This document shows, in pieces, positions 1 to 64,000 of a stretch of 64,000 bases of DNA. Position numbers and translations under genes: made by a program. Numbering within the stretch: the stretch's first letter is position 1; every line of letters starts with the position of its first letter. The DNA comes from Lachnospiraceae bacterium (GTDB lineage: Bacteria > Bacteroidota > Bacteroidia > Bacteroidales > UBA932). Below the pieces are notes generated by a model that saw nothing but the letters and a program-made list of their open reading frames with translations, did no database searches and was not told the DNA's origin. The stretch covers positions 14,066 to 78,065 of the forward strand of contig CAVHXU010000010.1 of the NCBI GenBank assembly GCA_963640185.1. The letters run 5' to 3'.

Positions 1-1650
1 CGGGAAAGCTGAGCCAGCCTTCCTGAACAAGCCCCCGCGAGACTCCCTGTCAAGAGGAATCTCACCGAGGAACGGCACTGAAACGGCCTCCTTGATCTCC
101 CGGCGGCTGCGCACCCTGTTGTCCAGGAAGAGCAGCAGAAGCAATATCACGGCAGGGACAGCCAGGCCCACGGCGAACCCGAGCAGCAACAGACGGTTGC
201 GGGAAGGATAAATGGGAGCGTCACTCCCGTCCGGAGAATCCAGTATCTGCACATTGTTGTCGGCCATAGCCTGTGACAGGGCATTTTCCTCGCGGCGGTT
301 GAGGAGGAACATATACAGAGTCTCCTTGATCTTCTGCTGACGCTCGATGGAGAGCATCTGACGCTGTTTGGCCGGGATGGAAGAAACGCTCGCCACCGCC
401 CTGTCCTCACGGCCCTTAAGGTCGTCTATACGCGCGGTCACGCTGCGGCGGTAGTTGTCAGCCGCACGGATGATGTTCTGACGCATCTGGCCGAGGACAG
501 ACTCCAGCTCGCTCACCACGGGGTTGTTCCCGCCTCCGTCGGCTACCAGCCGGTTGCAGCGGAGACGGATGGAATTGTACTGCCCTATCTGGGTCTCGAC
601 ATTCATATTGCTCAGACCCGTGTTCGAAGGTATGAGTTCGTCCTTTTTCTGCGGGTCCGAGAGATAGTCCCGGATGTAGTCCACAAGCTGCAGCTGAGAC
701 TCCAGATCCATCATCTCGGTGCTGTAGGTATGGGACTCGGACATATACTGCGAGGCCGAGGAACTCAGGTCGATAATCCGGTTGTCCCGCTTGAAGTCCT
801 CCAGCTGCATCTCCACTCCGTCCAGCTCGTTCTCTATGATCATCAGCCTGTCGTTGATGAAGTCCGCGGTATTTATAGCGACCTGATTCTTGTCCCGGAG
901 AGACTCCTCGTTATAGACGGTGATGAGCGTCGTGAGGAAATCCTCGGCCCGGAGCGGGGAGGAATCCTTGAGCGAAATCTTCAGAATCGAGGCGTCGTCC
1001 TCTTCCTGACGGATGGCGAGATTGGCCTGATAGTAAGCCACCATCGACTTCATCGAAGCCTTGCGCACCGCGACGGGGATGTTGTATGAATCCGGTGAAT
1101 AACGGGATGTAGGCAGCACGACAAAAGGGACTCCGTTTATGCGCACCGTGTCCCCGAGAGCCGTGACAAAGCCCCGCTCCCCCTCTGCATCTGTGATCCG
1201 GACACTTACGGAATCCAGCGGCGTCACGTGCAGGGAAGCCGACACGAAATCGGGTCTGTCCGGGAAAACGACCCTGACCGGAGACAGCCTGTAGAGCTCG
1301 ACCTCGCGGAGACCGGATTTCTGTGTGTAGCTGACATCCGCGCCCACTCTGCGGATCACGGAAGAAAGCAGGTTCCTGGACTGGAAGCGATAGATCTCGT
1401 TGGTGACGTTCACTTTGTTGATGTAGCTGTCGTAGCGGTCGAGACTCGCCGAATAGGTCTTGTTGGAAGGATCCTTGACGAACACCGTAGCCTGCTTGAA
1501 ATAGACAAGAGGTGAGGTGGAGTAGCGGTACCAGGCCACACCGACGCAGATCGCGACGGCAAGGACGAACCAGTGCCATTTGGACAGCATAAACAGCAGC
1601 ATATCGACGAGGTTGACGCTGCCGCTCCTTTTATTGTTGGTCGTTGACAT
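1..1650 (-). CDS. wzc: Polysaccharide chain-length determinant / tyrosine autokinase (Wzc/GumC-like), runs off the window start
   Basis: Not in the ORF track. Manual translation from ATG at 1650 gives MSTTNNKRSGSVNLVDMLLFMLSKWHWFVLAVAICVGVAWYRY (Wzz-type N-terminal TM segment), followed by a coiled-coil region and a second TM segment near 120-170; lies directly downstream of wza. Confidence 0.85.
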   Translation of the reverse strand, partial: MSTTNNKRSGSVNLVDMLLFMLSKWHWFVLAVAICVGVAWYRYSTSPLVYFKQATVFVKDPSNKTYSASLDRYDSYINKVNVTNEIYRFQSRNLLSSVIRRVGADVSYTQKSGLREVELYRLSPVRVVFPDRPDFVSASLHVTPLDSVSVRITDAEGERGFVTALGDTVRINGVPFVVLPTSRYSPDSYNIPVAVRKASMKSMVAYYQANLAIRQEEDDASILKISLKDSSPLRAEDFLTTLITVYNEESLRDKNQVAINTADFINDRLMIIENELDGVEMQLEDFKRDNRIIDLSSSASQYMSESHTYSTEMMDLESQLQLVDYIRDYLSDPQKKDELIPSNTGLSNMNVETQIGQYNSIRLRCNRLVADGGGNNPVVSELESVLGQMRQNIIRAADNYRRSVTARIDDLKGREDRAVASVSSIPAKQRQMLSIERQQKIKETLYMFLLNRREENALSQAMADNNVQILDSPDGSDAPIYPSRNRLLLLGFAVGLAVPAVILLLLLFLDNRVRSRREIKEAVSVPFLGEIPLDRESRGGLFRKAGSAFP

Positions 1651-1674
1651 TTCCGAATCTTGCAGATTGCTTGG

Positions 1675-2493
1675 TTATTTCCCCCTGAACGCCATAATGG
1701 CCGTGATTATCAGAGCGGCGGAAGACAGCATGGAAGTACCTATGGTCACATACTGGATTGTCCGGCTCTCGGCATCCATTCTCTTGTATCGGGGCTGCAC
1801 ATAGACAATGTCGTTCTGCCGGAGGAAAAACGCCGGCGAGTCGAAAATGTCCTTTTTGCGGATGTCCAGAGTATAAACCTGCCGCTCGCCTCCGCTCTGG
1901 CGTATCACGCACACTCCGTCCATCCTTGCATTCGGAGCGAGGTCTCCGGCACGGGCGAGCGCATCGATCAGAGTCACCCTGTCGCCGTCAACGGAGAACA
2001 CCCCCTTGCTGTTGACCGCCCCCAAGACAGTGTACTTGAAGTTGAGGAACTCCACCACCACACTCGGGTCGTTGATGTAGTTGCCGTCCACGATCCTGTC
2101 TCTGAGCAGTTTGGCGGCCTCTTTCAGGGTCAGCCCCTCCAGATGTACCGGACCGATCAGCGGAAAGACTATGTTTCCGTCCGCATCGACGAGATAGCCG
2201 GAGTTGTCCGAGGCATTCACGGACGAAGACGCGGCCACTCCGCCGTTATCCGCGCTTACAGAAGCGGAATAGGGCGAATTGAACGGCACTGCGAGCTCGG
2301 GGCTCTTGCAGGACACCCGGACGGAGAGGCGGTCATTACGCTGGATGGACGGCTCATAGCGGACATCAGCCGGATAGATGACCCCGGCCTCCAGATCGTT
2401 CAGATATGTGACGCTTTTTGCCGAGCAGGACGCAAGCAGCAGCGCCGTGACTGAAACACAGACAAGATGAAGTTGAGCGGCGATTGTTCGCAT
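1675..2493 (-). CDS. wza: Polysaccharide export outer-membrane lipoprotein (Wza family)
   Basis: Lipobox LLASC, YLVDADGNIVFPLIG poly_export motif, SLBB domain, F.LRQNDIVYVQP. Confidence 0.9.
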   Translation of the reverse strand: MRTIAAQLHLVCVSVTALLLASCSAKSVTYLNDLEAGVIYPADVRYEPSIQRNDRLSVRVSCKSPELAVPFNSPYSASVSADNGGVAASSSVNASDNSGYLVDADGNIVFPLIGPVHLEGLTLKEAAKLLRDRIVDGNYINDPSVVVEFLNFKYTVLGAVNSKGVFSVDGDRVTLIDALARAGDLAPNARMDGVCVIRQSGGERQVYTLDIRKKDIFDSPAFFLRQNDIVYVQPRYKRMDAESRTIQYVTIGTSMLSSAALIITAIMAFRGK

Positions 2494-2537
2494 AACGTAT
2501 CTCGATTAACTGGAAACCCCTGACGGCTTCCGGGGGA

Positions 2538-2545
2538 CAAAGTTA
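2538..2545 (-). promoter_or_regulatory. Bacteroidetes -7 promoter box (TAACTTTG) upstream of wza-wzc
   Basis: Exact TAnnTTTG match 44 nt upstream of the wza start. Confidence 0.65.
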
Positions 2546-2564
2546 ACTCTTTTTCGCGTATTTT

Positions 2565-3536
2565 TCAGTCTCCCCCGCAACTGATTGCAAGCGAGCGGGC
2601 ACAGACAAGTGCCGCATCATCGTCCGGCAGGCAGTCGAGAACGGCGACAGGGACGATGTCGGCTATCTCCGATATGGTGTCGCACATCTCATCATAGGCG
2701 GCCAGATCAAAACGGATCAGCGAACAGCCCGGAAGTATCGCCATAATCGATGAGATCTCGTCGAGGCGGCTCAGACGGTTGAATGAGGCCTGACGCAGCC
2801 GCACCATAGCCCCTACCGGATATGATTCATTGCGGTAGCAGTCCCGGCTTCCGCTCCACGGGCTTCCATAGACTCTCAGCTGATGCCGGCTCGGCACACC
2901 GGGCAGCCGAGGAGAGGAGGATGTGCCGTTGCCCGCGGGGAAAAGACGGATGACCGGGTTGTCGTCGTTGAGAAGCTCAGACCCGGGTATATTCTTGAGC
3001 CACAGACTGGAATGGGTGCTCTTGCCGGTGCCGGACTTTCCCATAAAGAGCAGGCCGCAGCGCCCGGAAGCGCCGTCTGACAATACGGATGCGGGCACCG
3101 ATATGGCAGAAGCGTGGATGGAGACCGCGGCGAACTTGATGCCTATCATCGAGAACCAGACCCTTGCCAACGAGCACAACGCATCTCCCGCACATCTGTC
3201 CGACCAGTCGGGAAGAAACTCTCCGTCTGCACAGCCGGTCCGGAGGTGGAGGCTATGCTTCGGCCCACCGGGGAACATCGCCACTTCCACGAGATAGCCG
3301 TCCGGCACAGAAAACAGGTCGCTGTGCCCCATATCGGTCTCCTGATGTTCAAGCAGTGTCCTCGATCGGAATCCCTGACCGGAGGAAAAGCAGGAGACTT
3401 CTCTCAGCGTCGGCAATGAAGTCCCGGGCTGAGACTGCTTCGGGACGGCAAAAGGCTCAAAGGAGGGCAGCAGAGGCAGGTCTTCCCTGTCCAGCAGACG
3501 AATCTCAAAATCTATGTCGGCGACTCTGTAGCGCAT
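2565..3536 (-). CDS. HPr-kinase/PEPCK-like P-loop protein
   Basis: SIHAS...LFMGKSGTGKSTHSSLW...LLNDDNPVIR...YGSPWSG motifs; ATG at 3536 overlaps the upstream stop codon (TGATG). Confidence 0.75.
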   Translation of the reverse strand: MRYRVADIDFEIRLLDREDLPLLPSFEPFAVPKQSQPGTSLPTLREVSCFSSGQGFRSRTLLEHQETDMGHSDLFSVPDGYLVEVAMFPGGPKHSLHLRTGCADGEFLPDWSDRCAGDALCSLARVWFSMIGIKFAAVSIHASAISVPASVLSDGASGRCGLLFMGKSGTGKSTHSSLWLKNIPGSELLNDDNPVIRLFPAGNGTSSSPRLPGVPSRHQLRVYGSPWSGSRDCYRNESYPVGAMVRLRQASFNRLSRLDEISSIMAILPGCSLIRFDLAAYDEMCDTISEIADIVPVAVLDCLPDDDAALVCARSLAISCGGD

Positions 3537-4729
3537 CAGAACAGTTCCCCCACGGTATGAAGCCACTCCCTCGGAGCATATTTCAGCGAAAACGGCAGAT
3601 TCCTGACAAAAGCTGCGGCAGTGTTGATGCGGCGGGACAGATGACGGGACTCCGTCGGAGCGGGCTGCTGCGCCTCGGAGACATAGCGCACCCGCGAAGC
3701 CGCGAACCGGCCGAAGTTCCCGCCCCGGCGTATGATGCGCATCAGAGTGTCCGGATTCTCCCGGAGGGAGGACCGGTACGGGAGATATTCCTGCGGAAGC
3801 CCAAGACTTTTCACCATAAAGGAGAACAGAAGGTCGTTCCAGCGGAGAAGCCCAGCCATTGAGCAGAGACTTCTGAAGTGATGAGGGTCAATGTCACCGT
3901 GGTGATACCGGCAGGCCACCGCCATATCACAGATCTGTCTGAGCCCGATGCCCAGCCCCATACAATGCTTCAGAATATGGGCACTCAGCATAAGCAGTTC
4001 AGCCTCGGGTGACGGCAGCATTATGCTCCGATCGGCAGGGGCGTCCGCCGCCGGCACTTCCTGCAATATATCGGACAGGGGCAGATCGCGCCTCGAGTCA
4101 GAGAAAGCGGACTGAATCTCCACATCCACGCCTGACAGCTCGAAATGGATCGTGCCGTCCGGGGAACGTGACAGGTCGCAGCCATTGCGCACGGCCATTT
4201 CCGCCACTTTGTCCCTATGTCCGGAGTCCGGTATGTACAGATCAATGTCTCCGCATTCGCGCTGCTCAGGCACCGGATACATCCTCGCCACGGACTGTCC
4301 TTTTTTGAGCACTGCCCGGACTCCGGATTTGCCGAACGACCTGTCAAGAGTCTGAAGCACCTTGTCCGTGAGGCGGTTGCGCCGCTCTATACCGTTCAGG
4401 GCGGCTGTCCATTCCGTGATAAGGGAGTCCTGCGGGAGGGAGGCGTCAGGGCACGACCCCTTGGCAGCCATAGTTTCCAACAATACGCTCAATCCCTGCC
4501 ACGCGACGCCTCTCACCGTCTGCCGGGAGGCAAGATCATAGACACCCTGCCAGTCAATCGGGAATTGGGCAACTGTAGCAGAGGAGAGGACGGCCGAAAA
4601 TGACTCCGCGTCCCCGGAAGTCTCCGGAAACAGGGCGAGCCTGACGAGATGGAGCAGAACCGCCTCGGTGTCCGGCGATTCCGGCTTCTTCACCCGGCAT
4701 TCCGCCGGTTTGTTCCCCGATTTCAGCAT
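3536..4729 (-). CDS. Nucleotidyltransferase family protein (NTP_transf_5-like)
   Basis: LKKGQSVARMYP..QRECGDIDLY and GIGLRQICD motifs. Confidence 0.85.
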   Translation of the reverse strand: MLKSGNKPAECRVKKPESPDTEAVLLHLVRLALFPETSGDAESFSAVLSSATVAQFPIDWQGVYDLASRQTVRGVAWQGLSVLLETMAAKGSCPDASLPQDSLITEWTAALNGIERRNRLTDKVLQTLDRSFGKSGVRAVLKKGQSVARMYPVPEQRECGDIDLYIPDSGHRDKVAEMAVRNGCDLSRSPDGTIHFELSGVDVEIQSAFSDSRRDLPLSDILQEVPAADAPADRSIMLPSPEAELLMLSAHILKHCMGLGIGLRQICDMAVACRYHHGDIDPHHFRSLCSMAGLLRWNDLLFSFMVKSLGLPQEYLPYRSSLRENPDTLMRIIRRGGNFGRFAASRVRYVSEAQQPAPTESRHLSRRINTAAAFVRNLPFSLKYAPREWLHTVGELF

Positions 4730-4799
4730 TGTCGTGAAACTGCTTTCAGTGTCAGCATATAAAACCCGCGTTCGGTGCAGAAATGCACCTGCACGATGT

Positions 4800-5093
4800 T
4801 CAGACCGCGGAGGGGTTGTCCGAAGCTATCAGCCCATAGTCCTGCCACACGGACACTGTCTTCGCGACATCGCCGGCGGCGACATCTTCAGGAATCTTAT
4901 AGGCCTCACACAGCCAGGAGACCATATCTGCTGCCGAAAACTCCTGTCCGGCAGCCCTTTCCCAGAGGTAAGCCGCCGATTCGTTCAGAGTGAACACCTC
5001 AGTGTCGCCGTTTCCGGAAGAGAGAGAAACGGGAGCCACGATGATGTATTTCCTGCCTATCTTGCGCAGTTTGAGTCCTGGAACGAGTCTCAT
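4800..5093 (-). CDS. PqqD-family (RiPP recognition element-like) protein
   Basis: 97 aa with LRKIG..YIIV, LNESAAYLWE, LCEAY.I and A..DV...V..W...GLI. Confidence 0.85.
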   Translation of the reverse strand: MRLVPGLKLRKIGRKYIIVAPVSLSSGNGDTEVFTLNESAAYLWERAAGQEFSAADMVSWLCEAYKIPEDVAAGDVAKTVSVWQDYGLIASDNPSAV

Positions 5094-5108
5094 ATCAGCA
5101 ATTTCCCG

Positions 5109-5759
5109 TCAGAATTTCTTGCCTGTGACTATGAAAAACACAGTCTTGGCCATTATCTCCACATCGGTCGCGACAGAGTGGTGGTCGAGATAGTCCAGAT
5201 CCATATCCAGCCGGCGGAGCATCTTCTCGATCGTGTCGGTGTAGCCGTTGTAGAGCGTCGCATAGGAGAATGTCCCTGGCCGCATCACGAAGAGCCGCAC
5301 ATAGTCCGGATTGCGTTCCATAATCATATTGATGTAGAAACGGCGTTCCGGACGGTAGCCCACAAAGGACATATCCCCGATGAAAATGTTCCAGAGCTGG
5401 GGCATCTCATCTATGTGGTGCTCACGGATGAAACGGCCGACCTTAGTCAGACGCGGATCTTCCGCACCGCAGCACAACTGAGCCGTGCCGACATCCTCGG
5501 CATTTATCTTCATAGAGCGGAACTTGTAGAGAGTGAAGGGCTTGGCGTTGCGGCCTATACGCTCCTGCGAGAAGATGGCGGGACCGCCGTCCTCGAGCTT
5601 GACTGCAATCCAGAGACACAGGTACAGCGGAGAGGTCAGGATCAGGCACAGCCCGGACGCGCAGATGTCAAAAACCCTCTTGGCCGCCAGAAACAGCAGC
5701 TCGGAATAAGACACCTGCGGATTAAGTTCCCAGATTAGAAATCTTCTTTTTTGCTTCAT
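5109..5759 (-). CDS. Priming undecaprenyl-phosphate sugar transferase (Bac_transf)
   Basis: KRVFDI, YKFRSM, DPRLTKVGRFIR..HIDEMPQLWN..GDMSFVG.RPE. Confidence 0.92.
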   Translation of the reverse strand: MKQKRRFLIWELNPQVSYSELLFLAAKRVFDICASGLCLILTSPLYLCLWIAVKLEDGGPAIFSQERIGRNAKPFTLYKFRSMKINAEDVGTAQLCCGAEDPRLTKVGRFIREHHIDEMPQLWNIFIGDMSFVGYRPERRFYINMIMERNPDYVRLFVMRPGTFSYATLYNGYTDTIEKMLRRLDMDLDYLDHHSVATDVEIMAKTVFFIVTGKKF

Positions 5760-5809
5760 CGCTTTCGTTAGCAGAAATCAGCGGGTCGAAACGCCCGAGA
5801 GGCCGATTT

Positions 5810-6979
5810 CTAAGATCGGATGCAAAGATAGTACATTTTCAGGCAATCGTCGATCATCCGGTCGTATTCGAACATCTCCACGAACCTCTGCTCCGCACGG
5901 CGGGAATACTCGGCGCGAGTCTGCGGGTCTTCCGTCAGCGCAAGCACGGCGTCGGCAAGGGCTTTGGAATCACGTGGAGCCACCACCAGGCCCGAATCAC
6001 CGTCCCTGTTCACCCAAGGCACTCCGGAGCCGGGAATGTCGCAGGATATGACGGGCGTGCCGCAGGACATCGCCTCTATCTGCACTATGCCGAAGGCCTC
6101 AGATTTCTGCACAGAACTGAGACAGAACACATCCGCCGCACCGAACCAGGTCGGGATATCCTCATCCGGGACACGGCCGAGGAAGACGACTCTCCCGTGC
6201 GGGTGTGAAACGGTCTGAGCCATCCGGGCCGACAGGGATTCCAATTCTTCCCGGAGCGGCCCTGTCCCGCCGATCGCCACAAGATAGTCTTCCGGAAGCC
6301 GACAGGCCGCCTCGACCAGATAGCGCAACCCCTTGTAGGGAACGAGTCTTCCAAGCGAGAACACTATTCTGCACCCCGGATATTCTGCGCGGAGCGCGGC
6401 CACCTTCTCCGGAGACGGCTCCAGACGCCGGACTCCGATAGGCAGCGAAATCAGAGGCTTGACCGCGGAAGTGACTTTACCCAAAGCGGCGGCAAGGTCT
6501 GGAGACTGCTGCAGATAGACAGGGCTCGTCCCCACGATGATGTCCGCTCGGCGGATAAGCCAATTCTGCAGAGGCCGGTAAAACTTCAGCAACAGGCGCT
6601 GGCTCACCACGTCTGAGTGCCAGTGCAGCACCACCTTTCCTTTCCAGCCGCTCAGGAAGAGGGCGAGAGCTGCCATAGGGTCGGGATGATGGATGTGGAC
6701 TATGTCGTAGCGGGATTGACCCAAAAGCCTCCTCGCCTCCACTATCATACGCGGAGAGATCATAGTACCGGCGCGTTTGGCCCAAGTGCGGCAGATGATG
6801 AGCGTGGCATTGTCCGCCGCTTTCTTTCTCACGACTCCGGTCCCGAGACTCCCGTCGGCATCGGCGCAAAGCATATCGGCCTGCACCCCGCGCTCAGAGA
6901 GTCCGGTGACGAGGTCATACATCACTTTCTCGATTCCTCCGTAAACCGGATAAAACTTGCCTATATGCAGAACTTTCAT
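5810..6979 (-). CDS. Glycosyltransferase family 4
   Basis: MKVLHIGKFYP..GGIE, GRLVPYKG, EAFGIVQIEAM; start taken at MKVLH. Confidence 0.9.
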   Translation of the reverse strand: MKVLHIGKFYPVYGGIEKVMYDLVTGLSERGVQADMLCADADGSLGTGVVRKKAADNATLIICRTWAKRAGTMISPRMIVEARRLLGQSRYDIVHIHHPDPMAALALFLSGWKGKVVLHWHSDVVSQRLLLKFYRPLQNWLIRRADIIVGTSPVYLQQSPDLAAALGKVTSAVKPLISLPIGVRRLEPSPEKVAALRAEYPGCRIVFSLGRLVPYKGLRYLVEAACRLPEDYLVAIGGTGPLREELESLSARMAQTVSHPHGRVVFLGRVPDEDIPTWFGAADVFCLSSVQKSEAFGIVQIEAMSCGTPVISCDIPGSGVPWVNRDGDSGLVVAPRDSKALADAVLALTEDPQTRAEYSRRAEQRFVEMFEYDRMIDDCLKMYYLCIRS

Positions 6980-7010
6980 AGTCAGTATCTGGGAAATCAT
7001 TGTGAGAAAC

Positions 7011-9461
7011 CTAAGAGCGGGTCAGCAGTTCTTCGTAGAGGGAGAAATACTCCGAATATCTGTCCTCCTTGCGGAACCGGTCAAGAGCATACTGCCTCAA
7101 CCGGGGGACAAAATGTTCCTTTCCGACGGATGAAATCTCCCGGAAACGCCTGTAGGCCTCAGCATAATCGCCCTGAGGAACTATATAGCCGGCATCAGGA
7201 CCTTCCTCCACCGCCTCGACGCTTCCGCCTGTGCGATAGGTGATGACAGGAGTGCCGCAGGAGATGGATTCGAGATTCACCGTAGGATAATTGTCCTGAT
7301 ATGTGAAATTAACAAATGCATCGGCAGCACTGTAAAGAGCGGCTAGTTGGGCAAGGTTTTCAGTGCGCCCGATCCCGAGAACGCCGGATGGCAGGGCGGC
7401 TCTCTGCGCTTCGCTCACCCCTACGACGACAAGGACTTCCTCCGAAAGGTTGAACAGCCCCGCGAATGCCGACAAATCATCCCAGCCCTTTTCAGCACTC
7501 CATATACTTGCCACGGCAAGGCAGATATGCCTGTCCCCGAGGGAATAGCTTTGCCGCAGAGCTGTGACCCTGTCCGGTGAAGCCGGAGCAAATGCCGAGG
7601 TGTCTATTCCATTGTGAATCACCCGGCAGCGGCAGCCTTTGAGAAACGAACGGCCGATCTCTCCGCGCATCCAGTCAGACACCGCCACAATCGTCAGCTG
7701 GCCCTCTTTCAGACTTGTAAACGCAGCCCGCTTGTCTTTCCAGTTCCGGGCAGAGCGGTCAAAAAGGAGCGATGCCGGAAACTGCCGTTTCTGGGGACAG
7801 TGCCCGCAGCCTCCTGAAGCGGAACCGTCCTGTCGCACCTGCCATTTGTAACACCCGGCAAACGCATAATGATAGCAATGCCCGGTGTAAAGCCAGCAGT
7901 CGTGCACCGTCCAGACCACAGGAATGCTGGACGAGCGTAAGTATTTGAAAAACAACGGATAATTCAGAAAATATCCGTGGATGTTGTGGAGCTGTATTAT
8001 GCTGGGAGAGATCTTTTTTATCCGGGAAATCAAACGCAGTGTCGCCAAGCCGGAGCTGAGTCCGTGGCGGTCAAAAACTCTGGTCATCAGCCCGTGACAG
8101 GCGACACTCAATCGCGAACCCACAGGCACTGCCTCCGACAGTCCGCATTCCTGCCGACGGCCTGCATCACGGCCTGCGCTGTATGCAATGTAGGATTTCC
8201 ATCCCCTGCTCACGGCCAGGTCCCCGATCTCCCGCATAATGCGTCCGGTAGAAGTGTTCCGGCGGACAACCGGATTGATCTGGAGAAGCGTGCGCTCCCG
8301 CCGCGTCAAAGAATTGAACAGTCTCATCCATTGCCCCATAATCCGCTCCTCGGAATACCGCTCCCCCACTTTTGCCGCTTCAAACGACATTTCCCTCCGC
8401 AGATCATCATCCCGCATCAGCTTTTTCATAGCCCAAGCAAGCCCCGCCACATCTCCCTCTCTGACCAGCAGGCCGTTGACTCCGTCATCGACTATATCCT
8501 TGGGACCGCATTTGCAGTCGAACGAGACTGCCGGAAGCCCGCAAGCCATCGCCTCGATCATCACCATCGGCAAACCCTCGTAATGGGAGCTCATCACGAA
8601 CAGGGAACTCGACAGGTATTCCGGGATTATGTCCGGTGTGGGAGGGTGGACGGTCATCCTGTCTTCGAGTCCATAGTCGGCAGCCATCTGCAGGAGGCGG
8701 GACTTCCATTCCCCCTGTCCGAAAATGTCCAGATGCCAGCCGCGCAGGCGTTCGTCCCCGCACACGATCCTCCAGGCATCTATCAGCCTGTCAAAGCCCT
8801 TCTGATAGTCGAGCCGGCCGACCGCCATAACCCTCTTGGGGCGTTCGCGGACAAAATCCGCAGGAGCCAGAGACGCGACAGCGGAAGTCAGAGATTCAGG
8901 GACTGCATTCGGAATCACCTCCATATCGGGAAGCTGCCCCCAATCCCCCGCATCCTCCCGGGTCAATACCACGAACTTGTCGAACTTCCTCACAAGCCGC
9001 AGGTCAGAGCTGTGCCTGAGTCTGTCCGCCAGTCCGAGCAGACCGCCCCTCGCATACTGAAGCCGGAAAAAACGCCCTTGATGCAGTTCAAGCACTTTTT
9101 TGCTCCCGTCCTTGATGTCCGGAATGAACGAAGACTCGCAGGGGAAAAGCGACACCACTATGTCCGCCTTTTCTTTCAGCAACAGCTCCGTGAGCAGACG
9201 GCGGTGTTTCCGTCGGCGTCTGAGATAGCCCAAAGTCTTGGCTATGGGGTTCTTGCCATTGTCATCGGAATAGTTCACCCCCAGATCGATCATCCTGACC
9301 CTGTCCGGAAACTCATAGAAAGGAGGTCTGCCGTGCTGGTCCGTAGTGACTACGGCCAACTCACAGTCCGTGCGCTCCGCCAGCCAGCGCAGCTTGTTCA
9401 GAGTCACTCTCTCCATCCCGCCGGGATTATAGACAGAGTGTATGCAGTAGATGATTTTCAC
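7011..9461 (-). CDS. Double glycosyltransferase: two GT4-type (GT-B) enzymes fused
   Basis: Domain 1 GGMERV...GRLDYQKG...YEGLPMVMIEAM; domain 2 LLQIN...STGRI...LHNIHG...DNYPTVNLESI. Confidence 0.88.
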   Translation of the reverse strand: MKIIYCIHSVYNPGGMERVTLNKLRWLAERTDCELAVVTTDQHGRPPFYEFPDRVRMIDLGVNYSDDNGKNPIAKTLGYLRRRRKHRRLLTELLLKEKADIVVSLFPCESSFIPDIKDGSKKVLELHQGRFFRLQYARGGLLGLADRLRHSSDLRLVRKFDKFVVLTREDAGDWGQLPDMEVIPNAVPESLTSAVASLAPADFVRERPKRVMAVGRLDYQKGFDRLIDAWRIVCGDERLRGWHLDIFGQGEWKSRLLQMAADYGLEDRMTVHPPTPDIIPEYLSSSLFVMSSHYEGLPMVMIEAMACGLPAVSFDCKCGPKDIVDDGVNGLLVREGDVAGLAWAMKKLMRDDDLRREMSFEAAKVGERYSEERIMGQWMRLFNSLTRRERTLLQINPVVRRNTSTGRIMREIGDLAVSRGWKSYIAYSAGRDAGRRQECGLSEAVPVGSRLSVACHGLMTRVFDRHGLSSGLATLRLISRIKKISPSIIQLHNIHGYFLNYPLFFKYLRSSSIPVVWTVHDCWLYTGHCYHYAFAGCYKWQVRQDGSASGGCGHCPQKRQFPASLLFDRSARNWKDKRAAFTSLKEGQLTIVAVSDWMRGEIGRSFLKGCRCRVIHNGIDTSAFAPASPDRVTALRQSYSLGDRHICLAVASIWSAEKGWDDLSAFAGLFNLSEEVLVVVGVSEAQRAALPSGVLGIGRTENLAQLAALYSAADAFVNFTYQDNYPTVNLESISCGTPVITYRTGGSVEAVEEGPDAGYIVPQGDYAEAYRRFREISSVGKEHFVPRLRQYALDRFRKEDRYSEYFSLYEELLTRS

Positions 9462-10765
9462 TCTCCGACGGGCTTATGAGTTTGCGCCTGGACTACTTCG
9501 CCGCAGAATAGCAGAGCAAAGACCAGAAAGATGTCGGTCGAGACCTTGAACCAGATTATAAAGTTGATACACAGTATCATAACAAACAGCCAGAGATAGT
9601 CAGGACAGCGGCGGATGCAATACTGGCAGGTCTTGATGAAATACAGCGTGAATGCGGCGAGCCCGATCAGACCGAAATAAAAGATAAAGCGCAGATAGCC
9701 GATGTCGGTCTGCATATAGTATCCTCTGAACAGCCTCCCCGTGTAGTATGGGTCAACCATATAGGGGTTTTCGATGTAGCCGTCGCCTATGAGCCATGTC
9801 TTCCAGTTGTCCGGGAAAACCACCATACTCTTTAGGATGTTGTTGGAATTGGTTTCCCAGTAACCTTTCTCAAATAGCGAGAAGAATCCCTCGAAACCGA
9901 AGCGCATATAGTTATGGAATATGGGATTGACATTGTAGAGCAGAACGACGAGCGGTACGGAGACGAGCAGCGTCAGAAACAGTGTCCTCGTGAAATGCCT
10001 GCTTGAAGACTGCTCCAGACCGGAACGGACAATCGGACAGACGACAGCCCACCACAGCAGCGCGACGGCGACACCGACTATTGTGGTCCGGGATATCATA
10101 TTGCCGACAACCACGATAAAAGCGAAGGAACTGAGGTACAACAGCTGCTGTTTCCAGTCAACGTCCCGTCCGTCCGGCGGCAACGTCAGAAAAGCTATCA
10201 TCGCGAGAATGACGGCAAAGCGGGACCCCGCCACATCCATCGAAGCTCCGAGTCCGTACAGGCGGTCCACTTCCTGCAATTTGTCCATATCCACGATGGC
10301 AAGTCCTGCTATGTGGGACTCCACCCAATGCTGCATAGCCGGGATGTTGTCTATCATCAGCGCGGAAGCGCACTGGAGCACGCAGACCGTTATCAGATAA
10401 TCGCACACCAGACTGACATCCATACGGCCGTGGACAAGGCGCATAAGCGACGCCACGGCATAGGCTCCCCCTAGCCAGACAAGCATGGAGATGAGGTAGG
10501 TGGCGTAGGTCGAGTCGGGCGTGCCGTTCACAATCATCGAGAAACAGCCGCAGAGGGAGACAATCGAAGCGAAAACGACCAGTTTCACGAAATCCGCGTC
10601 AAGTTCGCGGCTGCGGGTCCTGGCCATATCCACGGCATACAGCACAAGCCCCACCGCAGCAAGCATCATCTTGGTGTTGACGCTCGGCAGGAAAACGAAC
10701 TCCAGCGGGAAAAAGTAAAGGCTCGTGGCCGTTATGGTCAGCAATATGCCGATGATCTTCAACAT
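9458..10765 (-). CDS. Putative Wzy polysaccharide polymerase
   Basis: About 10-11 hydrophobic segments, large C-terminal loop with TDIGYLRFIFYFGLIG, located among GT genes. Confidence 0.7.
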   Translation of the reverse strand: MLKIIGILLTITATSLYFFPLEFVFLPSVNTKMMLAAVGLVLYAVDMARTRSRELDADFVKLVVFASIVSLCGCFSMIVNGTPDSTYATYLISMLVWLGGAYAVASLMRLVHGRMDVSLVCDYLITVCVLQCASALMIDNIPAMQHWVESHIAGLAIVDMDKLQEVDRLYGLGASMDVAGSRFAVILAMIAFLTLPPDGRDVDWKQQLLYLSSFAFIVVVGNMISRTTIVGVAVALLWWAVVCPIVRSGLEQSSSRHFTRTLFLTLLVSVPLVVLLYNVNPIFHNYMRFGFEGFFSLFEKGYWETNSNNILKSMVVFPDNWKTWLIGDGYIENPYMVDPYYTGRLFRGYYMQTDIGYLRFIFYFGLIGLAAFTLYFIKTCQYCIRRCPDYLWLFVMILCINFIIWFKVSTDIFLVFALLFCGEVVQAQTHKPVGE

Positions 10766-10768
10766 AGC

Positions 10769-11749
10769 CTACCTGTAGAGCGCTCTGTAGATAGTCTTAT
10801 AAACGACTGTGTAATACATCTTTATCAATCCGAACCATCCTCTTGCGGCCCATTTCTGGAGCAGGGTCGCACGAAGAGAAATCTGCCTGTTCAGGCCTAT
10901 GTAGCGGTTCGCCTCAGGAAACCATTCCCGCCAGAGCGCATATTTCGCGGCATCGTCGCTGACAAGGAACGGAAACTTGACATCAAGTTTCAGAAACGCC
11001 GTCTCGGACTCGTACTTGTCACCGAAATGGCTGCGGAGGAACTCTTCGGTGGCGGCGACATTGTGCTTCAATTCCGCAAGATGGCGCTGAGAGTAGGTCT
11101 GGCTGAACGCGGCAGTGTTGGTCTTGACATAGTGGTAGAAGGCCTCCGGGAGGTAGGCCACTTTTTTTGCAAAGCAGAAAAGCCGGATCATCGTCATATC
11201 CTCCCCCATCCCGTAGCCGTCGGGAAATGACACACCGTGGTCAGCGTAGAGGCTTCGCCGCACCAGCTTGTTCCAGACATTGAACTTCATAGCGCCGGAC
11301 AGCATTTTCCGCACGGCATCATCGGGAGAAACTGCCGCCGGCTGACGCATATAGCGTTCCGACTCGGAGTATGTGAGATACCAGTCGGTGTAAACGATGT
11401 CGGCATCCTCATCCGCCGCCTTTTGCCACATCTTCTCCAACATATCCGGCTCGACATAGTCGTCGCTGTCACAGTGGAACACATAGTCGCCGGTCGCCGC
11501 CGAAAGGCCGGTGTTGCGCGCCGCAGGAAGCCCGCGGTTGGCTTCGTGATGCAGAATCCGGATGCGTCCGCGCAGATGCGGATACCCGGCGGCGACCCGC
11601 TCCACTGTCTCCACGCTGTCGTCCGGCGAAGCGTCATCGACGAAGATGAACTCCACATCATCGAGTGTCTGCGCGAACAGAGACTCCGCGCAGCGACGGA
11701 TGAAGCCCGCGACATTATAGACGGGAACTATTACCGAGACCTTGGGCAT
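10769..11749 (-). CDS. Glycosyltransferase family 2
   Basis: VSVIVPVYN, VDDASPD, N.GLPAARN, DSDD. Confidence 0.93.
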   Translation of the reverse strand: MPKVSVIVPVYNVAGFIRRCAESLFAQTLDDVEFIFVDDASPDDSVETVERVAAGYPHLRGRIRILHHEANRGLPAARNTGLSAATGDYVFHCDSDDYVEPDMLEKMWQKAADEDADIVYTDWYLTYSESERYMRQPAAVSPDDAVRKMLSGAMKFNVWNKLVRRSLYADHGVSFPDGYGMGEDMTMIRLFCFAKKVAYLPEAFYHYVKTNTAAFSQTYSQRHLAELKHNVAATEEFLRSHFGDKYESETAFLKLDVKFPFLVSDDAAKYALWREWFPEANRYIGLNRQISLRATLLQKWAARGWFGLIKMYYTVVYKTIYRALYR

Positions 11750-11766
11750 ACTCTAAGGTGATGAAC

Positions 11767-12696
11767 TTACTTTTTGCGGCCGAAAACGAAATAGCGGACC
11801 AGAATCTTTATCCGTTTCCACAGGGGAAGCCTGTCGTATTCATCAATCCGCTTATAGAAAAAGTCGAAGTAAAATTCAGGATCAAAGAAAGGAGACTTAC
11901 GATAGTACTCCCACCATATATCAAAATTTACACACCAGGTTTTCCATGGCTTGTTGCCGTTATAATGAACAATGCCGAATGCCAGCGCCCTATCAATCAT
12001 CTCTTTTGGCCATCCGACCTCTGCCACTGTCTTATCATTGAGCATCATCTTATTCAAATCCACAGTCAAACAGAAAGATGGATCCAGAGTTTTGATTTTT
12101 GAACCGGCAACGATGTTTATTATGTCCATTTCCTGAAATCTATATTTATTCTTTAAAAGCGACATAAAGCGGGACATTATTCCGTCAGATCTAATCAAGG
12201 CGGAATTTATTATCAGATTCCCATCATAAAAAATTTTGTTGGGATTCAGCCCCATTGAGTGGTAATACTTTCTTTGATCCGGATTATATCCGGCATCAGA
12301 AAGAACGCCGGCATAATAATATCCGGCTATATCCTCTTCATAAAACACAGACAAGTCTGACCGGAATATGACATCGACATCCGAATACAATATCTTGTCA
12401 TACTGCGGTATCAGTTCCGGTATCAGCAACCTGTAGTATGCTGCAGTCGTTATTCCCCTGATTTCAAATGCATTGTCAAACACATCCCCGACAGGCACAT
12501 AAGTAAGGCGACATCGGGGATAAATCTCCGGAAGGCGATCCAGATCCTTTCTCTCAAGCGGTTTCTTTTCAGAGTGAAGAATGAATATGTCGTAGAAGGT
12601 GTCCGGCTTGGCATTCATCATCAGAGAGGAGAGGCAGACACAGGCCGGCATAACAAGATTATTGTCAAAAGCAAAGGCGATAGGGACCGTGTTCAT
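11767..12696 (-). CDS. Glycosyltransferase family 8
   Basis: PIAFAFDNN, YYRLLIPELIP.YDKILYSDVDVI, IVHY.G.KPW. Confidence 0.9.
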   Translation of the reverse strand: MNTVPIAFAFDNNLVMPACVCLSSLMMNAKPDTFYDIFILHSEKKPLERKDLDRLPEIYPRCRLTYVPVGDVFDNAFEIRGITTAAYYRLLIPELIPQYDKILYSDVDVIFRSDLSVFYEEDIAGYYYAGVLSDAGYNPDQRKYYHSMGLNPNKIFYDGNLIINSALIRSDGIMSRFMSLLKNKYRFQEMDIINIVAGSKIKTLDPSFCLTVDLNKMMLNDKTVAEVGWPKEMIDRALAFGIVHYNGNKPWKTWCVNFDIWWEYYRKSPFFDPEFYFDFFYKRIDEYDRLPLWKRIKILVRYFVFGRKK

Positions 12697-13658
12697 CTCG
12701 AGATCTTGTTTACTATGGGAGGTAAGTTGCGGTAAGTGTCGGATTGCAGGAACTGCCTTGCATCCTCCAATGCCGAAAGCTTTATTTTCAATATGTCGAA
12801 TCTGAACTTCAACAGCGACGACAAAAGGGAAAATGTGACCAGATAAGCTATGCAGAGAATGTTATATGTCCGCATTGGCTTTGAAGTTTCCGGCTTTTGA
12901 ATGAACCGGTCCCAGAAAATCCTGCGAAACCATAAATCACTGTAAATGAGTCTTTGTTCCCGCTCGGAAGAGACCATTGAAGTCCCGGCATCAAGATGGA
13001 TGATACCGGAGTTGAAAAGAGTCAGCTGCTTATACCCCATCAGATATGCCTTGTAGAACATAATCTGGTCTTCTCCCAAGGCATAAGGCAATGTGTCGAG
13101 CCACGACTCATCTTCGAAGTGCAACGACAGAAACGTTTCTTTCCGACAAAAGAAACACGCACCGGCATTGGTTTGAGCCCAGCACGCATCTCTTTCAGGT
13201 TTGCGGTTATACGAAAAACCTGTTGTCCGCATCACTCTATATGCCCAACCGTCCCCTCGATGAGACTTCATTTTTCCGGACAATGCCATAAGTATTTTGA
13301 ATTTCAATGGCCTGTTGGCATTATTGAAGACATCGGGGGAGATTATATCTGCCTGATTCGCGGCCAGATTCAGAAACATCACTTCCACGGCATCCGACGG
13401 CAAGTAAACATCATCATCCAGAAACAGAATCCATTCAGTACGCACTTCACTGTAGGGCAAGGCTCTCTGCGCTACCATTCCTTTCTGCACATAGACATAT
13501 CTCTCCCTGCCGATCGTCTCTTCCGGGACGGGATACCCCTCCGCGATATAGACAATGATGTCTGACGGAGGCAAGGTCTGTGATTTAAGCGAGTCCAGCA
13601 GAGTCTGATATTTCTCGCCTGCCCGACCTAATGTACGGATTACTGCGGTGTATTCCAT
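12693..13658 (-). CDS. Glycosyltransferase family 2-like
   Basis: GT-A fold motifs LLDSL..QT, WILFLDDDV, GEDQ. Confidence 0.8.
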   Translation of the reverse strand: MEYTAVIRTLGRAGEKYQTLLDSLKSQTLPPSDIIVYIAEGYPVPEETIGRERYVYVQKGMVAQRALPYSEVRTEWILFLDDDVYLPSDAVEVMFLNLAANQADIISPDVFNNANRPLKFKILMALSGKMKSHRGDGWAYRVMRTTGFSYNRKPERDACWAQTNAGACFFCRKETFLSLHFEDESWLDTLPYALGEDQIMFYKAYLMGYKQLTLFNSGIIHLDAGTSMVSSEREQRLIYSDLWFRRIFWDRFIQKPETSKPMRTYNILCIAYLVTFSLLSSLLKFRFDILKIKLSALEDARQFLQSDTYRNLPPIVNKISR

Positions 13659-14656
13659 AATCGCGTCTTGATAGAGTTATTGACTCTGAACATAAACAAT
13701 CCCACGCGAGGAGGTACTGAAATTGTGAAAACAGCCTTGTTTATAATCTTATGTTTAAATGCCGTGTGAAAGACTCGGCATCTCAATGCCCGCAATTCCA
13801 AATCCCCTATCAATTTATCCCGCTCCTTGTAGTAATCGTCTTCAGCAAGAGTCTGAAGAGTCCAATGGTACATCATCACGCTATAGTATAGAAAATAGTG
13901 GCGTAGTGAATCGTCCTGCACCTTGCCCGCAGCCTCCTCGAAACGCTTGGACATTGCGAACGAGTCTCTCAGTTTTCTGACATCCGGTCTTGACGAGACT
14001 GAGACACCAGTTTTGCGATAGGCATAAAATGTTAATGGCAACTGCATACAGACCAGCTTCTCATTTGCGACAATCAGATGAATAAGGAAGTCCATATCCT
14101 CCAGAAAGACCTGATTTGCATTGAACTTCGGACAAATGGACTTTCTTAACAGGAGGAGAGGCAGAAAGAACTCACCTTGAACTGCGTTTTGAAGAAAAAC
14201 CGCTGGCTGAAGTGGACAATGGCAAAGATCCGCAGGAATAAGTCGCCCCCGAAAGGGTAAATCTTTCCCTTGGCCATCAACCGGCCTGTAGCAGCCCCTT
14301 ACTATATCAGCATTATGCTTGATTGCCGATTCATATAGTTTTCCCAGACTATCTTTTCCAATCCAATAATCGTCAGAATCACAAAACACCACCCACTCAC
14401 CTGTCACATTGTCCAGCCCGAGGTTGCGGGCGGAACTGACTCCGCCGTTGGCTTTGTGGAACACTCGGATGCGGGAGTCTTTTGCCGCATACTCGTCACA
14501 CAACACGCCGGAGCCGTCGGTGCTGCCATCGTCAATGACAAGGCATTCCCAGACTGAATAATTCTGTTTGAGAATGCTGTCTAGGCACCTCTGGAGATAT
14601 TTCACGGTATTATAGACCGGGACTATGATGGATATCTTCGGAGATTTTTCTGCCAT
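13640..14656 (-). CDS. Glycosyltransferase family 2
   Basis: MAEKSPKISIIVPVYN, DDGSTD, NGGVSSARN, DSDD; ATG at 14656 preferred over the GTG at 14665. Confidence 0.92.
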   Translation of the reverse strand: MAEKSPKISIIVPVYNTVKYLQRCLDSILKQNYSVWECLVIDDGSTDGSGVLCDEYAAKDSRIRVFHKANGGVSSARNLGLDNVTGEWVVFCDSDDYWIGKDSLGKLYESAIKHNADIVRGCYRPVDGQGKDLPFRGRLIPADLCHCPLQPAVFLQNAVQGEFFLPLLLLRKSICPKFNANQVFLEDMDFLIHLIVANEKLVCMQLPLTFYAYRKTGVSVSSRPDVRKLRDSFAMSKRFEEAAGKVQDDSLRHYFLYYSVMMYHWTLQTLAEDDYYKERDKLIGDLELRALRCRVFHTAFKHKIINKAVFTISVPPRVGLFMFRVNNSIKTRLWNTPQ

Positions 14657-14671
14657 ATATTTCACGAAAAT

Positions 14672-14702
14672 GTTGTGAAATCAAAAAGTTTACTTACCTT
14701 TG
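14672..14702 (+). promoter_or_regulatory. Bacteroidetes promoter antisense to the polysaccharide operon (cassette copy 1)
   Basis: GTTG - 19 nt - TACCTTTG (14695-14702), matching the TTTG-N19-21-TAnnTTTG consensus; identical in copy 2. Confidence 0.75.
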
Positions 14703-14707
14703 TCACG

Positions 14708-14803
14708 AAATTTTGGTCACCTTAGTGAGAGATAAGCGCCTCACCACTGGGAAAACAACAGAGCATATTTTTGAAAAAGAAAGTATTGCTCTGTTTTTGT
14801 TTT
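14708..14803 (+). ncRNA. Putative ~95-nt structured leader/sRNA ending in a terminator-like hairpin (copy 1)
   Basis: Stems GTGAG/CTCAC (14725-14744) and AACAGAGCA/TGCTCTGTT (14757-14795), then a T-tract; the same stems occur in copy 2 with different loops. Confidence 0.5.
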
Positions 14804-14856
14804 AGCGGGACGTAAATATAAGCCGCTCCTCGCTCTCAAATAACATTACTAAGTTT

Positions 14857-15006
14857 ATGACTAAAATTTCAATTATTCTCAGTGATAGAGAGCGCCTTGT
14901 TATTGATTTCAAGGAGACGCCTCGTAAAACAGTTCTTGTCAGAGGGCACTTTCGCAGTGTTGGAGACAAGAAAGTTTATGTCAGGACTCACTACCGCAAC
15001 AAGTAG
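14857..15006 (+). CDS. Small basic protein, 49 aa (MTKISIILSDRERLVIDFKETPRKTVLVRGHFRSVGDKKVYVRTHYRNK)
   Basis: ATG after an A/T-rich stretch, downstream of a promoter and followed by a terminator; frame preserved in the second copy; absent from the ORF track. Confidence 0.7.
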   Translation: MTKISIILSDRERLVIDFKETPRKTVLVRGHFRSVGDKKVYVRTHYRNK

Positions 15007-16029
15007 TCAGGCTTGAATCAGAGTTCGCTCTGATGCTGTTTTCCTCCCGCTGGAGAGCTGCCTTACAAGGCAGCTCTCTTTATTGATATTGAGAAGACTG
15101 TGTATCTTGGATATCAAAGGTACTGACAGCAAAGCATATCTTAAACGATAGGACAAACTGAAGTTCCGCTTGACATATCTATACGCATCTCTTATTACAG
15201 GAGAAGAATACCACCTTGAGGGATTTCTGTAAATATCGGTCTGACACAATGCCTTGAAATCACAGAAAATGGCTCTTTCGGCATCAGGACATCTGACACC
15301 CAGCTTCATATATGCCGGCAACAGACGTGAAATCGCATATTCCGATCGGTCGATGCTTTGTGCATATTTCTCCCAAAAACTTTCATACGCATCATAATAA
15401 TCATACACAACCAAAGAAGACGTACATATGTGTGACACACGACCAAGATATTCAAAATTGAACAGACGATCCTCACCCACCTTGATCTTTTCATCAAAGC
15501 GAAGAGCACCGACAAGTTCCCTGCTGTAATACTTTGCCCAAGGGGAACGAAGTATAGCTGTGTCTAGATACTTGTCGATCAGCCTATGACAATCCGGTTC
15601 ATCCGTCCCTGATTTCGATTTCCCTGTGTCAATGTCCGGCAACACGAAAACACTTGACATATTCGGCAATATGTCATTGAACGAGAACATCACCAGATCA
15701 CTGCAATAACTGTCAGGATCCGGCAAATCAGAGCACAAGCAGTCGTCAGAGTCCACGAACATCAGCCAGTTGCCGGATGCGTTGTCCAGCCCGACATTGC
15801 GCGCTGAGCTGCCCCCCCCATTCAATTTATGAAAGACTCGTATTCGGCTGTCTTTCGCGGCATACTCGTCACAGATGGCAGCAGAAGCATCTGTGCTGCC
15901 GTCATCCACAAGCAGCAGTTCCCAATCAGCATACGACTGGGAGATAATGTTGTCCAGACACTTGGTAAGTGTCTTTTCCGCATTGTAAACAGGAACTATG
16001 ATTGATATCTTCGGAGATTTTTCTGCCAT
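15007..16029 (-). CDS. Glycosyltransferase family 2 (contains a G8 tract)
   Basis: MAEKSPKISIIVPVYN, DDGSTD, NGGGSSARN, DSDD, GED; the last ~25 codons lie inside cassette copy 1. Confidence 0.92.
   Translation of the reverse strand: MAEKSPKISIIVPVYNAEKTLTKCLDNIISQSYADWELLLVDDGSTDASAAICDEYAAKDSRIRVFHKLNGGGSSARNVGLDNASGNWLMFVDSDDCLCSDLPDPDSYCSDLVMFSFNDILPNMSSVFVLPDIDTGKSKSGTDEPDCHRLIDKYLDTAILRSPWAKYYSRELVGALRFDEKIKVGEDRLFNFEYLGRVSHICTSSLVVYDYYDAYESFWEKYAQSIDRSEYAISRLLPAYMKLGVRCPDAERAIFCDFKALCQTDIYRNPSRWYSSPVIRDAYRYVKRNFSLSYRLRYALLSVPLISKIHSLLNINKESCLVRQLSSGRKTASERTLIQA
15053..15081 (+). terminator. Intrinsic terminator closing cassette copy 1
   Basis: GAGAGCTGCCT-TACA-AGGCAGCTCTC followed by TTT. 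Confidence 0.7.
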
Positions 16030-16044
16030 ATCTTTCACGAAAAT

Positions 16045-16075
16045 GTTGTGAAATCAAAAAGTTTACTTACCTTTG
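16045..16075 (+). promoter_or_regulatory. Bacteroidetes promoter antisense to the polysaccharide operon (cassette copy 2)
   Basis: GTTG - 19 nt - TACCTTTG(CA) at 16068-16075. Confidence 0.75.
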
Positions 16076-16080
16076 CAGCA

Positions 16081-16172
16081 GTGAATTTTACAAATAATGT
16101 GAGCTGAAAGCACTCACGTTAGAAGTCAATTACAGAGCATACATTCGTGAGAGTCTATGCTCTGTTTTGTTT
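16081..16172 (+). ncRNA. Putative structured leader/sRNA ending in a terminator-like hairpin (copy 2)
   Basis: Stems AATGTGAG/CTCACGTT (16096-16120) and ACAGAGCATA/TATGCTCTGT (16132-16165), then TTTGTTT. Confidence 0.5.
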
Positions 16173-16238
16173 AAGCGGGAATGTAGATTTCATTACACGC
16201 CGCTCTCCTGTCTCACTCAACATTATTTGTAAAGCATT

Positions 16239-16391
16239 ATGCAACAATTCACTAAAATCACTTTTGACGTGAGAGAGCGCCTTGTTATTGATTTCAAGGA
16301 GATGCCCCATAAAACAGTTCTTGTCAGAGGACACTTTCGCAGTGTTGGAGACAAGAAAGTTTATGTCAGGACTCACTACCGCAACAAGTAG
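16239..16391 (+). CDS. Small basic protein, 50 aa (MQQFTKITFDVRERLVIDFKEMPHKTVLVRGHFRSVGDKKVYVRTHYRNK)
   Basis: Paralogue of 14857-15006; the divergent N-terminus differs in length by exactly one codon and keeps an ATG. Confidence 0.7.
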   Translation: MQQFTKITFDVRERLVIDFKEMPHKTVLVRGHFRSVGDKKVYVRTHYRNK

Positions 16392-17574
16392 TCAGGCTTG
16401 AATCAGAGTTCGCTCTGATGCTGTTTTCCTCCCGCTGGAGAGTCGCTGCAAGGCGGCTCTCTTTGATTGGCAGGGACTTGTCAATAAACGCGAAGGCCTT
16501 GAGGCGTTCTGCGGCCAGAATACGCCGGAAACTCTCCTGCGACGGAAGATAAGACCGCGATGGGTCGTATTCCGACGGTGAGAGAATCATATTCCCGCGG
16601 CATTGGAACTTGTTCAGCAGGGAATCGAACCTGGCGAGCCCCCGGCCCTCATTTCCGATAATCACGAACGGCTTGGCAAAAATCAGCGAGAACACTGCGG
16701 CGTGAAACGAATCGGCCACGACAAAATCAGCGTCATAGAATGCCCGGAGCCAGTCTTCAAGAGGCGGCTGAATCCTTTCCCGGAGCGGAGCCTTCCGGTT
16801 CTCGTACTGAGTATTGCAGCGGAAAGCTTTCAGCGACCTCTCCGTGGAGATCCGGCCGATGAGATGCCGCGTGTCCTCCGTTTCATCCAGAATGTAGGCG
16901 AGAAGCCCCCCGCGAGGCTTGTCAGCGGGCGCGATCCCGGCAAGAGCCATATAATCGGACTTGTCCAGAAGCAGAGTCGGATCCGGAAGATGCAGGGCCT
17001 CGACTCCGAACAGCTCCCGACAGAGCCGGACGCCGCTGTCCTCACGCACGGACACGGCATCGAATCTTTGCAGCAGAGGAGCGAATGCGGCGATCTGCTC
17101 CGGAGTAAACTCGCATTTGTCCGTCCCGAAAGAAGCGGCATACGCCACTCTGCGGATATCGGCTTCAGTGCAGAAGTCCAAAAAGCAGCGGGCGATCATT
17201 CCGCTGCCATTGTATTCCGGCCTCCACACCTGATCGCTGCCCACGACCACCGCATCCAAACCGGACACGCACTTCGGACCCCAACGTCTGACATACCTTT
17301 TGTCAAACCTGTCATCGACAAACTTCAGCAATCTGCGGCAGGCTATTTTCCTGGAAAGTTCGTAGAACACCGGTATATCCTTGCCGACGACATATTTGAG
17401 TATCGTCCGCTTGCAGATGTTGATCAATTCTCGCCAGGGATGCTCCAGCCGGCTGTACCAGTCAAACAGCACGACCCGGTGTCCCCTGCGTTCAAGAACG
17501 GTCTTCAGGGCATAAGCCTGCAATATCCCGCCGTAATTATGCCCCAAAGGCTGTGTCAGCAGTCCTATCTTCAT
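16366..17574 (-). CDS. Polysaccharide pyruvyl transferase family protein
   Basis: MKIGLLT...NYGGILQAYAL, VGSDQVW, YAASFG, SVREDSG, DPTLLL, DSFHA; real start taken at 17574. Confidence 0.92.
   Translation of the reverse strand: MKIGLLTQPLGHNYGGILQAYALKTVLERRGHRVVLFDWYSRLEHPWRELINICKRTILKYVVGKDIPVFYELSRKIACRRLLKFVDDRFDKRYVRRWGPKCVSGLDAVVVGSDQVWRPEYNGSGMIARCFLDFCTEADIRRVAYAASFGTDKCEFTPEQIAAFAPLLQRFDAVSVREDSGVRLCRELFGVEALHLPDPTLLLDKSDYMALAGIAPADKPRGGLLAYILDETEDTRHLIGRISTERSLKAFRCNTQYENRKAPLRERIQPPLEDWLRAFYDADFVVADSFHAAVFSLIFAKPFVIIGNEGRGLARFDSLLNKFQCRGNMILSPSEYDPSRSYLPSQESFRRILAAERLKAFAFIDKSLPIKESRLAATLQREENSIRANSDSSLTTCCGSES
16438..16464 (+). terminator. Intrinsic terminator closing cassette copy 2
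   Basis: GAGAGTCGCT-GCAA-GGCGGCTCTC-TTT; GNRA loop and two G-U pairs that form only on the + strand. Confidence 0.7.
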
Positions 17575-17576
17575 CC

Positions 17577-19121
17577 TTATCTGCGTGTCAGGCGGCGCCA
17601 AACATTGTGCACCTTGCCGTACAGGTAGGCCCTCTCGTCCCGGCTGCAGCCCACGTACAATATCACGATCAGGGTCGTAATCACGCTTACTGCCACCACT
17701 GTCAGAAATCTCGGCCAGCCCGGCTGCATCAGCAGGCGTATGGTCAGAGCCGGCATCAGCGAAAGGACTGAAACGGCGGCGATATTGAGGCACACCTCAC
17801 GGAGAAAGCCGACCAGCCGGAGTCCCACATTCTTCTTCAGGAACAGGAGTCTGAGCGCCAGACAGCACAAAGCCACTCCTATCGCTATCACGAACACATA
17901 CAGAGGTGCGCAGCCCAGCTTCAGAGCCAGATATGACAGCGGGAAATTCATCATCAGCATACCTCCCACGACCAGCTGATAGTTGCGGATCCTGCCTGTC
18001 GCGTTCTGAGTGGTGATGAGGGCGTTGGAGAGTATGTCCACCAGAGAGAGTATAAGCATCAGGCGGACAAAATTGGTCGCCTGTTCCGGGAATTTGCCGA
18101 GCCAGAGGTCGAGCACGAAATGGGTCTCAAGGATGAGCGGCAGAGCAAAAACGTATATCAGATAGTACGAGAATCTGGAGCCTCTGAACACCAGAGACAG
18201 CATATAATCCCTTTTCCCGGCAGCATAGGACTTGGTGATCTGCGGGTTCAGAGCTGTCATGAAGTTGTTGGCGAACGAGGACACGGCGTTGTTGACTGTC
18301 GATGCTATGCCATAAGCCGCGTTGACCACAGGGCCGTGGAAAATGTTGAGCAGCATATTGACTCCCTGACCTTTCAGGATAGCGGCCGAGCAGCCGATGA
18401 AATTCCAGCCGGCAAAGGAACACATACCGCGGAAATACTCCCGGTGCAGCCGGGGGCACATAGTGCATTCATTGAAGTGCCAGCGGCAGAAGATGATGTA
18501 GATGGACTGCACCAGCACGCTGACGCACACTATCAGGCAGGAGTACAGTATCAGCTTGTCCGCCCGGAAAGGGGAATGGGCGACGAACAGGACAACGGCG
18601 AGCTTCAGCAGCACCTCCCCGATGCCTATATATGCAAATGCGTCCATCCTCTCGTGGGCTATCACCGACGAGGTGAACGGCACCGCCACTATGCCTACGA
18701 GAAATGAGACTACCGAAGCCTGAAATGCCCAGTTGGCCGCCACCAGCCTGCCGGCGGGAATGGTCATCCTGTTGTTCACGAACCAGATGCCGACGGTCTC
18801 GAACGCAACGAAGATGATGGCGGCGAGTATGATGTGGATGAGCAGCGAGGTGGAGAACACCTTGCGTATGCTTTCCTTGTCGCCCTTGCCGAGCTCGAAT
18901 GTGAGATAACGGCTTGTGGATGAGGACAGAGCGGAGGATATGAGGGAAAACATCGAGACAAAGCCTCCCACGACATTGTGTATCCCGAAGTCCTCGACGC
19001 CGAGCATATTCAGAATCACCCTTGAAGTGTAGAGTGAAACGAGCATACTGAACAGCATCCTGATGTAGAGCATCAGAGTGTTCTTCGCTATTCTCTGGGT
19101 GTTTTCAGAAACCTGCGCCAT
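17577..19121 (-). CDS. wzx: Wzx flippase (polysaccharide biosynthesis/MATE-like)
   Basis: RIAKNTLMLYIRM...LYTSRVIL..LGVEDFG, about 13 TM segments. Confidence 0.9.
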   Translation of the reverse strand: MAQVSENTQRIAKNTLMLYIRMLFSMLVSLYTSRVILNMLGVEDFGIHNVVGGFVSMFSLISSALSSSTSRYLTFELGKGDKESIRKVFSTSLLIHIILAAIIFVAFETVGIWFVNNRMTIPAGRLVAANWAFQASVVSFLVGIVAVPFTSSVIAHERMDAFAYIGIGEVLLKLAVVLFVAHSPFRADKLILYSCLIVCVSVLVQSIYIIFCRWHFNECTMCPRLHREYFRGMCSFAGWNFIGCSAAILKGQGVNMLLNIFHGPVVNAAYGIASTVNNAVSSFANNFMTALNPQITKSYAAGKRDYMLSLVFRGSRFSYYLIYVFALPLILETHFVLDLWLGKFPEQATNFVRLMLILSLVDILSNALITTQNATGRIRNYQLVVGGMLMMNFPLSYLALKLGCAPLYVFVIAIGVALCCLALRLLFLKKNVGLRLVGFLREVCLNIAAVSVLSLMPALTIRLLMQPGWPRFLTVVAVSVITTLIVILYVGCSRDERAYLYGKVHNVWRRLTRR

Positions 19122-19204
19122 CAATTGCCTCCGCGGCTCCCCTTTCCCTCACGGCTGTAAGGTTCTTCCCGCATACTTGTGCCATTCTTCAATCAACTCC
19201 TCCA

Positions 19205-19657
19205 TCAACGCTTCCCGAAAAGACGGCTCCGGAGCGAAGATCGTCCGGAGGCGGAACGGAATTTATCCCTGTAGTACTGTTCCAGCGTCTCGCCTGTGGA
19301 GACAATCCGGTAGATGGCCGACCAGTCGGGGACTCCCGGACGTCCCTCGATGCAGGGCAGCCCTCCCAGATTGCGGTCATCTATGAAAACGGAGGCTTTC
19401 AGTTTGCGGGAATCGAGTTCCGCCACGAGACTGCTGTCGGGATAACAGCCGTTGACGGCATCGAACTCCACACCCCGCTCCCGACAGTACGCGATGGCTT
19501 CGTCCAGAAGTCTGCCCTCGCGCACCGTCCACAGGATCAGCTTGTTGCCGTCTTGCCTGAATTTTCTCAAAGTGGAGAATGCAAAGGGGAACTCCCTGCC
19601 TATCTCCGGGTAACGGTGCTCCACGAGCGTCCCGTCAAAGTCCACTGCTATAGTCAT
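19205..19657 (-). CDS. HAD-superfamily phosphatase (BT0820-like)
   Basis: MTIAVDFDGT motif I, LILWTVREG, FIDDRN. Confidence 0.85.
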   Translation of the reverse strand: MTIAVDFDGTLVEHRYPEIGREFPFAFSTLRKFRQDGNKLILWTVREGRLLDEAIAYCRERGVEFDAVNGCYPDSSLVAELDSRKLKASVFIDDRNLGGLPCIEGRPGVPDWSAIYRIVSTGETLEQYYRDKFRSASGRSSLRSRLFGKR

Positions 19658-19814
19658 AATGTCAAGCCACTGAAAAGGGACGGGAAAGACCCTTCCGCGT
19701 CCCCCTCCAAGCCCCACTGAGCGTCAAGAAACCACGGGCAGAACGACATCGCGCCAGTTCTGACCACGTGGATGTACATCTGAACCGTGTCAGAATGAAA
19801 TATAATTTACCCCG

Positions 19815-21173
19815 CTATCTGGCACCTATCACCACGCATCTCCTGAGTTCCGGATCTTCGGAGAAGTCCACATCGGAGGATGTCGCGATCTCAAGCTGCC
19901 TTTCAGGTATGGCGAACTCGTTCACAAGGCAGTCTTTCACCACCTGGGCACGCTTGCGGGCCGTGATCTCCATCACGTCGCTGTTGCCTTTGCCCTTCTC
20001 GTAGTAACCGGTGATCACATAGACCTGGTCCGCGCCGAAACGTCTCACCAACTGCGAGAACAGTCCTATGTTGACCCTCGCGTCGCCGCTGAGCCTGGTG
20101 CTTGTGCCCTGGAACATAACGGTGGTGCGCGATGCCTGATACACGTCCACATCCACCGTGACGGTATCGACTATGATTTTGGGAGCCACGCCTTTGGCTA
20201 CGGCGTACTCCTGGCGTAGGCTGTCGCGGCGGGCCTGCTGCTCGGAAATCCTGTCCTGCAGGCCGGAAATGTCGGTCGTCCCGGTAATGTCCCTGTAGCT
20301 GTGCTTCGTCCTGGTGAAGCCGCGTGGATTGAACTTGTATGTGAGACCGACGGACAGCGACAGCGGGCCCTCTCCGGAGCGACCTATCCGGGCATATTCC
20401 ATATCGAAGGCGTCCTTGACCATAGTGCCCCGGACATCGAGGAAGAGATCCAGATAATCGGTGATGTAGAATGTGCTGAGGAAGCCGAGCACCCCTGAGA
20501 GGGAAGTCTCGTTGTCTTCGGTGACTATCTCCTTGTTCTTGTCCAGCGTTTTAAGTTCCTCACCGGAGGCGCGGAGCTGCTCCCTCCATTTTTTGGTATC
20601 CTTGGTCTGCCAGCTGTGCGCCACTCCGAGTCCGACATACGGGACGGCGTGATAGATCCTGTCCGCCCGGTAGCCGCCGATCAGATTGCACATATCGAGC
20701 ATCACGTCGGCGTGGACATTGAGATACGGGAATTTCTGGTGGTAGAGCCACCATCCGACTCCCTTGCCGTCGCTCTGCCGGTAGGAGACAGGCTTGGGAC
20801 TGCCGTTCTCAATCACCGCGTACGCACCTGTCTGAGTGGCTCCCCGGATGATGAAGCCGTTGTAGCTCGCCCTGAGCCCGACAGATGGGGTGAGCCATTT
20901 GCCGACGGAGAACTCGGCCACCGGCGAAATGAGATCCTTGAAATAGAGCTGTCTGTTGTGGTCTCCGAAATAGGAGGAGAAACCAGCGCCGGCGGATATG
21001 AACCAGTTGTCCCGGAATGAGCCCGCCTGATACCTGTTTCCCTCAACCTCGGATGTAATTACCTCAGTCGCATAGCCTTCTTTGTCCAGATCGCGCCCGG
21101 ACTCCGCAGTCTGGGCGAACGCCTGCGAACACAGCAGGAGCGCAGGCAATATGATGGTTACAAACTGTTTCAT
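19815..21173 (-). CDS. OmpA-family outer-membrane protein (degenerate C-terminal domain)
   Basis: Signal peptide, FRDNWFISAGAG beta-barrel, coiled coil, OmpA-like C-terminus. Confidence 0.8.
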   Translation of the reverse strand: MKQFVTIILPALLLCSQAFAQTAESGRDLDKEGYATEVITSEVEGNRYQAGSFRDNWFISAGAGFSSYFGDHNRQLYFKDLISPVAEFSVGKWLTPSVGLRASYNGFIIRGATQTGAYAVIENGSPKPVSYRQSDGKGVGWWLYHQKFPYLNVHADVMLDMCNLIGGYRADRIYHAVPYVGLGVAHSWQTKDTKKWREQLRASGEELKTLDKNKEIVTEDNETSLSGVLGFLSTFYITDYLDLFLDVRGTMVKDAFDMEYARIGRSGEGPLSLSVGLTYKFNPRGFTRTKHSYRDITGTTDISGLQDRISEQQARRDSLRQEYAVAKGVAPKIIVDTVTVDVDVYQASRTTVMFQGTSTRLSGDARVNIGLFSQLVRRFGADQVYVITGYYEKGKGNSDVMEITARKRAQVVKDCLVNEFAIPERQLEIATSSDVDFSEDPELRRCVVIGAR

Positions 21174-21175
21174 CG

Positions 21176-22477
21176 CTATTTGTCTATTGTGATGATTACT
21201 GAACGGCTGAGTGCCGGGTCGTCATAGAACATATTCTCGACACCGCCGGCATACTCCACACGGAGTCTGTCTCCGGAAATGCCGCAAGTGTTCACGAGAT
21301 ATTCATACACGGCCTGCGCACGCTCGTGGCTGAGCCTTTCGTTCAGAGCCGCCGTACCGGTGGAAGCGTCCGCATAGCCTGTCAGAAGCAGCTTCTCATC
21401 GGTGTCGTGGACAGTCTTGGCAAACACCTTGAGGTTGTAGCGGGCATCGTCCTGCAGCGTGCTGACTCCCAGAGGGAATATGACGAGGCAGGATGCCGTG
21501 AAGCGGATACGCTGCGCCATAGTCAAAGTGTCAGTAACATTCACCGTCCTGTTGCGCGCTTCCTCTATCTCGTCTTCCAGACGGTCCTGCTGGGCGATGA
21601 GGCTGTCGATCTGCTCCCTCAGTCCCCTGGTGTCCAGATCCCTGGTCGTGACCCTCTCGGTGGCGGTGCTCTGCCTGTATCCCCGCGGAGGAAGATTGAA
21701 GTTGAGCCCCACGGTCACCGCGAGGATGTTGTCACCTGATTTGCCGAACGCGGCATACTCGTGCTCGAAACTGTCTGTGAACACGGCTTCGTGGATGTCC
21801 AGCACCACATCGGTGATATGTGACACCCTGAAAGTGTTCAAGAGGCCGAAATTGCCGGAAATGCTCGTAGTGTGGTGTTTTTTGTCCTTGTCCTTGACCA
21901 TCTCGGCGTAGCTCGCCTTGTTGTAGTTGAACTGCCAGCTGTGGATGAGTCCGAGGCCGGCATAGGGGATGCAGCTCCAGATGCGGTCAGGCTTGTAGCC
22001 GGTGATGAGGTTGTTGAGATTGAACATCACATCGGCGTGAATCCCGAAATACGGGGCCTTGACGTACCAGAGCCCCTCCTTGCCCTCGATCTGCACTGGC
22101 TTGCCGTCCTTCATCTCAAGGAAGATGTTGGTGTCGTCACTGGTGGCACCCCGGGTATAAAGCCCGTTATACTGCATTCTGACGCCGATGCCCGGAATAA
22201 TCCATTTGCCCACGGCTATGTCCAGGGCCGGCGCCACCACTTTGCCGAATCCGATGCCCCTGGTGGTCGTCTGACCGTTCCCGGAGCCGAAATAGAACGA
22301 GGTACCGGCTCCGACTGTCACGAACCAGTTCTCCCGTGCCGTGCTGACCTCAGTCCTGTAGCGGTCAGTCACTTCAGTTGTTTCTTCTGTCCTGACTTTG
22401 CGTACCTGCTGGGCCTGCAGCAAGGCAGGAGCCATCAGCAACAACGCAAAGAAAGACGCACACACACGCGAATTCAT
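21176..22477 (-). CDS. OmpA-family outer-membrane protein
   Basis: NWFVTVGAG barrel; GYADASTG...NERLS.ERA peptidoglycan-binding motif. Confidence 0.88.
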   Translation of the reverse strand: MNSRVCASFFALLLMAPALLQAQQVRKVRTEETTEVTDRYRTEVSTARENWFVTVGAGTSFYFGSGNGQTTTRGIGFGKVVAPALDIAVGKWIIPGIGVRMQYNGLYTRGATSDDTNIFLEMKDGKPVQIEGKEGLWYVKAPYFGIHADVMFNLNNLITGYKPDRIWSCIPYAGLGLIHSWQFNYNKASYAEMVKDKDKKHHTTSISGNFGLLNTFRVSHITDVVLDIHEAVFTDSFEHEYAAFGKSGDNILAVTVGLNFNLPPRGYRQSTATERVTTRDLDTRGLREQIDSLIAQQDRLEDEIEEARNRTVNVTDTLTMAQRIRFTASCLVIFPLGVSTLQDDARYNLKVFAKTVHDTDEKLLLTGYADASTGTAALNERLSHERAQAVYEYLVNTCGISGDRLRVEYAGGVENMFYDDPALSRSVIITIDK

Positions 22478-22525
22478 ACCACAAATAGTTCTCACGATTA
22501 ATAATTCTCACTAAACACCAAATTG

Positions 22526-22533
22526 CAAAGTTA
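22526..22533 (-). promoter_or_regulatory. -7 promoter box (TAACTTTG) upstream of the ompA pair / polysaccharide operon
   Basis: TAnnTTTGC match within an imperfect palindrome TGCAAA...TTTGCA. Confidence 0.65.
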
Positions 22534-22628
22534 TAATTATTTTGCATATCGGTCAAGAGGATAGGCTTTTGTGGATACAAAAAACTGAAGGGCTGTCACG
22601 ATAGTGACTGGGGTTGGACAAACGACAA

Positions 22629-22654
22629 GGGGCCGGCCAAAATCGGCCAGCCCC
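22629..22654 (-). terminator. Probable intrinsic terminator after the BACON/OB lipoprotein gene
   Basis: GC-rich hairpin GGGGC.GGCC/GGCC.GCCCC followed by TTGTCGTTT on the minus strand. Confidence 0.55.
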
Positions 22655-22677
22655 TCGAAAGATATCAGAAACAAATT

Positions 22678-24216
22678 CTATTTCGCAGTGTGCGCAAAGA
22701 AGAGGCCGCTGCCGACCTGCTGCAACTCCTTGTAAGCAGCCCTTACACCGAGCACGGTGAGAGAGTCGCCCTCCTTGATGTTCATCTTCTCGAATGCGCC
22801 GTTTCCGTTCTTTGCACCATAAGTGGCCACAACGCCATAGACATATACGGAGCCGGTTTCATCTTCAAGCATAAAGTTGCCGTAGTTCTTAAGGTCTGAT
22901 TTGCATCCTGCGGCTATCTCCGTGTCATTAGGAAGCCTTACGGTACCTGAGACAAGATAGTAAACTGACGCGTTCGTCGCCTTGGCGAGGAATTCCTCAA
23001 CGGTAACGGAAGTGACGCCGCTGATCTTGACAGCCTCAAGTGTACCTGAACCCACCTGATGGGCTCCCTTGTACTCGGCACGCAGGCCGGTGAGAGTGAT
23101 GACGTCACCGACCTGGAGGTCAGCCACACCGTCGCCCTTAAGGCCATACACATAGGTCGTGCCCGTGCCGTCAACGATGTTGAAGTTGCCTTTGGAAGCA
23201 TTTACGACACTGGAAACAGCGGCTGTGATGCGATAGACGGTCGAGCCTACGGAAGCCGCCACGAATTCTCCGAGATTGACCTCCAGGATGGAGCCTTTCT
23301 GGGAAAGAGTGGTGGTGGCTGTGTAGTCAACCCCCGCTGAAGTGGTCTTGAAGGTGAGAGTCGTCTCACGGTCGCCGCCGGTGTTCTCGGCCACATTGAA
23401 AGTGACGACTGTCGTGGTGCCGGTGGAAATGCCGGCCACAGAAACCCAGGATTTGGCGTCTGCCGGGACATCCACGGACACGCCCTCGCCCTTGTTGGTG
23501 AGAGAAACGGTGAATTCTCCGCCTTCCTTCTCAAGGGTGCCGGACTCAGGATTGACTTCCTCCACCTTGATGAGCGATTTCTCGATGTCGATTACGGTCA
23601 CGTTCACGAGCTCGATAACGCCGCCGTACGTAGTCCGAGGACCCTCGACGGTCACGATGTCCCCGACCTCGATTCCAAGACTTGTGAAGTTCTTCTCCGC
23701 GCCCGATTTGTCGAGAGTGCCATAGACATACACTTCACCGGTATCGTCCTTAAGATACCAGTTGCCATAAGTGGTGTTGACTATCTTGGTGCAGGTGCCC
23801 TTGGCCCTGTAGGTCACGCCGTCGGTACCGGCATTGATCTGTGCGCAAGTGGAAACAGGAAGCTCCTGTTTTTCGGTGACCTGCATCACTTTGACAGTCT
23901 GCTCTCTGCCGGAGCAGCTGAGGATGATGTCAGCTTCCTGCGAGTCCGTAGCCGCTTTAGCTTCAAACGCCACTTCAGTCTTGCCGGCCTGGCCTGAAGA
24001 CGGAGTCACGGTGAACCAGTCAGGTGCATCGGAGAACTTCCACTCGGCGGTGGCATTGACCGTTACAGTGATCTTGCCTCCCTGCGCAGGAAGACCTATA
24101 GTGGAGCGAGATATCTGGATCTCATCATAAGTCAGCGAATCCTCCTTGCAGCCCATTACTCCGAGGACGGTGGCAGCTGCCGCGAGAACTGAGAAAATTC
24201 TGGTTAATCTCTTCAT
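22678..24216 (-). CDS. Surface lipoprotein with two BACON domains and three OB-fold-like repeats
   Basis: Lipobox VMGC, BACON W.TV.P.SG motifs, three GN(W/F).(L/I).D.TG..YVYG...GD repeats. Confidence 0.75.
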   Translation of the reverse strand: MKRLTRIFSVLAAAATVLGVMGCKEDSLTYDEIQISRSTIGLPAQGGKITVTVNATAEWKFSDAPDWFTVTPSSGQAGKTEVAFEAKAATDSQEADIILSCSGREQTVKVMQVTEKQELPVSTCAQINAGTDGVTYRAKGTCTKIVNTTYGNWYLKDDTGEVYVYGTLDKSGAEKNFTSLGIEVGDIVTVEGPRTTYGGVIELVNVTVIDIEKSLIKVEEVNPESGTLEKEGGEFTVSLTNKGEGVSVDVPADAKSWVSVAGISTGTTTVVTFNVAENTGGDRETTLTFKTTSAGVDYTATTTLSQKGSILEVNLGEFVAASVGSTVYRITAAVSSVVNASKGNFNIVDGTGTTYVYGLKGDGVADLQVGDVITLTGLRAEYKGAHQVGSGTLEAVKISGVTSVTVEEFLAKATNASVYYLVSGTVRLPNDTEIAAGCKSDLKNYGNFMLEDETGSVYVYGVVATYGAKNGNGAFEKMNIKEGDSLTVLGVRAAYKELQQVGSGLFFAHTAK

Positions 24217-24231
24217 TGTACTGACAGATTA

Positions 24232-27200
24232 TTAGTTAAACATATATTTGATACCCACTGAAGCATACCAGCACTGTCCGATGGCGTGATAAGGCACGAA
24301 TGTCTTTGTCGAGCCGCTGATGGCGGACGGTGTGGAGAACGTAGGATAGCCGTCCGCATCCATTCCCTCATATTTGAGGATACGTGCGTCCGAGCCTATT
24401 TCCGGATTGAGATACTTGGCCACGCCCCACTGCGAGTGGAAGAGATTGGCCACGTTCTTGAGATCGAAGCTGAGCTGGAGCCTGTTGACGGAGTTGCCGA
24501 TCTTGACCTTGAAGTCGTGCTTGTAGCCGAAGTCTATCCTGTGAAGCCAAGGTGAATATACGCTGTAGGCCTCTGCATACCCTCCCTGATGTTTGCTCAG
24601 ATACTTGTCCTTGTGGACATAGTCCATAAAGCGGTCACGGTCGCTCTCTGACACGAAGCGGAACTCGCCGTCAGCCACCTGCTTGTCGGTAGGGATATAG
24701 ACGGAGTCGTAGTTGTAGCCGTCCTTGTTCATATCGTTCACGGTCATATAGGAGTAGTTGTAGCCGCCCCTGTATGCCTCATAGATGAGCGAGAAATGGT
24801 TGCCGCAATGGTCGTGATATGTGGCGGACGCGATTACGCGGTCAGGAATCACGTTGATGGAGTTGTGGAGCTTGATATTGTTCGGACCGGCGTAGGTAGG
24901 AACGTAGGTGAACGCGGACTCGGCTGCCGAGCCTGGCATACTGGTAAGCTCCTTGGACACCGTGTGAGTGTATGCCGCCATCAAATCCACCTCAGGGATA
25001 GGAGACATCTTGAGGGTGACGTTGGTCATATATCCATAGCCCTTGCTGGTGTTGCCGAGGACGAATGCCTTGGTGCCGGTGCGGTAGTTGTCAGGATAGA
25101 TAGGGCGGTTGTCCGCTCCGTTCATCTTGGCGAAGCTTCTGACATCCGCGATGCTCCAGTCGGAGATGGTCACGCCGTTGACCGTCTTGTTGTAGATGAA
25201 CTCGCCGGAAATGGAGAACGGGAACGAGGTAGGGAACGCATAGTCGAGAGCGACTGAAGACTTCCATACCTGAGGCATCTTGAAGCTCGGGTCAACCGCG
25301 GAGATTGAACTCGGGACGGTGCCGTCTTCTGCAGTGTAGGTGGAAGGGAAGATGCTCTTGCCGTCCTCTGTCTTCATCCCGATAAGCTTCTGGTAGAGAG
25401 CGTCCACTGTGGCCTTGCCGTTGGCGTCGGTGACGAGTCCGCCGGCAAATGCGCTCATATCATATCCGGCTTTCGCGCCGTTCTTGGCATTGAGCTGCGC
25501 CTGATACTGGACGCTGCCGCTGTTGGTAGGCATGTTGGTGAAGAACACGAGCGGGAGACGGCCGGTGAAGAGACCTGTACCGCCGCGGAACTTGAGGCTC
25601 TTGTCGCCGAGGATGTCCCAGGTGAAGCCTACGCGAGGAGAGAAGGACACGTTGGAAGTCGGCCATTTGCCGGTGTCAATGTGAGTCTCCTTGAAGTCCT
25701 TTGCTTTCGGATAGTAATTGAGCGCAAGGATAGCGTTGTTGGTGACGAGGTCCTTGTTGTTGAAGAACAGACCGTCGAGACGGAGACCTGCGGTGAGGGT
25801 GAAGTTCCTGGTCGGAGTCCACTCCTCCTGTGCATAGATGCTCGCCTGATGGAACTGCACGCGTGCGGCAGGGTTCTTCTCGCCGTTGTAGCCGTAGGTG
25901 AGGCAGACGGTGGAAGGAGCCGCTCCGTTGAGGAAGTCGCTCAGGGAATCGTAGCGGTAGTAGCCCGTACCGTTTCTCATATAGGCGTTGTCGGCCATCT
26001 GGTACTCATAGCGGAGACCGGCCGTGATCTTGTGGTTGCCGACGGTGTATGTGAGGTCGTCCTTGATGTTGGCGATGGTGTTGTGCACCGCGTTGTTCCA
26101 AGTGAAGAGCTCATAACCGAGAGCCATATAGTTGTCTGTGCCGTCAGCGCCTGCGACATCGCCGTCGAGGATGTCGATGAACGGGAACTCGCTTGAGTTC
26201 GTGCCCCTGACATCGTTCAGCACGGACACAGTGGCCAGAACCTGATTGGAGAGGTCTTCAGTGATGCGGCTATTCAAGTCAACTGATGCGGAGTGGACCA
26301 CATTCTTGATCGAGTACATCGAGTTGGCGAAAGACATGGAGTTCTTGGACATACGGTAGCTTGCAGCTCGTGTGCCGCCATCCATTGACGTGCCGTTCGG
26401 CGAATTCCACGCATTGTTGAGCGTGTAGTTGTAACGGACTGCGAGATGGTGGTTCTGAGTGATGTTCCAGTCGATGCGGGCGAGGACTTTCATATTGCTC
26501 TCGTCGGCAGGGAAGCTAGTGTAGGAACCCGTGTCGTAGCCGTATTTCTCCTTCACGAACTCGGATACCTTCTGCAGGTCCGCCACGGTAGTTCTCGAGA
26601 TGTAGTTGTTGGAGTCGCTTACGCCGTCCGTGGAGCCGTGCCAGCGGTTGGCGATGGTAGGGATCTTGGCGTATTCGAAGTTGACGAAGAAGAAGAGCTT
26701 GTTCTTGATGATCGGGCCGCCGAAAGTGAAGCCGTAAGTGGTCTTGCGGTCCTTGCTTCTGGCACCGGAAATCTGCTCGCCGTCAACAGTGTCACCGCGC
26801 AGGTTTTCATTCTTGTGATATACATAGGCAGTTCCCTTGAATGTGTTCGTACCTGACTTGGTGATGGCGTTGACACCGCCGCCGATGAAGTTGGTCTGGC
26901 GCACGTCGTACGGCGAGATGACAACCTGAAGCTCATCGATGGCGTCGATGGAGATAGGGTTGCCGCCGCCCGGAAGGTTGGAGCTGAGACCGAAGTTGTT
27001 GTTGAAGTTGGCTCCGTCAACGGTGAAGTTGCCCAGACGGCCGTCAGATCCCGCGAAACTCATTCCGTTGCCACCGTAAGGCGAAAGCCTCGTGATGTCG
27101 GTGATGCTTCTGCTCACAGTCGGGAGAGCCTCCATCTCGCGGTTGGAGATGTTGGTGGCCGCACCTGTCTTCTCAACCGAGAACTTGGAGGAAGCGTTGG

Positions 27201-27570
27201 AGATCACCACCGCCTCGCTGAGCATTTCGGCATCTTCGTTGAGCTTCGCGTTGATGTTGAACACCTCGGCAAGCTGGAGGTTGATGTCGGTGTAGTTGAC
27301 AGCCTGATATCCCAAGCAGGAAATCTCGACTGTGTAGGGTCCACCGGCTCTCATACCATTGATGGCGAAACGGCCCTCAGAGTTGGTCACAGAGGCGTAC
27401 TGAGTACCGGACTCGGCGTGACGCGCAATGACTGCGGCGCCCACGACCGGTTGACCGTTCTCATCCGACACTTGACCATTTAGACTGGAAGTAGTGACCT
27501 GTGCGAAAGCAGTCACACCCATGAGAATCGCTGCGAACGCAGCAAGAAAACTTTTAAGAGTTTGTCTCAT
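24232..27570 (-). CDS. TonB-dependent receptor, Oar-like with N-terminal carboxypeptidase-regulatory domain
   Basis: AQVTTSSLNG, GGPY, NFTVDGANFNNNFGL, PISIDAI, GG.VNAITKSGTN, C-terminal Y.FN. Confidence 0.9.
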   Translation of the reverse strand: MRQTLKSFLAAFAAILMGVTAFAQVTTSSLNGQVSDENGQPVVGAAVIARHAESGTQYASVTNSEGRFAINGMRAGGPYTVEISCLGYQAVNYTDINLQLAEVFNINAKLNEDAEMLSEAVVISNASSKFSVEKTGAATNISNREMEALPTVSRSITDITRLSPYGGNGMSFAGSDGRLGNFTVDGANFNNNFGLSSNLPGGGNPISIDAIDELQVVISPYDVRQTNFIGGGVNAITKSGTNTFKGTAYVYHKNENLRGDTVDGEQISGARSKDRKTTYGFTFGGPIIKNKLFFFVNFEYAKIPTIANRWHGSTDGVSDSNNYISRTTVADLQKVSEFVKEKYGYDTGSYTSFPADESNMKVLARIDWNITQNHHLAVRYNYTLNNAWNSPNGTSMDGGTRAASYRMSKNSMSFANSMYSIKNVVHSASVDLNSRITEDLSNQVLATVSVLNDVRGTNSSEFPFIDILDGDVAGADGTDNYMALGYELFTWNNAVHNTIANIKDDLTYTVGNHKITAGLRYEYQMADNAYMRNGTGYYRYDSLSDFLNGAAPSTVCLTYGYNGEKNPAARVQFHQASIYAQEEWTPTRNFTLTAGLRLDGLFFNNKDLVTNNAILALNYYPKAKDFKETHIDTGKWPTSNVSFSPRVGFTWDILGDKSLKFRGGTGLFTGRLPLVFFTNMPTNSGSVQYQAQLNAKNGAKAGYDMSAFAGGLVTDANGKATVDALYQKLIGMKTEDGKSIFPSTYTAEDGTVPSSISAVDPSFKMPQVWKSSVALDYAFPTSFPFSISGEFIYNKTVNGVTISDWSIADVRSFAKMNGADNRPIYPDNYRTGTKAFVLGNTSKGYGYMTNVTLKMSPIPEVDLMAAYTHTVSKELTSMPGSAAESAFTYVPTYAGPNNIKLHNSINVIPDRVIASATYHDHCGNHFSLIYEAYRGGYNYSYMTVNDMNKDGYNYDSVYIPTDKQVADGEFRFVSESDRDRFMDYVHKDKYLSKHQGGYAEAYSVYSPWLHRIDFGYKHDFKVKIGNSVNRLQLSFDLKNVANLFHSQWGVAKYLNPEIGSDARILKYEGMDADGYPTFSTPSAISGSTKTFVPYHAIGQCWYASVGIKYMFN

Positions 27571-27605
27571 AATGGTTTAAGTTAGTAATGAATTGTTTTA
27601 CGGCG

Positions 27606-27613
27606 CAAAGATA
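27606..27613 (-). promoter_or_regulatory. -7 promoter box (TATCTTTG) for the receptor operon
   Basis: TAnnTTTGC match 35 nt upstream of the ATG. Confidence 0.65.
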
Positions 27614-27716
27614 ATCTAAATTTAGGATTTTAGCAGGTTTTTCGAAGCATTATTAACTGATTTTTAACGGATTGAAACTTTTGCACATTTTTGCTTTGAA
27701 ATCGATATTTTATGCC

Positions 27717-27724
27717 TACCTTTG
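27717..27724 (+). promoter_or_regulatory. -7 promoter box (TACCTTTG) for metK
   Basis: TAnnTTTGC match with an upstream TTTG. Confidence 0.65.
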
Positions 27725-27783
27725 CCCTCCCAAAATTCGTGGACAGATTTGACTGCTTGCAACCACGGGAAAAAATGCTAAAT

Positions 27784-29127
27784 ATGGAAAAATATCTTTT
27801 TACATCGGAATCAGTTTCCGAAGGTCACCCGGACAAGGTCTCAGACCAGATTTCAGACGCCATCCTTGATGAATTTTTAAGACAGGACCCCGAAGCGAAG
27901 GTCGCCTGCGAGACGTTCTGCAGCACAGGACTTGTGATTGTGGGCGGCGAGGTGCGCTCGGACGACGCCTATGTCGATATCCCGCATACTGTCCGCAGAG
28001 TCATAGACCGGATAGGCTACAACAAGGCGGAATACCGCTTCGACAGCAATTCCTGCGGCATACTGAGCGCGGTACACGAACAGAGCGCCGACATCAACAG
28101 AGGAGTGGACAGGGATGTCGCCGCCGGAGAGGACGCGGCGGATGCTCAGGGAGCCGGAGACCAGGGAATGATGTTCGGCTACGCCTGCCGCGACACCGAG
28201 GAATATATGCCTCTGCCGCTGTCCCTTTCGCATCTGGCGCTTAGAACTCTCGCAGACATACGCCGGGAGGGAGTCGTCCCCTATCTCAGGCCGGACGCCA
28301 AGTCCCAGTTTACCGTCGAATACGAAGCCGGCGGCAACAGGCCGCTCAGGGTGCACACCATAGTCATTTCCACCCAGCACGACGAGTTTCTCGACGACGA
28401 TGAGGCGATGCAGAGGAAGATACGCGAGGATGTGAAGAACGTGCTGCTGCCGAGGATGCTGAAATCGCTTCCGGAGCGGACGGCCGCGCTGTTCAAGGGG
28501 GAATATGATGCCGCGGACAACCCGGAGGGCTACATCCTCCACGTCAACCCGACCGGCAAGTTCGTCATCGGAGGTCCCCACGGGGACACCGGACTCACGG
28601 GGCGCAAGATCATAGTGGACACCTACGGGGGAAAGGGAGCGCACGGCGGCGGAGCCTTCTCGGGCAAGGATCCGTCCAAGGTGGACCGTTCGGCAGCCTA
28701 TGCGGCGCGTCACATCGCCAAAAATATGGTGGCGGCCGGCGTGGCGGACGAGATGCTGGTGCAGATTTCCTACGCCATCGGCGTGGCCCGTCCGGTGAGT
28801 GTCTTCGTGGACACCTACGGTTCGGCCGCGATTGACCGCAGCGGAGTGCAGGGCGAAGGACGCAGGGGGCAGAAGTTCAGCGACGCCTTCATAGCATCCA
28901 AGGTCAACGAACTGTTCGACCTCAGACCCGCCAGGATCATAGAGAGATTCGGTCTGAAAAAGCCCATCTACGAGCCTACGGCAGCCTACGGACACGTCGG
29001 CAGGAAGCCGTACAAGGCCGAAGTGGAGCTTGTACGCCACGGAGTGCGCAGCCGCGAGACCGTGCAGTTCTTCGGCTGGGAGCTGCTGGACAGCGTGGAT
29101 CAGGTGAAGAAAGCGTTCGGGCTATAG
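27784..29127 (+). CDS. metK: S-adenosylmethionine synthetase
   Basis: [29 protein letters not shown]; start placed downstream of the promoter. Confidence 0.98.
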
Positions 29128-29167
29128 ACGAGCCCCGGCACGGGTCACAATGCACGCCCAAAGGGCG

Positions 29168-29197
29168 AGACACATTTGACAAGACACATTTGACAAG
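29168..29197. repeat. 14-bp tandem duplication (AGACACATTTGACA x2)
   Basis: Directly visible between the convergent metK and smpB genes. Confidence 0.9.
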
Positions 29198-29220
29198 CCA
29201 TACTTAATCGGAAAGACCTC

Positions 29221-29667
29221 CTATCCGCGTTCCATTTCGCGGCGGAGGTCTTTCTCCTTTATGGACTGCCGTTTGTCGAACTCCTTCTTGCCTCTCGCCA
29301 GAGCGATGAGCAGCTTGGCGTAACCCTTGTCCGAGATGAACAGCTTCACCGCCACGATGGTGAGGCCCTTTTCCTTGACGGCACGGCGAAGTCTGGTGAG
29401 CTCCGTGCGCTTGAGAAGCAGTTTGCGGTCGCGGAAGGGGTCGTGCCTGCCCCAGGTGCCCCACCAGTATTCGGCGACGTGCATATTCTTGACATACAGT
29501 TCATCGCCGCTGAAATAGCAGAAAGCATCGGCAAGAGAGGCCTTGCCGGCACGGATGGACTTGATCTCGGTGCCGGTGAGCACGATGCCGGCCACGAAAG
29601 TCTCGATGAATTCGTAGTCGAACGAGGCGCGCCTGTTCTTGATTTCTATGCCGCTGCTTTTCTTCAT
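29221..29667 (-). CDS. smpB: SsrA-binding protein
   Basis: [34 protein letters not shown]. Confidence 0.98.
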
Positions 29668-29705
29668 CCGCGCAAAGTTACGAAAATTATGTAAATTCGC
29701 GGTCT

Positions 29706-30698
29706 ATGAGCAGTACAGATATGGATGTCAGGACGCCGGCGCCTCTTCCGGAGCCGGAGGTCATTGACCCTCAGGAAATCTACAACGCCTTCAGAGAGGG
29801 CCGCACGGACATAGTCGCAGTGGTCGGCCCCACGGCTTCCGGCAAGACCCGCTATGCCGTGGGACTCGCGAGGGCTTTTGACCGGATAGCCGGAAAGCCT
29901 GTCGCTGAGATCATCTCCGCAGATTCGAGACAGGTCTATCGGGGAATGGACATCGGCACCGGCAAGGATCTGGGAGAATACGGAGGTGTTCCGCTGCACC
30001 TGACTGACATCGCGGATGCCGGCACAAAGTACAACATCTACGAATATCAGCGCGACTTCGAGGCCGCCTACGGGGATATAATTTCCCGCGGCGGAATCCC
30101 GATTCTCTGCGGAGGGTCCGGGCTCTATGTCGAAGCCGCCATTTGCGGGTATTCGCTGCCGGCCGTACCTGAAAACGGGAGACTCCGGGCAGAACTGGAG
30201 GCCCTGCCGGACGAGGAGCTGAAACGCCGTTTCGAGTCTCTGCGCACGCCGCACAATGTCACGGACTACGACAGCAGGAAAAGGCTTATACGGGCCATCG
30301 AGATAGCCGAGTACGAGAGGATCAACCCCGTGGAGAGAAGCGCATTCCTGCCCAAGAACGCCTGGTGCATAGGCACGCTGGTAAGCCGCGAGGAGCGCAA
30401 TGCGCGCATCGACAGGAGGCTGGACGAAAGACTCGCGGAGGGGATGGTCGAGGAAGTGCGCAGTCTGTTGGAGGACAGGAATATAGCCCCAGAGGACCTT
30501 ATCTACTATGGTCTTGAGTACAAGTTCGTCACCCAGTACGTCACCGGCGTGCTGTCATACGTGGAGATGAGGGAGAAGCTGGCCACTGCCATCCATCAGT
30601 TCGCGAAACGGCAGATGACCTGGTTCCGCGGAATGGAGCGCAGGGGCGTTCACATCCACTGGGTCAGAGGTACTTCTCCGGATCCCAGTCGGGGCTGA
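29706..30698 (+). CDS. miaA: tRNA dimethylallyltransferase
   Basis: GPTASGKT, ISADSRQVYRGMDIGTGK, FAKRQMTWFR. Confidence 0.96.
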   Translation: MSSTDMDVRTPAPLPEPEVIDPQEIYNAFREGRTDIVAVVGPTASGKTRYAVGLARAFDRIAGKPVAEIISADSRQVYRGMDIGTGKDLGEYGGVPLHLTDIADAGTKYNIYEYQRDFEAAYGDIISRGGIPILCGGSGLYVEAAICGYSLPAVPENGRLRAELEALPDEELKRRFESLRTPHNVTDYDSRKRLIRAIEIAEYERINPVERSAFLPKNAWCIGTLVSREERNARIDRRLDERLAEGMVEEVRSLLEDRNIAPEDLIYYGLEYKFVTQYVTGVLSYVEMREKLATAIHQFAKRQMTWFRGMERRGVHIHWVRGTSPDPSRG

Positions 30699-31446
30699 GG
30701 TAGTCTCCGGGATGGTCTATGACAAATGAGAGATAGGTGATCGGCAGTCCCCGGGAGAGATACTGTTTCTCATAGAAAGTCTGCACTTCAAAGAGCGCCC
30801 TCACCGCATCCTGACCTGACACCGAAGCGAGCGGGCTCGACTGCAGCCTCCCGCGGTCCGCCCCGTAGATGTCAGTGGCACAGGCGAGTATCCGGAGACC
30901 GTTCTGCCCGGCTATGGCTTTGGAAAACTCGTGGAGATAGCGGCTGTCGGTCTTGAGATGGACTATGCCGCCCGGCTTCAGGAAACTGCGGTAGCGTTCC
31001 AGAAACAATCCGGATGTCAGACGCTTCTTCTCGCGGCCTATCTGGGGATCCGCGAAAGTAATCCAGAGCTCCGAGATCTCATCCTTGCCGAACAGGGCTC
31101 CTATGAACTCTATCCGCGTGCGCAGAAACACCACATTGCGAAGCTGATGCTCCTCCACGAACTTGGCTCCCTTCCAGAGCCGCGCACCCTTGATGTCGAC
31201 TCCTATGTAGTTGATCGACGGATTGCGCAGGGCAAGGTCTATGGCGTATTCCCCTTTGCCGCAACCGAGCTCCACGACTATCGGATTGGCGTTGCCGAAG
31301 ACATCTGAAGCCCAATGTCCCTTCAGAGGATGCTCTTTCAATGCACCTCCGCCGGCCGACCGGTCGAGAAGGTCATCGGCGGAGGGCTGTATCAGGCAGG
31401 AGAAAGTCTCGTTTTCCCTGAATTTGCGCAGTTTGTCCTTTCCCAT
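30664..31446 (-). CDS. trmB: tRNA (guanine-N7)-methyltransferase
   Basis: ELGCGKGEY, GVDIKGAR, WITF.DPQ, HLKTDS, TFYE. Confidence 0.95.
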   Translation of the reverse strand: MGKDKLRKFRENETFSCLIQPSADDLLDRSAGGGALKEHPLKGHWASDVFGNANPIVVELGCGKGEYAIDLALRNPSINYIGVDIKGARLWKGAKFVEEHQLRNVVFLRTRIEFIGALFGKDEISELWITFADPQIGREKKRLTSGLFLERYRSFLKPGGIVHLKTDSRYLHEFSKAIAGQNGLRILACATDIYGADRGRLQSSPLASVSGQDAVRALFEVQTFYEKQYLSRGLPITYLSFVIDHPGDYLSPDWDPEKYL

Positions 31447-31466
31447 CTGCTAATTACAAACAGCTG

Positions 31467-32792
31467 TTACTTACCGTCCCCGGACGAACTGCCGGCATCG
31501 GCTCCATTGCCTCCACGGGAACTGCCGTTCCCGCCGCCCCTGTTGTCACGGCCGCCGTTACGGCGGTTGTTGCGCTGACGGTCACGGCGGCGGTCATTGC
31601 CGTTGCCGTTGCCGCCACCATTTCCATTGCCGTTTTCCCCGCCTCCGGCATTCTGCTTCGGGCCGTTATTGCCTCCGCGGCCGTTGCGGCCGTTCTTCCT
31701 TTTCCGGCGGCGCGACTCGTCGAAGCGTGTGATACTGTCATCACCGACAGCCGACACGAACTCCGGAGCGGCCGGCTCGGGCTCGGTCTTGAGCGACTCC
31801 GGCCTGACGCCCTCGCGGTTCAGCCTCTGGACTTCCTTCACCTCCTCCGCCGAGAGAGGATAGAGATTCGCGAGCGAACCCTTGTCGTAGGAGAAGTACA
31901 TCACCTCGGCGAGAATGTCGGTCTTCATCAGGTAAGCGAGACCGTCCTGAAACTCCAGAGGATTGAGCACCTTGGGGATACGGCTCTGCGCATCCATATA
32001 CGACGCTGTCTCGTAGTTGAGACAGCATTTCAGCTTGCCGCACTGCCCCGCGAGCTTCTGGGGGTTGAGCGACAGGTCCTGAACACGCGCCGCCTGCGTG
32101 GAGATGGAGCGGAAAGTGGAGATGTAGTTGGAGCAGCAGAGCTCCCTCCCGCATACGCCGAGCCCTCCGATGAGACCGGCCTCCTGGCGAGCCCCTATCT
32201 GCTTCATTTCCACTCTGATACGGAACTCGTCCGCAAAGACTTTGATCAACTGGCGGAAGTCCACGCGACCGTCAGCGATGTAGTAGAATATGGCCTTGGT
32301 GCCGTCTCCCTGGAACTCCACGTCCCCGATCTTCATCTCAAGACTCAGTTCCTCGGCAATCTGACGGGCTCGGATCATAGTCTCGTGCTCGCGGGCAATG
32401 GCGTTCTGCCATTTCTCCAGATCGAAGAGCTTTGCCTTGCGGTAGATCTTGCGGAACTCGGAAGTCTCGGGATTCATCCCGTTGAACTTCATCTGACGGG
32501 CCACCATAGCCCCTTCCAGCGTGACTATTCCGAGGTCGTGACCGTTCACGGCCTCCACCACCACCAGATCGCCCACCTTGACGCTCTGGCCGGAAGTGTT
32601 GACATATATCCCCTTGCGCGTATTCTTGAAACGCACTTCATAATAGTCTCTGAACTTCTCCAGCGGCACATCCTTCAGCCAGTCATAGACTTCAAGCTTG
32701 CAGCAGCCGGGACGATAGTTGCACTCAAGCTCCCCCTCTTCCGTACGCCTCACCGTACATCCCCTGAAACAATCGTATATCTTACTTTCCAT
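31467..32792 (-). CDS. ricT: PSP1/RicT (YaaT) family protein with a Gly/Asn/Arg-rich tail
   Basis: RVDFRQLIK, GG.GVCGRELCC, KLAGQCGKLKCCLNYE. Confidence 0.92.
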   Translation of the reverse strand: MESKIYDCFRGCTVRRTEEGELECNYRPGCCKLEVYDWLKDVPLEKFRDYYEVRFKNTRKGIYVNTSGQSVKVGDLVVVEAVNGHDLGIVTLEGAMVARQMKFNGMNPETSEFRKIYRKAKLFDLEKWQNAIAREHETMIRARQIAEELSLEMKIGDVEFQGDGTKAIFYYIADGRVDFRQLIKVFADEFRIRVEMKQIGARQEAGLIGGLGVCGRELCCSNYISTFRSISTQAARVQDLSLNPQKLAGQCGKLKCCLNYETASYMDAQSRIPKVLNPLEFQDGLAYLMKTDILAEVMYFSYDKGSLANLYPLSAEEVKEVQRLNREGVRPESLKTEPEPAAPEFVSAVGDDSITRFDESRRRKRKNGRNGRGGNNGPKQNAGGGENGNGNGGGNGNGNDRRRDRQRNNRRNGGRDNRGGGNGSSRGGNGADAGSSSGDGK

Positions 32793-32797
32793 ACACG

Positions 32798-33868
32798 CTA
32801 AACATTGACGAACATCCTGTCAACCAGATCACAGAACAGCATCTTGGAGCTGACGTTGCGCCCCAGAAGCTCCACCACCTTGTCCAGAGCCGACAATGTC
32901 TTGAGGCAGAAGCCGGAACTGAGACGGGGAGCCACGCTTTCGCAGAATTCCCTCTCCCGCTCCGGGATGTCCGCCAGTTCCTCCATCGCCCGGCGGGATC
33001 CACCGTCGAGAGTCCGGCTCCGGTTCAGAATGAATATCTTTCGCAGACAGGATGCTGCAAATATACAAAAACCTTTCTGTTTTTCCTTTGAGGGCAGCGC
33101 ATCCATTTTCTCGGCAGATTCCAGAGCCGCCGGCAAATCTCTCTCAAGGATGGCCCGGATGCACTCGGACCATATCCCGAAGAACTCCCCGTCAGCGTCG
33201 GACCCGGTTTTCAGAGTTTTCCGCTCCTCTCTGGACAGGGGTAATACGCGGAGTGCCTGACAGCGGGAGAAGATGGTCTGCATCACTTTCTCGGGGCTGT
33301 GGCAGATGAGGATGAAAACCGTCTTTTCAGGCGGTTCCTCTATGATTTTCAGCAGCTTGTTGGCAGCCTCCGCATTCATCGCCTCCGGCAGATACATTAT
33401 CACGGCCTTGTAGCCGCGGCTTACCGATGTCAGCGACAGCTTGGAAATGATGGACTTGGCTTCCTGCACGGCGATGATTCCGCTGCGGCTCTCAAGCCCG
33501 AGTGCTTCCTGGAGGTCGGCCTCGGTGAAATAGGGGTCGGACAGCGCCAATTCCCGCCATTGCCGGATATATGTGTCCGAAGTGGGCTTGTCCACCGATG
33601 ATTTCGTACCCTTGTTGACAGGGAACACAAAATGCATGTCGGGATGTATGAGCTTCGAGATCTGGCGGCAGCTCGGACATTCGCCGCAGGAGTCGCCGTT
33701 CTGCGGATTGTGGCAGTTGAGCCTCTGGATATATGCGAGGGCAAGGGCGAGGGCTCCGGAGCCGTCGTTCTCGTAGAAAAGCATCGCGTGGGCGACCCGT
33801 CCGGTGTCAGCCATCGTCCGCAGGGCCCTCACAGCCGCTTCATTCCCCCGTATGTCCGAAAACTTCAT
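32798..33868 (-). CDS. holB: DNA polymerase III delta-prime subunit
   Basis: CGECPSC..HPD, AANKLLKIIEEPP, TIFSRCQ. Confidence 0.92.
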   Translation of the reverse strand: MKFSDIRGNEAAVRALRTMADTGRVAHAMLFYENDGSGALALALAYIQRLNCHNPQNGDSCGECPSCRQISKLIHPDMHFVFPVNKGTKSSVDKPTSDTYIRQWRELALSDPYFTEADLQEALGLESRSGIIAVQEAKSIISKLSLTSVSRGYKAVIMYLPEAMNAEAANKLLKIIEEPPEKTVFILICHSPEKVMQTIFSRCQALRVLPLSREERKTLKTGSDADGEFFGIWSECIRAILERDLPAALESAEKMDALPSKEKQKGFCIFAASCLRKIFILNRSRTLDGGSRRAMEELADIPEREREFCESVAPRLSSGFCLKTLSALDKVVELLGRNVSSKMLFCDLVDRMFVNV

Positions 33869-33879
33869 AGCCGCTTATC

Positions 33880-34863
33880 TTAAAACACTCTCAACGCCGT
33901 GAAATGCGCCAGTTCCTCCAACGCCCTGCGCTCGTATGATTCGGGGAATGCCGCGAGAGAACCCACGGCCTCATCCACATACTCATTGAGCCTGCGGGTG
34001 GCGTATTCTATGCCGCCCGAGGACTTCACGAACTCCACGACCGCACTTTTTATCTGCGGATTGCCGTGAATCTCGGAAAGATGCCTCCGGATGCTCTGCT
34101 CGTGCTGCGGGGCATTGAGGAAGGCTCCGATGAGCGGCAGGGTGATCTTCCTCTCGTCCAGATCCACATACAGGGGCTTGCCGAGGGAGGCCGTGCCGGT
34201 GTAGTCGAGAATGTCGTCCCGTATCTGGAAAGCATAGCCGAGAGCCCGCGCATACTGCCCCGCGGCCTCCACCTGCTCCGCCGTCGCCTCCACCGACAGT
34301 GCTCCGGCCACTATGGAAGCCTCGAAAAGAGAGGCCGTCTTGCAATAGATTATCCTCAGGCAGTCACTCTCCTCCGTGTCGAGGCGTTCCGACTTTTCCA
34401 GCTGGATCATTTCTCCTTCAGAGAGGTTGCGGATGGTGGCGGAAAAAAGGCGCAGCACTCTCGTGTCGGGAGTGTCTTCATCCAGAAGCAGCTCCACCGC
34501 CTTGGCCAGCCAATAGTCCCCCAGCAGCACAGAGACGGTCGGGCCCATAAGGGAGCGCACCGTGGGCACTCCCCTGCGGCTGTCGCTCTCGTCTGCGACG
34601 TCATCGTGGAGGAGCGTCGCATTGTGCAGGATCTCGGACGCGGCGGCGTAGAGCACTGTCCTGCGGGTAGTCCTGTGTTCCAGAGAACAAGCCCTTGCAG
34701 CAAGCACAGAGAGAAGCGGTCTGAGCTGCTTCCCTCCGTGCGAGATGATGGATTCGTTGGTCGAGTCCAAAAGTTGTATGCCGCTGCCGAGAGCCCCCCT
34801 TATACAGTCCTGTACATCAGTCCAGTCACTTCCGAGGCGCTGCCTGATTTGTCCTATGTCCAC
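33880..34863 (-). CDS. Polyprenyl diphosphate synthase
   Basis: GGKQLRP, LLHDDVAD...RRG, KTA, FQIRDDILD. Confidence 0.95.
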   Translation of the reverse strand: MDIGQIRQRLGSDWTDVQDCIRGALGSGIQLLDSTNESIISHGGKQLRPLLSVLAARACSLEHRTTRRTVLYAAASEILHNATLLHDDVADESDSRRGVPTVRSLMGPTVSVLLGDYWLAKAVELLLDEDTPDTRVLRLFSATIRNLSEGEMIQLEKSERLDTEESDCLRIIYCKTASLFEASIVAGALSVEATAEQVEAAGQYARALGYAFQIRDDILDYTGTASLGKPLYVDLDERKITLPLIGAFLNAPQHEQSIRRHLSEIHGNPQIKSAVVEFVKSSGGIEYATRRLNEYVDEAVGSLAAFPESYERRALEELAHFTALRVF

Positions 34864-34878
34864 TTTTCTGATACGGAT

Positions 34879-35523
34879 TTAGAACAGAAACGCCAGAGAA
34901 AGAGTGACTCCGCCGAAGTTGTTCCGGTCAAACGCCTGCTTGAGCCGTCCGACAGGAGAAGTGTATTCGGGATTCTCCTTGTTCTTGAACATCGGCCCGA
35001 TATTCCAGTTGTAACGGGCTGAAAGCTGGAACTTCCAGACCTCCACACCTCCGCCGAAGCCCACGCCGTATTCGAAACGGCTGATGTCGGTCCAGGAATT
35101 CTTGAGCGTTCCCTCCTCGCCGCCCGAGAACTTGTTGTTCAGGGCATAGCCGATGAAAGGTACGACTTCCACAAAAGGACGCATCACTATGAGATCCGGG
35201 CCCCACTGCACGGCGACAGGCAGCTCCAGAAAGCCTGCGGAGTAGCAGAATGACGGGAATACGTCAGTCTTGTCCTCGCCGGTAGAGGCTGGCACCTTTG
35301 TGCCCTTCACCTGATACAGCAGAGAGGGCTGGATGGAGAAACCTGCCGGGAGGGTGAACTGGACGGTAGCCCCCGCGTGATACATAGTCTTCTCGGTGGC
35401 CTTCCATTCCTGAGGGTCCGCCGATGAGAAAGTGGCGCCTCCGATGATTCCGAAGTCAATCTGCGCCGACGCTGAAAAGGCGAATGCCAGAAATATGGCC
35501 GCCGACAACATCAATTTCTTCAT
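34879..35523 (-). CDS. Outer-membrane beta-barrel (porin family) protein
   Basis: Signal peptide, SIQPSLLY..KG, C-terminal Phe. Confidence 0.8.
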   Translation of the reverse strand: MKKLMLSAAIFLAFAFSASAQIDFGIIGGATFSSADPQEWKATEKTMYHAGATVQFTLPAGFSIQPSLLYQVKGTKVPASTGEDKTDVFPSFCYSAGFLELPVAVQWGPDLIVMRPFVEVVPFIGYALNNKFSGGEEGTLKNSWTDISRFEYGVGFGGGVEVWKFQLSARYNWNIGPMFKNKENPEYTSPVGRLKQAFDRNNFGGVTLSLAFLF

Positions 35524-35578
35524 AGCTCTGTCTGTTTATCTGATCAATACACCGGACTGACCTGAAAGTCAGCCTCCT

Positions 35579-35893
35579 CTAAAGCAGGGAGTCAATCTTG
35601 GCAGTAATCGCCGACTTGGGCTGAGCCCCCACAAGACGGTCCACAAGCTGCCCGTCCTTGAAGAACAGGAGGCAAGGGATGCTCATAATGCGGAACTTGG
35701 TGGCGAGCTCACCATTCTCGTCAACGTTGCATTTCCCGACAATCGCCTTGTCGGCATACTCTCCAGCGATCTCCCCGATCACCGGAGAAAGCGCACGGCA
35801 GGGTCCGCACCACGGAGCCCAGAAATCCACAAGGAGGGGCTTACCGGCTGACAGGACCTCGTCAAAGTTGGTTTCAGTGATAATTGTTTCCAT
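35579..35893 (-). CDS. trxA: Thioredoxin
   Basis: WCGPC motif, 104 aa. Confidence 0.97.
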   Translation of the reverse strand: METIITETNFDEVLSAGKPLLVDFWAPWCGPCRALSPVIGEIAGEYADKAIVGKCNVDENGELATKFRIMSIPCLLFFKDGQLVDRLVGAQPKSAITAKIDSLL

Positions 35894-35929
35894 AACGACT
35901 GCAAATTTAACAAAAAACAGTACAAGACC

Positions 35930-36223
35930 CTAATAGGTTCTCTCGACATTCCATACAAAAGCCCGGAGGCCGAGTTTCTCGAACTCGTGGTCTTTTGCAT
36001 AGAGTTTCGCAAAGATGGAGTCAACCTTGTCATCCTCGACAACGGCAAGCATCGCGTTGTTCAGGGTCGGCCAGGCGTGTGTTCCCTCGTGAGGCTCACC
36101 GCTGACGCTGCCGCGCCCGGTGATTTCGTGCCACATAGTGTATCCCCGGCATCCCTCCTCCTCGAGAATGTCGGCTATCTCCATATTGAAAGCCTGATTA
36201 TATGCGATAAATATAGATTTCAT
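35930..36223 (-). CDS. P-II-like transporter-associated protein (PG0541 family)
   Basis: MKSIFIAYNQA...GRGS..GEPH.GTHAWP.LN; follows the RND permease. Confidence 0.85.
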   Translation of the reverse strand: MKSIFIAYNQAFNMEIADILEEEGCRGYTMWHEITGRGSVSGEPHEGTHAWPTLNNAMLAVVEDDKVDSIFAKLYAKDHEFEKLGLRAFVWNVERTY

Positions 36224-36234
36224 ATCATTGTGAT

Positions 36235-39200
36235 TTATTCTGCCGGAGCAGTCGCCGGAGCCGAAAGTGCCGCAGCCTTTGCCGCCTTGGCGGCCTTTCT
36301 GCGCGCGCGGCGTTCCCTGCGGTTCTGGCCGGCTATGATGAACGAAGCGTACATTGTCGGGATGATGATCAGGGTGACGAGCGTGGATATGGTCAGACCC
36401 CAGGCCACGGTGATACCCAGCGATCTCCACATCTCGGAGCCCTCTCCCGTGCCGACAGCCATAGGCACCATACCGAGCACGGTGGTGAGAGTGGTCATAA
36501 GGATAGGACGGAGACGGCTCTTGCCCGCCTCGACGACGGCATTCTTGATCTCATAGCCCCTTTCCTGAAGCAGTATGGTGTAGTCTATCAGCACGATACC
36601 ATTCTTCACCACTATACCCATCAGGATGATGATGCCGATGAGAGCCATAACGCCGATTGCCGTGTTGGTGATCGTACAGCCCAGAGCCACGCCGGTGAGG
36701 GCGAACGGAATGGAGAACATAATCACGAACGGCCCCGTGAGAGACTCGAACTGCGAAGCCATCACCATATAGACGAGGATGACGATGAGAATGAGCAGCG
36801 TGATGAGGTCTTTGAACGTATCCTGCTGATCCTCGATATCTCCGGAGATGAGCACCGACAGCTCCGACGGGATGTCGGTGCCGCTGATTATCTGATTGGC
36901 GGCAGTGACTGCATCGGAAAGGGCGTGGCCCCTGGCGACATAGGCGGTCACGGTGACGAGACGCTGACGGTCCTTTCTCTCGATCGTAGGCGGGGTGGAA
37001 GTCTCCACCACCTTGCCGAGATCCTTGACCTTGATGGCCGCGCCGGCAGGAGTGTAGATGGAGATGTTCTCGATGTCCTCCACACTGGTCCTGAACTCCT
37101 TGGCGTAGCGGACGCGGATGTTGTACTCCTCACCGTCCTCGCGGTAGAATGACTGGACGGAACCCTTGATGGCTGCGCTCACCGCGGAAGCCGCAGTGGT
37201 GGTGTTGAGTCCGTTGATGGCCAGCTTCACCCTGTCGAAATCGACCTGATACTCCGGAGTGTATTCGTCACGGCTGACTATGGCCTCGGCAAATTCGTCG
37301 CTTGCCTTCATCCGCGAGGCGAGTTCGCCCGCCACGCGGTCGGTGGTCGTGAAATCATAGCCATAGACCTCAAGCTTGACGGAGGTAGAGCCTCCCATAC
37401 CCATACCGCCTTCCGAGACGGTGTATTTCTTGATCTGCGGATATGAGCCCAGAATCCCACGGAAGACATCCGCAATCTCGGAAGATGACCTCTCGCGGTT
37501 TTCCATACTGCCGAGGTCTATGTTCACGGAAATGATGTGGGTGCCGTTGCTCTGCATAGAGGCGAAGGCATTGTCGGAGTCCGCCTGACCGAAAGAGTAG
37601 CTGTAAACCCTGATCTCCGGAGCGGCGGCGGTGACCTTCTGATAGATGTCTGCAGCAAGGTTCCGCGTGATGTCCTGACCCGTCCCCACAGGCAGTTCGA
37701 TGGTGGCGCGGAGACGTCCCGAGTCGGACTGAGGGAAATACTCGGTCTTCATACGCGGGATGTATAGAGCCATAGAGCCGGCGAACACGGCGAGCGCGAT
37801 GGCGATGACCCAGCCCCTGTGGCGTGTAGCCCAGGCTATGACGTGGCCGTAGCCCCTCGTTATCCAAGCGATGAACTTGTTGATGTTTCCGAACACGAAA
37901 GTATAGACCTTGCCGTGATTCAGCTTATGCTTGAGCATACGGGAGCACATCATCGGCACGAGGGTGAGCGCGCCCGCAGTGGAGACGATCATAATGATTG
38001 ACACGATCCATCCCAGCTGACGGAACATAATTCCGGACATACCCTGAATCATAGTCATCGGGAGGAACACCGCAAGCATAGTCAAAGTGGAGGCCACGAC
38101 GGAGATACCCACTTCCTGAGTGCCATGTACGGCCGCTTCCTTGGGTTTCTCTCCCCTCTCGATGTGGGTGGTGATGTTCTCCAGCACCACAATCGCGTCA
38201 TCGACGACCATACCGATGGCGATGGACAGCGCCGACATCGATATGATGTTCAGCGTATTGCCGGTCGCGTACAGGTAGATGATGGATGCCAGCAGGGATA
38301 TAGGGATGGCGAGCACGATGATGAATGTGGCCCTCCATCTGCCGAGGAATATGAACACCACGAGAGCCACAACCAGGAAGGTGATGAAGATGGTCTCCTT
38401 CAGCGAGTTGATGGAATTGATGATGTTGCGGGAACTGTCGACGACGGTGGTGATCTTTATGTCCGAAGGCAGAGTCTCCTGAATCTGGGCCATAGTCTTC
38501 TTCACCTTCTTGATGACATTGACCGTATTGGCACCGGACTGTTTCTGGATGATGATCTGCGCACCCTGCACTCCGTTGGTGAAAGCTTCCTGAGAACGCT
38601 CCTCAAGTCCGTCCACCACCGTGGCGACATCGCGGAGATAGACCGCGCGGTCGCCCGAATAGCCTACGACAACATCCAGCATCTCGTCAGCCGAAGTGAA
38701 CTCCTTCTTGATGCGGAGGGTGTAGGTGTCCGAGCCTATGTCGATGTTGCCGGAAGGCACGTTCTTGTTTTCAGCGGCGAGAACCGTGGAAATGCCCGTG
38801 AGCGACAGGCCGTAGGCGTCCAGCTTGTTGGGGTCGCAGTAAACCTGTATCTCACGCTGGGGAGCTCCGCTCACTGACACCGTACCCACGCCGGACACGC
38901 GGGCAAGAGGGGTGGACACCTTGTCGTCAAGTATCTTCTCCAATGCCGGAATACTCTGCGTAGCGGTGGCGGAGTAGATGATGATAGGCATATCGTCTGC
39001 GCTGAACTTGAAGATCATCGGCACCGAAGCACCGTCAGGCAGGGACGAATTGACCATATCCAGCTTGTCCCGGACATTGTTGGTCGCCTCCTCTATATCG
39101 ACTCCGTACTCGAATTCCAGCGTGATGATGCAGACATTCTCCTTGGACTGCGAAGTGATATGCTTGAGGTCGCTCACGCCGTTGAGGGCGTTTTCCAGCA

Positions 39201-39396
39201 CCTTGGTGAGGTTGGTCTCAATGTCCTCGGCACTCGCACCCTGATAGGAGGACATCACCATAATGGTGTTGGCGTCGAAATCAGGATAGTTGTTGATGGA
39301 CAGATTGCTCAGCGAAAACAGTCCGAAGATGGCGAAGGCCGTGAACACCAAGGTCGTCGTCACCGGATTGTTGACCGCTTTTCTATATATGCTCAT
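36235..39396 (-). CDS. RND efflux permease (AcrB family)
   Basis: 1053 aa, GMVVDDAIVVLENI, SRLRPILMT. Confidence 0.96.
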   Translation of the reverse strand: MSIYRKAVNNPVTTTLVFTAFAIFGLFSLSNLSINNYPDFDANTIMVMSSYQGASAEDIETNLTKVLENALNGVSDLKHITSQSKENVCIITLEFEYGVDIEEATNNVRDKLDMVNSSLPDGASVPMIFKFSADDMPIIIYSATATQSIPALEKILDDKVSTPLARVSGVGTVSVSGAPQREIQVYCDPNKLDAYGLSLTGISTVLAAENKNVPSGNIDIGSDTYTLRIKKEFTSADEMLDVVVGYSGDRAVYLRDVATVVDGLEERSQEAFTNGVQGAQIIIQKQSGANTVNVIKKVKKTMAQIQETLPSDIKITTVVDSSRNIINSINSLKETIFITFLVVALVVFIFLGRWRATFIIVLAIPISLLASIIYLYATGNTLNIISMSALSIAIGMVVDDAIVVLENITTHIERGEKPKEAAVHGTQEVGISVVASTLTMLAVFLPMTMIQGMSGIMFRQLGWIVSIIMIVSTAGALTLVPMMCSRMLKHKLNHGKVYTFVFGNINKFIAWITRGYGHVIAWATRHRGWVIAIALAVFAGSMALYIPRMKTEYFPQSDSGRLRATIELPVGTGQDITRNLAADIYQKVTAAAPEIRVYSYSFGQADSDNAFASMQSNGTHIISVNIDLGSMENRERSSSEIADVFRGILGSYPQIKKYTVSEGGMGMGGSTSVKLEVYGYDFTTTDRVAGELASRMKASDEFAEAIVSRDEYTPEYQVDFDRVKLAINGLNTTTAASAVSAAIKGSVQSFYREDGEEYNIRVRYAKEFRTSVEDIENISIYTPAGAAIKVKDLGKVVETSTPPTIERKDRQRLVTVTAYVARGHALSDAVTAANQIISGTDIPSELSVLISGDIEDQQDTFKDLITLLILIVILVYMVMASQFESLTGPFVIMFSIPFALTGVALGCTITNTAIGVMALIGIIILMGIVVKNGIVLIDYTILLQERGYEIKNAVVEAGKSRLRPILMTTLTTVLGMVPMAVGTGEGSEMWRSLGITVAWGLTISTLVTLIIIPTMYASFIIAGQNRRERRARRKAAKAAKAAALSAPATAPAE

Positions 39397-39428
39397 TTGC
39401 TTTCTTCTTTAAACCGTTCAGCGATGAT

Positions 39429-40523
39429 CTATTCGGCATCGGCCTTGATGCTGACTCTGATGCCGTCTCTCAGACGGGACTGGCCCTCGGTAACGACCAC
39501 AGCGCCGTCCTCAATTCCTGAAAGCACCTCATATTTGGAGCCGGTGTGACGGCCGAGCTTCACGTTCACATAGGATACCGTGCCGTCCTCATTGACGACA
39601 TAGATGAACCTCTCACCGGAGCCTGTCTGCTTGACGATTGCGGTGTCAGGCACCACGATGCTGTGGTTGACGCCGAAGCGCACGGTCACGCGGGCATACA
39701 TCCCGGGACGCAGCACCTTGTCCTTGTTCGGGACCTGGATTTCCACATTGAAAGTGTGGGTGGTGGCGTCGATAGTCGGGTAAACCCTGGCGATCCTGCC
39801 CTCGAAAACCCTGTCGCCGAAAGCATCCACGGTGAGAGTCACGGAGTCGCCCTTGCTTATCTTGGAGTAATCGGACTCCGAAATGCCCACAAGCATCTTG
39901 ACCGGAGTGATCTGCTCGACGGTGAAGATGGGCGAGCCCATAGTGTACATATCACCCTTGTCATAGTTGCGTGCGGAAACGACGCCGGTGATCGGCGAGC
40001 GGAGCACGGTGTTGGTGAGAAGGTTCTGATATGTGGTCCTGCTGACCTTGTAGGTGAGCTCCATAGCGTCGAGATCGGACTTGGAGAGTCCGCCGGCATC
40101 GTAAAGATCCTTGAGACGGTTGTACTCGACCTCGTTGTTCTTCATCTGAAGTTCGGCCTGCTGAAGCTGAAGCTTGTCCATCTGGGCAAGTATCTGGCCT
40201 GCATAGACAAAGTCACCGACCTCCACGTTGACTGTGCTGATCCGCACGGAGGACTGTGGAGCGATATTGTTCTTGGCGTATGGTTCCACTGTGGAAGTAT
40301 ATACCTGTGTCTGAGGTACATCCTCACGAGTCACCGCCACAGCGGTGACTTCGGGAACGACAGTGGTTTCCGCCTCGGCCGTCTGCGCCGCTGCCGCAGC
40401 CCCATCAGTCGAGAGGCTGTCCGTGACCGGATCTGAAGATTTCGCTCCCCTTCCGGAAAAGCCGCAGGAGACCACAATCAGGGCAACTGCCGCGAATGAA
40501 AGATTCTTGAAAATTCTGTTCAT
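39429..40523 (-). CDS. RND periplasmic adaptor (MFP) lipoprotein
   Basis: Lipobox, V.VGD.V, SPITGVV, LRPGMYARV. Confidence 0.95.
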   Translation of the reverse strand: MNRIFKNLSFAAVALIVVSCGFSGRGAKSSDPVTDSLSTDGAAAAAQTAEAETTVVPEVTAVAVTREDVPQTQVYTSTVEPYAKNNIAPQSSVRISTVNVEVGDFVYAGQILAQMDKLQLQQAELQMKNNEVEYNRLKDLYDAGGLSKSDLDAMELTYKVSRTTYQNLLTNTVLRSPITGVVSARNYDKGDMYTMGSPIFTVEQITPVKMLVGISESDYSKISKGDSVTLTVDAFGDRVFEGRIARVYPTIDATTHTFNVEIQVPNKDKVLRPGMYARVTVRFGVNHSIVVPDTAIVKQTGSGERFIYVVNEDGTVSYVNVKLGRHTGSKYEVLSGIEDGAVVVTEGQSRLRDGIRVSIKADAE

Positions 40524-40542
40524 ATTATCGTCTGTCTGTTAT

Positions 40543-42057
40543 CTAGTTGAGAAAATCCTGTCCGAGAGTCTGTTCGAGACTTGCCTTTGCCACGATGAAA
40601 TTGTAGATCGCCTGAGACTCGGAAAGTCTGGCCTGGGTGAGCGCGAGCTGCGCGTCGTTGAGCTCCGTGAGCGTGGCGCGTCCCACCTCATAGGACACCT
40701 TGGCGATGTCGTAGGCCTTCTGAGCCGTCTCGACAGCTGAATTCGCGGAATTGTAGCTCTTCATATTGGTCTCCATCGTGGTGAGATTCTGACGGATGGA
40801 GATCTTGAGATTGCGCTCGGTGTCCGTCATCTGCAGCTTGAGCTGCTCATAGCTGCTTCTGGCCTGACGCACCTGATTGAGCCTCTTTCCGCCCGAGAAG
40901 ATGGGGATGGAGAGGCTGACGCCCACATAGGAGTAGGGCGTCCATTTCCACTCGCTGAAGCGCACGTCGTTGGCCATAGAGTTGTAGCTGTAGTTGAATG
41001 CGAGCGACAGCGTCGGGAGATAGGCGTATTTCTGAAGCCTTATGGTCTGGGCAAGCTCCTCCGCCTGAATGGCGAGCTGCCTCATGGAAGTGTTGTCCTC
41101 AAGGGAAATCTCATCGTTCTCGTGGATGTCGCGGAACATAGTGCCGGCATAGTCCTCCAGCTCCCCGGCGATGTCGACGTTCAGATCCAGATCCACGCCC
41201 ATAACGGCCTTTAGCTGCCACAGAGCCAGAATCACGGAACTCTCCGCATTATAGACATTGGGAATGGCATTGGCGACCGTGGTCTTGGCTCTCGCGAGGT
41301 CGAGAGCCGAGGCTTTCTGGGTGATGGCCTTTTGCTCGGTCTCTTCATAGTTTTCGACGGCATTCTCGTACACGTCCTTGTACACTTTGAAGGATTCCTT
41401 GGCCAGAAGAACGGCGTAATAGGCGTTCTTGACGGATCCGACCATCTCCAGGCGGGATGAACGGGCCTTTTCCACAGCCAGTTCCACATCCAGTCCGGAA
41501 ATCTTTATGCTCTGCCAGAGCTGGGCGTTGATAATGGGCATAGAGGCCGACACGCCGCCGCTGAGGGTGTTCCAGCGGCCCACCTCCAATCCGTCGGATG
41601 ATGACTTGTCGGAAGAAGAGCCGCCCGAAGCACTGCCTGAACCGCTGCCGTCATCGCCGCTTCCCTCTCCTGTGCCGGTACCCGAACCGGAGCCGCCTAT
41701 GGAACTCATATCGAAGTCCATATACATCACCTGCTTCTTGATGGTCCTCTGATAGGAACCGCTCAAGTCAATCTGCGGGAAAAGGGAGGCATATGTGCCT
41801 TTCTTGGCATAAGCGGTACGCTCGATTTCCTTGTCAGCCACCTTGACCGACACATTTTCGCTGAGAGCTATCTGCAGAGCCTGCTCCAGAGTGATCACCA
41901 GAGGGGCTTCGGCCGTGTCGGCCTGCTCAAGCAGCAGCTGCGCCTCAGTTTTCTGCGGTTCCCCCCTGCCGGCATCCTTCTTCCGGTACTGTGCAGAAGC
42001 CTGCACGGAGCAAAGCACAAGGGCGGTCACCGCAACACTAAACACTGCTTTCTTCAT
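40543..42057 (-). CDS. TolC-family outer-membrane channel
   Basis: LEQALQIAL..N, two OEP repeats, Gly/Ser-rich loop. Confidence 0.93.
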   Translation of the reverse strand: MKKAVFSVAVTALVLCSVQASAQYRKKDAGRGEPQKTEAQLLLEQADTAEAPLVITLEQALQIALSENVSVKVADKEIERTAYAKKGTYASLFPQIDLSGSYQRTIKKQVMYMDFDMSSIGGSGSGTGTGEGSGDDGSGSGSASGGSSSDKSSSDGLEVGRWNTLSGGVSASMPIINAQLWQSIKISGLDVELAVEKARSSRLEMVGSVKNAYYAVLLAKESFKVYKDVYENAVENYEETEQKAITQKASALDLARAKTTVANAIPNVYNAESSVILALWQLKAVMGVDLDLNVDIAGELEDYAGTMFRDIHENDEISLEDNTSMRQLAIQAEELAQTIRLQKYAYLPTLSLAFNYSYNSMANDVRFSEWKWTPYSYVGVSLSIPIFSGGKRLNQVRQARSSYEQLKLQMTDTERNLKISIRQNLTTMETNMKSYNSANSAVETAQKAYDIAKVSYEVGRATLTELNDAQLALTQARLSESQAIYNFIVAKASLEQTLGQDFLN

Positions 42058-42111
42058 TATTATGATTTTTCTATTACAAAAGTGTCGTCGAGATGCAACA
42101 AATATGCCACT

Positions 42112-43008
42112 CTATCGGTTCAGCGGCTTGGCATAATGCGTCTCCACGGTCTGATGCCCCTGCGGATGCACGGCCCTCGCCGGAATCTTCCGGACGAATG
42201 CATAGACCAGAAACGCTATCCCGAGCAATATGAACGGGATGCTGAGCAGCTGACCCATATTGAGACCTATATGCTGTATCATATCGTTCTCGAAGCCCAC
42301 CTGCGGCTCCTTGATGAACTCGATGAGGAAACGCATCCCGAAACAGCCGATGAAGAACCAGCCGATGAAGAAGCCCCGATAGGTCTTGTCCAGCCTGAAC
42401 TTGTAGAACGACATCAGGATGATGCCGAGTACGGTGTAGCTCAGAGCCTCATAGAGCTGGGTCGGATGCTTGGGCAGGGTCTCCCCCCGCAGATCGAATA
42501 TCACTCCCCACGGCAGGTCGGTGACATCGCCGTAAATCTCAGAGTTGAAGAGATTGCCGAGCCTGATGAGAGCCCCGGCGAAGCAGACCGTTATGGCGAG
42601 ATGATCCAGAATCCACACGAAGTCGAAGTCGTACTTGCGGCCGAACTTGCGGGCGAACCACCACATTGCCAGGAACAGGGCTATCGTGCCTCCGTGACTC
42701 GCCAGACCGCCCTTCCACGGCATAAATATCTCCAGAAATCCTTGCCAGGAGCCGAAATAGTACTCTGGCTGATAGAAGATGCAGTGGCCGAGCCTTGCGC
42801 CCACGATGGTGGCGATGAGAAGAGTGTACAGCAAATAATCCAAAAGAGGGCTGGACTCGATGCCCTCCCTCTTGAAGAAATATTTGAATATGTACCAGCC
42901 AATGATGAATCCCGACACGAAAAGTATCGAGTAGTACCTGATGGACAGGGCTCCGATGTGGAAAATCTCGGGATTTACATTCCAGTGGAAGGATAACAGT
43001 TCAAACAT
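42112..43008 (-). CDS. lgt: Prolipoprotein diacylglyceryl transferase
   Basis: GARLGH, GGLASHGG, IRLGNLFNSEIYG, HPTQLYE. Confidence 0.97.
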   Translation of the reverse strand: MFELLSFHWNVNPEIFHIGALSIRYYSILFVSGFIIGWYIFKYFFKREGIESSPLLDYLLYTLLIATIVGARLGHCIFYQPEYYFGSWQGFLEIFMPWKGGLASHGGTIALFLAMWWFARKFGRKYDFDFVWILDHLAITVCFAGALIRLGNLFNSEIYGDVTDLPWGVIFDLRGETLPKHPTQLYEALSYTVLGIILMSFYKFRLDKTYRGFFIGWFFIGCFGMRFLIEFIKEPQVGFENDMIQHIGLNMGQLLSIPFILLGIAFLVYAFVRKIPARAVHPQGHQTVETHYAKPLNR

Positions 43009-43017
43009 AGGCGATTG

Positions 43018-44271
43018 TTATTCTCGGATGGCTGCGATACCCGGGAGTTCCTTGCCCTCAAGGTATTCGAGCATCGCGCCGCCGCCGGTTGACACATAGC
43101 TGACCTTGTCGGCGAAGCCCATCTGAGTGACGGCGGCTACTGAATCTCCACCGCCCACAAGGGTGAAAGCGCCCTTCTCCGTAGCTTTGGCAAGCATCTC
43201 GGCCACTTTCATAGTACCCTTGGCGAATGCCGGGATCTCGAAGACTCCGACAGGACCGTTCCACAGAATGGTCTTCGACCTCATAATGACCTCCTCCCAA
43301 GTGGCGAGAGTGCTCGGAGCGGCATCGACTCCCTCCCATTCGTCCGGAATCTCGTTGTTGCGGCAGATTCTGGTATTGGCGTCGTTGGAGAAGCTGTCGG
43401 CGATGACCACCTCGTCTGAAAGATAGAGCTTGACGCCCTTCTCCTCGGCTTTCTTGAGGATGTCGAGAGCGAGTCCCTGCTGGTCATCCTCGCAGAGAGA
43501 TTTGCCGATTCTGCCTCCCTGTGCCTTCTTGAAAGTATAGACCATACCGCCGCCGATGATCATATTGTCAACGGCGTCGAAGAGGTGCTCGATGATGCCG
43601 ATCTTGGAGGACACCTTGGCGCCGCCTATGATGGCTGTCACAGGATGCTCCGGAGTCTTGAGGACACGGTCAATGGCCCTGATCTCGCCCTCCATCACGT
43701 AACCGAACATCTTGTCGTTAGGGAAATACTTGGCTATGAGCGCAGTGGAAGCGTGTGCACGGTGCGCCGTACCGAAAGCGTCGTTGATGTAGCAGTCGGC
43801 ATAGGAAGCGAGAGTCTCGACGAACTTCTTCTGGCTTTCCTTTACAGCGGCCTTGGCCGCCTTTTTCTCCTCATCGGTGGCATCTTCAGCAAGTCCCCTC
43901 GGCTTGCCCTCTTCCTCCGCATAGAAACGGAGATTCTCAAGAACGAGAACCTCGCCCGGCTTGAGGGCGGCAGCCTGCTCCTGAGCGTGCATACAATCCT
44001 CGGCGAACTTGACAGGGACACCGAGAAGCTTCTCCACGCGGCCGAGAATGTGCTTGAGGGAATATTTGGCTTCGACTCCCTTCGGACGGCCGAGATGTGA
44101 CATTATGATGAGCGAACCGCCCTTCTCGAGGACTTTCTTCAGAGTGGGAATCGCGGCGCGGATGCGCGTGTCGTCCGTAATCTCGAATTTTTCATTCAAT
44201 GGGACGTTGAAGTCAACGCGGACGATGGCTTTCTTGCCTGCGAAATCGTAAGTGGAAATGTTCTGTTGCAT
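43018..44271 (-). CDS. pgk: Phosphoglycerate kinase
   Basis: [34 protein letters not shown]. Confidence 0.99.
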
Positions 44272-44306
44272 AATATGAAATTGTAATTATTGTCGGTTTC
44301 AAGCCG

Positions 44307-44314
44307 CAAATATA
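44307..44314 (-). promoter_or_regulatory. -7 promoter box (TATATTTG) for pgk-lgt
   Basis: TAnnTTTGC match. Confidence 0.65.
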
Positions 44315-44367
44315 CATCTTTTTCTGATATCTGGGAGATATTTTCATCCCCCCTGCCGCGGGCGGGA

Positions 44368-45561
44368 TTACAATTGGTTGACCCAAAGAATGAAGCGCTC
44401 CGCCCAGTCGTTATGCCCGCCGGCGGTGGTGACTCCGAAGCCGTGTCCGGACTTCTCGTATTCGAGGAAAAGATGCTTGACTCCGGCAGCCTCAAGGGAC
44501 TCGGAATAATGTTCGCTGTTGCGGCAATCTACGGTGGTGTCGTCCTTGCAGCAGACCAGGAACACCGGCGGCATATCGGGATGCACCTGCTTCTCAAGGG
44601 AAAGGCGGTGCTGAAGATCAGCATCCCCATATTTTTTGCCCAAAAAGTTCCGGCGGGACTTGTCGTGGGCCACAGGGTCTTCCATAGTCACCACGGGATA
44701 GATCATAGCGGCGAAATATGGCTTCAGGCCCATCCGCGAAGCGCGTCCGCTACGCACGGCGGCTCCGGCCTGCGCTGTGGACTCATCCGGCACGGCGGAC
44801 TCGTCCTGCACATAGACGGGACCGGCAGGGGAAAAGTCAGCGGCGGCCAAGGCTGAAGCTGAAACGGCAGGGGCTGACGCTAACGGTAAGGATGAAGCAG
44901 GTGCTGAAGTTGAGACTGAGGCGACAGAGGTGTCGCCGGACAAATCCCCGTTGCAGAAGATGCCGTCCGAAGAGAGGTCGCGCCCCACTTTCTCGGAAAT
45001 CAGATCCCAGTTCCACCAAGTGCCGAGAATGCCCGCCAGATGGCCTCCCGCAGAAAAGCCCATCACCCCCACTTTGTCCGGATCCGCGCCGCAAAGGGAA
45101 GCAAGGCTTCGGGAAGACGCTCCGGGCGAAGACGAAGATGAAGATGCAGCAGGACTCCCGCCGTCGCCATAGCGGACCAGCTGCATAGCGCGTTCGAGGT
45201 CCTGGGTCATACTCGGGAAATGATGCCCGTATTTGGCTCTGCGATAGTACAGCACATAGGCCGTAATACCGTTCTCGTTGAGCCATCCCGCGACATTCGT
45301 CCCCTCGTTGTACTTGTCGAGCCAGTAGTAGCTTCCTCCGGGGCAGACGATCACGCTGAGGCCCGTATTCTTGTCCGCAGGGGCGGGGAAAAGCAGAAGC
45401 TCGGCCCGGGAGTCCCCCGTTGACCGAGCACAGTTCCGCCATATTTTCACCTTTTCCAGACAGCTGCTCTTGAGCACGTTACGCGCCTCCGACACTGCGG
45501 TGGAGAGGACAGAAACGCCCAAAACGGCTGCGAGAAAAACTGCGCGGCGCGTCATCTGCAT
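44368..45561 (-). CDS. Alpha/beta hydrolase (esterase) with low-complexity insertions
   Basis: CPGGSY, GFSAGGH, DD.TV, GHGFG catalytic motifs. Confidence 0.88.
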   Translation of the reverse strand: MQMTRRAVFLAAVLGVSVLSTAVSEARNVLKSSCLEKVKIWRNCARSTGDSRAELLLFPAPADKNTGLSVIVCPGGSYYWLDKYNEGTNVAGWLNENGITAYVLYYRRAKYGHHFPSMTQDLERAMQLVRYGDGGSPAASSSSSSPGASSRSLASLCGADPDKVGVMGFSAGGHLAGILGTWWNWDLISEKVGRDLSSDGIFCNGDLSGDTSVASVSTSAPASSLPLASAPAVSASALAAADFSPAGPVYVQDESAVPDESTAQAGAAVRSGRASRMGLKPYFAAMIYPVVTMEDPVAHDKSRRNFLGKKYGDADLQHRLSLEKQVHPDMPPVFLVCCKDDTTVDCRNSEHYSESLEAAGVKHLFLEYEKSGHGFGVTTAGGHNDWAERFILWVNQL

Positions 45562-45565
45562 AAAG

Positions 45566-46162
45566 CTATACCAGGCCGGAGAATCCCATAAACGCCATCG
45601 CCATGATGCCGGCTGTGATGAGAGCTATGGGAATGCCTCTGAAGGGCTTGGGTATCCTGTTGAGGGAGAGATGCTCGCGGATGCCGGCGAAGAGGATCAT
45701 CGACAGTCCGTAGCCTATCGAGGTGGCAAGCGCATAGACCGTCGCCTCGGCGAGATTGAGCATATGCGGTTCGCCCCCGAAAGTGAATTCCTTGGTGACC
45801 ACCACGAGAGCCACACCGAGCACGGCGCAGTTGGTGGTGATCAGCGGGAGGAAAATGCCCAGAGCCGAATAGAGCGACGGGCTGACCTTCTTGAGCACGA
45901 TTTCCACCATCTGCACGAGAGCGGCAATGACCAGGATGAAGGCGATGGTCTGGAGAAACTCGATGTGCAGCCTGACCAGCAGCATATTGAGGAGATAGGT
46001 GACCACTGTCGCGAGCGTGATGACGAAGCAGACCGCACCGGACATTCCGACAGCCGTGGAAAGCTTGTTGGAAACGCCCAGGAACGGGCAGATGCCGAGG
46101 AACTGCGACATCAATATGTTATTGACGAATATCGCCGATATGATGATAATCAAATATTCCAT
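45566..46162 (-). CDS. rnfA: Rnf electron transport complex subunit A
   Basis: QFLGICPFLGVS, LPLITTNCAVLG. Confidence 0.96.
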   Translation of the reverse strand: MEYLIIIISAIFVNNILMSQFLGICPFLGVSNKLSTAVGMSGAVCFVITLATVVTYLLNMLLVRLHIEFLQTIAFILVIAALVQMVEIVLKKVSPSLYSALGIFLPLITTNCAVLGVALVVVTKEFTFGGEPHMLNLAEATVYALATSIGYGLSMILFAGIREHLSLNRIPKPFRGIPIALITAGIMAMAFMGFSGLV

Positions 46163-46173
46163 AATCTTGCCTC

Positions 46174-46758
46174 CTATTTTTTACCGGTGAGCTGCCTGAA
46201 AATCACAATCAGATAGCCGAGCACCATAAATGCGCCCGGAGCGAGCACGAAAACCAGAATGCCGTCGCCCGGCAGGAACTTCCAGCCGAATGCGGAGCCG
46301 TTGCCGAGAATCTCCCTGACGAGACCGAGGATGGTGAGCGCCAGAGTGAAGCCGATGCCGATGCCGATGCCGTCGCAGGCGGACTCAAGCACGCCGTGCT
46401 TGTTGGCGAACGCCTCGGCGCGGCCGAGGATGATGCAGTTCACCACGATCAGCGGAATGAAAAGTCCCAGAGTGGCGTAGATGTCAGGGACGAACGCCTG
46501 CATAATGAACTGAAGCAGAGTCACGAAAGTGGCGATGATGACGATGTATGAAGGGATGCGCACCTTGTCCGGGATGAACTTCGCGACCGCCGAGATGGCC
46601 ATATTGGACAGAATCAGGACGAACATTGTGGCAAGGCCCATACTCATACCGTTGATGGCGGAACTTGTGGTCGCCAGAGTCGGACACATTCCGAGGAGAA
46701 GCACGAATGTAGGGTTCTCCTTGATGATGCCGTTGGTAATAAGCTTCAATTTATTCAT
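46174..46758 (-). CDS. rnfE: Rnf subunit E
   Basis: LGMCPTLA, IPLIVVNC.ILGRAE. Confidence 0.96.
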   Translation of the reverse strand: MNKLKLITNGIIKENPTFVLLLGMCPTLATTSSAINGMSMGLATMFVLILSNMAISAVAKFIPDKVRIPSYIVIIATFVTLLQFIMQAFVPDIYATLGLFIPLIVVNCIILGRAEAFANKHGVLESACDGIGIGIGFTLALTILGLVREILGNGSAFGWKFLPGDGILVFVLAPGAFMVLGYLIVIFRQLTGKK

Positions 46759-47335
46759 TTTCAGTTCCTCCGTTAGCGTTAGAAAGGGATGCGAACACCT
46801 CGGCGGCGGTGTTTACGGCGTCGGTGTATGCGCGTGAAGTGATCGTGGAAGCCGTAATCGCGTCAATCGAGCCGCCGTCTTTAGTGACGGCAAGCCTGCC
46901 CTCGGGGCAGAGCCCCTTGAACTGCTTCACGAAATGGGATGTGGTGTCGGTGCATTTCGCGCCGAGGCCCGGAGTCTCCGAATGGGCGAGGACCGAAGTG
47001 TTGTAGATCGTGCCGTCCGGAGTGAAGCCGACCATAATGTCGAGAGCTCCGCCGAATCCCGATGCTGCGGAACTGACTGCACAGCCGACATATTCGCCGC
47101 CCCGGAACACTCTTGTGCAGGTGAACGCCTTTGTCCCGAGCAGGACGGTGTCATTGACCGCAGTGGAATCGAAAGCCGGAACAACCGCTTCGATGGCCGC
47201 AGTGACCTTGCGTCTGTCAGCTTCCGCGATGCCGTCCTTGGTGATGTGGTACACTCCTCCGAGCAGGATGGAGCAGACCAGGCAGATGACGGTGAGACAG
47301 ACTACCATATTTTTGAATGAAGATTCTACTGCCAT
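46751..47335 (-). CDS. rnfG: Rnf subunit G
   Basis: ETPGLG; IDAITASTITS FMN-binding motif. Confidence 0.95.
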   Translation of the reverse strand: MAVESSFKNMVVCLTVICLVCSILLGGVYHITKDGIAEADRRKVTAAIEAVVPAFDSTAVNDTVLLGTKAFTCTRVFRGGEYVGCAVSSAASGFGGALDIMVGFTPDGTIYNTSVLAHSETPGLGAKCTDTTSHFVKQFKGLCPEGRLAVTKDGGSIDAITASTITSRAYTDAVNTAAEVFASLSNANGGTENE

Positions 47336-47338
47336 AGC

Positions 47339-48310
47339 TTAAGCCCTCCCGTATTTTCTCTGATGGAACGCCCTGTCAATCAGAGGCACCACCATATTCA
47401 TAATCAAGATAGCGAACGAAACTCCCTCCGGATAGGAGCCGAAGTAACGGATGAGCATAGTCAGAAGACCGATGCCGATGCCATAGACCACGCCGCCCCA
47501 GTCGCTCATAGGGGAGGTCACATAGTCGGTCGCCATAAAGAATGCACCGAGCAGAAGACCGCCGCTGAGGAGGTTGAATGCGACGAAGTTGCCAAGGCCC
47601 ATGGCCGGAGTCTGCACGAGACCGTAGATGAGGGCGAAGATGGCCACCGTTCCGAGAATGGACAGCGAGATCCACGGTCTGATGACCTTGCGGCAGAGCA
47701 GATAGACGAATCCCGCTATGAGGGCTATGGCGGAAAGCTCTCCAGTAGAGCCGCCGCAGGTGTTGATGAGCAGGGTCTTCCAGTCGAGGGAAGAGAGTGC
47801 GCCGAGGCCGCCCTCATTGAGAGCGCCGAGAAGGGTCGGGCCGGTGACGGCGTCAGGAGCCGTGAATATGCCTGTCGGAGAAAAGCTCCAGTCGGTCATA
47901 TAGACCGGGAACGAAATCAGCAGGAACACGCGGGCCGCGATGGCCGGGTTGAACACATTCTGTCCGAGGCCGCCGAAAGTCATCTTCACTATGCCTATCG
48001 CCACGATCGCGCCGATCAGCAGCACCCACCAGGGACAGGATACGGGCACGTTGAGAGCGAGCAGGACACCGGTCACCACTGCCGAGAGGTCTCCGACGGA
48101 GCAGGGCCTCTTGAGCAGGAAACGGTTGACGAGATATTCCACGCCCACGCAGGAGACCACGCTGACCGCGAGCAGAAGCAGTTCTTTCCATCCGTACATC
48201 AGGCAGGAAAGTATCACTGCCGGCAGGAGCGCGATAATCACATCCAGCATAATGGTTCTCGTGGAGACACCACTGTGTATATGGGGAGATGGTGATACTA
48301 TTTTATTCAT
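47339..48310 (-). CDS. rnfD: Rnf subunit D
   Basis: SPHIH, FGGLGQNVFNPA, DAVTGPT, FMATDYVTSP; start taken at MNKIV. Confidence 0.95.
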   Translation of the reverse strand: MNKIVSPSPHIHSGVSTRTIMLDVIIALLPAVILSCLMYGWKELLLLAVSVVSCVGVEYLVNRFLLKRPCSVGDLSAVVTGVLLALNVPVSCPWWVLLIGAIVAIGIVKMTFGGLGQNVFNPAIAARVFLLISFPVYMTDWSFSPTGIFTAPDAVTGPTLLGALNEGGLGALSSLDWKTLLINTCGGSTGELSAIALIAGFVYLLCRKVIRPWISLSILGTVAIFALIYGLVQTPAMGLGNFVAFNLLSGGLLLGAFFMATDYVTSPMSDWGGVVYGIGIGLLTMLIRYFGSYPEGVSFAILIMNMVVPLIDRAFHQRKYGRA

Positions 48311-48335
48311 TTCGATAATCTTTCTAAACTTTTGA

Positions 48336-49706
48336 CTACTTCTTGGCTGCAGCCGCACGGGCACGCATAATCCTGATCACGTCGCCCTTGGCTATGCGGA
48401 TCTGATCCAGAAGCGGCAGGTGTGCGGGGCAGGAGTAGAGACAGCATCCGCACTCGATGCAGTCCTGTACGGCATTCGCTTCCAGCTCGTCCTTGAGGCC
48501 GTTCGCGGCGAGACGATAGAGCATAAACGGTTCGAGTCCCATCGGGCAGGCGTGCGCGCATTTGCCGCAACGGATGCACTGACCCTCAGCGGCACGGACA
48601 GTCTGTCCGGCGGTGAGGTAGAGAATCGAAGACGAGCCCTTGACGGTGGTGGCATCGAGATTGGCGATGGCCTTGCCCATCATAGGACCGCCGGAGACGA
48701 TCTTGGCCGCATTCTCCGGCACCCCGCCGGCCACCTCGGCTATATACGAAAGCGGTATGCCGATGCGGAACAGGTAGTTGTGCTGATGCTCCGGGGCGAG
48801 ACAGTCACCGGTGACGGTGAGAGTGTTGCTGATGAGAGGCATATTCTTCTGGACAGCCTCGTAGGCGGCAAGGGCTGTGGCCACATTCTGCACCACGGCA
48901 CCCACGTCTATAGGAAGCCCCATAGACTTGACCTCGCGGCGCATCACGGCCGCAATCAGTTGTTTTTCACCGCCCTGCGGATATTTCTTCTTGAGAGGCT
49001 GAACGCTGATGCCGTCATACGCCGAATCCTTGGCCGCCAGCTCAGCGATCGCGGCGGAGATGGTCTTGATGGCCTCAGGCTTGTTGTCCTCAATGCCGAA
49101 CACGACCGGACAGTTCCCGAGCGCCTTGCGCATAAGCGCCGCACCGATTACTATCTCACGGCTGCGCTCTATCATAATGCGGTAGTCCGACGTCAGATAC
49201 GGCTCGCACTCCGCTCCGTTGATGATCAGACAGTCCGCCTTCTTGCCCGGAGGAGGACAGAGCTTGACGTGGGTGGGGAAAGTGGCGCCGCCGAGACCGA
49301 CGATGCCGTTAGACTTGATGCGTTCAATGATGAACTGGGAGTCCGGAAGCTCCGTGACCAGAGTCTTGGAGGTGTCGATGCCCTCCGCCCAGACTTCCTC
49401 GTCAGCGACTGCGATCTCTATGTGGTTGACCGGATTGCCGGCGATGTCCGGTCTCGGTCCGATGGACTTCACCGTCCCGGTCACCGGAGAGTGGACGAAA
49501 GCGGAGATGAAGCCTGCCGGTTCGGCTATGACCTGCCCCGTGAGCACTGAGTCCCCGACTGCCACGACAGGTGTAGCGGGAGCGCCGAGATGCTGTGCCA
49601 TAGAGACATAGACCGTCTTGGGAAGAGGGAGCACCTCGATGGCGCAGTTTGAACTGATTTTGCTGTCATTCGGGTGGATACCACCTTTTCTGAATGTCTT
49701 TTTCAT
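48336..49706 (-). CDS. rnfC: Rnf subunit C
   Basis: GLGGATFPT, NGAECEPYLT, two 4Fe-4S motifs. Confidence 0.97.
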   Translation of the reverse strand: MKKTFRKGGIHPNDSKISSNCAIEVLPLPKTVYVSMAQHLGAPATPVVAVGDSVLTGQVIAEPAGFISAFVHSPVTGTVKSIGPRPDIAGNPVNHIEIAVADEEVWAEGIDTSKTLVTELPDSQFIIERIKSNGIVGLGGATFPTHVKLCPPPGKKADCLIINGAECEPYLTSDYRIMIERSREIVIGAALMRKALGNCPVVFGIEDNKPEAIKTISAAIAELAAKDSAYDGISVQPLKKKYPQGGEKQLIAAVMRREVKSMGLPIDVGAVVQNVATALAAYEAVQKNMPLISNTLTVTGDCLAPEHQHNYLFRIGIPLSYIAEVAGGVPENAAKIVSGGPMMGKAIANLDATTVKGSSSILYLTAGQTVRAAEGQCIRCGKCAHACPMGLEPFMLYRLAANGLKDELEANAVQDCIECGCCLYSCPAHLPLLDQIRIAKGDVIRIMRARAAAAKK

Positions 49707-49707
49707 C

Positions 49708-50652
49708 TTATTCCTCCTTCTTTTCAGCAGGTTTCACTTCTGCCGGAGCGGCTTTCGGGGCCTCTGCGGCAGCGGCGGCAGGCGCAGCCGGTTTCGCGGC
49801 CGGAGCGGCTTTCGGGGCTTCGGCCTTAGGCTTCAGAACCGGGAAATTCACCTCGTGGATAGCACCTGTAGGGCACTCTGCAACACATTTCCTGCAAAGA
49901 CGGCACTTGGTGAAATCTATATATGCCAGATTGTTCTCGACGGTGATCGCTCCGTGGGCGCAGACCTTGGCACATTTGCCGCAGCCTATGCAGGCAGCCT
50001 TGCAGGCCTTGCGCGCCACGGCTCCCTTGTCCTTGTTGATGCAGCTCACAAACACTCTCATTCCGCGCGGACCCTTGTTCCTGAGTTCGATGACATTCTT
50101 CGGACAAGCCTTTACGCAGGCGCCGCAGGCGGTGCATTTTTCCTCGTCCACCTCCGGAAGGCCCGTGGCGGGATTCATCCGGATGGCATCGAACTGACAC
50201 GCCTCAGTGCAGTCCCCGCAACCCAGACATCCGTAAGAGCAGCCGGTGTCGCCGGCATAGAGAGCCGCCTTGACACGGCAGGAGTTCGCTCCGTCATAGA
50301 TGTTGGTACGGGGGCGGTTCTCACAAGAGCCGTTGCAGCGCACTACAGCCACCATCGGAGCCTTTTCCCTGACTTCGATTCCAAGCACGGAAGCGACTTG
50401 CTTCATCACTTCGTTGCCGCCCACGGGGCAGTAGTTGGAATCCAGATTGCCGGCCTCGACACAGGATTTCGCGAAAGCGCGACATCCGGCAAAGCCGCAC
50501 CCGCCGCAGTTGGCGCCGGGCATCACAGCCTCGATCTCATCGATGCGGCCGTCCTCCTCCACCTTGAATTTCTTCGCGACGAAAAAGAGGACCACCGACA
50601 GCAGAAGACCGAGAACGGTGATGATGACAATAGTCCAGACAATGATGTTCAT
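49708..50652 (-). CDS. rnfB: Rnf subunit B
   Basis: PGANCGGCG...C, multiple ferredoxin motifs, Ala/Pro/Lys tail. Confidence 0.96.
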   Translation of the reverse strand: MNIIVWTIVIITVLGLLLSVVLFFVAKKFKVEEDGRIDEIEAVMPGANCGGCGFAGCRAFAKSCVEAGNLDSNYCPVGGNEVMKQVASVLGIEVREKAPMVAVVRCNGSCENRPRTNIYDGANSCRVKAALYAGDTGCSYGCLGCGDCTEACQFDAIRMNPATGLPEVDEEKCTACGACVKACPKNVIELRNKGPRGMRVFVSCINKDKGAVARKACKAACIGCGKCAKVCAHGAITVENNLAYIDFTKCRLCRKCVAECPTGAIHEVNFPVLKPKAEAPKAAPAAKPAAPAAAAAEAPKAAPAEVKPAEKKEE

Positions 50653-50672
50653 AAATCTATAATAGTTGTTAG

Positions 50673-51092
50673 TTACTTTCTGATGCGGAATACGACCTCA
50701 TTCTCCAGCTTTCCTCTCAGCAGCCAGATAATGAAGTAATACAGAGCGACTCCCCCTATCGCGATGAGCCCTCTGTACAGCTCGTCCGCGATAACAGGCG
50801 ACAAAGATAGTATTAAAATCAATAGAATGAGCAACGGAATCATATATGATATCCACACTGCTTTCATCCCCATCGAATATTTCATAACCAGCTCCACTTC
50901 ATCGCCGACCCTGTGCTCCGAATATGGGTCAGTCGGCAGCATAACGAGATTGGTCTCCGAAGCGGCCAGACCGCAGAGGGACTTGGCGTGACAGCCCGAG
51001 CAGGCCGACGGACGGATTATCTCCACCGAAGTGAAGTCGGGAGTTATCTCCACAATCCTGCCCTTGTGGATGATGTCGTCGTTCTTTTTCAT
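50673..51092 (-). CDS. rseC: RseC/MucC family protein
   Basis: SACSGCHAKSLC plus two TM segments; first gene of the rnf operon. Confidence 0.9.
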   Translation of the reverse strand: MKKNDDIIHKGRIVEITPDFTSVEIIRPSACSGCHAKSLCGLAASETNLVMLPTDPYSEHRVGDEVELVMKYSMGMKAVWISYMIPLLILLILILSLSPVIADELYRGLIAIGGVALYYFIIWLLRGKLENEVVFRIRK

Positions 51093-51168
51093 AGTACAGA
51101 TCCTTTTGTTCCATTACGCCCGCCGCGAAACCGCTCTGTAAGCTCCTCCGGTGAGCGTCAATTCTTTC

Positions 51169-52020
51169 TCAGTCATCCTGCTCCACCATCGAGGTGAACG
51201 GATGTTTCAGCCCCGAGAAGCCCGTCATCCTGCCGGAGGCCTTGCCGACGAGTATCGGAGCTTCGAAATATACCGGCAGACGATTGCCGTCGTCTGAAAT
51301 CCATATCGTCATATCGGTGTCCTTGCGGAAAACCTCCCCGGCAAGCAGCCGTGCCGAAAACCTGATGGTCCGCACCGTCCCCAGGCCCTTCACTTTGATG
51401 GTCTCGCGGCCGTGGAGGATGAAATGCACATTGTACACGTCGTCATCTATGGCGAATGTCATAGGATAGCGGACATCCGGAGTGACGGCGTTCATATCCA
51501 TGTTCCTCGCGAAGAAGAACAGCGCCGGCAGGTCGTAGGTGCATTTGTCCAGAGGCAGGCTTATGTTGCGCTGGCCCCGGGACGACGAATAGACGTCCGC
51601 GTGGATGAGAGTGTCGGCGGGAGAATAGATATAGGTGTTTCTGGCGACGTATCTGCCCTCTCTGGTGTCCCGGGTGAACTTCCTCGGATGCAGCCCGTCG
51701 GAGGTGAACCAGGACTGGAAATCCTCGCGCACCTTGAAGAACCAGTCATAGAACCCCGCAGTGCGGCCCGTGACGCGGCAGTGATAGACCTGCTCGCCGT
51801 TGAGCACCGTCTCTTTCAGCTCCACATCGGCCGTGCCCACGTCGGAATTTATCTTGCCCCATTCGTAATGCATTGAGAAGGACATCTTCTCTCCCGGCTG
51901 GAAAGCCAGGGAATCCCGCATAAGGGGATGGACAGGCACGCAACTGCTTTGCGCCGATGCCGTAGAGGGCGTCAGCAGCAGAAACGTGGAGACAAGAAGA
52001 AATGAGACTGGCCTATGCAT
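51169..52020 (-). CDS. DUF3108 domain exported protein
   Basis: AFQPGE, FFKVR.D, WISDDGNRLPV. Confidence 0.78.
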   Translation of the reverse strand: MHRPVSFLLVSTFLLLTPSTASAQSSCVPVHPLMRDSLAFQPGEKMSFSMHYEWGKINSDVGTADVELKETVLNGEQVYHCRVTGRTAGFYDWFFKVREDFQSWFTSDGLHPRKFTRDTREGRYVARNTYIYSPADTLIHADVYSSSRGQRNISLPLDKCTYDLPALFFFARNMDMNAVTPDVRYPMTFAIDDDVYNVHFILHGRETIKVKGLGTVRTIRFSARLLAGEVFRKDTDMTIWISDDGNRLPVYFEAPILVGKASGRMTGFSGLKHPFTSMVEQDD

Positions 52021-52046
52021 TCATCCGGAAGAGCGCGGCGGGGCGG

Positions 52047-53609
52047 CTACTCGAAACTGTTGGACAGATTGAAATCGTCTATCGGAGCACCTCCGCGCTG
52101 AAACGGATCGCTCCCGGGTCCGAAAGAAACGTCTCCCCGGTCGTAGGCTGGCGACGCTTTGGACACGGACGGCTGCACATCCATCGCTGAGGCTATGTTG
52201 AAACTGCTTTCCGCTTCATCGACGAAACGCACTTCCTCGTGACGGAAACGGAGAGCTATGTCCTTGATTTCACCGTTCCTGTGCTTGGCGATGATGAGGG
52301 TGGTCTGACCGACCTCTTCCGGAGACGCGGCCATTCCCTGATAGTCGGCACGGTGGATGAAAAGCACCATATCGGCATCCTGCTCGATGGAACCAGACTC
52401 GCGCAAGTCGCTGAGCTGAGGTCTCCTGCGGCTTCCGTCCCTCATTTCCGACTGACGGGACAGCTGCGACAGGGCGATGATGGGAATGTTCATCTCCTTG
52501 GCGGTAGCCTTGAGCGTGCGGGAAATGGCGGCCACTTCCTGCTCACGCATCCCACGGAGATCCGGAGGCCCCTGCATAAGCTGCAGGTAATCGACTATCA
52601 CCAGCTTGACTCCCTTCTGATTCACAAGCCGCTTCACCTTGGAACGGAACTCCATCACGGGAAGTCCAGGGGTGTCGTCGATGTAGAGGGGAGCCTTCGC
52701 CAAGTCTCTGACACGAAGCTCAAGCTGCTGCCACTCATAGTCTTCCATCTTCACGCCTCCCTTTATCTTGTCGGCGCTCAGGCGGGTCTCCGAAGTGATG
52801 AGACGGCGGCCGAGCTGAAGCGCAGGCATCTCAAGAGAGAAGACCGCTACCGGAACGTGGAAATCCACCGCCGCATTTCTGGCTATGTTCAGCACGAAGG
52901 CGGTCTTTCCCACAGAAGGACGGGCCGCGAGGATGATGAGATCCGAAGGCTGGAAACCGTTGGTGACTTTGTCCAGAGAGGAAAAACCGGAAGGCACTCC
53001 GTTGAGGCCGGCCGAATCCTGACGCTTCTCCAGATCGTCGAGGACATTGGTGATGACCGCGCCCACCTGTTCGACATCCTTTCTGACACTGCTCTGTATG
53101 GCGGAGTAAATCTTGGACTGGGCGTTGTCTATCAGGTCGTCCACATTGACGCTCTCATCGAAGGACTTTTTGATGATGTCGTAGGACGCGGTGATGAGGT
53201 CACGCTGTATGGCTTTCTGCTTCAACACCTTGACATAGAACTCCACGTGTGCCGCGGAGCCTATCTTCTGGGACAGCTGCACGAGGAAAACGGTCCCCCC
53301 GACGGCTTCCAGATTGCCGGCGCCCTTGAGCTGCTGGCTCACCGAGATGATGTCGATGGGGTTGTGGGAGTTGAAAAGCCCGGCCATAGCCTCGTAGATC
53401 ATACGATGCTTGTCAGAATAGAAACAGGATGAGGACAACTCTCCGATAGTGTCCTCCACACAGCTCGGTTCTACCAGCAACGCTCCCAGGACCGCCTCTT
53501 CGACATCAAGAGCTTGAGGCGGTTTGTTTCCCATCTCAAGCCCAAGTGTATTAAGATTCACGTCAGAAGCATTTTTTCGGTAAACCCTCTTTTTACCGTC
53601 TTCTGCCAT
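52047..53609 (-). CDS. dnaB: Replicative DNA helicase
   Basis: AARPSVGKT, VDYLQLM, LSQLSR, DLRESGSIEQDAD; no intein visible. Confidence 0.98.
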   Translation of the reverse strand: MAEDGKKRVYRKNASDVNLNTLGLEMGNKPPQALDVEEAVLGALLVEPSCVEDTIGELSSSCFYSDKHRMIYEAMAGLFNSHNPIDIISVSQQLKGAGNLEAVGGTVFLVQLSQKIGSAAHVEFYVKVLKQKAIQRDLITASYDIIKKSFDESVNVDDLIDNAQSKIYSAIQSSVRKDVEQVGAVITNVLDDLEKRQDSAGLNGVPSGFSSLDKVTNGFQPSDLIILAARPSVGKTAFVLNIARNAAVDFHVPVAVFSLEMPALQLGRRLITSETRLSADKIKGGVKMEDYEWQQLELRVRDLAKAPLYIDDTPGLPVMEFRSKVKRLVNQKGVKLVIVDYLQLMQGPPDLRGMREQEVAAISRTLKATAKEMNIPIIALSQLSRQSEMRDGSRRRPQLSDLRESGSIEQDADMVLFIHRADYQGMAASPEEVGQTTLIIAKHRNGEIKDIALRFRHEEVRFVDEAESSFNIASAMDVQPSVSKASPAYDRGDVSFGPGSDPFQRGGAPIDDFNLSNSFE

Positions 53610-53627
53610 ATATAATCAGGTGTAAGA

Positions 53628-54434
53628 TTATTCGAAATCGGGGTTCACGAGTATTCTTCCGCAGTATTCGCAAACTATGAGCTTCTTGTTGGAAGCGATG
53701 TCGATAAGCTTCTGAGGGGCGATGGAGTTGAAGCATCCGCCGCAGGCTCCGTTGAACACCGACACCACGGCGAGGTGGTTGGCGTTGCTCTTGCGGATAT
53801 GGTCGTACGCGCTCATCGTTCTGGCATCGATCTTCCCTGCGCAGGCCTCTCTCTTGGCACGGAGGACATTCTCCTCCTCCGAAGTGGACTCCACGATGGT
53901 GGCGAGCTCCTCCTTCTTGGCGGCAAGGTCAGCCTCGCGGACGGCGATCTTCTCCTTGAGCACCAGATTGGCCTCATTGCGGTCAGCAATCTTCAGCTTC
54001 GCCTCGCCGATGAACTTCTCCGCGATCTGCCTCTCAAGGTCGGCGTTCTCGATGTCCTTGCTGATGGAGTTGTACTGACGGCTGTTCTCGACATTCTCGC
54101 GCTCGGCCTGGTACTTTTCTATTTCTGCGTTATAGTCGGAAATCTTGTTCTTGTTTTCAGCGATCGAACGGGTGTACTCCTCGACAAGCTCCTGATTGCG
54201 GGCATATTTGCCCTTCAGCTCCGCGATCTCGTCCTCAAGACCTGACACCTCCACGGGAAGTTCGCCCCTCAGCTGCAGTATCTTGTCTATCTCAGAGTCG
54301 GCCTGCTGCAGTTCGTACAGTACTTTGAGCTTCTCCTCCACGGTGGAGCCTTCCGCAAAGTTCTTCTGAATGGATACGAACGTCTCCCTCTGGTCTATGG
54401 GGGTCTCGATTTTCTTAGTCTTTTTTGTAGCCAT
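53628..54434 (-). CDS. Coiled-coil protein with C4 zinc ribbon (DUF164-like)
   Basis: CGGC...CEYCGRIL; follows nif3. Confidence 0.9.
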   Translation of the reverse strand: MATKKTKKIETPIDQRETFVSIQKNFAEGSTVEEKLKVLYELQQADSEIDKILQLRGELPVEVSGLEDEIAELKGKYARNQELVEEYTRSIAENKNKISDYNAEIEKYQAERENVENSRQYNSISKDIENADLERQIAEKFIGEAKLKIADRNEANLVLKEKIAVREADLAAKKEELATIVESTSEEENVLRAKREACAGKIDARTMSAYDHIRKSNANHLAVVSVFNGACGGCFNSIAPQKLIDIASNKKLIVCEYCGRILVNPDFE

Positions 54435-54438
54435 ATCG

Positions 54439-55254
54439 CTAATAGTAATATATCGGATTATTGTTCTTTTCGGTAATGCGGACTGCAAAGGTAGGAAAAT
54501 TTTTCTTTAACAAGGAAAAGAAAATGTCAACTATGCCTATTTCGCTCTCATAATGCCCTATGTCGATAAGCATAAAGCCTTTCGGACAGAAAAAATGATG
54601 ATAGGAGATGTCTCCGCTGACGTAGGCCTGAGCCCCGCGCTGACGGGATGTTCCGATGAATTCCGAGCCGGAGCCGCCGCACATCGCCACCCGCGAGATG
54701 ACTCCCTCGACAGGTCTGGAGCAACGGGCGGATTTCAGGGAAAAGGCAGCCTTCACCCGGGCTATGAACTCCTCCGGGGCAAGAGGCTGCGGCAGGTCTC
54801 CGATCACCCCGAGCCCCGTCCTCTGGGGCTGCCCGCCGGCTATGCCGGAATCGCCGGGCTCTGGGCTCAGAATCTCCACATTCTCCAGGCCCAGCCTCTC
54901 CGCCATCGCGAAGCTCACGCCGCCGAGCACCTTGTCCGACGGAGTGTGTGAAGCATAGACGCTTATGCCCGCGGAAACCGCCTTGATGATGGCCGCGCCC
55001 GTCGGATCTGAAGGGAGAATCCTCTTTATGCCCTGGAAAATGAGGGGATGATGGGTGACTATGAGATTGGCCCCCATAGCCACGGCCTCGTCCACAAGGG
55101 TTTCCGTACAGTCGAGCCCCAGCAGAATGCCGGTGAGAGGGGCGGAGCTGTCTCCTATGCAGAGACCGCTGTTGTCCCAGTGTTCTTGAACCGAAAGAGG
55201 GGCGAAGTCTTCAAGCACCCGGACGACATCGGCTATCGTGACCTGTTTGTCCAT
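54439..55254 (-). CDS. Nif3-like dinuclear metal protein
   Basis: WDNSGL, THHPLIF, HTPSD, IGHYESE; start uncertain. Confidence 0.92.
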   Translation of the reverse strand: MDKQVTIADVVRVLEDFAPLSVQEHWDNSGLCIGDSSAPLTGILLGLDCTETLVDEAVAMGANLIVTHHPLIFQGIKRILPSDPTGAAIIKAVSAGISVYASHTPSDKVLGGVSFAMAERLGLENVEILSPEPGDSGIAGGQPQRTGLGVIGDLPQPLAPEEFIARVKAAFSLKSARCSRPVEGVISRVAMCGGSGSEFIGTSRQRGAQAYVSGDISYHHFFCPKGFMLIDIGHYESEIGIVDIFFSLLKKNFPTFAVRITEKNNNPIYYY

Positions 55255-55281
55255 AGTTTCCCGCATCATTGTCACTCAGCT

Positions 55282-55611
55282 TTACATTTCATCCTTTATG
55301 GAAACGAGCCTGCGGCGGATGGCGTAGAGGGCCTCCACTGCGCGGAGACGGTTCAGAGCCTCCCTGTCATTGCCGTCGAGACGCTTCGCCACACCCTCAA
55401 GGGTCAGTCCCTCCGACCTCACCAGCATATGGATGAGCTTGAAAGTCTCCACATCATCGGCCGAAAACAGGCGGTTGCCCTTGGCATTGCGGGCAGGACG
55501 GATGAATTTCGGGAAAGTGTCGCTCCAGAAACGGACCAGAGACGTGTTCTCGCCCAGAATCTTCGCCACCTCTCCGACGGAGTAGTAAAGCTTTGATGAT
55601 TGTCTTTCCAT
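55282..55611 (-). CDS. MerR-family HTH regulator
   Basis: KLYYSVGEVA...SLVRFW...GNRLF. Confidence 0.9.
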   Translation of the reverse strand: MERQSSKLYYSVGEVAKILGENTSLVRFWSDTFPKFIRPARNAKGNRLFSADDVETFKLIHMLVRSEGLTLEGVAKRLDGNDREALNRLRAVEALYAIRRRLVSIKDEM

Positions 55612-55624
55612 ATTGATTCAACGA

Positions 55625-56572
55625 TTAATCCATTGACTGTCCGGTGGATGCCGACATCACCAGCATATTGAGATAATCCTCGGGACGGACATCGGCAAAC
55701 AGGAAGTTCACCGGATCGACGGTCAAGGTGTCGCGGTGGACTTCATAATGGAGATGGGGCGCGAAACTGTTGCCGGACATCCCCACGGTGCCGACCACGC
55801 TCCCCCTTTTGACATTGCGTCCCTTGACGGCGTCTATCCGGGCCAGATGGGCATACACCGTCCTGTAGCCGCCCGGATGGGTGACGGTGACGGTGTTCCC
55901 CATACCCTTTCCGGAGCGGACCACGTCGCTCACCGTCCCGTCCGCGGTACAGAACACAGGCACGTCCGGAGAGACTATGATATCCAGACCGTTGTGACGG
56001 ACAGGAACCTTGTAGAAAGGATTGATCTTGTCTCCGGTCGAGGCGCTGACCTGAGAATAGTTCAGATTCTTCAGAGGAGAGCTGAGCGGCGGCAGGACCG
56101 TCCCCGGGGCGGAGATCTTCGCCATTATCGCCCGGAAATTCTCCTCAGTCCTGCCGGCCATCGCAAAGCAGCTGTCTATCTTTTCCCGGGCATATTTCAC
56201 GAAGTCGCTGTCACCCGCAGAGTCAAGGCCTTTCATCGCGGCGATCGAGGAGGTGGGGTCGATGTCCGGGGCCGCAGTATGGAAAACCCTGTTGTAAATC
56301 TCGTCATCCCTGTGCTTGAGCGAGCCCACCACATCGGAAAGCAGGTCGGCCTTCTCCTCCAGCTGCGGGATCTGCTCACGGTAGATGCGGTTCTGACGGC
56401 GGAGACGGGCTTCGGTCGGGGTGCTGAACACGAGAGCGAAGATGGCATAATACACGATGGACAGCGCCACTGAGGCAAGCAGCACCACCACAAGCCATTT
56501 CACGGCCTTGCGGAAAGTCAGCCTGTCCTTTTTCAGGTTCAGATTGTCCTTGTCGAAAACATACCTCCGCAT
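55625..56572 (-). CDS. M23 family peptidase
   Basis: HNGLD, YAHL, PHLHYEV. Confidence 0.93.
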   Translation of the reverse strand: MRRYVFDKDNLNLKKDRLTFRKAVKWLVVVLLASVALSIVYYAIFALVFSTPTEARLRRQNRIYREQIPQLEEKADLLSDVVGSLKHRDDEIYNRVFHTAAPDIDPTSSIAAMKGLDSAGDSDFVKYAREKIDSCFAMAGRTEENFRAIMAKISAPGTVLPPLSSPLKNLNYSQVSASTGDKINPFYKVPVRHNGLDIIVSPDVPVFCTADGTVSDVVRSGKGMGNTVTVTHPGGYRTVYAHLARIDAVKGRNVKRGSVVGTVGMSGNSFAPHLHYEVHRDTLTVDPVNFLFADVRPEDYLNMLVMSASTGQSMD

Positions 56573-56575
56573 CGC

Positions 56576-57589
56576 CTATTTCCTCTTGCGCCTGTGGCTC
56601 GGATGCACCGTCACCCTGCCGGACAGATCCTCCGTGAGATTGACCATACTCGCATACTCCTGCGGCGACATATCCAGATCCAGATAGTTGATGGGATTGA
56701 TGGGAGCGCCCTTGTAGATGACCTCGTAGTGGAGGTGCGAACCTGTTGACTTGCCGCTGTTGCCGACTGCGCCGATGCACTCTCCCCTCTTGATCTTCAT
56801 ACCCTCGGCGACCGCTATGTAACTCAGATGGGCATAGCGTGTCCTGTAGCCGAATCCGTGGTCGATGACAATCTGGTTGCCATAGCCGAAAAGCTCGAAC
56901 TTCACGCTCTCCACCACGCCGTCGCCGGTGGCATAGACGGGATTGCCGGTTTTGGTCGCGAGGTCGATGCCGGTATGCCGCGCTATGCCGCCCCACTTGG
57001 GGTCGGTCCTGTAGCCGAACGTGCTTGACAGTCTGAACGTCCTGCGGTCGGGATTGATAGGCGGTATGGCAGGTATGCAGGAAGCCATATCCCCGGCTCT
57101 CTTAGACAGGCCCGAGACCTCGTCGAAAGAACGGGACTGCACATAGCTCATCTTGCTGAGACGGTCGATCCTCATCACTGCACTGCGGAAGTCATCGCCC
57201 AGATCCGGATTGGAAAGCCAGTCGTAACGGTTCACTCCGCCGAAACCGGCATTCCTGACCTCGGGAGAGATGGTGTTGAGACCGAAAATGGAGCGGTATA
57301 TGTCGTCGTCGCGCATCCTGAGAATCTCCAGCTCACCCTCGCATCCGTCCAACTGCCTGCCCAGCATATCGATACGGGACACCAGACGGGCGTTTTCCTT
57401 GCGGAGAAGCGCGGTCTTGGGCAGTTCCATCCCGAGCACCGAAGTGTACAGCCAGAAATATAGTGAGGCCAGGGCGAGACTCAGGGAAAAATACAGTACG
57501 GAGCGCAGAACCTTCGACCCGGTCGACGTTTTCTGCACCTCGTAGGACAATGTCCTGGGATTGAAAATGTATTTTTTACGAGCGCCCAT
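56576..57589 (-). CDS. M23 family peptidase
   Basis: HTGID, YAHL, STGSHLHYEV. Confidence 0.94.
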   Translation of the reverse strand: MGARKKYIFNPRTLSYEVQKTSTGSKVLRSVLYFSLSLALASLYFWLYTSVLGMELPKTALLRKENARLVSRIDMLGRQLDGCEGELEILRMRDDDIYRSIFGLNTISPEVRNAGFGGVNRYDWLSNPDLGDDFRSAVMRIDRLSKMSYVQSRSFDEVSGLSKRAGDMASCIPAIPPINPDRRTFRLSSTFGYRTDPKWGGIARHTGIDLATKTGNPVYATGDGVVESVKFELFGYGNQIVIDHGFGYRTRYAHLSYIAVAEGMKIKRGECIGAVGNSGKSTGSHLHYEVIYKGAPINPINYLDLDMSPQEYASMVNLTEDLSGRVTVHPSHRRKRK

Positions 57590-57704
57590 ATCGGGCAAAT
57601 ATACGGCTTTTTGATAAAAATAAAAAATGTTGTAATTTCGCAGACTGTTTGCGTCCGGCCCTCCGGGCTTCCGGGCCTCCGAAAGAGTATAGAAACAACA
57701 GAAT

Positions 57705-60326
57705 ATGATGACTGCAAAGGAAATAAGGAAAGCCTATCTTGACTTTTTCGCATCAAAGGGACACACCGTTGTCCCGTCTGCACCTATGGTCGTGAAGAAC
57801 GACCCCACGCTGATGTTCACCAACGCCGGGATGAACCAGTTCAAGGACTGGCTTCTGGGCAACAGCCCCGCACCTTTCCAGCGTGCCACGGACTCCCAGA
57901 AGTGCCTGCGTGTCAGCGGAAAGCACAATGATTTGGAGGAAGTGGGGCACGACACGTACCACCACACGATGTTTGAGATGCTCGGCAACTGGAGCTTCGG
58001 CGACTATTTCAAGAAAGAAGCCATAGACTGGGCCTGGGAGCTGCTCACGGAGGTCTATAAGATCAGCCCCGACATCCTCTACGCCACCGTGTTCGAGGGA
58101 TCTGCGGAAGACGGGACTGGCCTTGACACCGAGGCCGAAGCACAATGGCTCACCCACCTGCCGGCAGACAGGGTGCTGCTCGGCAACAAGCACGACAATT
58201 TCTGGGAAATGGGCGACACGGGTCCCTGCGGCCCCTGCTCGGAGATCCACGTCGACCTCCGGAGCGAGGAGGAGAAAAAGGCTGTTCCGGGGCGCGACCT
58301 CGTGAATCAGGGACACCCGCTTGTCATCGAGATCTGGAATCTCGTGTTTATGCAGTTCAACCGCAAGGCCGACGGCTCCCTGGAGGAGCTGCCGCACCGC
58401 AACATAGACACAGGAATGGGCTTCGAACGCCTCTGTATGACGCTTCAGGGCAAGAAGAGCAACTACGACACGGACGTGTTCACCGGGATGATCTCCCGCA
58501 TCAGTTCGCTGTCCGGCCACAAGTACGGCGAGAACGCCGACACCGATGTGGCTATGAGGGTGATAGCGGATCACATCCGCGCCATAGCATTCTCGATTGC
58601 GGACGGCCAGCTGCCGTCCAATGTCAAGGCCGGCTATGTCATCAGACGCATCCTCCGCCGCGCAGTGCGCTACGGCTACACTTTCCTCGGCTTCAACGAG
58701 CCGTTCCTCTGCCGTCTGGTGCAGCAGCTGATCGACGATATGGGGGATTTCTATCCGGAGATCCCAGCCCAGCAGCAGCTCATAGAGAAAGTCATCCGCG
58801 AGGAGGAACTTGCGTTCCTGCGCACTTTGGACAGAGGCATCAAGCTGATTGACAACATTATGGAGAAATGCTCCGACACCAAGGTCATATCAGGCGCCGA
58901 CGCGTTCACACTCTACGACACTTTCGGATTCCCGATAGACCTGAGCGAACTCATCGCCTCGGAGAAGGGCTACACCATCGACATCGACGGCTTCAATGTC
59001 GAGCTCCGGAAACAGAAGGAGCGCGCCCGCAACGCCACCGCCAACGAGTTCGGCGACTGGCACGAGTTCCACAAGTGCGAGGAGGTAGAGTTCACCGGCT
59101 ATGACAGCACGGAGTGTGAAGACTCGCTTCTGGCACGCTACAGGATAGTCCGGCAGAAGAACCGTGAAATGATACAGCTCGTGTTCGACCGCACGCCGTT
59201 CTACGGAGAAATGGGAGGCGAGGTCGGAGACAGCGGCTACATCGAGGCCGCGGACGGAGAGCGCATCAACATCCTCAACACTGTCAAGGAGAACAACCTG
59301 ACGATTCACATAGCGGACAAGGTGCCTGCGGACTGCGCGGGCCGGTTCAGACTCCACGTTGACGCTGAGAGGAGGACCCGCATCGAGAACAACCACACGG
59401 CCACCCACCTTCTCGACTTCACCCTGAGGGAGATCCTCGGGACTCACGTCGAGCAGAAGGGCTCGTATGTCACTCCGGACTACCTCCGTTTCGACTTCTC
59501 GCATTTCGAAAAGCTCAGCGACGCCCAGATCGACGCCGTGGAGAAGAGAGTCAATGCGCTCATCCGCGCCGACAGCCACCTGCAGGAAAAACGCGACGCG
59601 ACTATGGACGAGGCGCACGGGATGGGAGCCATCGCGCTGTTCGGCGAAAAATACGGCGACAGGGTGAGAGTGGTGAAGTTCGGAGACAGCGTAGAGCTCT
59701 GCGGAGGCTGCCACGCCTCCTCGACGGGCCGCATCGGATACTTCAAGATTGTCTCCGAGGGTGCCATCGCAGCCGGAATACGCCGTATCGAGGCGCGCAC
59801 AGGACTCGCGGCAGAGCAGCTCGTTGACGATATGCAGAGCTCGCTCCACGAGGCGAAAGCCCTGTTCAACAACGCGCCCGACCTTGCCGGAAGCATACGC
59901 AGGATCCTTGAGGAAAACGAGGCTTACAGAAAGGAAGCCGAGAAAGTCGCCAAGGAGAAAGCGGCAGCCTACGGACAGGTGGTGGAGAATTCGGCGAAAA
60001 CGGTTGACGGAATGAGAATTGCTGTCATAGACAAGGCTGACCCGACTCTGCTCAGGAATGCGGCGTTTATGCTCCAGAAAGAGGCGCGGAACCTCGCGGT
60101 CATCGCCGCCATCGAGCAGGACGGCAAGCCGCAGCTCCTGCTGATGTATTCCGCAGACCTCGTGGAGGCCGGACACAATGCCACCGTTGACATCAAGGCG
60201 GCGGCAAAGGCCATCCAGGGAGGCGGAGGCGGACAGCCGGGACTGGCCACCGCGGGCGGACGAAACGCAGCCGGGCTCAGGGAGGCGTCGGAGATTATGC
60301 TCGCCGCCCTGACAGGCAAAAAATAA
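57705..60326 (+). CDS. alaS: Alanyl-tRNA synthetase
   Basis: [38 protein letters not shown]. Confidence 0.99.
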
Positions 60327-60335
60327 TTCTCCTGA

Positions 60336-62747
60336 ATGAAGAAACTCGACCGCTTCATACTCAAATCCTTTATCGGGCCGTTTATCGCGATACTTTTCAT
60401 CGTGATATTCATCCTGATGATGCAGTTCTTGTGGCTGTACATCGATGAGTTGGTCGGCAAAGGATTGAGTCTGAAAGTCATAGCCGAGTTTCTGATGTGG
60501 GGCAGCTGCACGCTTCTGCCCCTTTCCCTGCCCCTGGCGACCCTGCTGTCCTCGATGATGACGCTCGGAGCCATGGGCGAGAACTATGAGCTTCTGGCCA
60601 TCAAGGCCGCCGGCATTTCCCTCAGAAGAGTGCTTGTGCCTCTGGGGCTCGCCTGCACCGTCATAAGCATAGCGGCATTCTTCATAGCGAACAACCTCAT
60701 TCCGGTGGCTTACAACGAGATCTACACTCTCCGCGACGACATAGGCCGGACCAAGGAGGAAATCAAGATTCCGACAGGCACGTTCTACGACGGCATCGAG
60801 GGATATATTCTGCGCGTCAACAGCCGCAACGACGAGACCGGAATGATGTACGGGGTGATGGTGTATGACCACACGGGCAACAAAGGCAACACCAGCCTGA
60901 CCATAGCCGACTCCGCGATGATCAAGATGTCGGAGGACAAGAGCTACCTGACCTTCATCCTCTACGACGGGTCCAACTACGAGGAGACCAACACGAAAAG
61001 ATACCGCGACACCACCCTCCAGCTGCAGACCATCGAATTCCACAAACAGGATCTCGTCATTCCGCTGGAGAACTACGCGTTCCACAAGTCCGACTCAACC
61101 CGCTACAGCGATCAGGTCAAGTCGATGGGGCTCAAGGAGCTGCGCTACGGCAAGGACTCCATCGGAGCTCTGCGACACGACACTTGGGAGAGCAATTTCC
61201 GGTCGCTCAACGGCTCCCGGTCAGAACTTCGCTACTGGTCCCAGATAGACACGGCGGGAAGAAAGAAATGCCACAGTGACATCACCGACCACATCGCGGA
61301 CGCCGGGGAATGGACAGACACGGACAAGGAGATCAGCGCCGTCGAGAAGGCGATGGACTCTGCCAGGGACCTCAAGGAGACGCTCTCGATGTACGGCCGC
61401 GACACTATGTACAACGACAGGGTGCTGAGGAACATCGATATGGAGATTCTCGGCAAATTCGCCCTGTCGCTCGCCTGCCTCATATTCTTCTTCATCGGCG
61501 CGCCTCTGGGCTCGCTCATCAGGAAAGGAGGACTCGGTGCTTCGGCCATCATCTCCGTGCTTTTCTTCGTGGCTTACTGGGTGATAGACATTTCCGGCAA
61601 GAAACTGGCCCGGGACGGCGCGATCGCTCCGTGGATAGGCGTGTTCATCTCAAGCTTTGTCCTCGGACCTACGGGAATCTATCTGACCTGGAAAGCGGTA
61701 AATGACTCAAGTTTCATCAATATGGACGGGATAAAGAGCGGTTTGAGAAAGGTGAGGACATTTATAGTCAACATCTTCAAGAAAGACAGGATAGTGTTTA
61801 TGGGCACGCCGGAGATTGCGGTGGAGTCCCTCGACCTTCTGGTGCGGAAAGGCTACAAGGTGGTCGGAGTGGTGACCGTCGCCGACAAACCGAGCGGACG
61901 GGGGCTCAAGATGAACGAGAGCGCGGTCAAAAAATATGCGGTAGAGCACAAGATACCGGTGCTGCAGCCCGTTTCCCTGAAGGACGAGGGATTCCTGAAT
62001 GCGCTGAAAGCGTGGAAGCCTGACCTCTTTGTGGTGGTGGCGTTCCGTCTGCTTCCGGAAGCGGTGTGGAGCATCCCTCACAGAGGCACGTTCAACCTGC
62101 ACGCCGCCCTGCTCCCGCAGTACAGAGGAGCCGCCCCTATCAACTGGGCGATAATCAACGGCGAGAAGATGACCGGAGTCACCACGTTTATGATAGACAA
62201 AGGGGTGGACACCGGCAAGATAATGTACCGCGAACAATGCCGCATAGAGGAGACTGACACGGCCGGCACCCTGCACGACAAGCTCGCCAGAATCGGAGCC
62301 GAACTGGTCGTGAACACCACCGAGGCCATCATCGAGGGTTCTGTGGAGTTCAGGGTGCAGCGCAGCTTCATCCAGGGCTCCGAAGTGCTGAAGCCGGCTC
62401 CGAAAATCACCACGGAGATGTGCCGCATAGACTGGAACAGGCCGGCTGAGAATGTCTATGACTTCATCAGGGGACTGAGCCCGTGTCCGGCGGCCTATAC
62501 GGAACTGGTCAGAGACGGGGAAACTCCTCACATTCTGAAAGTTTACTTCGGAGAGAAACGCTACGGCGAAGAATGGAACGCCGCTCCCGGCACAATACTG
62601 TCCGACGGCAGGACCTATCTGGCAGTCGCGGTATCCGACGGTGCCGTCGCTCTGACGGACATACAGCTGTCAGGCAAGAAAAGGATGGATGTCAAGGCAT
62701 TCCTCGCGGGATTCAGAGACTTGGACAAATGGTCGATAAAGCTATGA
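60336..62747 (+). CDS. LptF/LptG-family permease fused in frame to methionyl-tRNA formyltransferase (Fmt)
   Basis: N-terminal ~480 aa: MKKLDRFILKSFIGPF, ELLAIKAAGISL, FFFIGAPLG..IRKGG; C-terminal: RIVFMGTPE, NLHAALLPQYRGAAPINWA, GKKRM. Confidence 0.9.
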   Translation: MKKLDRFILKSFIGPFIAILFIVIFILMMQFLWLYIDELVGKGLSLKVIAEFLMWGSCTLLPLSLPLATLLSSMMTLGAMGENYELLAIKAAGISLRRVLVPLGLACTVISIAAFFIANNLIPVAYNEIYTLRDDIGRTKEEIKIPTGTFYDGIEGYILRVNSRNDETGMMYGVMVYDHTGNKGNTSLTIADSAMIKMSEDKSYLTFILYDGSNYEETNTKRYRDTTLQLQTIEFHKQDLVIPLENYAFHKSDSTRYSDQVKSMGLKELRYGKDSIGALRHDTWESNFRSLNGSRSELRYWSQIDTAGRKKCHSDITDHIADAGEWTDTDKEISAVEKAMDSARDLKETLSMYGRDTMYNDRVLRNIDMEILGKFALSLACLIFFFIGAPLGSLIRKGGLGASAIISVLFFVAYWVIDISGKKLARDGAIAPWIGVFISSFVLGPTGIYLTWKAVNDSSFINMDGIKSGLRKVRTFIVNIFKKDRIVFMGTPEIAVESLDLLVRKGYKVVGVVTVADKPSGRGLKMNESAVKKYAVEHKIPVLQPVSLKDEGFLNALKAWKPDLFVVVAFRLLPEAVWSIPHRGTFNLHAALLPQYRGAAPINWAIINGEKMTGVTTFMIDKGVDTGKIMYREQCRIEETDTAGTLHDKLARIGAELVVNTTEAIIEGSVEFRVQRSFIQGSEVLKPAPKITTEMCRIDWNRPAENVYDFIRGLSPCPAAYTELVRDGETPHILKVYFGEKRYGEEWNAAPGTILSDGRTYLAVAVSDGAVALTDIQLSGKKRMDVKAFLAGFRDLDKWSIKL

Positions 62748-63424
62748 CTGTGACTATAATAGCCGACGGGGACTTCCCCACGGCAGAGTATCCCCGCTAC
62801 CTGGTGGGGAGCGCCGATGCGGTGGTGTGCTGTGACGGAGCTCTGGAGCCGTTTCTGAGGGAAAGTCAGGACATCTTCGGAGAACGGCGGCTTCCGGATG
62901 CGGTGGTGGGCGATATGGACACGCTGCCCACCGGAATGCAGAAGGAGTATGAGGACATCATCGTCAAGGTGGACGAACAGGACTACAACGATCTCACCAA
63001 GGCATTCCGCTACACCCTGTCACGCTATCCTTCAGTGTCCGAGATCCACATCGTGGGGGCTACCGGGAAGCGGGAGGACCACACCATAGCCAATGTCTCG
63101 CTGCTGATGGAATATGCGAGGGCTTGCAGGGGTGAAGGTCCGCTTGCCCTGACTCCGCCCCGGGATATCCGTATGGATATGGTATCTGACCGGACGACTA
63201 TGTTCGCTATGGCCGGCTCCGGCGAGTTCGACTGCGGAGAGGGCAGGAGCGTGTCCCTGTTCAGTCCGGATCCGACTCTGCAAATCGTCTCGGAGGGGCT
63301 TGAGTGGCCTCTGGAGGGCGTGAAGCTTGACAACTGGTGGAGGGCGAGCCTCAACAGGGCCACCGCCGATACGGTCAGGCTGCGCTTCAGCCATCCTGCG
63401 GTGGTTCTGATAGTTCTCAATTGA
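62744..63424 (+). CDS. thiN: Thiamine pyrophosphokinase
   Basis: VCCDGA, VGDMD, EQD.NDLTKA, GATGKREDH; ATG at 62744 overlaps the upstream stop. Confidence 0.92.
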   Translation: MTVTIIADGDFPTAEYPRYLVGSADAVVCCDGALEPFLRESQDIFGERRLPDAVVGDMDTLPTGMQKEYEDIIVKVDEQDYNDLTKAFRYTLSRYPSVSEIHIVGATGKREDHTIANVSLLMEYARACRGEGPLALTPPRDIRMDMVSDRTTMFAMAGSGEFDCGEGRSVSLFSPDPTLQIVSEGLEWPLEGVKLDNWWRASLNRATADTVRLRFSHPAVVLIVLN

Positions 63425-63451
63425 CAATCGGACAGTTACAACTAAAATATT

Positions 63452-64000
63452 ATGGAAGAGAAACATTATTTTCCTAAATGCGAAGACATTGAAAAGGCTT
63501 CGGAAAGACTGAAAGAGATACTCGGCCCTACACCGCTGCAGCTCAACCGGTATTATTCGACGGTTTATGATTGTTCCGTCTATCTCAAGAGGGAGGATCT
63601 GCAGATGGTCCGCTCCTACAAGATACGCGGGGCATATAACAAGATCCGCAGTCTCGGCCCCAAGGCGCTGAAACACGGCATAGTCTGCGCTTCGGCCGGC
63701 AACCACGCCCAGGGTGTGGCGTTTTCCTGCGACAAGCTGAAGATTATGGGGTCCATCTATATGCCTGTGACCACTCCCCGTCAGAAAATCGATGCGGTGA
63801 GTATGTTCGGAAAGCAGTATGTGGACATAGTCCTCACGGGGGACACTTTCGATGAGGCCAATGCCGCGGCCATCGAGTATGCGAAAAAGAGCGAAAAGAC
63901 ATTCATCCCGCCTTTCGACGACGAGAAGATCATCGAGGGACAGGGCACGATAGGTTATGAGCTCACTCAGCAGTGCGATGAGCCGCTCGATATGGTGTTC
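63452..64000 (+). CDS. ilvA: Threonine ammonia-lyase (partial, runs off the window end)
   Basis: Manual translation: TPLQ...YLKREDLQMVRSYKIRGAYN...CASAGNHAQGVA...PPFDD...GQGT. Confidence 0.95.
   Translation, partial: MEEKHYFPKCEDIEKASERLKEILGPTPLQLNRYYSTVYDCSVYLKREDLQMVRSYKIRGAYNKIRSLGPKALKHGIVCASAGNHAQGVAFSCDKLKIMGSIYMPVTTPRQKIDAVSMFGKQYVDIVLTGDTFDEANAAAIEYAKKSEKTFIPPFDDEKIIEGQGTIGYELTQQCDEPLDMVF

Follow-up and report, generated by a model that had tools for sequence, protein, structure and literature searches.

Two direct repeats of ~460 bp in a polysaccharide operon are paralogous copies of an uncatalogued gut-Bacteroidales module, which is most likely a toxin-antitoxin pair rather than a regulator of capsule genes. 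Comparative sequence data suggest a type I-like toxin-antitoxin module with a type III layout, complete within each repeat and served by a single housekeeping promoter, and we assign this reading a probability of about 0.58. All coordinates are positions within the window, the 64,000-nt stretch of contig CAVHXU010000010.1 (assembly GCA_963640185.1) that was analyzed.

Two mosaic repeats in a polysaccharide operon

The repeats lie at 14622-15081 (copy 1) and 15995-16464 (copy 2), where an earlier sequence-only reading had placed them. They match each other with E = 4e-112, and BLASTN found no third copy in the 1.97-Mb assembly. Their location at consecutive junctions of a minus-strand polysaccharide operon also holds, and can be refined to GT2|GT2 and GT2|pyruvyltransferase. 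The first GT2 glycosyltransferase gene (13640..14656, minus strand, PF00535) begins within copy 1, and the first ~35 bases of the repeat are the opening codons of this downstream gene. Its product is 72% identical to that of the next GT2 gene, over the first 96 aa only. The latter gene (15007..16029, minus strand) lies between the two copies, with its frame entering the copy 1 terminator, and the frame of a polysaccharide pyruvyltransferase gene (16366..17571, minus strand, PF04230, start approximate) crosses the 3' end of copy 2. Both of these upstream minus-strand ORFs extend 75-100 nt into the 3' end of a cassette.

Each repeat reads as the complete plus-strand unit described earlier, with predicted promoter, ~150-nt leader, 49- or 50-codon ATG ORF, UUCG hairpin, and GC-rich terminator. 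In line with the same description, transposase and integrase domains were absent from the 13 long neighboring ORFs scanned, and no long inverted repeat was present at the repeat ends. To look for a target duplication of the kind left by an insertion sequence, MITE, or integron cassette, 300 genomes of the genus were searched for an empty orthologous site, and none was found. The repeat is a mosaic, with copy-to-copy identities of 97.5% (14622-14702), 64.8% (14703-14886), and 97.7% (14887-15057). The diverged block spans exactly the interval from the antisense seed to its target, both described below.

One predicted promoter for a short RNA and a peptide message

The predicted promoter of copy 1 (14672..14702, plus strand) reads GTTG-N19-TACCTTTG and corresponds to the Bacteroidota -33 (GTTG) and -7 (TACCTTTG) consensus as given in PMC7366714. 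The predicted promoter of copy 2 (16045..16075, plus strand, GTTG-N19-TACCTTTG) is identical. A perfect -7 box was present in 86 of 99 cassette units, which had been chosen for having a promoter-like box. No conserved second sense promoter was found before segment B, the 5' arm of a long-distance helix, in the cassettes scanned.

Downstream of the copy 1 promoter, a short RNA of ~95 nt is predicted (14707..14802, plus strand; ends placed from the -7 box and the U run). This putative antitoxin would comprise a 5' seed, hairpin H1 (14725..14744), and an internal intrinsic terminator, H2, with a U run (14758..14802). The corresponding RNA of copy 2 (16080..16172, plus strand) has its seed at 16080-16103, H1 at 16099-16117, and H2 at 16132-16172. 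Family model R1 recovered the copy 1 RNA with E 9e-8, partly by construction. The arms of H1 resemble the c/d stem of the mRNA, and the copy 1 H1 20-mer recurs in four relatives (L005, L026, L080, and L088) and in an ORF-less unit of L119; H1 is absent from the RNAalifold consensus. H2 showed two-sided changes in 13 of 13 pairs (54 sequences) and in 7 of 8 pairs of the named-structure alignment. Relative to dinucleotide shuffles, folding z scores were -2.8 and -4.7 for the leaders of copies 1 and 2, and -3.4 and -1.4 for their 3' ends.

All full cassettes share this layout, with the RNA upstream, a shared promoter, and an intrinsic terminator before the ORF, so that one promoter appears to make the short RNA and, by read-through, the peptide message. 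The sequence-only reading had noted the internal terminator-like stem as a detail. The stem is present and forms the core of the system, since it would mark off a distinct short RNA with a 5' end directed at the ORF start.

The seed is complementary to the start of its own ORF

The copy 1 seed (14707..14731, plus strand) can pair through positions 14707-14719 with 14858-14870, which cover the AUG and codons 2-5, by 12 Watson-Crick pairs and one GU; positions 14721-14731 pair with the region upstream of the AUG. This seed-target helix is present in the predicted read-through fold. The copy 2 seed pairs with 16216-16233 and 16246-16253. Duplex energies for the copy 1 seed were -21.4 kcal/mol on its own ORF start vs -7.2 on that of copy 2. 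The copy 2 seed gave -22.0 kcal/mol on its own target vs -6.8 on that of copy 1, a preference that vanished when mRNA self-structure was counted (-4.5 vs -4.4). By their duplex energies, the two copies in the window are predicted to be mutually orthogonal.

The same relation was found across 55 cassettes clustered at 90% identity. The longest Watson-Crick run between a seed and its own ORF start had a median of 12 and was at least 8 in 51 of 55 cassettes. With non-cognate pairs, runs of at least 8 arose at a rate of 10.3%, with shuffles at 3.7%, and a linker control gave them in 2 of 55 cassettes. The cognate target ranked first in 38 of 55 cassettes and third or better in 50; widening the target window raised these counts to 42 and 53, permutation statistics being inflated by kinship among the sequences. 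Cofolding with competing structure gave means of -11.7 kcal/mol for cognate, -4.9 for non-cognate, and -5.1 for shuffled combinations (n = 45). Sequence covariation thus suggests that the first bases of the short RNA are tailored to block the peptide's own start codon.

Predicted alternative folds of the peptide mRNA

In copy 1, segment B (14804..14810, plus strand) is complementary to segment B' (15045..15051), forming the two arms of a long-distance helix; in copy 2, B (16174..16180, plus strand) pairs with B' at 16430-16436. Two-sided changes occurred in 7 of 9 B-B' pairs (26 sequences), and the cognate duplex ranked first, with a cognate mean of -14.9 vs -11.4 kcal/mol for permuted partners. 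Segment d and the ORF-internal hairpin of copy 1 lie at 14888..14914 (plus strand), and d pairs with the leader's c segment (14823-14838). The c-d core showed a two-sided change in 1 of 5 pairs, and covariation says little for it because the core is nearly invariant; the ORF hairpin showed such changes in 5 of 8 pairs. The UUCG hairpin (15017..15034 in copy 1, plus strand) occurs in some lineages only. The final terminator of copy 1 (15053..15083, plus strand) had two-sided changes in 9 of 10 pairs. The 3' end of copy 2 (16402..16466, plus strand) comprises a UUCG hairpin (16402-16419), B', and a final terminator (16438-16461) whose stem carries compensatory changes relative to copy 1. Over the named structure as a whole, 88.5% of cells were paired in 26 sequences and 29 of 40 pairs had two-sided changes; none of 500 shuffles scored as high, and slid controls reached 37-49%.

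Folding of 40 cassettes predicted a 5'-to-start helix in the nascent RNA of 33, and the end-to-end helix in 36 when the 5' part was left out. The predicted unpaired fraction of the start region rose modestly without the 5' part, from 0.40 to 0.57, and the gain exceeded 0.1 in only 19 of 37 cassettes. In copy 2 the start region is predicted to be open even with the 5' part attached. No mechanism removing the 5' part was found.

RNA units without an ORF and probable action in trans

Alongside the 99 cassette units, we identified 16 distinct units that consist of promoter, RNA, and terminator and lack the ORF. Locus L119 carries an array of such units around one ORF. In L133 and L138, the ORF's own leader is mismatched (-9.7), and a matching RNA gene lies within 1 kb (-18.9 and -22.1, respectively); both loci are repeat arrays assembled from metagenomes and may be chimeric. 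Because RNA units stand alone or in arrays, and because neighbors cover mismatched ORFs at these two loci, the short RNA probably acts in trans. Only 5 of 13 orphan seeds outdid every one of 40 shuffles in matching a known ORF start; of these five, two were truncated cassettes and two near-duplicates. Five of the 13 were at chance level.

A distinctly unlikely alternative is an ordinary type I system in which the seed acts in cis only, forming a metastable or locking helix within an mRNA of the hok/aapA type, with H2 serving as an attenuator or as the terminator of an undetected antisense antitoxin. Long-distance 5'-3' pairing and co-transcriptional start-site helices, both predicted here, are hallmarks of aapA and hok mRNAs in the accounts cited (PMC5416894, PMC6733600). 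The copy 1 H2 also has a U-rich tail on both strands, and copy 2 contains one near-consensus antisense promoter-like site. However, a search for a conserved antisense promoter, which would overlook one of a non-housekeeping type, found -33/-7 sites in no more than 8 of the 47 cassettes covered, and these sites did not share a position. The U run of H2 is also much stronger in the sense direction, and orphan units retain nothing of the cassette beyond the sense promoter and the sequence as far as H2. An aapA-like activation was rejected, since 3' trimming in silico was not predicted to open the start region: upstream accessibility was higher in 2 of 40 cassettes and lower in 4-5 of 40.

Distribution and gene neighborhoods

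Matches were found in 53 of 300 genus genomes, with at most four per genome and a patchy distribution, and most of these genomes carry single copies at unrelated sites. Among 195 relative loci, 70 adjoin the type I restriction gene hsdM, 39 adjoin hsdS, and 14 adjoin fimbrillin genes; many copies lie between unrelated housekeeping genes. None of the 195 had a glycosyltransferase, pyruvyltransferase, or flippase neighbor within the 1.5-3 kb fetched. The module is not polysaccharide-specific.

These neighborhoods bear on the earlier proposal, one of two, that the cassette tunes read-through into glycosyltransferase genes, by antisense transcription or polymerase collision. Three observations favor it. 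Like the copies at hsdM|hsdS junctions and those in fimbrillin arrays, the cassette in the window runs antisense within its operon. A manual count that included related loci showed convergent orientation for the closest Pfam-matching gene downstream in 26 of 30 loci, and 16 nt separate the promoter from a GT start codon. That promoter points away from the abutting GT gene, however, sense transcription would be confined to the cassette by two terminators, every covarying helix concerns the cassette's own ORF, and the relatives lack GT-type neighbors. As a primary role this finds no support, and we regard it as extremely unlikely; a side effect of the cassette on the surrounding operon may occur.

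In the window, as in L044, L133, L137, and L138, cassettes and variable genes follow each other in alternation. Together with the near-identical flanks around a diverged block and the frequency of adjoining hsdS genes, this could indicate chiefly a recombination linker or selfish repeat for swapping GT, hsdS, and fimbrillin genes, with the peptide and RNA as passengers. We consider this very unlikely, as copies are mostly single and scattered, no recombinase or terminal repeats were seen, and the seed-target covariation and the purifying selection on the peptide require a function of their own.

In order-wide searches, 0 of 400 other genomes matched at E 1e-4. At E 0.02, 6 of 300 genomes did so, five of them spuriously on inspection. 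No convincing copy was found on plasmids, phages, or viral contigs, the phage and plasmid collections being searched with one peptide each. A viral candidate (L012) was dropped because its match covered 12 residues and lacked a cassette.

A basic peptide with a predicted beta-hairpin

The putative toxin ORFs encode 49 aa in copy 1 (14857..15006, plus strand) and 50 aa in copy 2 (16239..16391, plus strand). An intact ORF was present in 75 of 86 distinct hits, and family dN/dS values of 0.27 (N-terminal half) and 0.19 (C-terminal half) indicate purifying selection on the peptide. Its net charge is +9. Among 74 peptides the maximum 19-residue Kyte-Doolittle mean was 1.21 and the median 0.12, so no membrane helix is predicted. 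An AlphaFold2 model of the copy 2 peptide (82 sequences) had pLDDT values of 89-94 for residues 31-50 and ~55 for residues 1-20, with an all-beta C terminus containing a predicted beta-hairpin at residues 26-49.

No match to the family was found in Pfam, NCBIfam, PHROG, PADLOC, or PDB sequences, and no toxic relative of the peptide is known. A glucansucrase match at E 0.02 was rejected because it spanned only 14 residues, and a WYL match of one member of 82 at E 0.009 was taken as chance. Foldseek returned only matches with E > 3, and a wide structural search gave nothing at Z 2 or more, which is uninformative for a 24-residue hairpin. The ESM Atlas yielded three clusters of hypothetical proteins of 47-48 aa, all unnamed, and no named cluster. 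A zinc finger (CxxC plus two histidines) was rejected on two grounds: CxxC is missing from both peptides of the window and from the LTIVC subfamily, and the codons concerned form part of an RNA hairpin.

The charge, the confident hairpin, and the lack of a membrane helix would also suit a non-toxic peptide under the same RNA control, such as a dispensable basic protein that binds RNA, ribosomes, or the nucleoid and is released under stress. Some larger and probably secreted proteins (e.g., P0037) carry a similar motif at their C terminus. Against this reading, which we consider unlikely, stand the patchy presence, several orthogonal paralogues per locus, relics that retain the RNA where the peptide is deleted (L041, L128, and L119), and the fast divergence of the seed-target block; for these reasons addiction or immunity fits better than a physiological factor.

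A model of the proposed toxin-antitoxin module

The sequence-only reading had proposed an RNA-regulated small-protein module and, as one of two options, an analogy with type I toxin-antitoxin systems, and the seed-target and helix covariation argue for both parts of that proposal. In the toxin-antitoxin model, most transcripts would stop at the internal terminator, yielding a ~90-nt RNA with a single-stranded 5' seed (the terminator and seed being seen as covariation), and occasional read-through would produce the peptide mRNA. As long as the 5' part is attached, the seed is predicted to fold onto the start region in cis and prevent co-transcriptional translation. In a second mRNA fold, whose helices covary, H1 and H2 would close on themselves, B-B' and c-d would pair, and the start region would be more open; removal of the 5' part, the presumed activation step, would favor this fold. 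Excess short RNA would then cover the AUG and first codons by pairing in trans, keeping the peptide off, as the seed specificity, the orphan RNA genes, and the mismatched cassettes covered by a neighbor suggest. If the locus were lost or transcription stopped, the short RNA might decay first, leaving the cationic beta-hairpin peptide to be made and growth to arrest. The peptide would probably bind RNA, ribosomes, or DNA rather than form a pore; arrest and target are the most conjectural steps of the model. The module would thereby stabilize labile host DNA such as hsdS, fimbrillin, or, here, GT genes. The seed-target block would diversify so that paralogues stay orthogonal, and would be exchanged by recombination between the conserved flanks.

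We suggest, tentatively and at somewhat less than even odds, that these cassettes represent a new class of RNA toxin-antitoxin system. In such a class the antitoxin would be the toxin gene's own prematurely terminated leader, with a reprogrammable 5' start-codon seed and many orthogonal seed-target specificities. Free-standing RNA genes, collected in tandem arrays, would serve as an acquired library of immunity to incoming cassettes. The toxin would belong to a new, non-membrane, cationic beta-hairpin family with distant Bacteroidales relatives (L127 and L226). If true, two known RNA-antitoxin designs, type I pairing and type III layout, would be joined in one module, providing a candidate RNA-antitoxin family for gut Bacteroidales whose regulatory logic is readable from sequence. 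The phylum of the Bacteroidales seldom uses Shine-Dalgarno pairing, and the cassette may show one way in which translation is repressed there in nature, with an RNA covering the AUG and first codons. With dozens of orthogonal pairings of seed and target, the family would provide a ready toolkit for Bacteroides riboregulators, and it opens to experiment the question of how hypervariable loci (restriction specificity, fimbriae, and capsule) stay in place.

Relation to known systems

Literature searches found no described element with this layout, as had been claimed. No part of either repeat matched Rfam 15, including the Bacteroides-1 and Bacteroidales motifs, at gathering or E-value thresholds; the best sub-threshold matches, at 16-22 bits, were far below them, and the sole Rfam hit in the window was SAM-II at 27733. 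A search for three motifs in the structured-RNA catalogue of Fremin and Bhatt found none of them in the searchable supplements, but files 7 and 8 may hold the motif. Comparison with the ToxN and AbiF toxin families and with known RNA motifs gave no Pfam, NCBIfam, PADLOC, or Rfam match.

Listeria SreA and SreB and Sinorhizobium rnTrpL are prematurely terminated 5' leaders that base-pair with mRNA in trans. Those are riboswitch or attenuator products acting on other target genes, whereas the cassette leader would target its own downstream ORF with paralogue-specific seeds. Type I toxins are reportedly small and hydrophobic, and AapA and Hok are hydrophobic membrane peptides; the cassette peptide, in contrast, is a +9 beta-hairpin without the hydrophobic helix that type I toxins usually have. 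Toxins of the AbiF/ToxIN type are RNases.

As described for Helicobacter pylori aapA/IsoA and for hok/Sok (PMC5416894, PMC6733600), the cassette has a 30-50-codon ORF with its own promoter and terminator, an ~80-90-nt RNA predicted to base-pair with the toxin message, and several paralogues per chromosome, each with its own specificity; the 5'-3' helix and start-region helices are shared with the aapA and hok messages. Unlike IsoA, which in those accounts is encoded on the opposite strand, the pairing RNA of the cassette would be the terminated 5' leader from the same promoter, and activation by 3' trimming, described there for aapA, is not predicted for it. Clostridioides difficile AbiF/RCd22 (bioRxiv 10.1101/2025.04.15.648962) and ToxIN (PMC8040213), as reported, likewise use one promoter for an abundant ~100-nt RNA that ends at an intrinsic terminator and for rarer read-through into the toxin gene, and their RNA acts in cis and trans; for the cassette these features are predicted and surmised, respectively. 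In those reports the RNA binds a much larger toxin protein through repeated motifs, whereas the cassette has no repeated motif, its product has 50 aa, and the variable 5' end of its RNA covaries with the mRNA start. The short RNA could possibly also bind the peptide directly, the peptide being strongly basic.

Within the same order, the seven putative type I pairs described for Bacteroides thetaiotaomicron (PMC7366714) also combine paralogous small RNAs with candidate small ORFs. Unlike the cassettes, those pairs are described as transcripts of 73-221 nt that lie near transposases and overlap on opposite strands. Four of the small ORFs linked to them were looked up; each has 7 codons and none is related to the cassette peptide.

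Two mosaic copies of the cassette in a polysaccharide locus

Comparison of sequences, ORFs, and repeats confirmed the two direct repeats described by the sequence-only reading, which lie on the + strand at 14622-15081 (copy 1) and 15995-16464 (copy 2) of the window, among two GT2 genes and a pyruvyltransferase gene of a minus-strand polysaccharide locus. Each copy carries a promoter of the consensus Bacteroidota form, GTTG-N19-TACCTTTG (consensus taken from the consulted portion of PMC7366714), a structured leader (z of -2.8 and -4.7 for copies 1 and 2, respectively), a 49- or 50-codon ORF that begins with ATG, and a terminator. A search of the whole assembly identified no copies other than this pair. 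The repeat is a mosaic: the block containing the GT start and the promoter is 97.5% identical between copies, the block between the inferred start of transcription and codon 10 is 64.8% identical, and the block from codon 10 to the terminator is 97.7% identical. An Rfam search of the window, which the sequence-only reading had proposed, matched neither cassette to a known RNA family.

The duplicated unit takes in the conserved GT2 start, and the two GT2 proteins are 72% identical over 96 amino acids only. The inclusion of that start suggests that homologous recombination duplicates or exchanges GT-plus-cassette units, which addiction then maintains. A search of 300 genomes of the genus revealed no empty site. 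Both upstream minus-strand genes are stop-free before the cassette and terminate within it (at 15007-15083 and 16366-16466), gaining C-terminal tails, and the pyruvyltransferase frame overlaps the final codons of peptide 2. The GT block with the cassettes (11800-16600) has a G+C content of 38-51%, versus 55% for the genome, and a syntenic match in none of the 300 genus genomes; its low G+C and absent synteny are consistent with recent acquisition. Elsewhere, the window holds a SAM-II (long loop) riboswitch (RF01726; 27733-27791, + strand; 63 bits) and an 816-amino-acid ORF with two GT4 modules in one frame (7011-9461, - strand).

The 5' end of the predicted transcript is antisense to the start of its own ORF

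The first ~20 nt past the -7 box (the seed) run antisense to the AUG of the same cassette's ORF and to the codons just after it. The comparison used 55 of the 56 cassettes that represent clusters at 90% identity; a frameshifted copy was left out, one promoter was placed by hand, and six loci without a called box had been left out beforehand. The longest complementary run between seed and ORF start had a median length of 12 Watson-Crick pairs. It was at least 8 in 51 of the 55, a length that non-cognate pairs reached in 10.3% of cases, shuffled seeds in 3.7%, and linker controls in 2 of 55. With a target window of -30 to +27, the cognate ORF was the best match for 42 of the 55 seeds and among the top three for 53. 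The two window copies were orthogonal, with energies of -21.4 and -22.0 kcal/mol for their own targets and -7.2 and -6.8 kcal/mol when crossed. When competing structure was counted, cognate binding averaged -11.7 versus -4.9 (n = 45), and copy 2 then did not discriminate its own target from the other. The diverged block between the window copies extends exactly from seed to target, and in 18 of 18 cassette pairs whose peptide-and-3' part was at least 90% identical, the seed-to-target block was more diverged (64-87%). We consider RNA control of the cassette by this logic highly probable.

Covariation supports a terminated short RNA and a long-distance helix

A structure of five named helices in 26 aligned cassettes had 88.5% of cells paired and two-sided changes at 29 of 40 pairs; none of 500 shuffles scored as high, and slid controls reached 37-49%. 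On the sense side, a U run comes after the internal hairpin H2, in which 13 of 13 pairs covary (54 sequences); the hairpin delimits a short RNA that would be about 80-100 nt long. Segment B, just 3' of H2, pairs with segment B', just 5' of the final terminator, with two-sided changes at seven of nine pairs; cognate B-B' duplexes averaged -14.9 kcal/mol versus -11.4 kcal/mol when permuted, a type of statistic that kinship among the sequences inflates, so that compensatory changes weigh more than permutation counts. The cassette is a real, uncatalogued element, and covariation strongly supports its regulatory logic.

The cassette encodes a conserved cationic peptide

Searches gave 86 distinct ORF hits (75 intact, 4 cut by contig ends, and 7 broken). 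For pairs 75-99.5% identical, dN/dS was 0.27 in the N-terminal half and 0.19 in the C-terminal half. Median net charge was +9 for the 74 distinct peptides, and their maximum hydrophobic 19-mer score was 1.21. These values indicate that the peptide is real, is under selection, and does not resemble typical type I toxins. A beta-hairpin is predicted (pLDDT about 90) for the motif VRGHFR-x3-G-x-K-x-YV-x2-HYR, and the N-terminal half is poorly predicted. No library of sequence families or structures that we searched names the peptide, and its homologues are unnamed or 'hypothetical' among the 120 matches listed of 138. The hairpin motif also ends unrelated larger proteins (P0029, P0030, P0035, P0037, and P0038) and may therefore be a reusable basic domain; one larger protein of this kind is SH3-like and probably secreted.

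The seed may act in cis as well as in trans

Folding of 40 cassettes, with the window copies folded separately, predicted a helix between the 5' end and the start region in 33 nascent transcripts. The end-to-end helix was predicted in 9 of the 40 full read-through RNAs versus 36 of 40 after removal of the part up to H2. These models indicate that cis action is open to the seed. With the 5' part removed, the start region was modestly more open in silico (0.40 to 0.57), and 3' trimming was of no help as an activator in the 40 folded cassettes. No second conserved promoter was found in the cassettes, nor a conserved antisense promoter: among 47 cassettes, antisense sites numbered 8, at scattered positions, with one in copy 2.

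Orphan units, mismatched cassettes, and an unpaired seed point to action in trans as well. There were 16 distinct promoter-RNA-terminator units lacking an intact ORF versus 99 cassette units, a count whose filter favored promoter-like boxes and that includes three truncated cassettes; 14 of the 16 have a perfect -7 box. At one locus (L119), four ORF-less units match the RNA model, including a cassette that has lost its ORF, and a fifth is more distant, all around one intact ORF. This tandem array of promoter-short RNA-terminator units (L119:2456-3690) comprises differing sequence types and looks like an orphan-antitoxin library; one unit has hairpin H1 in common with window copy 1. At L133 and L138, the leader of an intact ORF does not match it (-9.7), and a matching RNA gene lies less than 1 kb away (-18.9 for an orphan and -22.1 for a neighboring cassette), evidence that depends on correct assembly of repeats in these metagenomes. 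In the terminated RNA, most of the seed is predicted to be unpaired (mean 0.66, n = 37). Counting against action in trans, only 5 of 13 orphan seeds, not all independent, beat all 40 shuffles in their match among 88 known ORF starts.

Proposed mechanism and comparison with known systems

From the sequence features, covariation, pairing specificity, peptide selection, relics, and arrays observed here, we infer transcription, repression, an activation route, toxicity, and a target as follows. A single promoter would yield an abundant terminated RNA, the antitoxin, and a rare read-through mRNA. The nascent mRNA would be locked in cis by the seed and later adopt an end-to-end paired, more open fold, and free short RNA would act in trans by covering the start codon. 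If the locus were lost, the cationic hairpin peptide would be released, a putative toxin acting probably on RNA, ribosomes, or DNA. We give this toxin-antitoxin reading as a whole a probability of roughly 0.6.

In mRNA design the cassette resembles aapA/IsoA and hok/Sok (PMC5416894, PMC6733600), but it has neither an apparent opposite-strand antitoxin nor a membrane helix. AbiF/RCd22 (bioRxiv 10.1101/2025.04.15.648962, in part) and ToxIN have a similar layout and differ in that their RNA neutralizes a protein toxin by binding to it. The putative type I pairs of B. thetaiotaomicron, as described in part of PMC7366714, have overlapping antisense transcripts and 7-codon ORFs unrelated to the cassette. 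The portion of PMC10994844 consulted held nothing further bearing on it. No description of this element, or of any same-promoter base-pairing antitoxin, was found in the literature covered, which took in few subscription papers, and three of its motifs were absent from a human-microbiome structured-RNA catalogue (PMC8040213, two supplementary files excepted). We file the cassette as a separate form among RNA-antitoxin systems, outside the aapA/hok and type III families.

Distribution and genomic neighborhoods

The window peptide had relatives in 5 of 36 genus genomes. A 10-sequence profile (E of 1e-3) matched 53 of 300, with at most four matches per genome, a count that includes an uninspected weak tail; 30 loci were fetched from that search. 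In a GTDB scan, 93 of 118 stretches were confirmed, which gave 79 loci, titled mostly Ca. Cryptobacteroides, Ca. Egerieisoma, Ca. Coprenecus, or uncultured Bacteroidales, and a metagenome scan confirmed 140 of 176 stretches and returned 78 loci. Since none of 400 other genomes of the order matched at an E of 1e-4, the peptide family appears narrow by sequence search. The arrangement of promoter, leader, ORF, and terminator, in that order, is preserved in nearly all relatives.

A model of the short RNA only matched 6 of 100 family genomes. One of these matches (L127) has the same layout and end-to-end helix, with a peptide only 22-28% identical to window-type peptides. In another Bacteroidales family, L226 (G655:C54, about 9440-9780, minus strand) has a minimal beta-hairpin peptide gene with its own promoter, a perfect 13-bp 5'-3' pairing, and a different leader, and is a candidate sister type I-like family. 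From these two relatives, the superfamily of such peptides may extend beyond the present cassette.

The idea that the element is specific to capsule or polysaccharide loci was not borne out: none of 195 relative loci (a redundant set, with 1.5-3 kb of flank each) had a window-like GT2, GT4, GT8, pyruvyltransferase, or flippase neighbor. Neighbors included hsdM (70 loci), hsdS (39), and fimbrillin-like genes (14); further cassettes lie between housekeeping genes or adjoin cas1 (as at L038:1994-2797). At hsdM/hsdS junctions and in fimbrillin arrays, the cassette is antisense within an operon and abuts the start of the variable gene, as in the window. One subfamily (L011, L017, L019, L021-L023, L027, L030, L032, and 60 further loci) is antisense at the hsdM/hsdS junction of type I restriction-modification loci, with its promoter ~20 nt from the hsdS start, and could stabilize specificity subunits or serve their exchange.

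In fimbrillin-like gene arrays, a separate ~130-bp palindromic element with short tandem repeats upstream precedes each cassette copy (L041:2560-2650 and 3270-3380; L044:250-445; L138:2300-2650 and 3330-3700) and is possibly a MITE- or REP-like repeat driving array rearrangement. An antisense-strand frame is open over nearly the whole cassette (at least 140 codons) in 10 of 56 representatives, many of them related, versus 0.2% in crude shuffles, a pattern that selection for translated host-operon read-through might explain; such frames (L002, L024, L042, L044, L095, and others) form ORFs of 210-360 amino acids in the fimbrillin clade.

Follow-up and report, generated by a model that had tools for sequence, protein, structure and literature searches.

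A beta-hairpin microprotein family with a covarying, translation-locking leader: two cassettes of a putative type I-like toxin-antitoxin unit

The locus and its two cassettes

The window analysed here is a stretch of DNA of 64,000 nucleotides from an assembly titled Lachnospiraceae bacterium (GCA_963640185.1), and all coordinates are counted from its first letter. Two small open reading frames (ORFs) lie on its + strand, between and antisense to the two GT2 glycosyltransferase genes and the pyruvyl transferase gene of a polysaccharide locus. A preliminary description had taken them for a small basic protein with twin Arg/His motifs and differing N-termini. Indeed, both ORFs (14857-15006 and 16239-16391) translate as described with no internal stop, and both N-termini contain TKI and stay in frame.

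Each ORF lies within a self-contained unit of about 400 nt, termed cassette below, which comprises a promoter, a leader, a terminator-like hairpin with a U-run, the ORF and a final terminator. In every close homologue with enough flanking sequence, the order of the elements is promoter, 5' segment with hairpin H1, hairpin H2 with its U-run, element d, element c, start region, ORF, element e and terminator. The features of the two cassettes and the adjacent genes are as follows.

13640..14656, - strand: GT2 glycosyltransferase gene (PF00535; context), which starts just upstream of the cassette 1 promoter
14673..14702, + strand: predicted sigma-ABfr-type promoter of cassette 1, with the -33 TTG element at 14673 and the -7 box TACCTTTG at 14695-14702
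14707..14756, + strand: 5' leader segment of cassette 1 with hairpin H1, from a putative transcription start
14721-14738 with start region 14831-14853, and 14732-14753 with codons 14876-14900, + strand: leader pairings of cassette 1 (-12.1 and -23.3 kcal/mol, respectively)
14757..14803, + strand: H2 and U-run of cassette 1, a predicted leaky intrinsic terminator (from its fold and compensatory changes)
14800..14810, + strand: element d of cassette 1, forming an 11-bp duplex with element e (15045-15055; -16.7 kcal/mol)
14821..14856, + strand: element c and A/T-rich translation start region of cassette 1; c pairs with the near-invariant GAG CGC codons
14857..15006, + strand: microprotein 1 ORF (49 aa, basic, C-terminal beta-hairpin; structure by homology to the AlphaFold2 model)
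15007..15085, + strand: 3' UTR of cassette 1 with a small hairpin, element e (15045-15055) and the final terminator (15053-15081)
15007..16029, - strand: second GT2 gene, between the cassettes (context); its frame crosses the cassette 1 3' UTR and its stop adjoins the microprotein stop
16046..16075, + strand: predicted promoter of cassette 2, with the -33 element at 16046 and the -7 box at 16068-16075
16080..16131, + strand: 5' leader segment of cassette 2 (from an inverted repeat and duplex energies)
16086-16112 with start region 16209-16234, and 16110-16126 with codons 16260-16278, + strand: leader pairings of cassette 2 (-21.3 and -21.3 kcal/mol)
16132..16173, + strand: H2 and U-run of cassette 2, a predicted leaky terminator (from an inverted repeat and its fold)
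16174..16238, + strand: element d (16174-16180, pairing with 16430-16436), element c (16198-16205) and start region of cassette 2
16239..16391, + strand: microprotein 2 ORF (50 aa, basic, C-terminal beta-hairpin at residues 26-49)
16366..17574, - strand: polysaccharide pyruvyl transferase gene (PF04230; context), whose frame crosses the cassette 2 3' UTR and the last codons of its ORF
16392..16468, + strand: 3' UTR of cassette 2 with a hairpin, element e (16430-16436) and the final terminator (16438-16464)

The promoter assignment is based on the -7 consensus TAnnTTTG (PMC7366714). Of 45 homologous cassettes, 41 have a perfect -7 box. In a larger set of 63 cassettes, 53 show a full TAnnTTTG match, located 157-179 nt ahead of the ATG (of 70 cassettes, 7 were left out for absence of an anchor motif). 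H2 looks like a sense-strand terminator: a U-run (5 or more T within the following 8 nt) follows it in 32/45 homologues, and an A-run lies on its 5' side in 14/45.

These two ORFs are the only copies found by a search of the assembly. The copies are nearly identical on the promoter side and in the 3' 171 nt (98% identity by repeat comparison), and diverge in the leader, the start region and the first codons. Where this shared stretch lies in the ORF, the alignment has four substitutions, of which ACG/ATG and CGT/CAT are non-synonymous, while CCT/CCC and GGG/GGA are synonymous; the earlier count of two synonymous changes in four is thus correct. The unit that is repeated consists of the cassette, its promoter and the first ~100 codons of a GT2 gene. 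Over 100 residues there, the two GT2 proteins are 68-70% identical, and after them 8-22%.

A microprotein family under selection

The fetched loci gave 93 profile matches, among which 75 passed E<1e-17 with ATG and stop; the others comprise one intact distant member just outside the cut-off, 8 damaged copies, 6 copies cut by contig or locus ends and 3 weak non-members. All of the 74 distinct homologous ORFs have 44-51 codons with ATG and stop. The pooled dN/dS (Nei-Gojobori with Jukes-Cantor correction) is 0.26 for the whole ORF; residues 27-50 give 0.14 and the N-terminal half 0.36-0.41. These values are approximate, with pS at ~0.6 and near saturation. Neither a ratio near 1 nor frequent frameshifts, which the preliminary description had named as evidence against a protein, were seen, since damage was seen in only 8 of the 84 homologues that could be assessed, plus a deletion in one other. 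Across the 74 ORFs, the arginine of the second motif is encoded by AGA, AGG, CGG, CGA, CGT and CGC, both His and the last Arg are invariant, and two codons are near-invariant (GAG in 71/74 and CGC in 64/74). With high confidence, the sequence patterns indicate that the microprotein ORFs are real, selected genes.

AlphaFold2 predicts a two-stranded beta-hairpin (strands 26-36 and 39-49, pLDDT 79-88), which agrees with the hairpin proposed earlier for the twin-motif half, and an unstructured N-terminus (pLDDT 47-48 for residues 1-20). The proteins are basic, with 13 and 12 K+R, respectively, and 5 D+E. The best 19-residue Kyte-Doolittle means are 0.26 for microprotein 1 and 0.20 for microprotein 2, so there is no hydrophobic helix, and the absence of a transmembrane helix noted before holds for both. 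From charge and fold, binding to nucleic acids may be considered a candidate function.

Database searches returned no known family. The window proteins have no match in Pfam, NCBIfam or PHROGs (weak PHROGs rows at E 0.04-0.18 were disregarded), and nothing significant was found by PDB sequence search (best E 0.31) or Foldseek (best E 3.2). The ESM Atlas returned clusters of hypothetical proteins only, and a single-sequence protein search returned the two window proteins only. In the literature searched, no account of the microprotein family or of a same-strand leader antitoxin was found, and a set of 1,085 candidate RNAs (bioRxiv 2020.03.31.018887) may contain the leader; a motif search of the supplements of PMC7366714, whose tables may not hold peptide sequences, was empty.

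Two other interpretations of the peptide were considered and set aside. A C2H2-like zinc finger is countered by the Cys distribution (Cys in 46 and 67 of the 74 homologues, none in either window protein) as well as by the replacement of His by Tyr in distant members. A C-terminal arrest peptide is countered by the tail beyond the hairpin, which varies from 1 to 17 residues.

RNA pairing and covariation

Covariation was assessed in 45 non-redundant close cassettes by comparing the duplex energy of each element with its own partner and with foreign partners in a permutation test. With p values that are overstated, since related cassettes are not independent, own partners were favoured for the 5' end with the start region (-15.0 versus -11.4 kcal/mol, p 0.0002), the leader with codons 7-15 (-22.9 versus -14.4, p 0.0002; the own partner was the best of 45 in 22 cassettes) and d with e (-17.0 versus -14.2 kcal/mol, p 0.0002). 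For c with its codons, the energies were -12.8 and -11.0 kcal/mol, and three control pairings in the same 45 cassettes gave no significant own-partner advantage (p 0.48, 0.46 and 0.10). When partners were swapped with the nearest relative only, the own partner was better, tied or worse in 33/2/10 cassettes for the 5' end and start, 36/2/7 for the leader and codons, and 24/11/10 for d and e. The advantage therefore mostly survives this swap, being least clear for d:e.

The pairings extend in part to 27 distant cassettes. The 5' end:start helix, which there usually begins at the predicted first base, is stronger with the own partner (-19.1 versus -8.7; best of 27 in 20), and so is d:e (-24.6 versus -21.7). 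The leader:codon pairing is absent from these cassettes (p 0.34), and the three controls are not significant. The count of H2 among the 27 is not independent, since the search demanded a U-run.

An RNAalifold consensus includes H2, d:e, c:codons and the terminator, with changes on both sides in 35 of 45 pairs, among them 7 of the 8 d:e pairs; columns 152-157 (element c) pair with columns 241-246. The pairs of H2 show many compensatory changes. The d:e helix joins the 5' and 3' parts over a long range; its 5' arm lies beyond H2 and not at the extreme 5' end of the RNA. That the E-R-L codons are nearly fixed is explained by their pairing with element c. A few leader bases are conserved beyond obvious pairing.

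For the two window cassettes, the leader:codon duplexes reach -23.3 and -21.3 with their own partners and -14.4 and -6.7 when crossed. The leader:start pairing of cassette 2 contains a perfect 14-bp inverted repeat, while the contrast at the 5' end and start is weak for cassette 1 (own -12.1; crossed -10.3 and -11.9). The two window N-termini thus probably differ because each matches its own, differing leader by pairing.

With high confidence, the covariation points to a real translation-locking RNA. The helices cross, so that they would alternate or form a pseudoknot. Rfam gave no covariance-model match to it at gathering score in the window region and 49 loci, where unrelated tRNAs and plasmid RNAI were the only hits.

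Accessibility of the start region and binding in trans

Opening costs of the start region were computed by nested folding for 24 of the 45 cassettes. The cost is 13.1 kcal/mol in the nascent RNA, 6.7 after codon ~16, 7.3 in the 3'-trimmed RNA, 5.3 at full length and 4.5 without the leader. Translation is therefore predicted, from these opening costs, to be blocked during transcription. Sequestration of the start together with 5'-3' pairing is a known design of type I toxin mRNAs (PMC5416894). Activation would proceed by refolding or loss of the 5' part, not by 3' trimming, because the opening costs are 5.3 and 4.5 as against 7.3. The loss of the 5' part as a route of activation is described for zorO (PMC11264685). 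Activation of the hok/aapA type was accordingly rejected, since the start of the trimmed mRNA costs 7.3 versus 5.3 at full length. The complete mRNA already comes out rather open in this nested folding, and to keep it locked a pseudoknot would be required.

Termination at H2 would yield a short RNA of ~90 nt, which was tested in silico for net binding to the leader-less mRNA in 23 of the 45 cassettes. The value is -6.4 with the own partner versus -1.9 with a random one; the own partner is better in 19/23, and net binding is -5 or better in 13/23. The short RNAs of the window give -7.5 and -6.3 with their own mRNAs and -2.8 to +3.4 across the cassettes. Action of the short leader RNA in trans is therefore allowed on thermodynamic grounds, though weakly. 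H1 and the c:codon helix of the mRNA have homologous arms, and two toeholds could form a mobile four-way junction. The covariation itself is accounted for by the cis pairings alone.

No positionally conserved antisense promoter was found: perfect antisense -7 boxes occur in 5 of the 45 cassettes, at 5 different positions. Neither was such a conserved promoter found in 11 plasmid and phage members.

Distribution, wider relatives and neighbourhoods

Homologues were found in 6 of 61 relatives and, within the same genus, in 42 of 251 genomes with the close profile and 63 of 251 with the wider profile; a single genome has at most four. Of the 76 loci that a search of named genomes returned, most carry Bacteroidales titles, with 9 from Ca. 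Cryptobacteroides, 3 from Ca. Egerieisoma and 3 from Muribaculaceae, and the host of the window probably falls in this group of gut Bacteroidales. Order-wide samples gave 3/301, 5/301 and 2/301 genomes, the window's own included, and no convincing member outside the genus, where the matches were weak, partial or with stops. No close homologues were found in catalogued plasmids and phages. In viral contigs, the one match to the close family was spurious, and a distant member matched 7 loci, 5 of them truncated at the 5' end.

Iterated profiles led to divergent subfamilies within the same genus, and from there to mobile elements. A bridging member gave weak matches (E 0.003 to 9) on 48 plasmid and 5 phage records, and a phage member used as query matched 120 plasmid and 50 phage records, mostly unannotated ORFs of 30-45 codons, which belong to PHROG 21154. 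Four distant Bacteroidales members match PHROG 21154 at E 1.7e-5 to 1.9e-3. Profile-profile comparison by hhalign links it to the window family with 95.7% probability, and via the bridging subfamilies with 97.6-98.1%, with exact register among the three groups, the comparisons being pairwise on a short, compositionally biased Arg/Val-rich motif. PHROG 21154 (for example YP_009907964, in a lambdoid immunity region) shares the hairpin register with the window family, whereas its profile gives no direct match to the window proteins and the leaders differ. In a phylum-wide sample searched with PHROG 21154, 2 of 251 genomes matched: one real hairpin ORF without the cassette leader and one spurious match; E. 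coli K-12 MG1655 has no match. Among 11 plasmid and prophage relatives examined by eye, 5 show a 5'-3' fold-back, which is not clear in any of the prophage ones, and no internal terminator was seen in the plasmid and phage relatives. One prophage homologue sits at the end of the repressor operon.

A similar hairpin is also found outside such cassettes. A locus of another Bacteroidota class has a 36-aa hairpin ORF that lacks the cassette leader; its own leader is short, and its Shine-Dalgarno-like site is strong. Hairpin-like tails end some SH3-domain proteins, and a similar hairpin ends Archaeoglobus proteins. Since the same hairpin occurs here without an apparent lock, the motif might be a basic module of general use and not a toxin.

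The family is patchy, multi-copy and independent of its neighbours. Among 44 cassettes, 11 lie beside restriction-modification genes, many of them probably one lineage, and others beside fimbrillins, transporters or housekeeping genes. No integrase or transposase was found among 75 neighbouring ORFs (of 76, one duplicate being dropped). The varied neighbourhoods fit a small unit, selfish or defensive, that is spread by recombination.

Comparison with known systems

Type I systems with a silenced mRNA (aapA1/IsoA1 and hok/Sok, as well as tisB and zorO, which are processed at the 5' end) share with the cassettes an ORF of less than 60 aa, a start sequestered during transcription, a long-range 5'-3' helix and several paralogous copies (PMC5416894; PMC11264685). 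In contrast to them, the cassette encodes a basic beta-hairpin without transmembrane helix, no antisense promoter was found for it, and a terminator lies inside its leader; moreover, unlike in aapA and hok, trimming of the mRNA at the 3' end fails to open the start in silico. The hydrophobic transmembrane alpha-helix of the membrane-acting toxins (Hok, TisB, AapA and Fst/Ldr) is absent here (hydropathy 0.26 and 0.20). This does not exclude a type I toxin, because SymE and RalR are cytosolic, non-membrane type I toxins that act on nucleic acids (PMC8309996). They likewise are small non-membrane proteins under RNA control (PMC8309996), whereas the window proteins match no family, and a hairpin of 24 residues by itself would probably not be a nuclease.

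With the type III systems (ToxIN, CptIN and TenpIN), the cassettes share one promoter followed by an upstream RNA and then a protein gene (PMC3401426). There, the terminator sets the ratio of RNA to mRNA (PMC3401426); here, H2 with its U-run in 32 of 45 cassettes is a sequence pattern only. Unlike type III, the cassette leaders have no tandem pseudoknot repeats, and the protein is of ~50 aa with no ToxN/CptN/TenpN-type match, compared with an endoribonuclease of ~20 kDa. The cassette leader is complementary to the mRNA, which points to inhibition by RNA-RNA rather than RNA-protein contacts.

The predicted short leader RNA also resembles the FopS paralogous sRNAs of Bacteroides thetaiotaomicron in being multi-copy, with a single-stranded 5' part and a terminator hairpin (PMC11697453). 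Membership in FopS was rejected, as FopS loci are reported without sORFs and act on other mRNAs, and FopS is reportedly deposited in Rfam (PMC11697453), while the cassettes match no Rfam family. The cassette may thus be placed as having a type I-like mRNA mechanism, with neither a membrane-type toxin nor a type III system, and its membership in type I is putative.

Proposed mechanism and alternatives

We lean slightly towards a toxin-antitoxin function of some kind. The particular form that we put forward, at a little less than an even chance, is a self-contained type I-like unit whose leader would lock the mRNA in cis and, as a terminated same-strand RNA, silence it in trans. The 5' segment would block ribosome loading while the RNA is being made, and most transcripts would end at H2, giving a same-strand RNA of about 75-95 nt that carries the anti-start and anti-codon-7-15 sequences. 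Read-through mRNA, kept stable by the d:e helix and the terminator, would become translatable after refolding or loss of the 5' segment, and the short leader RNA would re-silence it in trans by strand exchange. When transcription stops (by locus loss, phage shut-off or stress), the short RNA would decay first and the peptide would be made, acting in the cytoplasm, probably on RNA, DNA or ribosomes. In its fullest form, one promoter would yield the toxin mRNA and an early-terminated same-strand RNA antitoxin that act through two-toehold strand exchange, and the mRNA would encode the first member of a cross-phylum beta-hairpin toxin family found in chromosomes of gut Bacteroidales and in proteobacterial plasmids and prophages; this extended version is rather doubtful.

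Then, could the same features arise without an antitoxin? The peptide may be a non-toxic microprotein under the control of a signal, in which a leader switch acting only in cis (by temperature, ribosome availability, a ligand or RNase processing) releases a basic peptide that binds nucleic acids or ribosomes under stress. Each of the covarying helices is capable of acting in cis, the RNA is relatively open at full length (5.3), and the hairpin is found in genes with no apparent repression and at the end of larger proteins. However, the patchy, multi-copy distribution in variable loci suits a selfish module better than a core stress gene, and in every case the anti-start sequence is located upstream of a terminator with a sense-strand bias, so we consider this switch somewhat improbable. 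Less probable still is that the reading frame is incidental to a structured non-coding RNA or repeat. The E-R-L codons and a CxxC-like stretch do lie in helices and the N-terminal dN/dS is higher (0.36-0.41), yet the value of 0.14 in the hairpin half, the serine-free switching of arginine codons between AGR and CGN, the conserved start, stop and length (44-51 codons) and the retention of the motif at the protein level across phyla make it highly implausible.

Also unlikely is a conventional type I system whose antisense RNA either escaped detection, being made from a weak or alternative-sigma promoter and terminated at H2, or is the opposing transcript of a neighbour. The mRNA is built like those of type I, an A-run lies 5' of H2 in 14 of 45 cassettes, the polysaccharide operon of the window runs antisense through both cassettes, and seven putative type I pairs are reported in B. 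thetaiotaomicron (PMC7366714). Transcription of a neighbour is a viable antisense source because the downstream neighbour is usually convergent, on the opposite strand in 35 of 42 cassettes. Against this, it is on the same strand in the other 7 of 42, and neither the 45 cassettes nor the 11 plasmid and phage members have a positionally conserved antisense promoter. Similarly unlikely is the model of the preliminary description, feedback or bistable switching through binding of the peptide to its own leader. The site bound would be H2 or the conserved GTA/GCCGCTC region, the step under control would be read-through or translation, and the layout resembles that of type III systems. A basic beta-hairpin is indeed encoded downstream of a structured leader with an internal terminator, and a few leader bases are conserved beyond obvious pairing; nevertheless, the hairpin is unchanged while the two window leaders diverge widely, base pairing accounts for most of the leader conservation, and there is no downstream gene to be switched. 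Consequently, the selected, non-membrane beta-hairpin microprotein of that description stands, whereas its feedback has no direct support, because RNA-RNA pairing largely explains both the leader conservation and the differing N-termini.

Significance

Type I toxins are described as membrane helices except for two nucleases in the account of PMC8309996, and the type I systems of Bacteroidota are given as putative only in that of PMC7366714. If the proposed type I-like unit is true, a toxin made of a basic beta-hairpin would represent a novel class, probably with a target inside the cell, and an antitoxin made from the terminated leader of the toxin itself would join a type I mechanism to a type III layout. 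Even without toxicity, the cassettes represent an uncatalogued microprotein family and an uncatalogued structured RNA, in which a strongly covarying translation lock appears to work without a Shine-Dalgarno site.

The hairpin H1 in the 5' leader segment of cassette 1 (14724-14743) is identical in L005 and L021, two loci whose cassettes are divergent elsewhere. The sharing of one H1 by otherwise divergent cassettes points to the exchange of parts among cassettes by mosaic recombination. Tandem or near-adjacent cassettes with unlike leaders are also found in other genomes (L045, L092, L152 and L153). The two GT2 paralogues beside the cassettes (13640-14656 and 15007-16029, minus strand) resemble each other only within the first ~100 residues, and the shuffling of glycosyltransferase specificity regions may be marked or promoted by the cassette repeats.

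The GC content is 45% at 12001-16000 and ~52-60% in the rest of the window, and this lower value suggests that the polysaccharide segment was recently acquired. Upstream of the polysaccharide locus, at 19815-22495, lies a tandem pair of genes, which we take to encode OmpA-like outer-membrane proteins.

One cassette lineage is located antisense within type I restriction-modification operons (L011, L017, L018, L025, L027, L079 and L081), usually between hsdM and hsdS. A distant family member is present on large gut phage contigs (L170-L175); the L170 copy is intact, and those examined among L171-L175 are 5'-truncated. In addition, the basic hairpin of the window microproteins recurs, behind a Ser-rich linker, at the C-terminus of the proteins P0041, P0045 and P0052, which have an apparent signal peptide, a coiled coil and a bacterial SH3 domain.

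The terminator and 3' UTR of each cassette are traversed by the upstream minus-strand frames, GT2 (over 15007-15085) and pyruvyl transferase (over 16366-16468) respectively, before their stops. From the sequence, it is as if the native stops of these genes had been substituted by cassette sequence. Since the 5' flank of H2, the internal leader hairpin predicted to be a leaky terminator, is A-rich, the opposing polysaccharide operon transcript could be its second termination target (14757-14796 and 16132-16165, minus strand). If so, H2 would exert a polar effect on the downstream glycosyltransferases.
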